Source: Octopus vulgaris (Eukaryota). From it: DNA of 64,000 bases. The stretch spans positions 34,162,001 to 34,226,000 of the forward strand of contig OX597827.1 in assembly GCA_951406725.2 (NCBI GenBank). Reading direction: 5' to 3'. A program made the position numbers and the translations under genes. This document shows, piece after piece, positions 1-64,000 of the stretch (positions within the stretch are counted from its first letter, which is position 1; each line of letters begins with the position of its first letter). The notes beneath the pieces were generated by a model. The model ran no database searches. It was given only the letters and a program-made list of their open reading frames with translations, and was not told the origin of the DNA.

Positions 1-118
1 CCAAATGAAGGGCAGATTTTCACTCCCAAGATCATCCCAATCCAAAACAGGTATAATATGTCTATGAGATACAGGGATCCCAGATGGACAGACAGGATTT
101 CACTTTTATTAATATAGA
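1..118 (-). mobile_element. Probable 5' end of a non-autonomous Helitron (cut by window edge)
   Basis: Minus strand begins A|TCTATATTAATAAAAG, similar to the 5' termini of the Helitron copies ending at 13081 and 39106. Confidence 0.4.
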
Positions 119-894
119 TAACAGTAATTTGAGAGAGATTTGGCTACTATTTCTAACAGGTTGAGCAACTATGTAGAAAATCCCTCGTAGATTTGTTACT
201 GATAGAAATTAAATCAGTTTTGTCATTTATACAGGCTGTAATTAAAAATGATGAAATCATATTGACACGGAGACATTATAATAAAATTACCATCACAGGA
301 GAAAATAGAAGACGTTAAAAAAAGCAATCTCAAAGTTACATCGTTTATTAAAAGAGATGAAAATGAAGATAAAAGTTGTGGGTATGGAACATCTGAAAAA
401 TATATAAGATATTTTCAAACATCCAATTTAATTAAATTTAGTAGTCTGCATGAAAATGAGAAAATGTAGGTATGTTAAATTATTTTATCTATTTAGTTTT
501 GATATTGTAATTAATGAACAATTGCATCATTAGTCACATGTTCCCTGATGAGTCAATCACTGGTTCACTGCAATTATGGTAGTGAGAGAGAAAAGGGAGT
601 GTATGTAATTCAGTGCAGAACAAATACCGCAAGAGACTTTACTCAAAGTGCACTGCTTTATTTTCTTGCTGATATTCATATGCATCATTGATAAACATCA
701 GTTAAGGTCACACATACACAGTTGTATAGTTTATAATTAATACTGCAATGCAAGAGAGAGCAATGTTGCTTCTATGAATTTTTAATGGATAACTACTTAG
801 ATCTTAAGCTAGTGCTCTCAAAATGTGGTTACTCAGCCTCCATTGATCAACTGACCATCCATCTGCATATAAAAAAAACAACATTATTATTAGG

Positions 895-1330
895 ATTAAG
901 GTGGTGAGCTGGCAGAATTGTTAGCACACTGAATAAAATGCTTAGCAGCATTTTGTTCATCTTTCATTCTGAGTTCAAATACAGCCAAGGTCAACTTTGC
1001 TTTTCATCCTTTTAGGGTTGATAAAATAAGTACCTGTTATGTACTATGGTCAATGTAATCAACTTCTCCTTCCCTTGAAAAATTGCTGGCCATGTGCCAA
1101 AATTTGAAACCTTTATTATTATTAGGATGATGTATTAATGTAATCATTTGGATGTCTGACAAAACACCTTGTGGTGCTTGTTTCTGCTCTTTACATTTTG
1201 AATTCAAATCCCATTAAGGTTAAACTTTCATGCCACCAGATCAATAAAGTGCCAGTTAAATACTTTATTTTCTCAATTTATTCACCTGATTCTCTCCCTA
1301 CATTTGAAACATTATTATTATTAAAGCGAC
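895..1330 (+). mobile_element. Tandem copies of tRNA-derived SINE family A
   Basis: GGTGAGCTGGCAGAA head, B-box-like GAGTTCAAAT, core CTTTGCYTTTCATCCTTT...GATAAAATAAGTACC and (ATT)n tails; many further copies in the window. Confidence 0.8.
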
Positions 1331-2591
1331 TGGTGTTAGAAAGTGTGTCCAGCAGTAGAAATGAAGGCAAATCAGACATTGGAAATTGATGCAGCCCTCT
1401 GGCTTATCAGTTCTTGTTGAACTAACCCATGGCAGCATTGAAAAGGGCTTTTAAATGATGATGATGATTTCTCTCCTTAAACTTCAGCTCTCCAGTTTTC
1501 CTTTTCATTCAATAAGATACTGAAGAAGTTCATTCAATTCCATCTCTCATCCCTTCTTGCACACACACACACACAAAAAAGATGATTTTCACACAAATAG
1601 GGTTGGACAGGACACATTTAAAGTATTCAGTTTGGTGCATTCAAGTCCCTTTCACATTGGGTTTCATGTCTGTACAGTTGATGCAAATGACCTATAATAG
1701 AAAGACTTTACTTTAAAACACATTGCATTCATTTACAAATTAAGATGCAACAGCAACCAAGATAATAATAATTTCATTATCAAGAAAAATCATTACTATC
1801 ATTAATGTGTGAGGAGGTGGCTGTTATTTCATTTATTAAATAACTGGTCAAAGATGATAATCAAAGAATATATTCCACCAAAAATCATGGTCAAAGTTTT
1901 AACTTTGGAAGAACAAAAAATGAAACCTTCCCATGACCTCATGTTTAAGATATTTCCTTAGCAACTATTTGGTTTCATGTTTGGTTGCAATGTGCAGAAC
2001 CTTCTACTACAGCCCAAAACCAAATAATGCCTTGTAAGGGAATTTGGTAAACTAAAACTGTAGAAACCCATCATTTTATATACATATGTGTGTGTGCTGT
2101 TGTCCGTTATAACTTAGTAGTTCAGTGAAAAGAAACCAACTGAATAAGTACTTGGGTCAATTTTATTGAGTAAATCTTTCAAGGTAGTACTCCAGCATAA
2201 CCATAATCCAATGAATGAAATAAAAGGATATATGTATATATCTTTCTCCAAGTGATATCAACCTCAATCCCACCTCCTAATATTGTTCTTGTTAACTCAA
2301 AATGACGCTGTATATTGCCAATTCAGCTTTGTATTGAGAGCAGAGGACTTAGATGTTGGCATAGTTATTTGCTAAATTTTGATAACATAACAGAAGCAAG
2401 ATGACCATATGGCCATGGTCTCAGATTTATTCTCACTGTACAACACCTCAAGCGTCTTCCAGTATAGCTCTAGACTTCTGAATGAATTTGATAGACAGAA
2501 CCTGCACAAAGCATATCATGTACATACAAATGTGAACACACACGCACACATATATATAGTAAATGAAAGACGGAAGATATGAGAATTTTTA

Positions 2592-2700
2592 TTCATCATT
2601 ATAATTGTTTCGACACATCTGGCATCAATCCCTAATGAGTGGGATGCTTAACCGATTCAGGAGTATCCAATGCTGCAGATGTGTCTCTTCAGGTGATAAA
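2592..2700 (-). ncRNA. Minimal type-I hammerhead ribozyme-like motif
   Basis: Minus strand reads TTTATCAC-CTGAAGA-GACACATCTG...CAGATGTGTC-GAAA-CAATTA-TA-ATGATGAA: both core boxes, a perfect 10-bp stem II and an imperfect stem I; stem III has one mismatch. Confidence 0.7.
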
Positions 2701-2763
2701 CAGATATAACTTGTTAAAATAACAGTTCCACAATGTATTTTCTCATTTTGTGTAAAGAAAAGT

Positions 2764-3050
2764 GGAGGCGCAATGGCCCAGTGGTTAGGGCAGCGGACAT
2801 GCAGTCGTAGGATCATGGTTTCAATTCCTAGACTGGGCGTTGTGTGTGTTTAATGAGTGAAAAGACCTTAAAGCTCCACGAGGTTTCGGCAGGGGGTGGT
2901 GGCAATCCCTGCTGTACTCTTTCGCCGCAACTTTCTCCTGTTGGCCTGCTCACTTAGCCAGCGGAGTGGCGTCATTTGAAGGCTAAATCAATGTGAAGCA
3001 CACTGTGACTAGCAATGTGTAGTAACATCTGATAGCCTGGTCAGTCACAT
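2764..3050 (+). mobile_element. tRNA-derived SINE family C
   Basis: tRNA-like head GGAGGCGCAATGGCCCAGTGGTTAGGGCAGCGG; a homologous copy lies in reverse orientation at 39150-39425. Confidence 0.8.
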
Positions 3051-3167
3051 TATCATATATATATAAATACACATATACACCACACAAATGTATACACTAA
3101 CATCAGACAGTGAGAATGAGTGGTCAATACCACATGGGTGAATATTCTTTATTTCTGGGTTAACAAA

Positions 3168-3243
3168 GCTACCATTGGTTTCATGCAGAGAATTCTCAGC
3201 AATTATCAAACCTGCCACATTGGGTGTTGGTACTCATCTGTAT
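3168..3243 (-). ncRNA. Degenerate hammerhead-like motif
   Basis: Minus strand: CAGATGA...GAAA-CCA-A-TGG-TA; core box 1 is mutated and stems I/II are weak. Confidence 0.4.
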
Positions 3244-4246
3244 CTTGGACAAAATATATATGTATGTGTGTGTGTATATATATATATATTTATTTTTTAA
3301 CAGCCAGATACCCTTCCTAATGCTAACGCTTACCTGTTTTCCAAGCAAGGGCTCTCTTATTCCACGCAGCTTCAAAGGCACAAAGCAGATGATTTATTGA
3401 TAGAAGTACCAACATCAGCATTTGAACATTATGATCTTTGAATAAGAATAAATGCACATCACAGACATGTGTATGTACACAAACACATATATGTATGTTT
3501 GTTTACATACAAAAGGCCTCTTACCAGTTTCTGTCAAATTAACTTAGAAGGCTTTGGTTGACCTGGAGAGCTAGTAGAAGTCACTTACCCAAGGTTTCTG
3601 TGCACGGGTACTAAACCTGAAATCATATGATTGGGCAGTTGACTTCTTAATACATACATATATGTGTATAACTGCTCACATTGTGCTTTGCATGAAAATG
3701 CACTGAACTATGGAAAATGATTTTGTTGACATTTTCCTCTCAACAAATTTTCTGCTAGCTCTACATATTGAAAGTTAAGTGGAATGAAAACTTCTTTACT
3801 TGAGAAACAGTTAAGTGTTAGCAATACAGACTTGTCTACCATGATAGCATGGAAATATGGATTAAAGCAAATGAATGAATTCCATGTGAGATAAACTGGA
3901 GCCAGAAAGTTAAATAAAATAATAATTTTTTACTGTGATGGTATTTGTTTCTTGTTTAGAGATTAAATACCTACAAATTTTTTTCTCTTGAGATTATTTT
4001 TTGTTGCTTAGCCAGAAAAGAAAAAAAAATAGTGATCATTCTCTTCTTTACTCCTTCTGAGACTAGGGGGTGGGGAAAGAAGAGAAGAAGTTATCCATAG
4101 ATTAGAGAACCAGCAAGAAAGTCAACTCCACCAAAGGCACACATGGATCAGCTAGTGGTGTTAAACTGGGTGAAAGATTTAGTTTACCACAGTTTACATA
4201 GACAGGAACCTAAACAAACCAATAAATATGCATAGTCTTCATGGTA

Positions 4247-5311
4247 TTATTTAGTGACATAAATGTGTGGTGAGGGAATACTGAGAGGTGCTGCACTTGT
4301 ATACATTTGTAGGGCAGGGAAAATCGCTGGAGTCATTTGAACAGTTGTTGGGAATACTGGCAATACAGATGCCACTTGACCAGAATTAGCCAGAATAACA
4401 GGCATTTTGGTGTTCTCTTCTGATACAAGGATTTCACTTAATTGGGTTGGCAATGAGTTTTGATTGATTGAAAGATTTGTTGACTGGTTCTCAACTATTT
4501 CTTGTTGTGGTAGCTCACATTGGTTGTTGTTGGCTTGGTGAGCATTAGTGCTTTCTTGTTTACAATTTGATGTTGAAGAGTCCAGAAAGACATATGCTGT
4601 CTCTTTGTGCGTTTTATCAGATGGATCACTGTCATTGCTACTATTCCTTTGGGGTTGTTGATGGCACTGAGGCAGTGATGGTATTGCAGGGTTTAAATTT
4701 ACTATTAACTGGTCGCTTACACTCATTTCAATGTTATCTGACTCAGTTAATTCTTTAGTTTGAGCAGTAAAAGTAGGTGGGACACAACTGAGCTTTCTTT
4801 TACCCTTGCTCAACTGATTGTGCTTTACTAATCTGTCACGCCTACTGAATGCGAAACCACATATCTGGCATTTGAATGGACGTTCACCTGTATGTATCCT
4901 GCGATGTACTTTGAGATGGTCGCTACGAGACAGTGCTTTGCCACAGATATCACATTTGAATCTCTTCTCACTCAAATGTGATCCCATGTGCCGCATGAGG
5001 TGATGGTTCCTAGAAAACGTGCAGCCACAAGTCTCACACCTATATGGTCGGACACCAGTGTGAATTGTTTTGTGTAGTTTCAAGTGATCTCTTCGTGACA
5101 GCATTTTGCCACAAATGTCACATGTGAATGAATGAGGATTGCTATGAGACAATCCAACAGATGATGATGATGAGGAGGATATTGATGATGATGCAATGGC
5201 AACCTGTGGAGTGACCAATATTCCATTGCGAAAGTCATTTTCAGACACTCTATCTGTATTTATGTTTGATTTGTCAATACATAACATGTCTGCATGAAGT
5301 TCATCTTTCAT
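4247..5311 (-). CDS. C2H2 zinc-finger protein, 354 aa (3 canonical fingers plus 1 atypical), Gln/Pro/Ser-rich C-terminus
   Basis: Intact ORF with CxxC-x12-HxxxH repeats and TGVRPY/TGERPF linkers; the CDS lies in one exon; candidate acceptor TTTCATTTCAG on the minus strand ends at 5608. Confidence 0.93.
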   Translation of the reverse strand: MKDELHADMLCIDKSNINTDRVSENDFRNGILVTPQVAIASSSISSSSSSSVGLSHSNPHSFTCDICGKMLSRRDHLKLHKTIHTGVRPYRCETCGCTFSRNHHLMRHMGSHLSEKRFKCDICGKALSRSDHLKVHRRIHTGERPFKCQICGFAFSRRDRLVKHNQLSKGKRKLSCVPPTFTAQTKELTESDNIEMSVSDQLIVNLNPAIPSLPQCHQQPQRNSSNDSDPSDKTHKETAYVFLDSSTSNCKQESTNAHQANNNQCELPQQEIVENQSTNLSINQNSLPTQLSEILVSEENTKMPVILANSGQVASVLPVFPTTVQMTPAIFPALQMYTSAAPLSIPSPHIYVTK

Positions 5312-6231
5312 CGCTGAGTTATTGGAAGAAATGTCACCAGAAAGTGAAAGATAGATATGATGAGAAGTCTTTTGAGAGTTGTCAGGTAAATTAGTATGAT
5401 ACTGGGTTTGATTTCAAATGTATTGATGCTATTGGTGGTTGTATTAGTGCTATCGTTGTGAATATGGATGTTGCAACAGAGTCAGGGTTTGTTATAGTAC
5501 AAAAACGTCTTGGTTCATGATGTCTTTTCATTGAGGTAACTTTGTCTTTGAGATGGATGAACTTGTCAGACAGCAAAGAGGATTATACATCTTGTGCTTG
5601 CTTAAGACTGAAATGAAACATAAAAGCTCAATTAAATCAATTAAATACGAAAACATTGTCATGCAGCTATCTAGAAATAAGATTTTATTAAAGATTATAA
5701 GCACAGTTCACAAATATTGGCATAAAGTTTTGTACATCTACCAGCCAGTAAGGAAGCCTTTTAATAGTCACTCAACATAATAGTAACAGTAAACAAATTT
5801 CCTTCAAATTACACTGTCACCTTAAAAAGAAATTCCAGATTGTTTTGACTGGAACATTTGTGATTATAGGGCAGTTGCATCAAGGCTGACCAAGGACTAA
5901 AAAACATTAGCACCTACATAGGTAACACAATGGCATGTAGCATTATAACTCGTGTAGACAGCCACACTTGCATCATTACCTACCACAACATATAGCTCAT
6001 ATGTTAACACCCACAACTGAAGTAACACTTCAAACAGCTCATAGTAATGTTGTCACCTCATATGCAATTTGCTGTAGCTAATCTCTCTGAAGGAAATCAC
6101 TAGGCACAGATTGTATATCTGATCATTTTCTATCCCAGTTTTCACAAAAGGGAATAAGTCACTTGTATTACATTACCATCTGATATTCCTTACCTCTCAT
6201 ATCATTAAATTATTTGAGATGACCTTTTTCC

Positions 6232-6615
6232 TTAAGTCCTTTGCTCCTTATAGGCCATCAACAACTTTTCTCCACTGTTCTTGACTTTGGGATGTTTTTG
6301 CTGCTCCTCTCCAGTTTGATTCTCACTTTTCCTTTTTGGACTTTGCTGGATCACACCATGCTGAGAAGGTCTTCTCTCATATTTTGCTGATTCTGAATTG
6401 TCATCAATGCTTCTGTATTTTTAATTTTTTTTCTAGGTAGGGATGTTGACCTGATGCAAACTCATTTTTACTTCTGGGAAGAGTTGGTCCATATTAATCT
6501 GGCCTCAATTCTTTAACCTGTACAGCATTGGAGGCTATACCAGGAGCTTGTGCTCTGCTGGACATAGCTCTCAGGGCCACTGAGACACACAAGCCATCAC
6601 AAAGCAACAAGGACT
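6232..6615 (-). mobile_element. Degraded RTE-derived short element
   Basis: Minus-strand start CCTTGTTGC...GGCTTGTGTGTCTCAGTGGCCCTGAGAGCTATG resembles RTE 5' ends from memory; not searched. Confidence 0.4.
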
Positions 6616-6689
6616 GGACCTTCTTTATCGGGGATTTGAGGTGTTAGTAAGATAAACAATAACTGAGTTTCTAGAGGTCAATAAACTTC

Positions 6690-6895
6690 TAAATCCCAAC
6701 CAGCATTGTTTTCACAAGGGCAGAGGCTTTCATACATATCTGCAGCACTTTGATAACATTTTTAAATGCTTAGGAAGAGGGTTCCAAATCATTGCTTCAG
6801 TAACACCTTCAACAGACAAAGGTGACCACAACATTCTATGCGAAAGCTATCTAACATCAGAGTTAAGAGAAAGCTACTGCAGTGGATTAACCAAA
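6690..6895 (+). mobile_element. Old degraded CR1-like RT fragment
   Basis: Frameshifted translation PNQH.F.KGR...QHFDNI...DHNIL..KLSNI.V..KLLQWI matches [11 protein letters not shown]...HHFDDI...[22 protein letters not shown] in the 34190 ORF. Confidence 0.7.
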
Positions 6896-7507
6896 CATGT
6901 GATCAACTGAATTAGGTATTTAAAAGGAAAAATGTGACAAGTCAGTCAGTCACCGGCTGACAATACATCGAAGAGGCCAGGGAACAGAAGAAAGAAGACA
7001 TGCACCCAACACCAGAGCTGAAGACACCTCTGAAAGTGGGGCCCCGCCACGTCAAAACGGTAGAGGAGTAGGGGCCGAAACCGGACGTGGTTCCTCCTGA
7101 TGATGTCTTGAGCTAACTGGATCCTATAAAGGAGCTGTTGTGGTAGCAGACGACGAAACACAGTTGTAATTCCTCAGAGGTATCCCCTAAGGCCAATGGT
7201 TCTCAAAATGCCAAATACCAGTCTTTCCACTAAATATTAGTGAAAAATTTTGCCACTACCACTTTATTAACGAGAAGATCAAATAGTTTGCATCCTGATA
7301 TTCTTCTTTATAATAGTGTTGGACAAGTTTAAAACAATCTCAATTTTAATCTTTTTACTCCCTTTTCAGCTAGGCCCACATGTCTTCATTATATACATGA
7401 GATCATAAATTCATCAGACACAGTAAAATAAAATTTTTTACAGAAGTCTAAGCCCCAGAAAATCATCAATGGATTAAATGACTCAACAGAACTCCCATCT
7501 GACTTAG

Positions 7508-7689
7508 ATGATATTATTTAATTGATGGAGGGAGTGGAATCTCCAGCATGTTACTATAGAAAGAAAAATGATATTATTTAATTGATGGAGGGAGTGGAAT
7601 CTCCAGCATGTTACTATAGAAAGAAAAATGATATTATTTAATTGATGGAGGGAGTGGAATCTCCAGCATGTTACTATAGAAAGAAAAAT
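7508..7689. repeat. Perfect 60-bp tandem repeat, 3 copies
   Basis: ATGATATTATTTAATTGATGGAGGGAGTGGAATCTCCAGCATGTTACTATAGAAAGAAAA repeated three times with no mismatch. Confidence 0.95.
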
Positions 7690-8530
7690 TTGAGTTCATC
7701 TCCTTTGGAAAAGTGGATTTACTTAAACAACATTATCTTCTCTTGAGAGAGCCTCATATGGTAACAAATAATATCAGTCTTAAGTGTATTGCCAACAATA
7801 ACAACGAAGTCAATAAGATTTGCTGATGTTACTCTTGGATCCTTTGTAGGGTGATAAGAGGAGAGTTGTGCAAGGAGGTAATCTAAGACTTATAAAGGTT
7901 GAATGAGGACAGAATTTTCGCTTTAAGGATCCTGATATACTTTTTCTCACTATATTTCCCTGATATCACCATGAATACCGTTACCAACTGCGAGCAAAAC
8001 ATGAGAATTGAAGCACTCGAGAGACCAATTATCAAAAGATATGTATATATTAAGGCATTTATATGAATACATATTTAAATATAAAGTATATTCAATTAAT
8101 GGTATGTGGTTTTAAAATACCTGAAAATAATAAACATTGAATAAATGTGTAGAATCTGATATACAACATATTTTGTTCAAACTGATTTCGATGTTTTGCC
8201 AATCGTGGTTCATCCAAATAATTTGAACAAGCGGCAGTTGGATAAAATCATAATGCATACATACTTGTGCGTGTATGTATATGTATTTATGTATATACAT
8301 ACACACGCCTCAGTTCTCAACCGCGGCTCTCAGGGCCGCATGCGACCCTAGAAATTGTATAAAAAATTTAAATATTTTGTGTTTTGTAGAAGTATAGCCA
8401 ATTCATTCCAAATAGAATTTAACAATATAATTTTATATGGACCTCACCCAAGGAGTGGGGAGGTTCACTGAGTTAAAAGATACATAGACAAACAGTGATA
8501 ATTAATAGATTGATTTGAAAATATGTTTAC

Positions 8531-8742
8531 CTCTAAGTTAATCAACCGACGTGTTGAAACAAGCTTTACATGCCTATCGCATCTAAAAAGAAGGTTTCCT
8601 GCAAAATCGTCCATGCTTTGTAATTCCATACACAATTCACTGACTAATGGATACTAGTCATATTATATATAAATATATATATAGTTTTTTTTTTCTATTA
8701 ACAGCAGTCGCTTGAAAGTTGCTACAACAGCTCAATGAAAAT
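8531..8742 (-). other. Candidate non-coding 5'UTR exon of the minus-strand ZNF gene
   Basis: Minus-strand acceptor TCTTTTACCTTTCAG ends at 8743 and donor AG|GTAAAC starts at 8530, in non-repetitive sequence. Motif-based only. Confidence 0.35.
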
Positions 8743-9391
8743 CTGAAAGGTAAAAGATATATTAAATCAGGGAATACAATATAGCATGCAAAAATCAGTT
8801 TGTTTGTTTGTTGCATTGACACATACCAAAGACATGTACTATAATTAGGTACTAGTACCCTATAGGTAATCTGGGAGAGGACGAGAAACAAGGAAGGCGC
8901 GGCATTCATGCCTTGTCCAAAGAGCAATTAGAGAATCAAAACAAAACAAGAATGAAAAGAGGGCGGGGAAACAAAGTATGATGCGTATGTATGTATGTAC
9001 GTGCACGCTTATGTTTGTATGTATGCATGAATGTGTATGTGTGTATGTATACGAGTATGAGTGTGCGCGCTCGAGTGTATATGTGCACGTGTGTGTGTGT
9101 GCGTGTATGTGTTTACGCTCGTGTGTGAGTGTGTGTGTGTGTCTATAACCACTACGGAAAAAAATAAAGTTAAAGTATTTTTTTTAAATGTTATGATAAA
9201 GAAATAATCAACTGAAATCAAAGATTACTTTTAGGTGGTCTCACGACTTTTCATGTGTTGGCGCTTTTTAGTTAGGTGAAAACATTCGTATTATACATCA
9301 ACGCGTACTAATAATGGTGAGACTTGTAAACATAAAAATCGCATGAAAAACAACTCCAACAAATACAGAAAAAAACACGTCTAAGGGAGAT

Positions 9392-9401
9392 AAGATGGCG
9401 G
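9392..9401. promoter_or_regulatory. YY1-type motif AAGATGGCGG, candidate promoter/first-exon region of the minus-strand ZNF gene
   Basis: Exact match to the YY1 consensus in a non-repetitive, CpG-retaining patch; possible minus-strand donor GTAATC at 9228. Confidence 0.4.
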
Positions 9402-9737
9402 ATTTTTTGTCTAGAACAGTAAATCTAATTCATTAATTAAAAAAAATTAATAGAGTAATGCTGCCGTTCGATTTTATTAAAACAGTTAACGATGAAGACA
9501 AATTAAAATTCGGGTGATGAAAGTTAAAATATTCCAATAATTTTTTTTTTATGACAACTGCAGAGGCAGTCGGGTTGTTGTTGTGGAGGTTGTTTAGCCC
9601 CTGGTCAGGCGTTGTGACCATTCCGACTTTTCTTTTCTCAGTTAAGTATCATCCACTGTATCCATCGTTTTTATTAAGATTACAAGACTCCGTCTTGGAT
9701 GATATTCAAATGTTGAATGAGTACAGAGCACAAGGAA

Positions 9738-9953
9738 ACTATCCTTTCTACTACAGGCACACGGTTAGGAATTTGGAGGGAGAGGGTTAGTCGATTATAT
9801 CGACCCCAGTGCATAATTAATATTTATTTCATGGACTTCGACAGGATGAAAGGTAAAGTCGGCCTCGGCGGAATTTGAGCTCAGAACACGTAGACAGACG
9901 AAATGCTGCGAAGCATTTTTCACGACATGCTAACAATTCTGCCAGTTCGCCGT
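9738..9953 (-). mobile_element. SINE family A copy
   Basis: Reverse complement of the GGCGAACTGGCAGAA...GAGCTCAAATTCCGCCGAGG...CCTTTCATCC...CACTGGGGTCGAT consensus. Confidence 0.85.
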
Positions 9954-10100
9954 CTTCAAGCACCAGGAAAACTATGACGAAGGGGATAATTAATGAGTGA
10001 AACAAAAATAGACCATATTCATATCTCAGTCATTGATTTTAATGTACCTCCACGTACAAAGATAAAGGCGAAACCAAAATCTTCTGGCTTTTGCAAAATG

Positions 10101-10508
10101 TGATCTTTTCGGTTTGAACGGCAGTTTTTTTAAATAATTTCCACGTAACTAAACACATTTAAACTTCGTATACTGGTAGAATGTGTTTATAAAACATCTT
10201 TTTCTCTTGGCTTTATTGAGAAAATTCTATAGTTTGTAAGATATTTATTGTTGTTTTTCTGCAATTTCAACCAATCAATGACGTCTATTGAGGTGAAAAG
10301 CATTCTGTGCCGTATGAATATGTCCCTCGTTTAAGAAACAGATTGGGTTTATTTACATTTCTGAAGAAAAAAAGATACCCTTCCCCCCACTCCAACCCTA
10401 ACCCAAAAACAGATTGAAATGCAATAGATCGATACTAGGGTCATGATTATGGGTGACAATTTCATATGACACCCCTAGAAAAAACTGCCGTTCAAACCGA
10501 AAAGATCC
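10101..10508. mobile_element. MITE with ~29-bp TIRs and 8-bp TSD (Merlin-like termini)
   Basis: GATCTTTTCGGTTTGAACGGCAGTTTTTT ... AAAAAACTGCCGTTCAAACCGAAAAGATCC; GCAAAATG duplicated at 10093-10100 and 10509-10516; interior homologous to 32244-32961. Confidence 0.88.
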
Positions 10509-10843
10509 GCAAAATGTATTGTGTCAAAAGCTGACGACAAACGATTGCAAAGTAACACTTTAGTTATCAAAATGTAAAGCAATGATGCTATCAAGGTAAG
10601 GTTGCCAGATTAGAAAATTAGAAATACGGGACACTCTTAAAATCTCTCTATATATAAATTTATACATGTCTACGCACTTTGACAATATATTATATAAAAG
10701 TAGAGACATAAGTTAAAAATATAAAGCAATTATTTTAATGGGTTATAAGAAAAACAAAAGTAAAATCATTTCAAAATTATTTAATACAAGCTAAAAAAAA
10801 ATAAATTCTGTTAAAGTGAAATAATTTGAAAATATTTCTTTAA

Positions 10844-11064
10844 CCCTTTAGTGTTCAGATTACTCTGTTAAATGTAATATTTTTTTATTTAAATTGTTTT
10901 GAATTAATCATGCATTACCTTATAGCTTTGAGGTTTCAATGATATGATTGTTTATTTTTAGACTGTCAATGTAGGTTAGGTGTGAGAGGCTAGATATGGC
11001 CAGTTTGAATATAAAATATGTAGAATATATTGGGCCGGATTTGGCCAGTTTAAACACTAAAGGG
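10844..11064. mobile_element. piggyBac-type MITE
   Basis: TTAA|CCCTTTAGTGTT ... AACACTAAAGGG|TTAA: TTAA TSD and CCC/GGG termini. Confidence 0.88.
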
Positions 11065-12069
11065 TTAATACAGAAACAGAGAAATAAAAAAATCTGTTAT
11101 ATCGAAATAATTGTAATTTTTTTTATTTAATGGCAAGTAGAGACAATGTAGAAAAAATCTTTTAGCGTTAAAACATTTGAATATTATTTTTTAAGATAGG
11201 CAATAACTAAAAGAAATACTGAGAAAGTGAAATGGATTCCACATTTCTGTCTTACCAGCAACTCGCTACGGTATTCTACGCCTGGTGCCTGTCTGAAAAT
11301 AATTTTTGTAGTTTGAATTCCTCCTATTTTCTACTGTCATCGTGGAACATGACAAGATGTTCAGAACCTTTTACTTCAACCCCAGATAACTTTATTGAAC
11401 ATTGTGTACTCAGAGTATGAATTTGTTTGTTACGCATCTGAATAAAACTTTGGACACGAAGTTGTTCACGCATGGACACGAGTGTTGTCACTGCACCATA
11501 GGCATTTCACAGCCGTTGGATTAATGATTTAGTCCAGTCATTAAAGTGTTGATATCTTCATTAGTGACCTCCCTCGCTAAAAGGTGAAGAAGTCATCATC
11601 CCTTGTTCTACACTTTTGAGCATAAACATAGATAGTAGTGCTGGTGTGGTTAAACTTGCTTCTACTATATGTAACATATTTTCACAGAGGCGTAGTGTGT
11701 TGTCAAGGTGAGCAACAAAGGAAGAGATAATAGTTGCAAAGTCTAAGGACAAAGCATTCTGGAGTATAACTATAGTCGCAAACTATAGTCAATAAACTTA
11801 CAGCAATTCGAAAGAAGGTTCTTTGGATCATTGCACTCAATAGAGCTGGTGTTATCGATAAATTTGCTATCAACTGCTTAAAACCCTCGCTAAAGCCCAC
11901 ATAAACGACAATCCACCAGAACACAAAGCAGTACTACCGCTGCAATGTCTGAACAAACTCAAGTCTACGTACTCTGGAAAGGAGCTTTTTGGATTAGAAC
12001 AAAATTCCAGAAATTGTTACACTAAAAGTGATCTCTAGGTGTGGGCTAACAGAAGTAGGAAAATCTAAT

Positions 12070-12260
12070 AATGATTTCATATTCTGGCATAAGGCCAGCA
12101 ATTTTAGAGAGGGAATGATCGATGACATCGATTCCAATACTCAACTGGTACCTATTTTTTATCGACTCCGAAAGGATTAAAGGTAAAGTTGACCTCAACG
12201 GAATTTGGACTCAGAACTTAAAGAGTTGGAATTAACATCACGAAGCATTTTGTCCTTCGG
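12070..12260 (-). mobile_element. SINE family A copy
   Basis: Reverse complement of the family A core and 3' end. Confidence 0.7.
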
Positions 12261-12360
12261 AAAACTTAATAATAGCGATGCTAACGTGGTTTTATGAATA
12301 TATATAACTGGAAAAAAACACCTCTTCAGTTTCAGTACGACTCAAAAGGCGGTATATGAC

Positions 12361-12535
<175 letters not shown>

Positions 12536-12689
12536 TCGAAACTGCAAAGATGATCTGGAACTCGAATGAGGACAGGTAGCTCCGAATGACCCGTTCTTGT
12601 TTTTTCCTGTCCTTTTTCGTATAGTCTACCTGTCCGAATGTTTTGTCGCATGTTACGTTCTTGTTCCATGTTTTTTTTATATATTCATA

Positions 12690-13081
12690 CTAGCAGTATC
12701 ACCCGGCGTTGCTCGGGTTTGTAAGGGAAATAACTATAAAGCATTTTTAGAGAGTTATAGCCAAAAAATAGCAAAAAAATATATTAAAAATGGAAAAAAA
12801 TGATGGCAAATTTTTTTAATAATCGTTGACTCACCGTAGACATTTTTAGAGAGTTACTTCCTTTATATTTAAAAAATATGCATTAAAATGGAAAAAATGA
12901 TGGTAAATTATTTTTAAAATCGTAGACTCCTCGTAGACGCGCGCTAATACCCAGAAGGGCTCGATATGAATCACGACTATAAGATACCCGGTTTTGGTTA
13001 AACTGCACCGCAAAATGTGGGAGTAGTTAGGAATCTAAATCGGAGTAGACAGACACACAACCTTACTTTTATATATAAAGA
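12690..13081 (-). mobile_element. Non-autonomous Helitron
   Basis: Minus strand: A|TCTTTATATATAAAAG...CCCGAGCAACGCCGGG hairpin...CTAG|T. TC start, subterminal GC hairpin, CTAG end, A|T insertion site and no TSD. Confidence 0.85.
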
Positions 13082-13130
13082 TATCTGGTCTCCTGTATGT
13101 AAGTACACACACACACACACACACACACCA

Positions 13131-14135
13131 TAATAGGGTAGCCCAGTTTATGGGGTTACACTGTGTTTTTTGCTCATACGGCGTATCTTCAGACTCAAAA
13201 CACTGCTGGCCTGGAACCTCTTTAAAATATGGAAGGGGAATGCCTCGTTCTTGAGGTAGCAATCTCCCTTTGCGATTGTCCTTCGAAATACCAACGGGAG
13301 ATAATCACCTAGGGTTTTACGCTGTTTGAGAGAGTTCCCAGTACGCTCCACGTACTTCTGTGGGCGCGTGATATCGTTGCGCCTGTTGCTGCTGTCGTTA
13401 TACTTGTTGGTGTTGTAGGTGCTGCTGTTGTTAAAGGGTGGGCTATGTGACTGACTTGGGTGCGTATGGAGCCGTGTAGGCATTGGTGTCATGTTCAATT
13501 CCCAGTGGTTCGGCCCGTCTTTTTTTAAAACAACAAGAGCACCTACAACAGCGACAGGCGCAACGACATCACGCGCCCACAGAAGTACGTGGGTGCACTG
13601 GGAACTCTCTCAAACAGCGTATTTCCAATCATCTTTCCTCCTTCAAAGTTCCGGAAAGAAGATACGTGACATCACTGGCCAGCCATATCTGGCAATTACG
13701 AGACGAAGAGATTCCATACTCGATTGCATGGAAAATACTCAAGAACCCAGGCCCCTACGTCAACGGGACGAAACGGTGCAAGTTATGCATTGCCGAACGC
13801 ATGAGGATCCTTAAAGACTTGCTCGTGCCAGGGAAAATCCTGAACTCCAGGACGGAGATTTTCGGACCATGCCTGCTGTTTAGAAAATGTCTGCTGGCTT
13901 TTTGGAATCAGCTTGGCGGGACTACAGCTGGAACCAATAGCCAAGGCCGAAGGGAGACAATCGTATGCCTTCGTGGTGCTTTGGTGATCACAAGATGGCA
14001 GCGCGGCCGAAGATCGATATATTTTAAAGAGGTCTCAGGCCACAGCAGTTTTTGGAGTCTGAAGATACGCCATAAGGCTAAATCCCTTTTGAGCGAGAAA
14101 CTCAGAGTAACCCCATAAACCGGCCTGGTTCTGTG
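13131..14135 (+). mobile_element. Penelope-like element 3' part (GIY-YIG endonuclease, Naiad-like) preceded by an inverted partial copy
   Basis: G.TGNSLKQRISNHLSSF...TSLASHIWQL...WKIL...CKLCIAE...ILNSRTEI...C is a PLE GIY-YIG signature; ~13131-13400 is an internally deleted reverse-complement copy of ~13540-14135. Confidence 0.8.
14054..14114 (+). ncRNA. Minimal type-I hammerhead ribozyme in PLE terminal repeat
   Basis: GGAGT-CTGAAGA-[stem II TACGC...GCGA]-GAAA-CTC-A-GAG-TA-ACCCC: intact core boxes and a GUA triplet. Confidence 0.72.
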
Positions 14136-15536
14136 GAATCTTTAGCAGAGATAACGCTGTTATAAGCATTTAAGTCGGTCTCCTGTTTTTGGCTGCCTTC
14201 ATCCCTTGCTACCTCTAGTTTTGGAGGCATTGAAAAAGACTATGGTAGTTTTTAATAGAATAAATAAATAATTAACTAAAATGAAGGAAATATCTGTAAT
14301 GCCTAAAGTGAAAGGAACTCTAGGTATTGTTTTTGATAACAGACGTTAAAAATGATTAAATAAGACCCTAAAGGCTGTCAACTTCAACTGAACCGGAAAA
14401 GTAGGGAAAAATAATACCTCCAATGGTAGCAGTTAATAATAAGGGAGAAGGCGATGGAAGTGGTATATGAGTCAGAAATGCAGTGGTCTTTGGAAATATT
14501 TAACACTTGCGCACGAGGAAGGTAAAATGGAAAGGAATTGAGCGTTTCCCCCACCCCTTTCTGTTTCATACAATGAGAATTACGATCCCGAAAGAATTTT
14601 CTTTTTCCAAAAATTTCAATGAAAAAAAAATTTTCTCGTGACCTCTTTTCCTTTCCCATATGGTAGTGAAAGCTTTTCCGAAACTCTGCATGATTTGTTC
14701 TATTTGTAACAAATTATTTCCAAAAAGCTATTTATTTGATTGAGGACAGCTAGAATGCGAAGAATGTTGAAAAAAAAAATCAAGCGTCGAGATATAATAT
14801 TCTAAACAATTTTAACTTTTAAACTGACTTAAAGCTATCTTGTTATTCTCATATTTTAAAAAGATATTCGTATTTTTGAGAAACAGACATTAAGAATAAC
14901 TATCTTCATTATTTGAGAAAAAGAATTAAGAAACGAAATACAGTATAAAATATTAAAGTCGTTACAGAAACTGAAATTTTTTTTTGCTCTACATCCAATT
15001 AAGGAAGTTGTCACGTTTATAATTTTGCATAACAATAGCTGTATTTGTTGGTAAATAAATGTAAATTTTAATATTATTGCAATTTCAGCGTAAGCAATTT
15101 TCAGTGTTTAGATTTAGCTCAATATTTAGCACATGTACATAAAACCATTCATTTATTCGTCCAAAGGCATACACACACACACACACATACGCACACAGTC
15201 TCACTCATTATATTTACACATCTATTTACGAATAAGGCAATACCAAGATTATTGTGTTTTGTATTATGACTAGTAAAACAATGATTCTGCAAAAAGGTTT
15301 AGGTTTATTAAGGTTGTCTATCGCTCACATAGTGACTATCAATTCAGATTTTCGAATAACCGTTCATTCAACTAAAATTCTACGTTTTAAAATATTGAAG
15401 TACAATAAATAAAATTGTTTACCGAGTCATTTGTAAGTGTTATATCTTTAAATAAAATCAATAATTGACGAAAGAAATCCTAACAAACAAATAATATATG
15501 TATAAATAGCTTAACATTCGGTACCTCAGCGCGTAA

Positions 15537-15630
15537 GCCCGCATAGCTCAGTCGGTAGAGCATCAGACTTTTATGACTGAATCTTAACAGAGTCATCTGA
15601 GGGTCGTGGGTTCAAGTCCCCCTGCGGGCG
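15537..15630 (+). tRNA. tRNA-Lys-TTT: tRNA-Lys(UUU) with a 21-nt intron at 37/38 (15574-15594)
   Basis: Exons GCCCGCATAGCTCAGTCGGTAGAGCATCAGACTTTTA and ATCTGAGGGTCGTGGGTTCAAGTCCCCCTGCGGGCG total 73 nt and closely resemble animal tRNA-Lys3. Perfect acceptor stem, A and B boxes, one T-stem mismatch. Confidence 0.92.
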
Positions 15631-15639
15631 AAGCATTTG

Positions 15640-15647
15640 TTTTTTTT
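15640..15647 (+). terminator. Pol III terminator (T8)
   Basis: Run of 8 T starting 10 nt after the tRNA discriminator base; TATAAATA also lies upstream at 15501-15508. Confidence 0.8.
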
Positions 15648-16024
15648 GTTCCGCGAATATGAATGAACTGTTTGACGTCTTTCATTCAAGCCTACTTTGT
15701 TTTCGTTTTGCTTATTGTTATTTTACATAATGTCTTTAGATATTGTTATTGTGTCGTACTTTCCCTACTTGTGAAGAATAGTTCCGTTGATATAAGCTGT
15801 GATTTAGATTATGACTATGTAAATGGAACAAAGAAAGCCTACAAATTCGTGAGAGGAACAAGATTTGTACGCATGAATATATCATATATATCAATATATT
15901 AGTAATGTAACACACACACACGCACGCACGCACGCACGTACCACCACCACCACAACACGGACACACGCACCCACACTACTAACACTATCACCACCGTCGC
16001 CACCCACCACCACCACCACCACCG

Positions 16025-16055
<31 letters not shown>

Positions 16056-16064
16056 GATGTGACG

Positions 16065-16208
16065 TGTTACAACTTCCTAACCGCTACCCTTGTGTTAAGC
16101 ATCGCCCATCTGAACGTTCCTTTATCATCTCCTCCAGGAGACGTACCTTCAGATCAGCCTTTACCTCTTCGTCTCAAGTTTTCCTTGGTCTTTCACATAC
16201 TCCCAATC
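16065..16208 (-). mobile_element. RTE LINE 3' fragment
   Basis: Minus-strand RPRKT.DE.VKADLK-like peptide next to a (CAT)n tail. Confidence 0.55.
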
Positions 16209-16299
16209 CATCCATCCATCCATCCATCCATCCATCCATCCATACATACATACATACATACATACATACATACATACATACATACATACATACATACAC

Positions 16300-18110
16300 G
16301 TGAAGTGGGAAGGAGTGTGCGTTTGTGTAGGGGTATGTATATACTGCAAGGGAATAACGGTGTATGTGGTGCGGGTACTGAGTATAAACGGTGTAGAGAA
16401 GATGTATGGGCAGTAGAGAAGGAGAGGTAGTGGAAGGTGAGAGATGTGTGGTTTGTGTAAATATGTGAGAGGAGGTGGGTCTTGATGAAGACAGGTGACA
16501 AATTATGACTATGAGAGGCTGAGGAATGGAGAAGAGAAAATAAATTCCTGCTCTCGACGGGGGCGGGAGTCCGGGTGGTCTCCGTGCAAGGCCAGTCCGA
16601 ACATTGACAGATGAAACGAATGACCGGTCGAATGGATGTGGCGCGCGACCGGAGTGTCATTGCCGAGTTTGATGTTCTAGAGATGTCCCGGAGATGTTCA
16701 AAAACTGGTTAGCAACGTACCGGCAAGTTTGCCTGATGTACAAGGGAATGAGAGAGGGAGAATGAGAGAGAGAGCGCGGGAGCAAGAGAGAGAGAGAGAG
16801 AAAGAGCAGAAGATTGAATTGTTGGAGGTGAAGGTGAAGGTGAATGAATCGGTGATGTAGTAGGGGCAGTAGTGGGTACCAGTGAGGATGGTGGTGATGG
16901 AGAGTGAGAGGCAGTGTGGGCGAGAGCAAGGGAAAGAGCTAGGTAGAATATAAGGGGAAGGGAGGAAGCTAAGGACCAAAAGGTCACGCAGGTTATGGGT
17001 ACGTTTGAAGGCGGGGAGGATCAGTTGAGGAAGATGTAGGAAATGGAAGGGAAGATTGGAGTCAGCGGAAGGCCGGAAGAATGACGCAGTGGGGGGGGGG
17101 GGGCAGGTGAGGGGGAGGAAAGGGAGGTGGGTAAGGATGGTGGGGGGAGCGGGTTGAGAGAGCGGATGCACCGTCAAAAGATCGGGCACGGGTGAGGGCG
17201 GTTTGGATAACGGTATGGAGTATCTCCGTTTGGTGGAGTGGCGAGCCGTGAGTTGAGACTGTATCAAAGTAATGGTCGTCACTACAGAGCCGGCGGAGAC
17301 GGAATGAACTGAGTACGGGATGCACAATCTGGAGTGAGTAAGGTGGGAGGAGGAGGTTGAATGAAGAGTGTACGTCTGTAGGTTTACAGGGAATGGGCTG
17401 GTAAGGTGGCGAGCTGGCAGAAACGTTAGCGCGCCGGGCGAAATGCTTGGAGGTATTTCGTCTGCCGTTACGTTCTGAGTTCAAATTCCGCCGAGCTCGA
17501 CTTTGCCTTTCATCCTTTCGGGGTCGATAAATTAAGTACCAGTTATGCACTGGGGTCGATTTAATCCGTTTGTCTGTCCTTGTTTGTCCTCTCTATGTTT
17601 AGCCCCTTGTGGGCAATAAAGAAATAAGAAAGGAGTGGTGGATGGTAACAGAAATGTTAAGAAAGTTGACAGAGGTGTTGGCGATAGAACAGGAATTCGA
17701 GGGCAGGATGGAAGAGAGGAAGGAGTCAAGCTGTTTACAGGAGAGTGAAGTCGCACCGATACAGACGTCAATGTAACGAGAGTTGGACCGATTAACTGAG
17801 AGAATATTTAGGCCTCAAAATAGCCAGCAAACAGGTTTGCACAGTTGGGCCCATTCTCGTTCTATGGCCACTCCTGATGATAAACTTAACGAGTGAACAA
17901 CGAGAAGTAATGTAGAGAAAGGACAAGTTCAGCCAAACTGAGGAAGCTAGAGGTATCACGTTGAGGATCAGGACGAAGTTTGAGGAAATATATTAAAGCA
18001 AGGAGGTTTTCATTGTGAGGGATAACAGTGTATAAGGATTTTATGTCAAGGGTGAACAGGAGACTGGAAGGGGCGGTAGGAAGGGAGACAAAAGTTTCGA
18101 AATGTCGATA
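16300..18110 (-). mobile_element. Degraded Penelope-like retroelement (RT plus GIY-YIG)
   Basis: Peptides LFTLDIKSLYTVIPH, LAELVL, GVAI..MGP..ANLF, KPTD.H, AFKR.HNLRDLLV and LYI.QT.R across frames with frameshifts; interrupted by a SINE. Confidence 0.85.
17403..17630 (+). mobile_element. Young SINE family A copy nested in the PLE
   Basis: CpG-retaining full copy GGCGAGCTGGCAGAAACGTTAGC...GGGCAATAAAGAAATAAGAA. Confidence 0.9.
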
Positions 18111-18169
18111 TTTATGTGTGTGTGTGTACATGTATATGTGTGTATACACACACACACACAAACATATAT

Positions 18170-18497
18170 GCTTTTATTTGGATGTCATTTAATTGCGGCC
18201 ATGCTGGAGCATGACCTTTAGTCGAGCAGATCGACCCTAGGACTTATTCTTTGTAAGCCTAGTACTTATTCTATCGGTCTATTGCCGTATCGCTAAGTTA
18301 CGGGGACGTAAACACACCAGCATCGGTTCTCAAGCGATCTTGTGGGGACAAACACAGACACACAAACACAGTTTCCGTCTACCAAATCCACTCGCAAAGC
18401 TTTGGTCAACACTTGACCAAGGTGCCACGCAGTGGGACTGAACTCGGAACCATGTGGTTGGTAAGCAAGCTACTTACCACATAGCCACTCCTGCGCG
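18170..18497 (-). mobile_element. tRNA-derived SINE family B
   Basis: Reverse complement of GCAGGAGTGGCT.TG.GGTAAGTAGCTTGCT...GTTCAGTCCCACTGCG...GAGTGGATTTGGTAGACGGAAAC; compare 27512. Confidence 0.85.
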
Positions 18498-19026
18498 GAT
18501 TTGGTTTGCAAGATTCTTTACGTGAATTCGTGTGTTGAAGCATATTTTATTGTGTCTGGGGAGAGTCATTCTCTTTTAGTGCTTCGTTATTTAAAACACT
18601 GGTTCGGCTTCCACTCATTTACTTGCTTATTTTTTCTAAAATTTTCGTTGCGTCTTGCAACCTTTTATATCGAGGGTATGAGAGGTATTGGTGTCAAGAC
18701 GACCCAAAGGTGTCAGATAATGCCGAGTAAGTGCTTCGGACAGACTATAGTTAAGTTCCAGGTTCGATGATGATACGAATGAGAAGTCCAACGTGTAAAA
18801 ATTAACAGAATGACATACAAAACTCCAAGGCTGTGAACATTTTCAGAACATTTATAAAGAAGTCTTACACAAGGTACAGGAAACTTATAGATACACCATT
18901 CTGCTTAAATAATGGAACTGCAGATACAATATACTTACGTATCTTACGTCTGTTTTCATTCCTCCACTTCACTCTGTATTTCATATCTTCTCTAGAAAAA
19001 CTATTACTTAATCATTTTCTCGCACT

Positions 19027-19074
19027 GTCTGTGATGAAGGGATATTTAAAATATCCCGGAAACAGCTGTAAGAC
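19027..19074 (+). ncRNA. Hammerhead-like motif (core variant GTGATGA)
   Basis: GTCT-GTGATGA-A-GGGATATT-TAA-AATATCCC-G-GAAA-CAGCTG-TA-AGAC. Confidence 0.65.
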
Positions 19075-19353
19075 TTCTTTATAAATGTTCTAAAACCTTT
19101 CACACCCTTGGATGTTTTTTTTATCTCATTCTGTTAATTTATATATATATGCCATGATAGATCGTTAGCCACTTCACACATTTTTTTCTCTCCTTGTTTC
19201 TCCTTGTTTTTTCTGTGTCCCTTTCTGTAGAAGAGCGTAGGCTCCAAACGTAAAAGACTTTTTCTATTCCTGAGCGTTATACTAATACATCTGTTTGTTT
19301 TGTACACCACCTGTCTTCGTCTTTTGGGTTTTTTTTGGTATTTTCGTAAACTC

Positions 19354-19420
<67 letters not shown>

Positions 19421-19485
19421 ATTTTTTGCCTAATAAGATAAAAAAACCAAGGGTGTATAGATATTAGAGCATTTATAGATAGAAG

Positions 19486-19537
19486 GTCTTACAGCTGTTT
19501 CTAGGATATTAATTAATAATATCCCTTCATCGGAGAC
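19486..19537 (-). ncRNA. Hammerhead-like motif (core variant CCGATGA)
   Basis: Minus strand: GTCT-CCGATGA-A-GGGATATT-ATTAATT-AATATCCT-A-GAAA-CAGCTG-TA-AGAC; inverted relative of the 19027 copy. Confidence 0.65.
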
Positions 19538-19826
19538 GGTGTGAGAGGAAAAATTAAGTCATAGTTAGTTTTGATGTGATACAAAATAGAGAGTGAGGTG
19601 GAGGAAAGAAAATAGATGTAAGATATGCATGGGTATTGAAATTGTAAATCCGTTTTATAGGCATAGTGGTATATATGCAATATTCCAATATCCTTTGAGT
19701 AAAATCCAAAAGTCCAACAGAGTTAAATATGAGTCCTTACAAATATAGAGTTTATAAGCAATGTAATATTCCCATATGAGTGGGATCCAGCAGATTTTAA
19801 AAAATCTGCTGGATCCAGTACCCGTA

Positions 19827-20472
<646 letters not shown>

Positions 20473-21566
20473 TACGGGTACTGGAGTATAACTACCTACT
20501 ACGTATATTTCCAATTTAGTACTGGGGATGTTTCATTTATGAGGACGTACTTCTGTATTTGCTTGAGTCCCTCGGGTCCTTCGGGTCCTTCGGGTGCCTA
20601 GATAAAATGCAGATGTCAAATTGACCCAGTGTGACGAAAGGGAATCTTTCTGCTCATTTCCTTCCTAAAGACAACACGTGCTTATACCTGTCTCCTCTCA
20701 TAAGCTCGTCTTCCTAGCATTCATAATAATTTTTCTATCGTCTTGGCTTAACAACCCCCACCCACCGCTTGTTTTTACTGTCTTGTTCTCACTGTCCTGT
20801 TCTTGTTACCACTTCCACTCTCCGCAAAAAATCCAAAATTTTATTTAATTTTCTTTGCGGTTAGGATTGTTTCAATGAAGTCGCGTATTGTCCTTGCCTT
20901 CGAATGCGGACTAGATGAAATAGGGCCAACTGATGAAGGGGAATATTCTTTATGTTGCATGTCTCGTTTCTCTGTTTGTTTCTTCGTTGTTCGAAAAAAG
21001 TTCGTTTTCTATGTTTTCGTTTCTCATTGTGTTCAACGTTTTTTTTATGTCCTGTACCCATATATGCATGTATATATACATATATATGTAGGTATGTACA
21101 TATATGTATGTATATATGCATATATTTATATATTATTTATATTATATATACATGTATGTATGTATGTATGTATGTATGCATGCATGCATGTATGTATGTA
21201 TGTATGTATGTATGTATGTATGTATGTATGTATGTATGTATGTATATGCATATGTATGTAGGTAAATGGATATAAATGTAAAAAGATAGACATACAGATA
21301 AATAGATACATAGGTAATATGGACAGACAAGCACACACACGCACACATACATACGAGAATGAAGACTGAAACACATGACCATATACGCACACACACGAAC
21401 ACACAAACACATGAATATGCAGAATACATACATACAAACGTACACACATGCATACACACACACACATACACACACACACATATATATATATCTGTATCAG
21501 ATAAATTCCTCTATTTACATACTATCGCGGTCTCTTTCTTTGTTTTGTTGTCTTACCATTTTTTAT

Positions 21567-21640
<74 letters not shown>

Positions 21641-21712
21641 CACAGTGGGGTACCGCACGAGTGGAATTATATACGAAAGAAGGTTTGAAAATGCAATTTA
21701 AAAGATGTTTAT

Positions 21713-21758
21713 TTACTTTACCGGTTTCACTCTTTGGAAAAAGATTGTCAAAAGTAAC
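21713..21758 (-). ncRNA. Degenerate hammerhead-like motif
   Basis: Minus strand: TTACTT-TTGACAA-TCTTT-TTCC-AAAGA-GT-GAAA-CCGG-TA-AAGTAA; stems are present but core box 1 is mutated. Confidence 0.5.
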
Positions 21759-22320
21759 ATGTAGAAGTTTGGTTGCGTTAATTATTGGTTGTTGCAAATT
21801 GCTACATTACATATATACAGTCTTTGGTAACAGGGACATGTTAAGGACATAAAAAAGTTCAACAAGTTCCTTAAAATATTGGGCACAAAAGATTACTACA
21901 TAAATAATCGTTCTCAAGGACATGCTTAAGATAGTTTCCATAAGGAATTGATATTGGTATAGTATCTGTATATTCAAACATGCACAGAATATTGGTTGAC
22001 ACAGAGTACTATAATCCATATAAATATACATTCTTTGGTGACGAGAGTATGTTGAGAATATAAAAAAGTTTAACAAGCTCATTGAAATAATGGGCACAAA
22101 AGATTACAACAAATATATTATACATCTCAAGATAATTTCCAGGAGGAATTATGAAAAAAGTTCAGTATACACGTACAGAATATTATGAGTTCAAAAAGAT
22201 TTACATTATAATATATATATATATATATATCATTTCGTTCCTGTCGAATTTTATCCCTAATTTTTGTGGTTATAGAACCTAGCTGTTCTTTCTAGCGTGT
22301 TGAATTCTTATAAGTGGATT

Positions 22321-22379
<59 letters not shown>

Positions 22380-22485
22380 AAAGTAACATGTGACAATTAT
22401 TCGGTAGCCATGATAAAACTCCGAAGTGGAAATCTACGCTGCTATCTCTTCAGTTATCCGGCCATCGGAAAAATGCTGATGGCCG

Positions 22486-22546
22486 GATAACTGAAGAGAT
22501 GGCGGCGTGGATTTCCACCACGGCATCCGAAACTCGGAGTTTTATC
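22486..22546 (+). ncRNA. Minimal type-I hammerhead ribozyme inside a ~205-bp inverted repeat
   Basis: GATAA-CTGAAGA-GATG...GTGG-ATTT-CCAC...CATC-C-GAAA-CTC-G-GAG-TT-TTATC: intact core, perfect 5-bp stem I, GUU triplet. Confidence 0.72.
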
Positions 22547-22789
22547 ATGGCTACCGAATAATTGTCACATATTACTTTTACAGATAAATTCCTCTATTTA
22601 CATAATATCGAGGCCTCTTTCTTTCTTTTGTTGTCTTACCATTCGACTTTACCTTTCATCCTCTCGGGGTCGATTAAATAAGTATCAGTTACGCACTGGG
22701 ATCGATATAATCGATTTAATGCGTTTGTCTGTCCTTGTTTGTCCTCTCTGTGTTCAGCCCCATGTTGGTAGTAAAGAAATAAGTTAATT

Positions 22790-23560
22790 GTTAATCACAA
22801 CTGTCATTCGTGTTTTACTGATCTTCGGAAGCTTATCTGACAGTCCAATGGACATGGTCTGTATCCTAACCTGAGTAGTGACTTCGTTTGATCTCTTGAT
22901 GTCTTTAGTGTAGTTATTACCATCCATGATGCAGGTTACTTTGTACTCTAATCTCTTTACACCCACTGAGGCAGGCGGACTGCGGTTGGACAGTATTTTG
23001 TTGGTTGTGGTCTGCCCAGTTTGAAGAGGGGAGCAGCTGTCCGTTGAGAAACAATGGCTATCACTCAATCTAAATCTATCCCTGCCACCTGGCGCCGCAC
23101 CAGTTTGAATACATGTTTATAATCGGAATACAACTGCTTTCCGTGGTGATTTTGGAGTGCCCTTTCCAGGGCGCAGGCAAGGATAGTGTTAGTATGAGAG
23201 CCCAGCAGCAGTTCATGTAACAAGTTTCCCATCTCAAGCTACTGATGTTTTCCAAAGGAAGCAAGGGTGAGTAAAATTTGACACCAATGTTATCGCAGAA
23301 GTTGCCAGAACAATACTGGAAACAACGTAAGACTTTCTCATGGACTTCATCTCCGGATTTTTCTTCAGGATTTACTCCTGAAGCCTTTGCCAATGGCTGG
23401 GTATGGCAGCAATGCAGTAAGGATTCTTCTTGTTTTAGATGAACTGCCTTTCCAGGCTAATAACTCCCCTTTACTCGAAGTATTGGTTTTAAGGCACTAG
23501 CTCTTGCCTTTACACTTCTTTTCCTCTCAGTAGAAGCAGTCCCACTGAATTTCGAGACTA
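22790..23560 (-). mobile_element. Possible degraded RTE 5' region
   Basis: Minus-strand sequence around GCCTGGAAAGGCAGTTCATC...GGAGTAAATCCTGAAGAAAAATCCGGAG resembles RTE 5'UTRs from memory; no clear peptide motif. Confidence 0.35.
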
Positions 23561-24838
23561 AGTCGCCCAAATAAGTTATGGGTTGGACTTGATGTTATTC
23601 CCACTACCATTTTTCGGCCTGATTATCTTGGAACCATGAATATGTTATTAACATATCTGATTGCTGTGTGGTTATGTTTGAGAACGACTTTGTTTTCCAC
23701 GTTAGTCACGTTGAGACTGTGAATGTTGATCTGAGCTGGCAGTCCATAGGCACCCCGAACTAAGAAACTTCAGCTACGCAAGTCAACAAACTTTTCCATG
23801 TTGTTTCTTGGTATCGCAAATGGTGTTTATAACCTGATGTATGTAGAGTTTAGCCCACTCTATAGACTGGAACGTTGACGAAAAAGTTTTTGATGAATAA
23901 GGAAATTTTGTCTAATTTGGATCGTTTGCATTTCTGTTTTTTGCGCATGTTTAATACAAAACATTGGATATCTTTGGATTAAGTTCAAAGTCGCATTTTG
24001 TTGGAGAAATATGTAATCGATAGTTTTCTATTACTAATACTAAGTTCAATAACGTGGACGAGAAGCCAACTTGTTGATTGTAATAAACCAAATTATTAGA
24101 TGTTGATGGGTGGGTCGATCCGAGAGCAGGACAGCGGGTATAGCCACGTGGGACTCACCAACTTCGTCCGACAGCATTCAGCGACCTCCATCTCCGTCGC
24201 ACCCATTCGTCTTAACGTCTACATCTCTCTACGTACTCGCCCAGGTTACAACACTGCACTGTTCGTGAACTACTTCACCATGGATCAACAGCGAATATAC
24301 AGCCTGTGAGAACTCTTGTACAAAGTGACCTAGGTAGCAGCATCACAGCTACAACTTTACGTACGACATGTACCGCAACTGGCTCTGCATCGTCGCCGCA
24401 ACTTCTTGATAAAGTATCTCAACTATCGTGTACAATTGACTACGAACTGGTGTTTATCATTCTTGTATCTATGAACTTACTCCTCACTTCGATGGCTATA
24501 AACTCTTCCACTGTCTCTTCTTCTTCGCCATCTTTGTATGTTCTTAACGTGCATATATATATGCCTACATACATACGCATACATCTTATTCTTATGACGG
24601 TCTGTCTATTATTCTGTATATATGACGCACACACAATCACACATGTTAACATATCAATAAATCTTCTCTTAAATATTCTACCCGGTTGAGTCTCTTATTT
24701 CCCTCTGGCACATGTATGCATTGTTCTATTTATATTTATTGTATCAACCGTGTGATGTACTAAGGAGCCAAAATCATCACCGCTTCGCACGGACATCGCA
24801 ACTCGTTCCAACTCCTTGAAACTACAAAACAATTATAA

Positions 24839-27056
24839 CACTGGTCAACAAAATGAAACTTTTTTTAATCATTAGAGTTGCTGATTGACTTTACTGGGTT
24901 AATTTTTGATGCCGATAACAAATCTGAAGTCTGATTTCCTCTATCAGGTCACATTTTCATGTTTATGATGCCTGCTGTTTTAACTTATAGGATACGTAAA
25001 GCATGTCTATATAAAGTATATTGAATGCAAGATACGATAATTTCATGGCTTTTTATTGTACAAAATTAAAATTATTGTTAGAATACACTCAAATGTATAA
25101 CAACTTAAAATCTTTGGGATTTAGACTTTCCATAGTGTTTTATCTCAGGTTCATCCCTGTATAACATCCAACAATAGCCAGCTAACATCCCTGCATTCCA
25201 AAATCCTTGTTCCATCGATGCAATATCTTGATGAAAGCATTCCCCTTGCTCATCGGACACTGCTCCAAGTTTCTCTGCAAAAAAGTCCAGATGTGAATCA
25301 AGGAAATGGACTTTTAATGACATCCGACAGCCCTTTGCAGCGTAGGAGTCTAGAAGACATTTCACTCCATTTCTAAACTCTAGAGATCTCTTGTCACCCA
25401 GGAAATTTTCAAAGAGCCATTTGAAGGATTCCCAGGCTTTAAGCTCAATCTCATCCAGTGCTGTGAGGAAGTGGTTGTCCTTCAGGAGTTCTTTTATCTG
25501 CGGACCTATGAATACGCCCTCCATCAGTTTTGCCTCGGTGATTTTTGGAAATTTGGCCTTCACATACTCAAAGCCTTTTGAGTTTTCCCTGGCAAGTGTC
25601 TTCACGAATTGTTTTATGAGGCCAAGCTTTATGTGAAGAGGGGGAAGAAGAATATTTTCTGGTTTTAAAAGTGGCTTACTCCGGACGCTAGAAACTCCCG
25701 GCTCATATGATTTTCGCAAAGGCCACTCTAATTGCACATAGTACTTGTTAGTTGCACGACTGTTCCATAGGCTTAAAAAGCAACAATATTTCGTGAACCC
25801 AGATTGCATTCCCATCAACATTCCAGTCACCTCCAAGTCTCCACATATTTTCCAGCTGTAGTTTGTATACTTTATGGCATTGAGGTGTACTTGCATGTTT
25901 TCATAACATTCCTTCATGTACACTGAATGTCCTATGGAAATGGATGGTTTCTTATTGTGTAGTAGTAGTGCCTTGAGGCTTCTCTTAGATGAATCATTGA
26001 ATAAGCGCCATTCAGCTGGAACATGCTCTTGGAACAAACAGCGAAATAATTCATCAATGTTACTACTGAAACTAAGTGGTCCATCAACAGAGAAGCAGAT
26101 CCCTATTTCTCTTCCTGAAATGAGTAATACAAGCATTTTTCTTAAGCAGACACTTTTCTTGTAGGCGAGATGCTAATAGTTCAGCTTTATCCTTCAACAA
26201 TGACAAGTCTCTAACTAAATCATTTAACTCTCCTTGAGAAAATTTCTGAGGTACGTCTTCATTTTCAATTGTGAAATCTGCATCCACTTCGGTATCTTCC
26301 TCAGCAGTAGTATTTTCTTCAGGAAATACATCTTCAAAAGACATCTGAAGGCCATTTTCTGGTGGTATTAAAATAGGAAGATCATCATCGTTGAGTGGTA
26401 CTGGTCTTCTTGCTGATTCCAAGCTGGGATACACAATCTTATGCTTGGTCTTTACAGTAAACCCACATACATTAACGTTGCAGAAATAACAGTCCATGAA
26501 GTGATCCTTTGGCTCTCTCCATATCATAGGTATTGCAAACGGCATTGCTCTCTTCCTCTTATTTAGCCAATCCCCAAGTCCATTTGAAGAAGCTGAGCAG
26601 ATGATGTACAGGGCCCAACTCTTATCTTGATCCCCGAGAGAGCAGCCAAAGTATAACTGGTAGATCTTCTTGATTTCACTTGTGATGGCACGTTGCTAAG
26701 CTTTGGTGGTAAATGAACCACAGACACTGACAAAATATATCAGGACTGTTCTTGCAATGCCTTGACATCCTGTGTAGAATTTGATGTTGACGATGATTTG
26801 GCACTTTAAACAGAAAGTAAAATTTATGAAAAGAAAAGGTTATGAAAACATAAATTTACAAAATGAATACAAATAGTTATAAAACAGAAGTCAGACGTTT
26901 ACGTGTAGCGATACTGTTGATGAGAGTTATATACCTCTCTTATCAGAAAAACTGTGCCTGATAGAAGGAAACCAATTACATTTTTGAAATCCACGGACAA
27001 AACTACATATAAAACACCATATAATATCCCTGATGAAAATTTGCTGTTAACCAGTG
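24839..27056 (-). mobile_element. Complete Chapaev3-type (CMC) DNA transposon
   Basis: TAA|CACTGGTCAACA ... TGTTAACCAGTG|TAA: CAC termini and a 3-bp TWA TSD enclosing a transposase. Confidence 0.88.
25105..26768 (-). pseudogene. Chapaev3-type transposase, disrupted
   Basis: MSRHCKNSPDIFC..VCG...LYFGC.LGDQDKSW, MPFAIPMIWREPKDH..DCYFC, WKICGDL, PPLHIKLGL.KQFVK, SLKVHFLDSHLDFF, GAVSDEQGE.FHQDI; one stop and at least two frameshifts. Confidence 0.88.
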
Positions 27057-27511
27057 TAATGGGAGAAGGAGATACTCCACAAATATCTAAACCTTCTTGC
27101 CCATTATATACTAAACACTATCGATTCAATCTACACTCTGTTTCACAACTGGAAGGAAACAGTATTTATATGAAATTCTTAATAAGTTCTTGATATTGTT
27201 GAAATCAACATACTTGGTTAGCCGCAACAGCTCAATATTGTTGAGTTAATGACAAATATTGCTTTTCCCTGACGGCATAATTATTACTTGTTTCAAAATT
27301 AGATTATCTTTGCATTAAATACGTTAATCCTAATACAACAATTTTCTGAATAGTTTAGTCACGTAGAAGGGGTTGCGCATATGATTTTTTGTAGACTTTC
27401 CAAAACTAGTGAGGGTGATGCGCTTGATAATCACCTTGACCATTTACAAGAAATAAGAACTAGATTTGCTTCAGATCACATCCTGCTAATTTAGAAAAGG
27501 ACACATACATA

Positions 27512-27970
<459 letters not shown>

Positions 27971-28863
27971 AGATTAATATGATTTTAAATGCATTTTTGT
28001 GCGGTTGAGGAAGGGAAACAAGTTGATGGCTGTTGGAACACATTTATAGACCTGAAGCAGTAGGGCGGACCTGGTGCTAAACAACATAAATTTGTTCTCT
28101 CGATAACAGATTTATTCTGTAAGGTATTTTATTGATCAAGTCGCCTTAAATGAGGATATAGCAGCTCATTGTTTATCTCAAATCAAAACCGTAATAACTG
28201 CCGCCTCGACTCATCTGAAATTATTAACCGAACATTTCTTTCGATTAAATCATTTAAATGTAATCATTTCTAAAAGTGTCTGAGTTCCATACTCAACATT
28301 AAACATTTTATCACACTCTACCCGCTCTTCGATGTAACTGGAAACACAGGGAGATTAGATAATAATTCTTGCGTAATTGGCAAAAACATTTGTAAAATGT
28401 CCGTCCGATATTACGATCACTTTAACCACTTAAGTTCATATAGAAATAACAGAGAAAAGACGGCGATAGAATTTGTTAGATGACGACTTCCCAGCTTACT
28501 CTAGCTACAGTCGATTCTCGCTATCTGTCGCAAGCGGTGGACATTTTGTACAGACGGCTTATTCTTTAACCATACACCGTTTTCACCTCACTGTGTATGT
28601 TTGTGAGTACTTGACTCTTGTTATCATCATCATCATTACTGTCGTTATAATGGTCTTAGGCAAGGAATGAACTCCACTATGTTTCATTCTCGTTCTTCTA
28701 AAAATTTAGTGCTTTTAACCTATGTAAGCAACAATTATTCTAATTTTTATTGTGGTTATTGTTGTCGAAGTTAAATGTAAAATTGTTTTTCCTTTCATTT
28801 GACATTCCTCAAACTGAGCATTTAAGATCCCCCATTCACACACATAAATACATACACATATTC

Positions 28864-28941
<78 letters not shown>

Positions 28942-29966
28942 ATCTTTCTCTATCTTTTGTATATATACAAAATTTAGATTCTGCATTTTCCAGTGCTCAC
29001 ATTCACATGTATTTTCTAATACGATGCCATCATAACTATGTACACGCAAGATATTGTCATGTAAATGTCTTGACAATTATTTGATCTTGGCAAAATAATA
29101 AATAAACAAAAAGAAGCCGCTCCCCAGACGTAGGCGTGTTCATGCTCATAGCATCGTAATTACTATAGACTCTTCAACTTAAACTGTTAATGTTGTTATA
29201 TATATAATCAAGTTGTTCAAAATACACACATACATAAACACTCTCTGTATACGTATTTCATATAAGTAGTTTTTTTTATAGCTCTACGACTGTTTGTTTT
29301 GTAAATATTTGACTTCATGTTTATAGTTTACATTTGAGTCATATAAATGCAATTAACGTTGTTATGGAGCTAAACAATTATTAATATGTTCGTATATGTA
29401 TAAACTTCATCATTTCATGTCTTACATCGCATGTCTTATCCATTCGTTCACTGACAAATCTTTTATCCTCTGTTAAATTGCCAGGTAATTCACTCGCGAA
29501 CATTTAATCATGTATACAGCATTGTTTCCGACTTAGACACAAGGCCTGGAATTTGCTGCTAAGGGTATACTCGATTAAATTAACTCTTGTACTTAAGTGG
29601 AACTTTATTTTATTGACTCCGAAAAGATAAAAAGCAAATTGTCCTCGACAAGATTTGAACATTCTCCCCGATGCTACCAATCTTATCAGAAGTATAGATA
29701 TCCTTTGTCTTGTGTCCGGTCCACCCGTGATTTTATTTTTATATATGTATATATATATAAATAAAAAAACAATTGCAGCATGGAAGGTGTTTATAAGCAA
29801 TTTAAAAACACACGTAAACCATTAGATTCACTTCAACATTATAATTTAAATCTCCAAAATATTTTCGTCGCTTTGAGACCGCGACCTGTTCACTGACAAA
29901 ATCCCAAACGGGAACGTGAAACTCCGAGTAACAGATTTTGTTATATTTCTGCTGCTTTTAAATAAA

Positions 29967-30030
<64 letters not shown>

Positions 30031-31795
30031 CACTAGTTCTCGGACGTTTTTTTTTTTTTACATGCTGACCACTGGTTCAAACTGGTATTATTCAGTATTA
30101 ATTTCTACCCTTATTATACACACACATATATATTTATATATATACACAAAATTCAGTAGGTATTCAAATGTATGTGTGTGTGAAGCTCCTGTAGCTTTCA
30201 TACCAACATTGATTGTGAACTTAACCCAGCCTTTTGTTTATTATTGTTTTGTTCTTCGCCATATGTTTATGTGTTTGCAAGCTCTAAGTCTTAAAAAACA
30301 CTTCGTATTTTTGTCGAGATGACATTTACACCTGTTCTTTAAATTAGTCTAACGATGTAGTTATAATCTATTATCGCACCATACTGGACTGTTTCGTCTT
30401 TCGTCTAGTAACTAACAATTTCGCGTTTTCACTCTCACTCTTTTTTACTCTTTACTTTCACTTGACGCCCACCTATAATAACCAAAGGGAAAGCCTTCTG
30501 TGTAGTTACTCGACCTGTCAGAAATAGGAACTAAATCTCCAGTCACTCTTCTTTCCTGAAGTGGACGAGCATTGGCTACAAATTCTCATTGCTATAGTAA
30601 ACAATGCTTCCTTCATTTTTTTGTAAAATTATAATTACTATAAAATATTATCTTCATTTGTTTCAAGGCTTACTTCTTGAGCATTATATGATTGATATAA
30701 TTTATTTTCGAAATTGGAAATAAAGCATTTCTCCTTCGCTTTTAAACTAATTTATTAGTTTCGTCTTATTTGAAATACTTTTGAAAAGAAATAGGCACTA
30801 AGGATGCGGGATTACTTGAGTTAGTCTAAGGATATTTTACTACTATTTCTAGTCGTCAAAGCGCCTGTCCTTTTCGTATTTTTCGAACCAATATCAATGG
30901 GAAATATCTTTAATTATTTTATTACTTTCGATCTTTATTAAAATGTTTATTAGTTAATTCAGTGCTTGTTTCTGCGTTTGAACTGCTTTGCTGAAAAGTG
31001 AAACTGTTATTACCTGTGATGTGAAACTGATTTTGAACTTAAATTGTTTGCGTTTTTACTGTTCCTTAAATGTTCCAACTGTTAATAAGAATAAAAGAAG
31101 TATGGTTTAGGGGAATGAGTGTTAACACATCTAATGCATTAACAAGCTTACTAGAAATAAATATTCTTTCCGTTTTGGGGAAAATCAGTTTTAATTTTCC
31201 TGGCAAATGTTGAAGATATTTTCCGACATTTGGTTTTATTCTGCCCTCATCAGCGGACCATATGGGTAGTAGAGTAGGTGGAGTGGGGAAGGTTCAGCCC
31301 CGGACAGCTCTTTCATTGGATCGGCTCTTGTATAAGCTTAGTGAGGATGGTGGGAAAACCCGAGGGCTGCACCAAGCAGCACCCACTGTAGTTACACCAC
31401 TTCATATTTGCTGAAGTAGCGCTAAAAAATGACGCATGCTACCTATATTTCCTTCGCTGCACCTCGCCGAGCTGCAGATTAGCAGAATTGTATGTGTAGG
31501 ACAAAATGCCTTGTGGTATTTGTTCTAGCGCTACTACATTCTGAGTTCGAATATCATAGAAATCAACGTTTGCCTTTCATACTTCTGGGGTTGGTTAGAA
31601 ATGATGTACCAATCAAATACTGATCAAATACCGATTGTTCTCCCTCCTCATATTTTTAGCCTTATGCTTATTTAGGAAAATATATAGGTCGAGCAGTGAG
31701 TTGACAAAATTGGTACTGCAACAAGCAACATACTTTCTCAGTAGCAACATTCTGACCAGGGCAGTACTTTTGGGTCTGTTGTATAAGCCTGTATA

Positions 31796-31994
31796 CAAGG
31801 GGGTGCCGAAAAGTTCTTGGCTTTGGGTAAAAGAAAATACAAGACAATCAGTTAATTATGATTTTATTCAACATATTCCTCTCTCAGATTCACACATTTA
31901 TTGCAGTGGCCCTGTAAAAGAACTTGGAAGGTTGAGCGTTCAACCAGGTCTTTTGCAACACCCTTAAAGCCAAGAACTTTTCAGCACTCCCTCA
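31796..31994. mobile_element. mariner-type MITE
   Basis: TA|CAAGGGGGTGCCGAAAAGTTCTTGGCTTT ... AAAGCCAAGAACTTTTCAGCACTCCCTCA|TA. Confidence 0.82.
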
Positions 31995-32243
31995 TAGATA
32001 GGTGGTGAGGAGGGAAATGCCATGACTATCCTGGGTAGCACACACTCTAGCTATAAACACTATTTAGTTGCAGCCCTTTATGTTCAAATACTGCCAAAGT
32101 CAACTTCCCCTTTTATCCTTTGCGGTGGGTTTTGGTAAAATAAAGGAGCTGTCAGCTACAAGTATCAGTGTGATTCACAATGTCCTTTATTCTACCATTA
32201 ATAAAAAGAAAATTCATAGCCTTGTGCCTATATGAGAAATTAA

Positions 32244-32961
32244 GGATCTTTACCTTTTGACTGGCAGATTTAGAAAATAATTTTTTGTAAGTAAACACTT
32301 TCAAACTTCGTATACCGGTAGAATGTGTCATATAAAACATTTTTTACTCTTAGCGTTTTTGAGAAAATTTTATGTTTACAAAGTTATTTCATTTTAAAGT
32401 TGTTGTATTTCGGTAATTTCAACCAATCAATGACGGGTATTCAGCTGAATAAAATTACTGTTGTTGTTTGTCAACAACAACTTCCGGTGGTGTATGTTTC
32501 ATTTGTCACTGTTATTTGACATATTTCATCTCAATTACGTTTGTATTAATAAACAAGTGTATCTGAAGCATGGCACCACCATAATCATTTGTGCTTCGTT
32601 TTTCATTTTTTTCCGTAACTCTAACCCTAAAACCCTAACCCTAAAACCTTAAAGCTAAAACCAATACAAACGCACGAACGATGTCATAAATAACAGTGAC
32701 AAACGAAATATACACTGCCGATAGTTGTTGTTGACAAACAACACCTGTAATTTTATTCAGCTGAATACATGTCATTGATTGGTTGAAATTACTGAAAAAC
32801 AAGAACTTTAACAAGAAATAACTTTGTAAACGTAAACTTTTCTTAAAAACATTAAGAGTAAAAGATGTTTTATATGACACATTCTGCCAGTATGTGAAGT
32901 TTCAAAGTGTTTACTTACAAAAGATTATTTTCTAATTCTGTAGGTCAAAAGGTAAAGATCC
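32244..32961. mobile_element. Fold-back MITE with ~280-bp TIRs and 8-bp TSD (Merlin-like termini)
   Basis: GGATCTTTACCTTTTGAC...GTCAAAAGGTAAAGATCC; GAAATTAA duplicated at 32236-32243 and 32962-32969; arms ~32244-32522 and ~32683-32961. Confidence 0.9.
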
Positions 32962-33112
32962 GAAATTAATAATATTTAAGACAGGCCTTGTAGTATCAGA
33001 GGTTTGAGACTTGATTTTAGTTTCTGGTCAAAACTACTTCATTTTTACAACCTTTATTTTCCCTCTTCCCTAAATATATGGTAGCCTTACGATTATTTGT
33101 TATTTGTAAAGC

Positions 33113-33503
33113 ACATGCATGGCTGTGTGGTTAAGAAGCCTGCTTCCCAGTCATTGTGGTCTTGGAATCAGTTTCACTGTGCAGCACCCTAGGAAAGTAT
33201 CTTCAATTATAGCTCCAGGCCAATCAAAAATCTTGTCAGTGGATTTGGTAGACAGAAACTGAAAGAAGCCTGCTGTGTATATGCATATGTATGTGTGTTT
33301 GTATGTACCCTTATCTTGACATCATGTGTAAATGAGCATCATCATTGTACAAGCAGACAGACCATAGGGAAATATTTCCTTGCTTAGAAACAGGTGAGGG
33401 TTGTCAACAGGAAAGGAATCTGGGTGTAGAAAATCTGTCTCAACAAATCCTGTCTCACTCATGCAAGCATGGAAACGTGGATGTTAAATAATGGTGATGA
33501 TGA
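33113..33503 (+). mobile_element. SINE family B with RTE-like 3' tail
   Basis: Family B head followed by CATGCAAGCATGGAAACGTGGATGTTAAA and a (TGA)n-like tail shared with RTE remnants in the window. Confidence 0.75.
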
Positions 33504-34030
33504 TTTGCTTTTTTTTGTTGGAGGTTTGTTAATATAAGTGACTCTCACCTCTCAGCATTTCTGACTTTGTGTCTAAGTTAGAGATATTATTACAGTCAAA
33601 AAGCAGCAGAAATTGTGAGTTAAAAAAACAAAACAAAAAACTAAATGCCTCATCTAGTACATTCAGAATCTGAGGACGCTGGTGATAGTATGTGTTGGTA
33701 ACAATTAGTTTAAAAAAGAGTTTGTAGAATAAGTTCAATTTACTGCACGGAGTGATGGTTTTACGTGTAGGTGGAGCCAGTTTTTGAGATAAAAAGATGC
33801 ACATTGGGATTTTAATTTTCAAAATTTTTTGAATTTAATCAAGTTTCCATAAGGGCAAGATTACAGGCGACATCTTGAAGTGCAAAGTTCCATAATCTGA
33901 ATTTTCATAACACAGGGCTGTATGTATGTGTGTTTGTGTGTGTGTGTATATGTATAGTACAAAGTAAGATAGGGAACAAACCAAATTTGTTTCTCCATTT
34001 TCTTATTTGTATTATATATATATATGTATG

Positions 34031-34140
<110 letters not shown>

Positions 34141-34169
34141 TATATATATGTATGTATATATATATATAT

Positions 34170-35907
34170 GACTGATCTGGGCTGTATCAGTGATGTTTAC
34201 TCCCCAATACACTTTATCGGACATAACATTTGGCGCTCCTGATGTCTTAGCAGCAATAAAGGAAATGAAGCATAATTCAGCAGTAGGTCCTGATAGGTTC
34301 CCTGCTTGTGTTTTGAAGATGTGTCAAAACCAACTTGCACCCCCTCTAGCCAATCTGTGGCGGAACTCACTGGATGCTGGATATATACCAGAGGACCTTC
34401 TATCCCAGTCTGTTGTCCCAGTTTTCAAAAAAGGAAACAAATCGCTTGCCGTGAATTACCGTCCAATCTCACTCACCTCTCATATCATCAAGGTATTTGA
34501 GAGGGTGCTGAGATCGCGTATGACTCACTTCCTTGAGAGTCATAATATGCTGAACCCCAACCAGCATGGATTCCGTAATGGGAGAGATTGCCTGACGCAG
34601 CTACTGCATCATTTTGATGACATTTTGAGAGCCTTGAGAGAAGGTTCCAACACTGATGTCATCTATCTTGATTTCAGCAAGGCCTTTGACAGGGTTGATC
34701 ATAAGATCCTTCTGAGAAAGCTGTCCAATATTGGTGTCACTGGAAAGTTGCTGCAGTGGATCAAGTGCTTCCTGTCTAACAGAACCCAACATGTTGTAGT
34801 CGAAGGAGTCAAATCCAGCCCAGCCAAAGTCAGCAGTGGTGTCCCACAAGGCACTGTGTTGGGCCCACTTCTCTTCATCATCTACATAAATGATATTAAT
34901 GATACCATCAAACACAGTAACATCAGAACCTTCGCTGATGACTCCAAGCTCCAGAAGGTCATCAATGGCGTGGATGACCGAATAAACCTTCAGTCAGACC
35001 TACTGGCTGTTGTCCAATGGGCGGAAAAGAATAACATGTTGCTAAATGAAGACAAATTTGAACTGATCCACTTTGGAAGGGAGGACGCTCTGAAACTCCC
35101 ATACTCTCTTCATTCTGGAGAAATTCTCATGGCATCCAACAACATCAGAGACCTGGGAGTAACAGTGGACAACAACATAAGCTGGGCTACACATATAAGC
35201 AGCAAAGTTGACATGGCCCGCAGAATGTGTTCCTGGATTCTCAGAACCTTCCAGTCGAGAGATTCCCACGCTATTATCCTTCTCTTCTCCACTTTTGCCC
35301 GACCCCACCTTGAATACTGCTGTCCGCTGTGGTCTCCCTACACAAAACAAAATATTATGAGAATTGAAGCTCCCCAAAGGTCAATCACAAAAAAGATAGA
35401 TGGCATGTCAGACCTTGACTACTGGGGTAGACTAGAGAAGCTGAAATTGTATTCACTCCAACGACGCCGTGAACGCTACATTATCTGTATGATGTGGAAA
35501 ATATTCCACCAGCACTGTCCGAATGATGTTAGCATCACCTTCAAAATGCATCCAAGGCTTGGACCACGTGCCATCCGTCCACAACAAAAATCTAAATCGC
35601 ATCACATAACGACAATACGGCACAACTATTTCACCTCAATTGGACCTGCTCTCTTCAACATTACACCAGGGCACGTCAAAAAAGAAACTGACCACACAAA
35701 ATTCAAGAAGTCTTTGGACAAATTCCTTCAAACAGTACTGGACAAACCACCCACACCTGGATATGTCTCCGCAAACAATAACTCTCTGCTCGAATGGGCC
35801 TTGGTGCCCAAATCCTGAACTGAAAGACTTCACCAGGTGGTGCTATTAAGTTAGACATGGCCTGGGCCAATACTGGCCAAAACCTTTCTAAGTTATTCTA
35901 AGTTATA
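34170..35907 (+). mobile_element. 5'-truncated CR1-like LINE
   Basis: RT ORF, ~90-nt 3'UTR and tandem tail (TTCTAAGTTA)2, embedded in TA-rich microsatellite on both sides. Confidence 0.9.
34190..35818 (+). CDS. LINE ORF2 reverse transcriptase and C-terminal region (CR1-like), N-terminally truncated
   Basis: [43 protein letters not shown] and RPHLEYC motifs; no stops over 542 codons; endonuclease domain absent. Confidence 0.92.
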
Positions 35908-35911
35908 TATG

Positions 35912-36017
<106 letters not shown>

Positions 36018-36142
36018 AAAGGTCGACTTAGCCTTTTATCCTTTCGGGGTTAATAAATTAAGTACCAGTTACGCACTGGGGTTGATATACTCGACTTAAT
36101 CTCTTTGTTTGTCCCCTTGTGGGCAATAAAGAAATAAGAAGA

Positions 36143-36984
36143 ATTCCATGCTGCCGATTACGTCTTATATCTTGAATAGCCGTGTTGAGTCGTTCCATCT
36201 GTTTTGACTGTTTGGATCCATTCAAACAATTTGTAATGGATAATCCCTTCCCAGTCCCACCATACACACAACATCGTTTTGCATGGATGAAGATCTTGTT
36301 TAATGCATGTTACTTGTCTGCCAGGGCTAAGCCATTCCTTATGCTGCTTCATATTGATGTACAGGCACCATTTTTCTTCGTCAGCAACGAGTCAGTAAAG
36401 AAATTGTTGCTTGTGTCCATGAGTTGAGTGTTGACGAGCAAGCAAACCGGCGGAGATTATGGCTTGTTGATTTTTGTTGTCACTTAAAGCATGCAGAACC
36501 CATGCTCCAAACTTCTGAACCTTTCCCATCAAGTGAAGATGCTTCTCTATAGTAGTGTGGAAGCATTCCATTTTCTCTGCCAGTTCCTTTGTCGTTTGAT
36601 GAGAATTTTCATCAAACTCAACTGGATGGCCAGAACAAAGTGCGTCTTTGAGGTCAAAATTACCATTTTTGAACTTGGCATACCAATCATGAGTGGTTCT
36701 TTCAGCTATGGCACCCTCTCCGTACGCAGCTTTTGCAGCCTTAGAACCTTGATTAAAAGCAAAAAGGAGGAGGTGTTGAAAATGCTCCTTATTTTTTTAA
36801 TTGACATTATATTTTAACAATCTGAAAATAGGCAAAAATTAACTAAAATTACCTAGAAAAGAAACAAAATAGATTCCAAAATGATACAAAAATAGAATTC
36901 TTGGAAAAATATAGATTCCAAAATTTAAAAACGCAATAAATTCCAAATTTTAAAAGAACACCAGGAACTTAGTTGCCAACCCAA
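36143..36984 (-). mobile_element. Degraded mariner (5' half)
   Basis: Minus-strand TA|TTGGGTTGGCAACTAAGTTC mariner TIR and MLCVWWDWEGIIHY transposase peptide. Confidence 0.85.
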
Positions 36985-37102
36985 TATATGCATGTATGTA
37001 TGTGTATGTATATATATGTATATAAATTAGGGTATCTACAAGATACCACCATGTTAAAATTTTATATTATATATGTATGTATGTATATATATATGTATAT
37101 GT

Positions 37103-38013
37103 ATCATCATCATCATCATTTAACGTCCGCTTTCCATGCTAGCATGGGTTGGACGGTTCAACTGGGGTCTGGGGAGCCCGAAAGCTGCACCAGTCCAGTC
37201 AGATCTGGCAGTGTTTCTACAGCTGGATGCCCTTCCTAACGCCAACCACTCCGAGAGTGTAGTGGGTGATTTTATGTGCCACCGACACAGGTGCCAGACG
37301 AGGCTGGCAAACGGCCACGCTCGGATGGTGTTTTATATGTGCCACCGACACAGGTGCCAGACGAGGCTGGCAGACGGCCACGCTCGGATGGTGTTTTTAT
37401 GTGCCACCGACACAGGTGCCAAATGAGGCTGGCAAACGGCCACGATCGGATGGTGTTTGTTACGTGCCCACAGCACGGAGGCCAGTCGATGCGGTACTGG
37501 CTACGGCCATGTTCGGATGGTTTTCTTGTGTGCCACGTGCCACCGGCACTGGTACCACAAAGATACAAATTCCATTGATGTTCATCTATTTTGATTTGTT
37601 TTGATTTTCACTTGCCTCAACAGGTCTTCACAAGTGTCTCAAGAAGGAAGGTATGCACAGGTGGACTGACTACGTCCCAGGTAGGGGCCACAGGTTATGG
37701 CCTGACTAGTCTTGCCGGGTCTTCGGATGGTGTTTTTATGTGCCACCGACACAGGTGCCAGATGAGGCTGGCGAACGGCCACGATCGGATGGTGTTTGTT
37801 ACGTGCCCACAGCACGGAGGCCAGTCGGTGCGGTACTGGCTACGGCCACGTTCGGATGGTTTTCTTGTGTGCCACCGGCACTGGTACCACAAAGATACAA
37901 TTCCATTAATGTTCATCTATTTTGATTTATTTGATTTGATTTGATTTGATTTGTTTTGATTTCATTTTGATTTTCACTTGCCTCAACAGGCCTTCACAAG
38001 TATCACAAGGAGG
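37103..38013 (-). mobile_element. RTE-tailed non-autonomous element with internal ~62-bp minisatellite and a larger duplication
   Basis: (CAT)n plus TTAACGTCCGCTTTCCATGCTAGCATGGGTTGGACGG tail; unit ...ATGTGCCACCGACACAGGTGCCAGACGAGGCTGGCAAACGGCCACGCTCGGATGGTG x3; ~37384-37647 repeated at ~37723-38013. Confidence 0.75.
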
Positions 38014-38188
38014 ATGTATATATATATATGTATATATATGTATGTATATATATATGTATTTATATGTATGTATATATATGTATTTATATGTATGTATATA
38101 TATGTATATATATATATGTATACATATATGTATATATATATGTATACATATATGTATATATATATGTATACATATATATATGTATATA

Positions 38189-38226
<38 letters not shown>

Positions 38227-38269
38227 TATATATATGTGTGTATATATATGTATTTATATATGTATTATA

Positions 38270-38309
<40 letters not shown>

Positions 38310-38310
<1 letters not shown>

Positions 38311-39106
38311 TAGCAGTATTGCCCGGCTTGTGTGTTCTATGCATGCGCGAATTAAGCTAAACTTGGATGAAGTTCAATCAAAATTCAATTATTTTGGTTT
38401 TAAAATCAAGCATTTAATGCCCTCTATTTTTGTGCTTATCTATTCCATTTCCTCAATAGGAAGTACGTAGAAGCGTTTCATAAATTTTTGTTGATCAAAT
38501 AATTGCATTGTTGAATTATTCTTTTAGATCAGTATTTCTCAACGGGGATTTCAGGGGAGAGTTTCAGGGAGTCGCTGGCGATGTATTGTGATGATCAAAA
38601 ATCTGGCCTGCTAAAATTTGCTTAAAGTGATTCAAACTGCAGACTCAACGCAAAATGGTCTCATTCAATTCAAAGCGTTTAAAATGTTATGAAAACAATT
38701 GGTATGTGTTCACAAAGTCCAAACGATTAATACGAAAAAAACCCTCCAGGCTACATCCCGAAAATTCATTTCTTTGCCAAATTTCTACAATGTTTATGGC
38801 GATTTGTTTTTATATCTTGATTTTTTATTTTTCATGCAATTTACGCATGCTTGCACGCGTGGTGAACATAGTTCACGTCAAACGACTGAGTAAAGTTCAC
38901 TATTCAATGCATGGGATAAGGCCTAACAAACACATTATCGATTTTTGCACTTGCGAGATGAATTTCGGAACAGAAATAGTGCAGTTCAATTTTCATTCGC
39001 CTAAACTTTAAGTGACCCATTTTTGGTTCTACGATTTGTTGGCTAGGAGAGGATGTGCCGGGAAGTTAAACACACAGACACACAAGTTGAGTTTTATATA
39101 TATAGA
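38310..39106 (-). mobile_element. Non-autonomous Helitron with a different interior
   Basis: Plus-strand A|CTAGCAGTATTGCCCGGC at one end and TTTTATATATATAGA|T at the other, like the 12690 copy. Confidence 0.75.
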
Positions 39107-39149
39107 TGTGTATATATATGTATATATATGTGTAAATATATATGTATAT

Positions 39150-39423
39150 CACGTGATCATGTGACTGACCAGACCATCAGACATTGTTACATATTGCTGG
39201 TCACAATGCGTTCGCATTGTTTTAGCCTTCCATTGACGCCACCCCGCTCACTAAGTGAGCAGGCCAACAGAAGAAAGAGTGGGAGAAAGAGTGGTGAAAG
39301 AGTACAGCAGGGATCACCCCCGCTGCCGGAGCCTCGTGGAGCTTTTAAATGTTTTCGCTCAATAAACACTCACAATGCCCGGTCTGCGAGTTCGCTGCCC
39401 TAACCACTGGGCCATTGCGCCTC

Positions 39424-39425
<2 letters not shown>
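39150..39425 (-). mobile_element. SINE family C copy
   Basis: Reverse-complement homologue of 2764-3050. Confidence 0.82.
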
Positions 39426-39488
<63 letters not shown>

Positions 39489-39509
39489 ATATATATGTAT
39501 ATATATATA

Positions 39510-39558
<49 letters not shown>

Positions 39559-39863
39559 ATATATATGTATATATATATATGTGTGTGTGTGTGTATATAT
39601 ATGTATATATATATGTATATGTTTGTGTACATATGTGTATATATATATGTATCTATATGTGTATATATATGTATATATATATATATATATATGTATATAT
39701 GTGTATATATATATATATATGTATGTATATATATATATGTATATTTGTGTATATATATGTACATATATGTATGTATATATAAGTATATATATATGTTTAT
39801 ATATATATGTATATATGTATGTGTATATAAATATGTATATATATATGTATGTATATATATATG

Positions 39864-39895
<32 letters not shown>

Positions 39896-39971
39896 TCATC
39901 ATCATCATCGTTTGCGTCCGTTTTCCATCTAGCATGGGTTGGACCATATATATGTATATAAATATATTTTA

Positions 39972-40035
<64 letters not shown>

Positions 40036-40265
40036 GTAGAAGGTTGAAAAGGAACACATGAGTTGATATATATGGAAAAAAAATGTCAAGGTAGAAAATG
40101 CTACACTAATTTTATAAAAAAATTTCAGTACCAGTTTCATTCATTGAGATTTTTTCAGCTGTAAGTATGGAAAACAAATTTTAGAAAAATTATAAGAATA
40201 TTTGCATAGTGTTCAAATACAAGTGGTATTTTCCTTGTTTCTGTCTGTTTCTGTCTCTCTTTGTT

Positions 40266-40522
40266 GGAAAACCATGCATATGTCTTCAAAACCTTTCATT
40301 CTTCAGTGGGTCAGAGTTTCAGACCCAATCAAATATGGCAGAAGTTCGAGAATATATCTTCCAAGACAGTAGTTATCCTGGTACTCAGTTTGTTTAACCT
40401 TGTTATCAACCAGCCCAATATAGTGCAGGCTGCAGTTAATGCACAACCTACACCTGAGAACAAGTGCTCAACTATTAATTTTGACAATTCTTCTCATGAA
40501 GGCCGTGCTTGTTGCCAAAAGA
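40266..40522 (+). pseudogene. Duplicated fragment of the ZNF CDS (source 42209-42475)
   Basis: Direct alignment shows high identity with a 1-bp insertion, a CAA>TAA stop and an 11-bp deletion; flanked by inverted arms. Confidence 0.95.
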
Positions 40523-40723
40523 GTAAACAAGAGAGACAGAAACAGATAGAAACAAGGAAAATGCCACTTGTATTTGAACACTATGCAAATATTCTTTTAA
40601 AAACTTTTCCTTTCATTTTTCAAAAATTTAATTGTTTTCCGTACTTATAGTCGAAAAAGTTTCAGGTACTGAAATGTTTTTTATAAAATTACTTTACCAT
40701 TTTCTACCATGACTTTTTTTCCA

Positions 40724-40795
<72 letters not shown>

Positions 40796-40883
40796 TGTAT
40801 GTATGTATGTATGTATGTATGTATGTATGTATGTATGTATGTGTGTATGTATGTATGTATGTATGTATGTATGTATGTATGTA

Positions 40884-40977
<94 letters not shown>

Positions 40978-41262
40978 GTACAAAGTAAGATAGGAGTTAT
41001 GAGGGTAACCCACTATGGGATATCAGTTATCCACAATACATTTGACTAATATAGGCAGAATGAGATGTTTTTATCTATGGGCTGAAACAGCTGTAAGGAG
41101 CAGTTTATTTATATTATTCTTATGGTTTTATTAATTTGCATATTGATGTATATTTTTTTTGTTTGATTTTCATGTTCCTATTTATATAATTAATAAATAA
41201 TATGAAATGGTAATATCTGTAAGTTGGTGTTTGAAATGTATTTGTTTCTCCATTTTCTTATT

Positions 41263-41302
<40 letters not shown>

Positions 41303-41318
41303 CACATATATATATGTT

Positions 41319-41364
<46 letters not shown>

Positions 41365-42192
41365 TATATGTTTATATATATATATATATATTGCATAGTG
41401 ATTGATTCAATGAACTATATTTCCTTTATTACAAATGTTTTTAGGTTTTGTGTTTATACCAAAAATCATTAATAATAATTTTAAAAAAGTAAAAGAAATA
41501 AATTTAAAATGTAATTATGACTTCTATCTTTCTTTCTTTTCTTTTTTTTTATATAATTTTCAGATTTATAGCTGGTCTTGTTTAAGTGCAGTGATAACTA
41601 CATGGTTGAGGTAGCATTTACCAACTGTTCATATTCGACTGCAGAAAAATCCCTGCTCTCACCTGAAACCTTAAAAAACTGGATGTAAACCCAACACAGA
41701 AAATAAAAATAAATGAAAAACCAAAATTAAACAGAAAAGGATTATTTGAAACAATATCTAAATTGCAATGGATATTTTTCCTATACAGAGAAATCTTTGT
41801 TTTTATAACACCTTCATTTCAAACTGGAACTGAACCTTTTTTAGCAAAATTTTCTACTCCACACAATTTCTTTTGTGAAAAATGTTAATGGCTGTTTAAT
41901 TCTTGGATTCCATAATATGTCAGGAAGTTGAATTGAGAGAATACGAAAACAAAGTGGTGAAAAAGCTAAGGAGAAAAAAAAAATACCCCTTCCTTTTAAA
42001 TGTCAACTATTGGAAGCTTCTAATGATGCTTTCCTTAATAGTTATAAATCATGTGGCACATCTATATATGAGTGTTTAATATCTTTGAATAGAGGAATAT
42101 TTGTTTGAAGGAGGTTTATAATATGATATTCGTAAAAAAGTAACATCACAAAGTGATTTGAGAAATTAAGCCTTCATTTATCATTATAAATA

Positions 42193-43800
42193 ATGTCACA
42201 CTTGGGTGGGAAAACCATGCATATGTCTTCAAAACCTTTCGTTCCTCAGGGGTCAGAGTTTCAGACCCAATCAAATATGGCAGAAGTTCGAGAATATATC
42301 TTCCAAGACAGTAGTTATCCTGGTACTCAGTTTGTTCAACCTTGTTATCAACCAGCTGAACTAAGGCCCAATATAGTGCAGGCTGCAGTTAATGAACAGC
42401 CTACACCTGAGAACAAGAGCTCAACCATTAATTTTGACAATTCTTCCCATGAAGGCTGTGCTTGTTGCCAAAAGACATGTCAGTGCCCTAGCTGTACTGA
42501 TGGTGGAAACGGTAATGGAAGTGGTGTTGGCACTAGCAATAGCAGCAATATAGGAGAACATAACATTTGCAATGTTAGTGAACAACCTGTCACCAATATG
42601 CCAATTCAGACGACTGGAAATGGAAAAAAGCAGCTATTTTGTGAATTTTGTGGAAAGAAATTTGTCCAAGAATATGTCCTGAAGGTCCACAGGCGTAAAC
42701 ATACTGGGGAAAAGCCATATGAATGTGAAATCTGCTCCAAGAAATTTGCCAGAAATGATACCCTACGCAAACACAAGAGAATTCATACTGGACAGCCAAA
42801 CGGCAGCGTTTCTAATGTTGGTATCTCTCCTAGTTTGAGTTTAATGATTGCGCAAGGTGTTGTTGCCCAGGAAAATGGTGTAACCAATCCTGGGAACCCA
42901 GGCACTATGATGTCTTCTGTTTCTAATTCTCAGACGTCTCAGAGAAACAGTCAGAAATCATATACCTGTGACATTTGCTTGAAACCGTTTGCTCAGCGCC
43001 ATTATTTACAGATCCATAAACGAACCCATACAGGTGAGCGCCCTTTTCACTGTCAGGTTTGTGAGCGAAGTTTCACCCGTAGAGACACACTGATTATTCA
43101 TCAGCGGACTCACACTGGCGTGAAACCATTTCATTGTGAAATCTGCATGCAACAATTTGCACACAAACACAACCTCCAGATACACAAACGGAAACATACC
43201 GGGGAGAAACTGTTTCAATGTGACATCTGCGCTGAACTGTTCACACGCCGTGATTATTTACAAATTCATCGGCGGACTCATACAGGAGAGAAACCCTTCC
43301 AGTGTGATCTCTGTATCCAGAAGTTTGCCCGTCGCACCACATTGGAAATTCACAGACGAACACACACAGGGGAGAAGCCATTCCACTGTGAGTTCTGTGG
43401 GAAACAATTTGCCAATCGAGACAAGCTTCGCATACACCAGAGAACACATGTACGCAAGAAGCCACACCAGTGCACTATATGTCTAAAGAAGTTTGCACGG
43501 AGAGATACACTTGAAATTCACAGCCGGAGACACTCTGGCCTCAAGCCATTCCATTGTGACATTTGTCTGAAGAAATTTGCACAGAAAGATTACCTTCAGA
43601 TTCATAAGAACACTGTGCACTCGGGACAGAAACCTTTCCAATGTGACCTCTGCACACAGAAGTTCTCCCGCCGTGATTCTCTGCAGCGGCACAAGAAAAC
43701 ACACTATAAACAGGTTGATGAAGTGCAGAAGGCCACATCTAGCATCACAAATAACAATGTGGAAGAGGTGCAGCCACTGAATAAATACTTATGGTTGTAA
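42193..43800 (+). CDS. C2H2 zinc-finger protein, 535 aa, 11 fingers (2+9)
   Basis: Intact ORF with 11 CxxC...HxxxH fingers and TGEKPF-type linkers; strong polypyrimidine acceptor ending CAG at 41563, implying ~630 nt of 5'UTR in the same exon. Confidence 0.95.
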   Translation: MSHLGGKTMHMSSKPFVPQGSEFQTQSNMAEVREYIFQDSSYPGTQFVQPCYQPAELRPNIVQAAVNEQPTPENKSSTINFDNSSHEGCACCQKTCQCPSCTDGGNGNGSGVGTSNSSNIGEHNICNVSEQPVTNMPIQTTGNGKKQLFCEFCGKKFVQEYVLKVHRRKHTGEKPYECEICSKKFARNDTLRKHKRIHTGQPNGSVSNVGISPSLSLMIAQGVVAQENGVTNPGNPGTMMSSVSNSQTSQRNSQKSYTCDICLKPFAQRHYLQIHKRTHTGERPFHCQVCERSFTRRDTLIIHQRTHTGVKPFHCEICMQQFAHKHNLQIHKRKHTGEKLFQCDICAELFTRRDYLQIHRRTHTGEKPFQCDLCIQKFARRTTLEIHRRTHTGEKPFHCEFCGKQFANRDKLRIHQRTHVRKKPHQCTICLKKFARRDTLEIHSRRHSGLKPFHCDICLKKFAQKDYLQIHKNTVHSGQKPFQCDLCTQKFSRRDSLQRHKKTHYKQVDEVQKATSSITNNNVEEVQPLNKYLWL

Positions 43801-43879
43801 ATTCAAAAATCAACTCAAGATGCAGCCAGTAATGCATTTATCAGGTAATTATCATCATCATCATCATTATCATCATTAA

Positions 43880-44405
43880 CCTCAAAGGCTCAACTTTACT
43901 TTTCATTCTTCTAGGGTCAATAAAGTACCAGTTAAGTAGGGAGCTCAATGGTATTGGCTAACCCTTTCCTCAAATTATTATAGGGATTGGCAAATTCGTT
44001 AGTGACAAAAAATACTTTGTTGTATTTGTTCCAGCTCTTTCATTCTGAGTTCAAATCCATCTAGCATCAACTTTACCTTTTATCCTTTCAGGGTCAATAA
44101 AATGAACCAATTGAGTACTAGGGTTGATGGTATTGAATAACCTCTTCCCTCCCAATTTGCTGGCTTTGTGCCTAAATTAGAAATCATTATTACTTTATGC
44201 AATAAGGCAGCAAGCTACCAGAAGCATTAGCACATTTGCAGCATTCTTCTGGATCTTTACATTTGGAGTTTAAATTCTGTTGCTTTTGACTTTTCACTCC
44301 ATCCTTTCAGATTGATAAAATCAATACCAGTTGAGCATTGGGGTTGATGAAATTGATTAACTCCACCCACTAAAATTACTGGTCACCTGCCAAAATTTTA
44401 AACCC
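43880..44405 (+). mobile_element. Cluster of ~3 degraded family A SINEs just after the ZNF stop codon
   Basis: Repeated GAGTTCAAAT...CTTTACCTTT.ATCCTTTCAG...GGGTTGATG cores in the same orientation. Confidence 0.75.
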
Positions 44406-45986
44406 ATTTCTATTTTATGCAATTAAATCTACATTGTACATATATGTGTAAGTTTGAGTGTGTGTGTGTGGTGTGGAGTGTATGTCCTACTTCAACCATG
44501 TACAACAGTTGACAGTGTAACATCAGAAAATGTTATTTATTTAAATACACATATTTAATAAGAACATACATAATACGTGTGTGTGTGTGTAAATATGAAT
44601 GAAAATGTTGATGTGAACAAATCATTAATATGGTTCTTGTTATTTTGAAATCTAGGTTTTCTTTGATCATGAGGATGTTGGCTGCCATGACAACAGATGA
44701 GACTTCTTCACTATTTGCAATAACCTACTTAATTCTACCAGATAATCCGTTATTGTATTCCTATCAGAAGACCTTGTTATGCACTGTTAACAACTATACC
44801 AAGAATAAGTCTCTTTTATAGACATGCTATGTATTAACAACTGTCATAACAACTCTACCAATGGGCTTTACCTTAGCAACTCCACCAGAAATACTCTGAT
44901 ATAGCAGCAGCTTTGGCTCTAAAATACCAAGAACCTAGTAATTCTGCCAAAAATACATTATTCTGCCAAATCTACTGAAGCAACATTACTAGTTAATTAA
45001 AAAATTAGGGGTGTGATTCCCCTGACCTGTCCACAACCATTAAGATTGCCTCATTCATCACTATTGGTATAATTAATTACAATTTCTTGGATCATTGCAT
45101 CAGATTTGTTAACGCTCATGTTACTACCAAAAATATGGTCATTGGGAACTCAAATGAAAAGATATTAATGAAATTTATGTCAAAGCGACTTTTTGGGGGT
45201 TGACTAACAAAAATCAAAAAAGGAAAAAGTTAAAAAAAAACAAAAACAAAATTTTATCATAGCAGTTTTGTGAATAAAGATGATGTCTGGTACAATCTAC
45301 AGAAACCACTCACTGTAATGAAAGTTCTATCCAGAAACAGTTCTGCCATATGGACCACAAAGAATCAACCACAATAATTCAACCAAAACTAACAAACTAC
45401 AAATACTCTAACCTTAGGAATTATGTCCAAAACTAATTTGTTATTACAGCAGCAGTATTCAAAACACTTTCCTGTAGCAAAAAAAAAAAAAATGGCAGTG
45501 AATAATTACAATTTTACCAAAGTTTTCCTGCACAGGCCTCCTGACAACCCCTACAGTACCGAAGCTATCCTGCTGCTGTGTGATTTACAACAAGCTTTTC
45601 TATAATATACTCTCGAGGGCTCCCATACTTTTGTTACAGAGGTGAGTGTTAAGAAGCTATTTAATGCAAGCAAATGAACAGTTAATTATGTATATTTGTT
45701 TCTGAGGTAAGGAATTGAAAGATAATGGTGATACGTTGTATTTGTACCTTTTAGTATTTCAGGGACCATTAACATTTGCTTTCCCTACATCATCACTATG
45801 GCAACCAGAAGCATATGTGGAGAAGGTGGTTATATTATCTGTTAATCTGTTTTTGTTAGTGTATTTTTTTTCAAAGATCTGACTGAATTAAAACAAACAA
45901 CTCCCAACTTCATTATTGAGATATTTAATTAGTCAATATTCAAGGCAGCTTCAAAGTATATATATATATATATGTGCGCATACATA

Positions 45987-46030
<44 letters not shown>

Positions 46031-47782
46031 AACACACATACATGTATATATATATATATATACTATACATGTATGTGTGTGTGTATATATATATATATAT
46101 TATACATGTATGTGTATATACATATATAGATAGATATATATATACACATACATGTATAGTATATATATATATATTTATATTTGTATATATACACACATGC
46201 ATGCACACACACACACACATATACACAAGGTGCAGGGATGGCCATGTAGTTTAGAAGCTTGCTTCCCAAATATGTGATTTCAGGTTCAGTCCCACTGCTC
46301 TCACCTTGGGCAAATGTCTTTTTCTGTAACCCCAGGCCATCTTGTGAGTAAATTTGGTAGACAAACTGAAAGAAGCCTATATATGTATGTGTGTGTGTGT
46401 GTGTGTCCTCCATAGTCTTGACATAGTGTGATAGTCAAAAGTAAATGTAGTTTAGTTCCAATATTTCATAAAAAAACATGTCTAGGCATGGGGAAGTATT
46501 ACTTTGCTTGGAAACAGGTGAGGGTTGGTGACAGGAAGGGCATCCAGCCATAGAAAATGTGCTCAGTGAATTCCATCTGACCCATCCATGCATAGAAACG
46601 TTCACATTAAAATGATGATGAGGGTACCAAAGCAACCTTTTCTTTCATTAATAACAATAAATTAATAACATTAAATTACGAAATAGTTATTATAACGAAA
46701 GCCAATAATTCTGATGAACCTGAATAAATTCAAAATATCTATTTTAAAGGCATCCAGTGGTCACAAGTAGAAGAATCCCTATGTATTCATGCTAATTTCA
46801 TAGATTTCTTCTTGGATTCAAATTAGGAGAGAAAAGAAAAGCTATCTGGAAATAATATATACTTTTTTAAAGTTCTAGTTTAACACTATGTTTTGTTGAG
46901 AACATATATATATATATAATGTACTGCAAGTACTTATACAGTCTTTGGATGTGCAGAGTGCTTATTAATTAATGATTCATTAATTGGTTGATTAATGAGG
47001 TGTACATTTGGCACTCTAGTTGAGCTCTCTGTTAACCAAATACTCATAATAAGCATGCGTGCTATTGAGGTGATAGCCTGGATTGGACAAATCCTTACTA
47101 TTTTACCATGCTGGTATGGGTTGGACATCACAGTCCAAGTCAGTTCTAGATCAGTGTTATTGCTTTCTTAGATGGGTTGGTAACCACAATTTGTCATATA
47201 TCTAAAATTCTTACTGAAGCATATATATATTGTTTATTAAAAATGAACTATATATATATAGTCCCATGAAACTATATATTATGAAATGAAACTGCATAGA
47301 TATGTGTGTGTGTGTATGTGGTCCTTGCGAACCCTACAAGGACATTTAGAGGTAGAACTATATATTTTGGTAAGAAGTGTATATTTCCTACCAGAAGTTG
47401 GTTCTACTTGAAAGACCCATGTCATTTAGACATATCTACAGAGGACTCTTCATGTAGAATAGTGCTCACAGAACCTTAATGAACAAACCTGTGTCATTTA
47501 GAGGTAACCCCAGTGAATCCTGCTAGAATAGACGTATGTTATTTGGGGGTAGTCCTTGTTAACTCTTCTTGAACTGACCCATTGGAAGTCAGCAATTATA
47601 TTCTGACGACATGATGAAGTTCAGCTATGATCAACACACTCACACACTTATGTATGTATCTCTACATGTATACGTATACACTTAAAAGACATGCACATAC
47701 ACACACACTCATACACTCACAAAACACAATGTAACTATTCCTCAACCAAATACAAGAAATAAAATAGTCTCCCTAGTATATT

Positions 47783-50590
47783 TAATCATCATCATCATCA
47801 TTTAATGTCCCCATTCCATGCTGGCATAGGTTTGACACTTTGACAAGATCTGATGTGTCAAAGGATAGCATCATGCTCCAGTGTCTGTTTTGGCTTAGTT
47901 TCTGTCACTAGATGCCCTTCCTAATGCCAACCATTTTACAAGACTGGGGTCCTTTTTCATGCCAGCTGTACTATTGAGGCTGCTACACAATTTGCAGAAT
48001 TACAAAGCCAGGGGAATGGGACCAACTTCATGCTAGGGAACAAGATAATTGAACTATGAGAAGTAGGGGTGGTGGCAGTGCAGGTTCTTGTAGAGGATCT
48101 GCATGGCTTGTCACTTCTTGTAGGGGAAGTGGAAGCTGCAAGATAGAGAGAGAGATAATAGCGATGAGGTGCGTAGATGGTCCAAAAGGCTAAAGGTGTA
48201 TTGAAGAATTGGTTTGCGAGATTGTATGAGAAGGAAAGACTGCCAAACTGGGTAGGGTTGAAGGGTGGATGAGCAAGGAGCCATGGGTTGGAGCAGATGG
48301 ATGGATGCAGAAGAGGAGTGTGAACTGCAAGGGTAGATGTTATAGTTGTCATGGTGAGGAGGACAAGAGGGAAGGATGACATGGTTGGGTAGTCTGTAGG
48401 TTCCTGGGGATGAAGAACAGGTGAGCCTAATGCATGGGATGTGAGGGAATGAGTCACAGTAATGTAGTTGGAGAGCACAATACTTTCAGAACTCAGTTTT
48501 GCTGACTAGGACAGGTCTTTTCAAGAACCTCATATTGTCAGAGATCCTGGTCCTTTGTCATCTCCATCAGGCTCAGATTCCTGAGGTCAACCATAACCAC
48601 TTCATCCTATGTCTTCTTGGGTCTCTCTCATCTGCAAGTTTTGACCACATTTAGTGATTGGCATTTCTTTATGTAGCTGTCATTATCCTCATCCATCATT
48701 TGCTCACATCAGCACCGTCTTTGTTGTATACATCTGATTCCTCTTTTACCCAGTTTTTCACTCAGCACCTTTGTACTTATTCTTTCTTGCACATTCACAT
48801 TGCACATCCAACTAAGCATGTTCACTTCATTTCTTTCCAGTCTTCTTAAGTCCTCTGAATTAAAAGCCCATATGTCACTACCATGAAACATTGCAGTTCT
48901 AATATAAGCATAGTACAGTCTGTCCTTCATCAGTTTCTCTTAGGGAAAAGGCTATTATTGTCAGCAGTGGTATGAGGGTGGGCTGATAAGTTCATAGACT
49001 GGCTGGCTATCAAGGAGTGATGTTAGAGCTGTGAAATCTTGCATTTCAACCCTTCTTATTAATAACTGCATTATTTCTTTCCAGGTAATCTGACATATGA
49101 CTATTCAAAGAAGACTTCAAAAGTAGCTAGTAGTAACTTCTCTTGCAGAAAAAGGGTTTAGCCCCTCAGGGACATACATGCTAACGTGGTTGCTACCTTA
49201 GGGGATAACCCTGCAGCTTTATAAAAGGAGCTGCTGAATTTAGGAGGGGAAGGGTGAATCTTGAAGATGACCCAAGGTCTGGATATCCTGCAGCTGCTAT
49301 TGCCAAGGAAAACATTTGTTGTGTTCACCACATGGTGATGGGCAATTGACTGTAAATCAAATAGCCAATGCTGTTAGCATATCCTATGAGAGAGTTGAGA
49401 ATATTCGCACAGTGAATTTGGCATGATGAGGGTTTCTGCTCAGTGGATGCTGTCTTCTGACACCTGATCAAAAGTGCACCGGGCTGATCACATCATGGGA
49501 AAATCTGATATTGTTTGAAGAAGACCTAGTTGGTTTTCTTGAATGTTTCATAAGCCAGGATGAATTTTGGGTTCATCATTTTGTGCCAGAGACAAAGAGA
49601 CAATCCATGTAGTGGAAACACTCTCCTCACCTACTCCGAAGAAGACCAAGGTCGATTGATCTACAGAGAAGGTAATGGCCTCAGTTTTTGAGATGCAAAA
49701 GGCATTGTGTTTATTGACTATCTTCAAAAGGGCCAATGAAGAGTACTATGCCAACTTGCTGAAGCATTTATATGCAAGGCTATCAAGATCAAACGCCCAG
49801 GAAAACTGACAAAAGGGGTGTTGTTCCCTCAAAACAATGCTCCAGCATACAAATCTTTGGTATCAATGGCTACTGTACTTGACTGTGGCTTTGGACTGGT
49901 TGATTACTCTCCCTATTCTCCTGATTTGACCCCATCTGACTATCATCTGTTCCCCAATATGAAACAACACTTGACTGGGAGCCAGTTTGCAGTGATGATG
50001 TCATATCTGCCGTTGATGACTTTCTGACGAACAGGATGAAAACTTCTTCATCAATGGGATCCATTGTAGCACTCTGGCCACTATACTTTCAGAGCAATCA
50101 CCTCATTCACTTATTACCTTTCCTAAGTAGCAAAAGCTATCAACTATTTCTAGTGAACTGTTTGGGCATTTCAGATACTCAGTTTTTCATATGCTTGTAT
50201 GAACTGCTCCAGTTCATCTACCACACCTGAAGCTTATATTTTCATATAGTCTGTCAGTAATTTGACTAGATCTCTTGTGTGTTAATAGCTTCTATCAAGT
50301 ACAGTGTATGAAGTTTATTCTTACTTACTGAAACCTTAGTCTATGCTAAGTATATTTTAAGGCCTCTTAATTTCAGGTTTAGCTTCCATGTGTGGAGTTT
50401 CTTCTCTAATTCCCCTATGTATTCACTTATAAGAACTAGATCTTCAGTGTATAGGAGTTCCCATGAATAAAAATTGTTAAACTCCACTGTGATAGCTTGT
50501 AGGACTATGATGAATAAGAAAGGACTGAGGACTGAACCTTGATAGACTCCAACTTCATCACTGAAGCCATTACCAACTCTCACTTTACTT
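47783..50590 (-). mobile_element. Degraded RTE LINE interrupted by a mariner
   Basis: VGVYQGSVLSPFLFIIVLQAIT..WELLY.EDLV (50341 ORF), RLY...RTAM.HGS..W...RRLERNE..ML.WMC (48709 ORF) and a (CAT)n RTE tail at ~47785. Confidence 0.75.
48971..50065 (+). mobile_element. Degraded mariner
   Basis: TA-flanked TIR-like GAGGGTGGGCTGATAAGTTCA; peptides EDDPRSG, DE.WVHH..PETK.QS, KRPGKL, NAPA and YSPDL.PSDYHLF. Confidence 0.85.
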
Positions 50591-52409
50591 GCTAGATGTC
50601 CTTCCTAATGCCAACCACTTTACAGTGAGTACTGGGTGTTTTTCTCATGCCACCACACTAGTGAGGTTGTCATGCAGCTCACAAGACTGAAACCTGAGAA
50701 GAGGTGGTGGTGGCAAGGGGCAAATTTATGCTGGGAGAATAAGGCATAGAGAGGGATAAAGTATGAGAGAAAAGGGTCTGAGCAGAACAGGTTCCTTGCT
50801 GTAGAGGAGAAAAATAAAGTACTGGGGTCAGTTTAATCCACAAACTTCTCTCTTTTAAATTTCTGATCTTATATTTGTGTTAGAAAATTATTAGAGCAGT
50901 AGATTCGCAGAACCATTGGTACATTATATAAAATGCCTTGTGGTGTTTACTTATGGGACTTGATATTCTGAGTTCAAATCTTACCAAACTTTTCCTTTTA
51001 TCTTTTTGGTGTTAGCAAAACAACTGGTGTCAATTTAATCAACACCTATAAATTTCAAGCCTTATACCGATGTTAGAAATAATAATTATTATTAATAAGT
51101 ATGATAGAAATAGTAGAGCAATGGATAAAATGGCTGACATTATTTAGTTTTGGCTCTCTGTATTCTTTGTTCAATTTTGAGTTTGATTTCACTCTTGCAG
51201 AGTTACTCAAATGTGCACCAATGGTTAATCTAGGCCTCTTACAATTGACTGTATTTCTTTCCACTTTCTACATGTACAAGTTTGCCAAATATAAAAAAAT
51301 CACTTCACCATATCATTTCATTATCATATCAACCCTGAGTAAGCAAGCATGAAAATGTATTAAAAGACATTCCATCTGTGATCATCCAATCTTTTAGTCA
51401 GTATGTCTTGTGGTCTTTCCTGTTTTAAGATAGTAGATTGTGATGTGAGAGATATTTAGCTTCTATTTTTAGCTGGTTAAGTGGTAAACATGTCGGGCTC
51501 TTGTTTGGTGATGGAGGAATAAACTGTTCAATTATTGTTGGGATAAATAACCCAGAGTATTTGACTCATTGCTTTACATCTGGGGCTCAGATCATGCTCA
51601 GTTTTCTTTTAGTGTGGCTATGTGTAAGAAGCTTGTTTTCCCACCACATGCTTTTGGGTTCAGTCCTGGACAAGTGCCTTCTACTATGGTAAAGCCTTTG
51701 TGAGTGGATTTGGTAGATGGAAACTGAAATAAAACTGTCATATGTATGTGTGTGTGTGTGTGTGTATTTATCTCCCCACCACCACCGCTTGACAACTAGA
51801 GCTGGTTTATTTATATCCCTGTAACTTCAGCAAAAAGAGATTGATAGAATAAGTACCAGGCTTAAAAAGAGAGAAAATAAGCACTGGAGTCAATTCATTC
51901 AACTATAAGAGCTCTTTAAGGCCGTGCCCCAGCATTGCCGCAGTCTAATGACTGAAACAGATGAAAGGTACATGGTAAAAGATCATGATGATCACAAGGT
52001 CATGGTTTTCATTCCTGGACCAGATGATGCATTGAATCCTTGAGCAAATCACTGTAGAAATCTTACCAAAATGAACAATAGGAGTCTGGCCTGCTCCCCA
52101 GCTGACCAGCTCCAGTCAAACAATCCAACTCATGCCAGTATGGAAAGTGGACATTAAACAATGATGATGATGATTGTTATTTTGATTGTTTGTCCTTGTT
52201 TTCAGGTTAGTGGTTGTTTATGATTGAGATATAATTTTTTTAGAACACTTGTTTTTGATTTTTGGTGGGTGTATTTTCTATTTTGACCAATGAAACATCC
52301 TTGTCTATAATTTCTGTTAATTCTATTCAAAGTTTTCTTTAATTATATCAACAACTTTGATGGGTGGAAATAGGTTATTTTCTTGTAGTTATGCAGCTAT
52401 ATTGTATTG

Positions 52410-52643
52410 GGTGGCGAGATGGCAGAATCGTTAGCACGCCAGGTGAAATGCTTAGCGGCATTTCGTCTGCCGCTACATTCTGAGTTCAAATTCCGCTGAG
52501 GTCAACTTTGCCTTTCATCCTTTCAGGGTCGATTGAATAAGTACCAGTTACACACTGGGGTCGATGTAATCGACTTAGTCCCTTAGTCTGTCATTGTTTG
52601 TACCCTCTATGTTTAGCCCCTTGTGGGCAATAAAGAATTAAAA
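52410..52643 (+). mobile_element. Young family A SINE with a long TSD
   Basis: ATGCAGCTATATTGTATTGGGTGG occurs at 52391-52414 and again at 52644-52667. Confidence 0.9.
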
Positions 52644-52659
52644 ATGCAGCTATATTGTA

Positions 52660-52880
52660 TTGGGTGGTATCAATAAGTTCCTGGATTACTTGTGTTTAAT
52701 AAAAAATAGATTATTTATCCAAGTTTTAACATCATCTCCTTCAAAATAGTCACTTTGCACAGCAGTACACTGATTGCAGTGTTCCTGCCACTTTTGGAAT
52801 TTGGCCTGGAAGTCATTTTCCATAAGCGAGTCGAGGACCTTTTGGAATTTGCTCTGGAGATCAACAATGGTGTTAAAATG
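52660..52880 (-). mobile_element. mariner 3' end fragment
   Basis: FQKW....C......DYFEGD C-terminal peptide followed by a TIR-like end. Confidence 0.7.
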
Positions 52881-53100
52881 GCAATGAGCATGCGTTGGAC
52901 TGTACCCCATCTACTTCTCCCATGTGATGTCCTTCGATATTGTTTACAACCATTGACAAACTAATAATCCTGATAATGTACATACTCACATATCAACATA
53001 CCTGTATCTCTCTCTATATATATATGCATGTGTGTATTTATATTTTTATATATATGTATATGCATATATATATATATATCATCATCATCATCATCATCAT

Positions 53101-53138
<38 letters not shown>

Positions 53139-54239
53139 TTAATATATGAATTCAAGTAATCCAGTAGTACTCATAAAAATAGCTCCTTAATGTATCATTC
53201 TACAAAACAATATAGAATATATAGTGTAATACAAGGGAAAATGATAAGGAGTGTATAAAGTGTATAAAGTCACACATGACAAAAATAGTTTGAAATTTTA
53301 TTTAACAATAAGAAAATTTGAATGTTACAACAAATTGTTTTGTAACTTAAAAACATGTAAATGATTTATATTATTATATCTAATAATAAATAAATTACTT
53401 ACATATTTGCATTCATGCAAAATGCAAAAAATCCTTCTAAATAATGCAGAATTTAAGTTATGTCTTCATGAAAGAAGGTCTTTGTTAAATTTAACCAGGA
53501 CTTTCATCAAAGTATTTGTCTGTCACTTATGACTTTATATTATCATCATCATCATCAACATTTAATGTCTAACCCATGCTGGCATGGGTTGGATGGTGTG
53601 ATGAGAGCTGGCAAGCTTGGGGGCTGTGTGCATAACTATTTGTGTGTGTGTGTCTGTGTGTGTGTGTGTGTGTGTGTGCTGTTCATGTTTTTGGCTGAGT
53701 CTTATTCTTGATTCTTTAATCCATCTCTTGAGTTAGAAAAGTGTGGTTAGATTTTCTAGTATTAGTAGTAGTAGTATTAATAGTTTTGTGAGATAGTCTC
53801 AAGTAAACATCAGTCAGTAACAACACAGGTAGACTTTTCAATACTCACCTGAGTGATATTTAAAGAGTCATTCAGCTGGCCAGAACTGGAAGTTGTGTAT
53901 TTCTTGGAATTGTTTAAAAACTGGTATTAGATGTAGGAATGGCTCCTACAATTGTTGTCTCTTTACCCTTCTCATATGACCCATATGAAGTTCAGAAATT
54001 TTTCATCGATTATTGAATTGAAATTCAATAATCCTCACCTCATATAAACCAAGTGGCAATTGGTTTTGTTTGTTGATGCTGCTGATCTCATTGTTGTTGT
54101 TGGGTGTACTCTGACACTACTGTATGAGTCTTTGAAGAAAATCATCATTGTTGTCGTCATCATCATCATCACAATTATTATCATTGTTACCATTATTTTC
54201 ATAATCATCATGACCATCATTTATCCCTCTTTTTAGACC

Positions 54240-54697
54240 GATACCAGTTTTGTACTGTGTCAATTTTTTATAATCCCTCACTCCTTACACAACCTATAAA
54301 TTTGCAGCCTTGTGCGATATGTGAGAAATCGTAATCATCATTGTTATCATCATCATTATCATCATTATTATTGCGATATTTTGTTTGTCTTTATGTTCTG
54401 AGTTCAAATTCTGCCGAGGTCGACTTTGCTTTTCATCTTTTCAGTTGTGTACTGGGGTCGATGTAATCAACTATCCTCCTCCCCCAAATTTCAGGCCCTG
54501 TGCCTATAGTAGAAAGGATTATTATTATTATTATGGTATTTTTTTTGTCTTTACATTCTGAGTTCAAATTCCTCCAAGGTCGGCTTTGCTTTCATTCTTT
54601 TGGTGTTGATAAATTAAGTATCAATGAAACACTAGAATCAATGTAATCAACTTATCCCCTCCCGCAAAATGGCTGCTCTTGTGGCAAAATTTGAAAC

Positions 54698-54731
<34 letters not shown>

Positions 54732-54889
54732 GTATTTTGTCTGTCTTTACATTCTGAGTTCAAATTCCGCTGACTTAGCCTTTCATCCTTTCAGCATCAA
54801 TAAATTAAGTACCAGTCAAGTACTGCGGTCAGTGTGATTGACCATCCCTCTCCCCTCACATTCCATGCCTTGTGCCTATAGTAGAAAGG

Positions 54890-54921
<32 letters not shown>

Positions 54922-55529
54922 GGCAGCGAGCTGATAGAATTGTTAGCTTGCCAGACAATATGCTCAGTAGCATTCCTTCTGGTTTTACATTCTGAGTTCG
55001 ATTTTGCCATTGGTCTTTCTGGAGTTGATGAAATAAGCACTAGTTGAGAACTGACATTGAAGTAATTGATTGCCCCCTCCTTCAAAATTTAAGGCCCTGT
55101 GGCTATCAATAAAAGGATTATTATAGGGCAGCAAGCTGGTAGCATTGGAAAGAATGCTTTTCAGTATTTATTCCAGCTCTTTACATTATGAGTTCAAATC
55201 CTGCTAAGGTCATCTTTGCCTTTCATCCTTTCAGTGTCAATAAAATAAAGTACCAGTCAACTACTGGGGTTGCTGGCCTTGTGCCTAAAGTAGGAACTAT
55301 TGTTATTATTATTGTTAAAGGCAGCAAGCTGGCAGAATCAAATGCGTTGGGAAAAATGTTTAGCAGCATTTCTTCTGAATTTATGTTCTGAGTTCAAATT
55401 CCGTTGGAGTTGACTTTGCCTTTCATCCTTTTGGGGTCTATAAATTAAGTACCAGTGAAACATTGGGGTTGATGTAATTGACTAGTCCCCTTCCCCAAAA
55501 TTTCAGGCCTTGTGCCTATAGCAGAAAGG

Positions 55530-55570
<41 letters not shown>

Positions 55571-55740
55571 CATTATTATTGTTGTTTTTGTTGTTATTGA
55601 AATGGACAAGTACAAATGGTTGAGTACCAGATTAAATGGATTAGATTTATGGTATACTGAATTGACTTTTCATTCTTATGGGGTTGTTGTTGCTAAAAAT
55701 ATGTACCAGTCATGTACTGGGGTTCATTTATATTAGAAAT
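54240..55740 (+). repeat. Head-to-tail array of ~8 family A SINE units separated by (ATT)n
   Basis: TTCTGAGTTCAAAT...GCCTTTCATCCTTT...TGTGCCTATAGTAGAAAGG(ATT)n recurs at roughly 160-200-bp spacing. Confidence 0.85.
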
Positions 55741-58700
55741 TACTATTACAGTGGTTGCATGTCTTTTGGCAGTTTTTCTCTTTTTATTGAGTTTCAGTCT
55801 TGGATTAGGTTCAATGCATGCTTGTGCAGTTGGTACTTCAGGGATGTTGCCAGATGCTCACTGCACTCTAGCATCTGGATGGCATCACCAGTGGAAAGTC
55901 AGCCCTAGCATTTAGTAGAATATTAATGTTGGATATGAGCAATGTGGCCTGGGATTGATTCTGACCGTCAGCATTTACAGTTTAAGTTGTCTCTTTTGGA
56001 GGAATTTTAAGTTAAATAATGTGGACAGTTTTCAAAAGTTCTTGATTTGGCAGTACTACAAGGTGGAATTAGAGGAAACTTTGCTGGTTTGGTATAAACC
56101 CTGACAGGCAGAGCCATAGTGGAGCTGCTGGCAACTAAATTAATCTGAGATGTGAGGAGATTGACAGAACCTGGCACTCACTTGTTTAGCATACACAAAT
56201 TGTTAATTTGTGAGCTTATATTGAACAACTGTTATTACATCTGAGACAGATCCAGCTATCAGCGTAAGTTAACATAAAGACTGATGCACCACTTCCCTTT
56301 GAAATGGATGAGTGGTTTGTCTTTCTCTGTTATGAAAGGTGGATGAGAATGGTGAAATTTACTTGGCTTAATGGGGCTATACTAACTAGGTGGCTGTATT
56401 AATAGCAAGAACTGGGAGTTAAAGTTTACTTATTTTTGTCATACCAGAGTAAATGGGATGCCCTAATATCCCTACAAGATTGTCACCCCCATTTAAAAAA
56501 TTTTTTTTTGTTATTTTTTTGTTGTATACTGTTAATCCTATCTAGTGTTATCTATTTAGGTATCTCAGGAGGGTCATCAATTAGTTAACTGATTAAATAG
56601 TTAACCATTTGATAAGTAAATAATAAAAGATGAAATAGACCAGTGTGTGTTTGTGTGTTTATTATTGGCAAAATGACCCTCCCAAGATACAGGAAAATAT
56701 GTTTCAACACATGAGTTCTCATCAAGAACCTTGCAAACCAAATACAAAAACTAAATATTAATGTATCATTATTGCTTTTTTGATCCCACCCCTTTACTCG
56801 ATGTAACCCCCCCCCACTGTTTCTTGTTTGTTTTTTCCTCTTTTTCTTTTGTATTTCATTTTTGTACTGACCCCAGCATTTTGGGCTGTTGTAGCCAATA
56901 ATCATTATCACACCAGACAAAAACTTAGCAGCATTGCTTCCAACTTCTTTACATTCTGAGTTCTTTACATTCATCTCTAATGAATGAAAGACTTTGCCTT
57001 TTGTCCTTTAAGGGTTTGAAGGGGTTTGATAAAATAAGTGGCAGCTGTGCACTGGGAATCAACTTGTCCCTTTTCTCAAAATTGCTGGCCTTGTGCCAAA
57101 ATTAGAAAGATTACTATTATCATTATTATTAGTTTTTTTATTATTATTACAATGAATGCCAAATGCTAGTAGTAGCAGCCAAATTTCCCTCATATTACAC
57201 TTCTCTTAAGCATGGAAAGGGCTACTTTAGATAGTGTAGTCATAGAGATAACTCTAAAATGCCAATGGGATAGTCATGGGTAGAATGCCTTTTGATCATA
57301 GGTTTGCTTGATCAAGGTTGGCCTGGCGCTAAACAACAACTTCTGATATTATTCTTGCTTATTTTGATGAGCATGAATATCATCAAAACTTGTTTTGTCT
57401 TCTTGAAAAGGAAAATATCCTCCTCCCTCCCCCAAATTTCAGGCTCCATGTTTGCAAAATAAAAAAATTTAAATTTAAAAAAAACCCATTCTTCTTATAG
57501 TAATTCCTTCCCTGTAAACCAAAATTTCCTGTGTCTACTTCTTTCAGTCTCTGTTGTTGGATCTGCTTCGTTATGTCACAAATGCCATAAGAAAAGACAC
57601 ATACAACATCCACCCCCTCCCTCTATACATCTGAGGTTTGTTATGTATGTAAAGAGTTCATATAATTGGTTCTGGTTTAGGTGCAAGTTTTTTTTTTTAT
57701 GTGTATATTTTAATTTTATCTTTTCTTTTTTCTGTAGATCATGTTACTGCTGCTGTTGCTGCTGCTGGTTTCATGTAGTGCCAATATAAAAATGTTGTTG
57801 TTGTTGTTGTTGCTATTGTTTTTGTTGTTGTTCAGCCTCAAACTATCTCCGATGTAGTTGCAGACCAGGGAGCAAACAAATATAAATAAATATATGAAAT
57901 AAACAAACATGACTCTACACAGTATATTCAGAACACTTTATTTTTTCCAGCTACAATCATCCCATACTTATACAAGAATATTTTGACTACATTATCTAGT
58001 GTGCACTTTCCTTTCTCAAGATATTAGGGTTTGATTTAAAAAATTAAAAAATAAAAAAAACTTTTAGTGGCTGTTTCCAGCTGGTTGAGCAAGCAGTACG
58101 TAAAGGCTCCCTCATAAAGGTGTTGGTAGTGATAGTAGTAATAATAGTAGTAGTTGTAGCAGTATAAGTGTTGGTGGTGGTAACTGTAGTGGAAGTGGCG
58201 GTGGTAGTTGTAGTTGCAATAGCAGTGGTGACAGCAGTATGGTGGTAGTGGTGATAGGATAGGAGTCTATTGTCATTCATGGCTCTGTTAGCTAAGCTGA
58301 ACATCCATGAACTTTTTAGTACCAAAGGTAAATTCCAGATGGATAAGTAAGAACTTAGATGGGTGAATCCTCCTCCTCCCCTGCCCCCTCCTCCTCCTCC
58401 TCCTCATCATCATCATTTTATGCCGACTTCTCATGCTATCAAGTTGAGACAAGTCATCACAGTATGAGATAGTTAATATTTGGAATCACATCTCACTTGT
58501 AATATTCAATTCTTGACTTGGTTTCTACAGCTGGATACCCTTCTTAATGTTTGCTACTTTACAGAGTGTACAGGGGTTTTTTTTATTGTTGCTCCGGCAC
58601 TAGAAAAGTTGTGATATCCTTGTGACAACATCATAAGGTTCACTCAACTTGATATGTGCTGAAATAATGAATTTAAGCAATTTCATAATCATGTAACTCA

Positions 58701-60799
58701 TATTAAATTATTTCTGAGTTCAAATTTTGATGAGGTTTACTTTACCTTTCATGCTTTTGGGATCAATAAAATAAGTACTTTACCATTATTGTTCTTATGG
58801 AATAAAGTACCAGTTGAGCACTGGGGTCAGTGAAATCAAATAGTCCTCTCCTTCAAAATTTTAGGCCTTGTGTCTATAGTAGAAAGAATTAAATTACAGT
58901 TTTAGTATTAAGGGTCAAATCGTTTTTACGTTTTTTAGAAACTTCTTTCCATGGATGGTTTAAAATTTCAATGCAGGCAAGGTGTCATTTGCAGTTAAGG
59001 AGGTTTCCATTCTGTTGTATATCGTTGCTTGGTCTGCTGGAAATAGCAGCTAAATCTCTTTCAAATTACACTCTGTGATCTTTAAACAAATGAGAAGGGC
59101 ACATTGAATAACTTAGTCCTAGATAAACTGCTGGAAATATAAATGGAACAGTTGTGGTTGGAGTAATTTTGATATTAAGTCTATTGTTTCAGGGTTGACT
59201 TGGGGGCTAAAGAGCACATCTGATTTTGTGACTGTGTGTGTTTGTATAGAGAAGAGATCAGATAGGCCACTGAAAAGACCAGTAATGCCAAAAAAGAGTA
59301 TTTGTATATGAGGCACACTGTTCCTCACATGCCTAGCACTCCACCATACTGTGGTAATAGTAGTGATGACTACACCTCCAACCAACCCAATGTGAAACAA
59401 AATAGGTCAAAAGGGTAGCTACTCTATGGTCGCCCCATGTGCTAGAAACAACAACTAAATCTCCCCTAGCACATTAAAAGAAATGGAAAGGACACACTGG
59501 ATAATGTATGTCTGAAAAAAAAAAGAACAAAGTAGGATGGTTAAGGATGGAACATCACGGTTCACTTGAGGTCTAAACAACAACAGCATGAAAAATAAAT
59601 ATTGCAGTAGCAGCAGTAGTAGTGTTAGTGGTGATATTATTAGTGACTCTGTCATTCCTAAATGCTTGATAATCATGGTAGTAGTGGTGGTAGTGGTGGT
59701 GGTGGTTGTAGTAGGTAGAGGAGGTGACACTCCTAACACCAAGATATTTTATGAAATACTATTTATTTCATTGTTTGTTTGCTTAATCTATCTGTACTGT
59801 TGCCATTTTGTATATTTAATAAAGAAGTATTCCATTAGTAGAATATTAAGTGTTGTGTTGAGTCTCTTTTCTTATCCTTTTTATTATTTTTTTCCCCCGT
59901 TTATTTTGCTTTGAGTTGGAAGGTGGACATCACCTTTACCTTCCAACTCAATGGTAACTGTTTCAGCATCAGATGGTTGTAAGTAAGCATCACTGTCATA
60001 CAAGTGATTTTGTTTGTTTCCAGTCTTCTGTGGAAAATATATCTGGCCTTGGGAAAATATATGACTATGCTTGAAAGCAGGTGAGGATTGGTGATAGAAA
60101 GAGCATCCAACTGTAGAAAATCTGCTTCAACAGATTCCATCTGAACTATGCAAGCATGGAAAAGTGAACATCAAATGACGATGGTGAAATAGTGATTAGA
60201 GTATCAAATAAATTGCCTTACTGTCTTTGTTTCAACTCTTTTTCTTTTCACTCTGAGTTCAAATCCCACTGAGAACAACTTTGCTTTTTGTCCTTATTGG
60301 GTTAACAAAATATCAATCCAAGGCATAGACTTGACAGAATTATAATAATGTTGTACCATCAGATACCTTGCTGTATTTGTTCCAGCTCCTTGTGTTATAG
60401 ATCCAAATCCCACCATGGCTTGCTTGTGTAATTGATTTAATCTGTCGTCCAGTTTAACACCACCATCCAGCATCTTGCGTGCCTTTTGTTAAGTGCACTC
60501 AATGGCAAGCATTCAGGCCAGGTCTCTAGTTTGTGCATCTTTGCATGTGAATTCGTGTGTGTGTGTGTGTGTGAATTTGTGTGCGCATGTGTGTGTACGT
60601 GTACGAGTTCGTGTATGTATTTATGTGTCTTCTTTTAAGTGTGTGTGTTATTGTTTTAGTTTTTGCATTGGCGATTTCATGTGGAATGACCCGTACGATC
60701 TATCGTTGTTTTGTGCATTGTGTTGGTTCGAGTTTATTGTAGAACCAGTGCTACTTGATGTTTGAAGGCTTCAATGTACGTGTAATGTGTTTTTGGTTT

Positions 60800-61560
60800 T
60801 GTCAGATCAAATTAAAGGTTTAGGTGCACATTTTTAGTCTGTTGTTCAAACCGACTTGACTGCCACCCATTTCTTGGACATCATACTTGACCTCGCAAAC
60901 GGCCTCTACGATGTCTAATGTAAGCCGAATAAGACTATAAAATACATTCACAAACATTCCAATGACCCACAGCCTATAACCAGCCACCTTGTCGATGATA
61001 TATCATAGTGCACATCAGAACTATCTATCAATAAGAGAATTTTCTAGGAATTTGCACCAAAATACAATTATGCTTTGCGAAATGTGGCTTTAATGAGACA
61101 AAAAAAAAAAAACCAACATTAGATAACATGGTATAATTTCCTTCTAACACTGATATCAAGACTTCCATTGCTAGAATTTTCTACAGTAACAACACTTTCC
61201 TTCATATCATCGTCATCACAAAGTTTTCAATAAAATCAATGAGTTTTTCATATTTGGCTACACCCAAACTAGCGCAGGTTGTTACCTTTTCCAACATGGT
61301 AAAGCTCAACAGACATGCAACACTCCTGGATAGCCCTATTTGCTACACTAATAGAGCTTGCAAGTGTTCAGAAACCAAAGCTTGTCCTTTTAACTCATTA
61401 CTTTCAGAAGAATACTGTCTATAAATGTAATGTCTATAAACTTCACCGGTAGATATTGATTGAACTCACCTAAACAAAAAATTTAAAAAAGAATTGAGGT
61501 AAGATCTTCCCTGCACCAATATGCATCCTGGAATCCTGACAAAAGAAAAGTCATTTCACC
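60800..61560 (+). mobile_element. Degraded Penelope-like (Naiad-like) RT-thumb/linker remnant
   Basis: HFLDIILDL.NG.Y...KPN....YIHKHSN.P, WYN.P, H.HHKVFN and CKC....CP with many stops and frameshifts. Confidence 0.7.
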
Positions 61561-62429
61561 ATCCCAGCACATTTCCGTGAGTACCACTACCATACTGCAG
61601 TGATTGCCGGCCCTGTAACATACGTACAGCTGAAAGTTTCCAGTGAAAGTACTCAACAGAAAAATCCGATCTTGCTACCACATATAAACATAGACTTTCA
61701 AAATCTTTTACTACGAACGTGCCCACGACCCAATAGGGTAAGATGTATTAACGTCATCCATACATTCGCACACATAGCATACACAATCCTTACTAAATAT
61801 GCACATACAGAAAATACAGACACTAAAAATGAGCACTAACCCTTCCATGTCCATCTTCATACAAAAAACAAAACAAACAAAAAAACGCATAACAGACATT
61901 AAGCCCCTAAACAAACTCTAATAATATAATGAACCAGCACGCAAAATTCCCAATGATTGTGTTCCTTCCCGCTAAAGGAATATTACTAACATTCACACGC
62001 ACCTACAAGAATATGTGCAAACCCTCACACCTAAGCACAAAGATGCACGAGCAACAAACACTAAAATTGTGCACAACAGTTACTAAAACGCCTAGCCTTC
62101 TGCTTGCACTTTCAGTTTCATCTGACTATACCAAATGCACACGACGAACACAGATACATTAGTTAAGGCCTACAAACTCCAACAGACTCTAGCCTTACAA
62201 TACTAAGAAACAACACAACTCACAAAATATAGAGTTTACGTATGATAAAAATTAAAAATTAAACATTAATGTAATAAACACGTACATGGTTGGTCGGTGA
62301 CTTGGCGTCGCGAGCGCAGATTTATAAAGAGGAATGTCCATGTCTGTTGTAGGCTTGTTAGTGCTCGACAAGTCTGATTGGGGACAAACAGGCACGACCG
62401 CAGAGACTGCATGTATAAGGAGGCTAACC

Positions 62430-63400
62430 ATGATTGGTTTTCCTCTTTCTTTTGTCTGCAAAGATGGTCCTTGCAAGTGTTTTCAAAGGAAGCTGTTACT
62501 CGGAGGACAGTGACATGCTAAGCTTCACGGTCATCGGCAAGAATAGACCACTGGTGCTGATCAGTGTGGCAGGCGTTGAGTGATTTCTTTAGGAAGTCCT
62601 TGTACTTCTTTTTTTTGGAGAGTTCGCTATACAGCGTGATCTTGGGATAATCCTCCACCTTGTTGATGTATCCTGACCAACGTAGCTGTGTATTCAGCAG
62701 GGTTGCTTCGATGTTGGTGACCTTCGCCTGCTCTAGGACCTCGGCATTAGTGGCATCGTCGCTCCAATGGATGTTGAGGATAATGGAATTGCTGAAGGAA
62801 TCATACGTAAAGCCGATAAATGAGCCAACAGCCCTGAGCCGTATAAGAGGGTGGTCAGTGCGACAGATCTGCATACACTGATGTTGGTGCCTTCAGATAG
62901 TTATTGTTCTAGACTCTTTTGTACAGTCTACCGAATGCATTGTTTGCCTTAGCCAGTATGTTGATAACTTCTTTGTCGATTTTGACACCTGATGGGATGG
63001 TGCGCCCTAGGTAAGTGAACTGGTTGACTGTTTTTAAATCAGTCACACCGAAGTGAGGTGGTATTCTTGTTGTGTGACTTCTCGACCAAAGTGCCAGGTA
63101 GCTTCTGCACAGAAAGCGGTAATGCGTTGCAAGGTTGTCTATATATGTGCAACAGGGACAGCGTCATCTGTGAAAAGCAACTCATGAATGGGTTCAGGCT
63201 CCTCGGGTTGAAGAAGCTGCCATTAGTATGATACCGGATGTGGATGCTGTCTTCATCGTTAGGGTCTTCGTTGGCCTGCTGGAGCATCATACTGAAGAAG
63301 ATGGTGAAAAGGGTCGACGCGAGGACACAACCTTACTTCACACCATTGCCAATGGAGAAGAGCTGGGAAAGATCGTTGCTGTATCTGAGAAGTCCACACA
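62430..63400 (-). mobile_element. Degraded RTE (BovB-like clade) LINE 3' half
   Basis: NGVK.GCVL...F.IFFSMML, IRY.T.GS.FN.R.L, FTYLG, ILNIHWSD..TN.EVL, QLRWSG and PKI.LY.EL. Confidence 0.82.
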
Positions 63401-64000
63401 CATGCACTTGAAAGAATGCGCAGACACACGAAAACATGCAATCGCGCGCACACACACACACAATAATAGCAATAATATATGGTGCATAAAAATATACAAC
63501 TACCCATGTATCCTGACCTTCCAATCACAGCCGACCTCTTGAATATGAATTGGGTTATTACTAATTAAACTCTTGGAATAGATGAACTCTCCAGAGAATC
63601 TCTAGCTGTATATGTGTGTGTGTGTGTGTGTGTCTGTTTGTCTGTTTGCCTGTCTGTCTTTCTCTCGCCGCGTGCGTGTATGTGCACGTGTGAATGTGTG
63701 AGAAAATACATGTATGGATTAAGTGTGTGCTTATATGGAGGGATGAACGGACGGACGAATGGTTGGATTTAAATCTGCTCATAGATATTAGAGTGACAAT
63801 TAGAAGTTGTTTTAATTCCAAACGGCAATTTTCAAGATGGGAAAGCTTTGGTATTTCTCACATTTGCAACAATTGGAAATATCAGCTGACTTGCTTAAGG
63901 GACCACGAACTGCACACAGTTATTTAAACCTTTTAATTCCAAGTGTTAAAATATCAACTCCATTAGTGAAAGTAGCATCTTATGAATCATAGCATGTTCT

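Follow-up and report, generated by a model that had tools for sequence, protein, structure and literature searches.

Pack-MULEs and other Pack-type elements carry a host gene fragment between inverted arms, and these arms are transposase-bound TIRs. The octopus cassette described here differs from them: its arms are retroelement ends, and its captured piece has been neither moved nor amplified. Among Penelope-like elements (PLEs) a head-to-head layout of two copies is known (PMC8557442). The inverted pLTR insertions of EN+ Neptune PLEs, as far as the accessible parts of the papers describe them, share several properties with our locus. These are a 5'-truncated copy joined in inverted orientation to the 5' end, an optional tail of 30-40 bp on one end only, TA microsatellite targets, a hammerhead-like motif of the minimal type, and a Cys-rich linker between the RT and the C-terminal GIY-YIG (PMC8557442, PMC11167929, PMC3846280). 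In the pairs described in those parts of the papers, however, the inverted copy adjoins directly, with no patch of neighbourhood host DNA at the junction, whereas the octopus cassette has one (PMC8557442, PMC11167929, PMC3846280).

Unspliced host sequence framed by PLE ends was likewise reported in Adineta vaga (the NRPS gene, Pen1 spacers), along with a few non-coding sequences between solo pLTRs (PMC3846280). There, the NRPS gene has pLTRs in direct orientation on its two sides and had been carried to another locus, while the octopus pieces of 80-260 bp sit at an inverted junction at most 2.6 kb from their source (PMC3846280). Templated insertions and twin priming of L1 also resemble the octopus case in the use of a short genomic template (< ~250 bp), in microhomology and in the extension of both DNA ends by the RT; the L1 templates, seen in 22 of ~3,600 insertions, are reported to come as a rule from no more than 15 bp away (10.1101/2024.08.27.596794; PMC11702581). 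The PLE pairs share the short genomic template (82-257 bp) but are unlike L1 in that it is 0.5-2.6 kb away and not ~15 bp, in that captures are present in 5/35 pairs of a selected set, and in being fixed in the germ line. Adineta thus provides a precedent for host DNA caught between PLE ends, and L1 one for templated insertions; the new observation is recurrent capture from 0.5-2.6 kb at an inverted PLE junction, of which we found no description in our search of the openly accessible literature.

The cassette was found in a window of 64,000 nucleotides of Octopus vulgaris DNA (contig OX597827.1, positions 34,162,001 to 34,226,000), by which we mean the whole stretch that was analysed. The features of the window are listed in Table 1.

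Table 1. Features of the cassette, of its source gene and of the rest of the window (window coordinates).
Feature	Position	Strand	Basis or remark
TA-rich microsatellite, left part of target site	39427..40035	.	TRF
Optional 32-bp PLE tail of left copy	40036..40067	-	common to other copies
Left arm, 5'-truncated 3' end (pLTR region) of Neptune-like Penelope, 3' end leftward	40068..40265	-
Decayed minimal hammerhead motif in left arm	40126..40161	-	sequence; no Rfam match
Captured pseudogenised ZNF coding copy	40266..40522	+	matches 42209-42475
Right arm, second 5'-truncated PLE 3' end, no tail, 3' end rightward	40519..40728	+
Hammerhead remnant with 12-bp deletion, right arm	40648..40671	+
TA/TATG/TG microsatellite, right part of target site	40726..40966	.
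Source of captured piece: 8 bp before first ATG and N-terminal CDS of ZNF	42209..42475	+
Intact C2H2 zinc-finger ORF, first ATG 42217	42190..43800	+
Second C2H2 zinc-finger frame, 388 aa	4247-5413	-
C-terminal GIY-YIG-like fragment of another PLE family	13480-14118	+	label by eye
Decayed transposase-like frame (presumed)	25105-26695	-
LINE RT frame, 548 aa (presumed)	34172-35818	+
Decayed transposase-like frame (presumed)	36392-36796	-

The initial annotation had described reverse-complement arms around a 257-bp decayed copy of the start of the adjacent zinc-finger (ZNF) gene, TA-rich microsatellites on both sides, and a hammerhead-like motif in the left arm that is partly deleted in the right one. 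All of these features were recovered. Aligned with each other in reverse complement, the two arms (40068-40261 and 40529-40728) are 77.6% identical with gaps (E 1e-46), with 14 substitutions in 180 aligned columns, and the insert matches its source in direct orientation at 91.9% with gaps. The left arm itself stood as described but not its start at 40068, since the true start, with the tail included, is at 40036. The inner ~70 bp of the arms, said to be more alike than the outer parts, did not differ significantly from them (mismatches 3/70 inner vs 11/110 outer, Fisher p 0.25). Both cassette ends lie in microsatellite.

Judged by its sequence, each arm is the 3' end of a Neptune-like Penelope retroelement that is present in many copies. 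When the genome was searched with the left arm, 1,882 candidates came up, 40 of which were scored and showed 81-90% identity; a 26-base arm motif had 768 exact genome matches, compared to 0 for the reversed control. Longer copies run inward from the arm via a (GAA)n tract to a GIY-YIG frame, then to a C-x4-C-x2-C linker and to RT motifs. RT-like frames with a YLDD motif (read by eye) are located inward of the arm in loci L033, L118, L120 and L131, while a Pfam search with three RT fragments gave no match. The GIY-YIG domain PF01541 was detected at L034:1667-2002 with E 0.0036 and 18 bits, below the 22.6 cut-off, in a decayed copy; the same frame is also present in L118, L088 and L120. The Cys-rich linker was seen between RT and EN in L118, L120 and L131. 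Such a linker defines Neptune (PMC3846280); our assignment was made from domains and layout.

Among 100 sampled copies (the first 100 listed motif matches, from contigs C1 and C2) we observed 16 head-to-head pairs and 84 solo copies. The PLE-type head-to-head integration suggested for the cassette is supported. The junctions of the 16 pairs had 0-17 non-element bases or element sequence only. The 3' end stood against a microsatellite in 82/100 copies, and the tail motif was present in 18/100; a PLE tail is described in PMC11167929 and PMC8557442 and is explained by two RT start sites (PMC11167929). The two cassette arms, each ~7% away from the family majority, have just 2 non-majority bases in common.

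For the same 100 copies, a relaxed minimal hammerhead motif was found in 74, with the core TTGAAAA in 71, an intact helix II in 31 and CCGG in 50. We take TTGAAAA to be the U3-A8 core. The left-arm motif of the cassette differs from the family in the core, in helix II and in the CCGG palindrome, and the right-arm motif has lost 12 bp. An Rfam scan of the cassette returned no hammerhead and no other real match, and folding of the hammerhead region as a monomer gave no ribozyme fold. Both cassette copies of this motif, of the minimal type described in PMC4209133, are decayed. Besides this family, a second hammerhead-bearing repeat family (L143, L144, L145, L149, L153) also forms inverted pairs around TA tracts.

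The captured piece differs from its source by 9 substitutions, six of which alter the protein, by a 1-bp insertion and by an 11-bp deletion. With a frameshift near 40307, a stop at 40395 (CAA>TAA) and the deletion located after 40412, it reads as a dead fragment. It was copied from the first part of an intact frame of 536 codons, which has C2H2 Pfam matches. A relative, P0002, is 65% identical and covers the N-terminal part as well. A protein search with the N-terminal part alone gave no match. For the putative position of the cassette in an intron of the ZNF gene, the sequence shows one sign, an acceptor-like site at 41563. At position 40446 the insert has A where the ZNF gene of the window has G (42399, a synonymous difference), and a contig of the gene from organism D also has A; the capture may therefore predate the A/G change in the gene.

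We then considered whether other arm pairs hold other host fragments, a check proposed along with the description of the cassette. Eight spaced-motif searches, with ~110-500 bases between the inner arm motifs, produced 50 distinct loci. Fourteen were dropped (other families, single arms, chance), and the remaining 36, the cassette included, are pairs of the Penelope family. A host piece of at least 75 bp was present in 6/36 pairs (5/35 without the cassette locus), so the high-copy arms do enclose host fragments elsewhere. All six sources are 0.5-2.6 kb away, three of them direct and three inverted, and the claimed capture of local host sequence is upheld both at the cassette and across the six loci. 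The captured pieces range from 82 to 257 bp, and the five other than that of the cassette (257 bp, source 1.7 kb away, direct) from 82 to 189 bp. They are found in L151 (111 bp, 0.85 kb away, inverted, 92%), L154 (189 bp, 1.0 kb, inverted, 85%), L157 (82 bp, 0.55 kb, direct, 90%), L159 (134 bp, 2.5-2.6 kb, direct, 88%) and L201 (G000:C11:25132840-25133345; 117 bp, 0.6 kb, inverted, 100%). Uniqueness was checked genome-wide for the cassette insert and L159, against ~1 Mb of loci for L151, L154 and L157, and within the 3.5-kb locus for L201.

The sources are of different kinds. The L159 piece derives from a decayed LINE, and of 28 other matches in the genome the local copy scores highest. The L157 piece begins 14 nt inside an intron and then enters a coding exon with an 80% match to an annotated protein; as it spans an intron-exon border, its template was unspliced and was not a mature mRNA. 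The sources of L151, L154 and L201 have no evident coding frame. A shown coding exon is thus the source in only one of the five other captures; most of the pieces are not gene fragments, and an enrichment of exons among the sources cannot be claimed. In the L201 source, possibly a first exon, there is what we take to be a CCAAT-like box, with a donor-like site downstream of it. The L154 source (L166:1207-1393) has, at a distance of ~200 bp, a CpG-rich stretch, perhaps a promoter, that contains a GCCATTTT motif, presumably YY1-like.

In the unselected sample of 100 copies, a host insert was found in 0/16 pairs; the difference from 5/35 selected pairs has p 0.17, and the rate among all pairs is uncertain. 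Among 59 solo copies inspected together with 8 kb of surrounding sequence, a clear and unique local piece was seen in 0 (2 ambiguous). Three candidate captures were rejected: L128 holds a tandem repeat from next door, and L121 and L051 hold common repeats. No local source was found within 20 kb for the short spacers of L155, L160 and L186, which seem to be element-derived or untemplated. In L187 (G000:C5:90158130-90158549) two short arms surround ~280 bp of the element's own RT region, for which there was no local source within 20 kb. Element-internal pieces are thus present at the junctions of L187 and also of L120, and the piece in L187 indicates that end-switching occurred there while element RNA was present. 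Capture of host DNA between Penelope ends is a recurring by-product and not a new gene-carrying mobile element.

Further inverted structures were seen as well. L101, L111, L116, L181, L182 and L208 have inverted duplications with (TA)n at their centre, some of which coincide with the 5' junction of a solo copy, and such TA-centred fold-backs seem common in the genome. L162 (G000:C10:40052998-40053360) is a near-perfect long palindrome of an unrelated repeat.

At the right junction of the cassette, AAGA (40519-40522) is common to the ZNF source and the element, a microhomology of 4 bp (7/8 with one mismatch); the left junction has an imperfect overlap only. Reading the 12 junctions of the six loci by eye, we found microhomology of 2-5 bp at about half, and short fillers, slipped repeats or element pieces at the remaining ones. 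With respect to age, the arms pooled over loci differ at 66/1323 sites (5.0%) and the pieces differ from their sources at 52/877 (5.9%), p 0.34. These similar values suggest that the capture is about as old as the insertion. At the cassette, the arms differ from each other by 7.8%, and the insert differs by 3.5% from a source that is under coding constraint. The per-locus ages scatter both ways: in L201 the piece differs at 0/117 sites and the arms at 9/312, while in L159 the numbers are 16/134 and 10/204. The L201 piece, identical to its source, is the youngest capture; slipped repeats then follow at its junction.

The most likely reading, to which we give an even chance, is that a local patch, copied in during integration from 1.7 kb away, joined two cDNA ends in the TA microsatellite. 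The element endonuclease would cut both strands, and each cut end would prime reverse transcription on element RNA, with two cDNAs growing toward each other. One cDNA end would then let go, pair over a few bases with chromosomal DNA close by that resection or strand invasion had exposed, be extended by 80-260 nt by the element RT or by a host repair polymerase, and be joined to the other cDNA. The patch would be a one-off at each locus and would decay neutrally. A purified protein of another PLE was reported to cut and extend both strands in vitro (PMC11167929). The short microhomologies and fillers at the junctions and the agreement of the pooled ages speak for this order of events, as do sources that include a decayed LINE and sequence with no evident coding frame. 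On the other hand, the absence of host inserts in the 16 unselected pairs and of clear pieces in the 59 solo copies, as well as the scatter of ages in L201 and L159, argue against it. Two arms with just two non-majority bases in common do not prove a single template RNA, the data at hand do not separate a DNA template from unspliced RNA, and the L1 templates reported in 10.1101/2024.08.27.596794 are typically found within 15 bp of the insertion, not kilobases away.

The confinement of captures to pairs would also fit a later event. The pair could have been inserted as a near-perfect palindrome that broke at its centre, by cruciform or hairpin cleavage, and was patched by host repair from nearby DNA, which stabilised the palindrome. 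We consider this unlikely. Palindromes are described as breaking at the centre and as being stabilised by spacers (review PMC8701086), and the arms of the capture loci end within ~2-40 nt of symmetry. Captures were present in 5/51 other pairs and in 0/59 solo copies (p 0.02), where the pairs had partly been selected for wide spacers, and the L201 piece looks younger than its arms. However, no age difference between arms and pieces is seen in the pooled data, near-symmetric pairs with no host spacer persist (L024, L179, L175), and the element-internal pieces at junctions need element RNA. Moreover, the same review describes centre repair as mostly deletion (93% of 118), with inclusion of a spacer uncommon (PMC8701086).

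A jump of the PLE RT at integration onto nascent unspliced RNA of the target locus is an unlikely alternative route to the same product. Two of the six sources (the cassette and L157) are coding exons, and PLEs are reported to retain introns and, in Adineta, to have carried an intron-containing gene between pLTRs (PMC3846280). Both orientations of the piece would be possible, because either cDNA can jump; for the same reason, orientation cannot separate the mechanisms. Without the cassette locus, however, the sources with a shown exon drop to 1/5, the others being a decayed LINE or sequence with no evident coding frame; capture of a distant transcript was seen in 0/6 cases, and transcription of the sources is putative.

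A DNA element of the Pack or fold-back type, moving as one unit with host gene fragments as its cargo, would explain why a gene piece is enclosed by long inverted arms and why other pairs have other pieces. This reading, and with it a Pack-like capture in the sense of a mobile carrier, is largely refuted and highly improbable, since a genome search for further copies found the insert at two places only (the cassette and its source), so that the cassette has not spread as an amplified element, no distant cassette was seen, the 6/6 pieces adjoin their sources within 2.6 kb, and the arms are retroelement 3' ends, 84/100 of them solo, that lead into RT and GIY-YIG.

An assembly artefact is hardly to be believed either. 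Long microsatellites on both sides, the absence of a contig across the whole cassette in the four sequencing runs and a contig comparison limited to the right junction would be compatible with it. The insert, however, bears 11 changes of its own relative to the source, and there are five parallel cases at other loci. In addition, a 180-bp contig identical to 40365-40544 was present in 2/4 sequencing runs (X2, X3) with two organism labels from two studies; one of these runs may be the assembly's own sample. This contig covers the right side of the cassette; it spans the cassette-specific deletion and just 22 letters of the right arm, fewer than our 31-letter rule for junction bridging. A contig of 97 bp in run X6 is identical to left-arm sequence. 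In X6 and X9 (organisms C and D), the insert was represented by source-type alleles alone; contigs drop variants, and hence no empty site is claimed. A 960-bp contig of X3 with cassette alleles was left out, as its other 831 letters are off the stretch and it is possibly collapsed with the gene.

If transcribed, the cassette is predicted to fold as a long hairpin (-265 kcal/mol, z -25), in agreement with the hairpin that had been envisaged with gene-homologous sequence in the loop. The ZNF piece forms this loop in the same sense as the gene; the double-stranded RNA would therefore consist of the PLE arms, as in many other pairs. The further proposal of an ADAR or small-RNA substrate found no support: we saw no excess of A>G or T>C in the cassette (T>C and A>G make up 1 and 0 of the 9 substitutions in the insert; the left arm has 2/13 and the right arm 4/12), and the piece in the loop has the sense of the gene. 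Regulation by small RNAs from the cassette appears unlikely, and the locus is most likely functionless.

How PLEs form inverted ends is stated to be unresolved in PMC8557442 and PMC11167929. The six junctions, each recording a template 0.5-2.6 kb away, provide a genome-scale read-out of the PLE joining step with respect to distance, strand, splicing state and arm symmetry. PLE insertions can also make short local duplications that annotation may mistake for pseudogenes or Pack elements. A bolder proposal, which we put forward tentatively as possible though not probable, is that the two free cDNA ends are bridged by the telomerase-related RT of the PLE copying 80-260 nt of DNA or nascent RNA from within ~3 kb, in up to 1 pair in 7. 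If this were true, the captures would be a legible trace of how PLE transposition completes its unexplained joining step and, with PLE pairs numbering in the thousands in each cephalopod genome, they would regularly supply the germ line with short local duplications, pieces of exons included.
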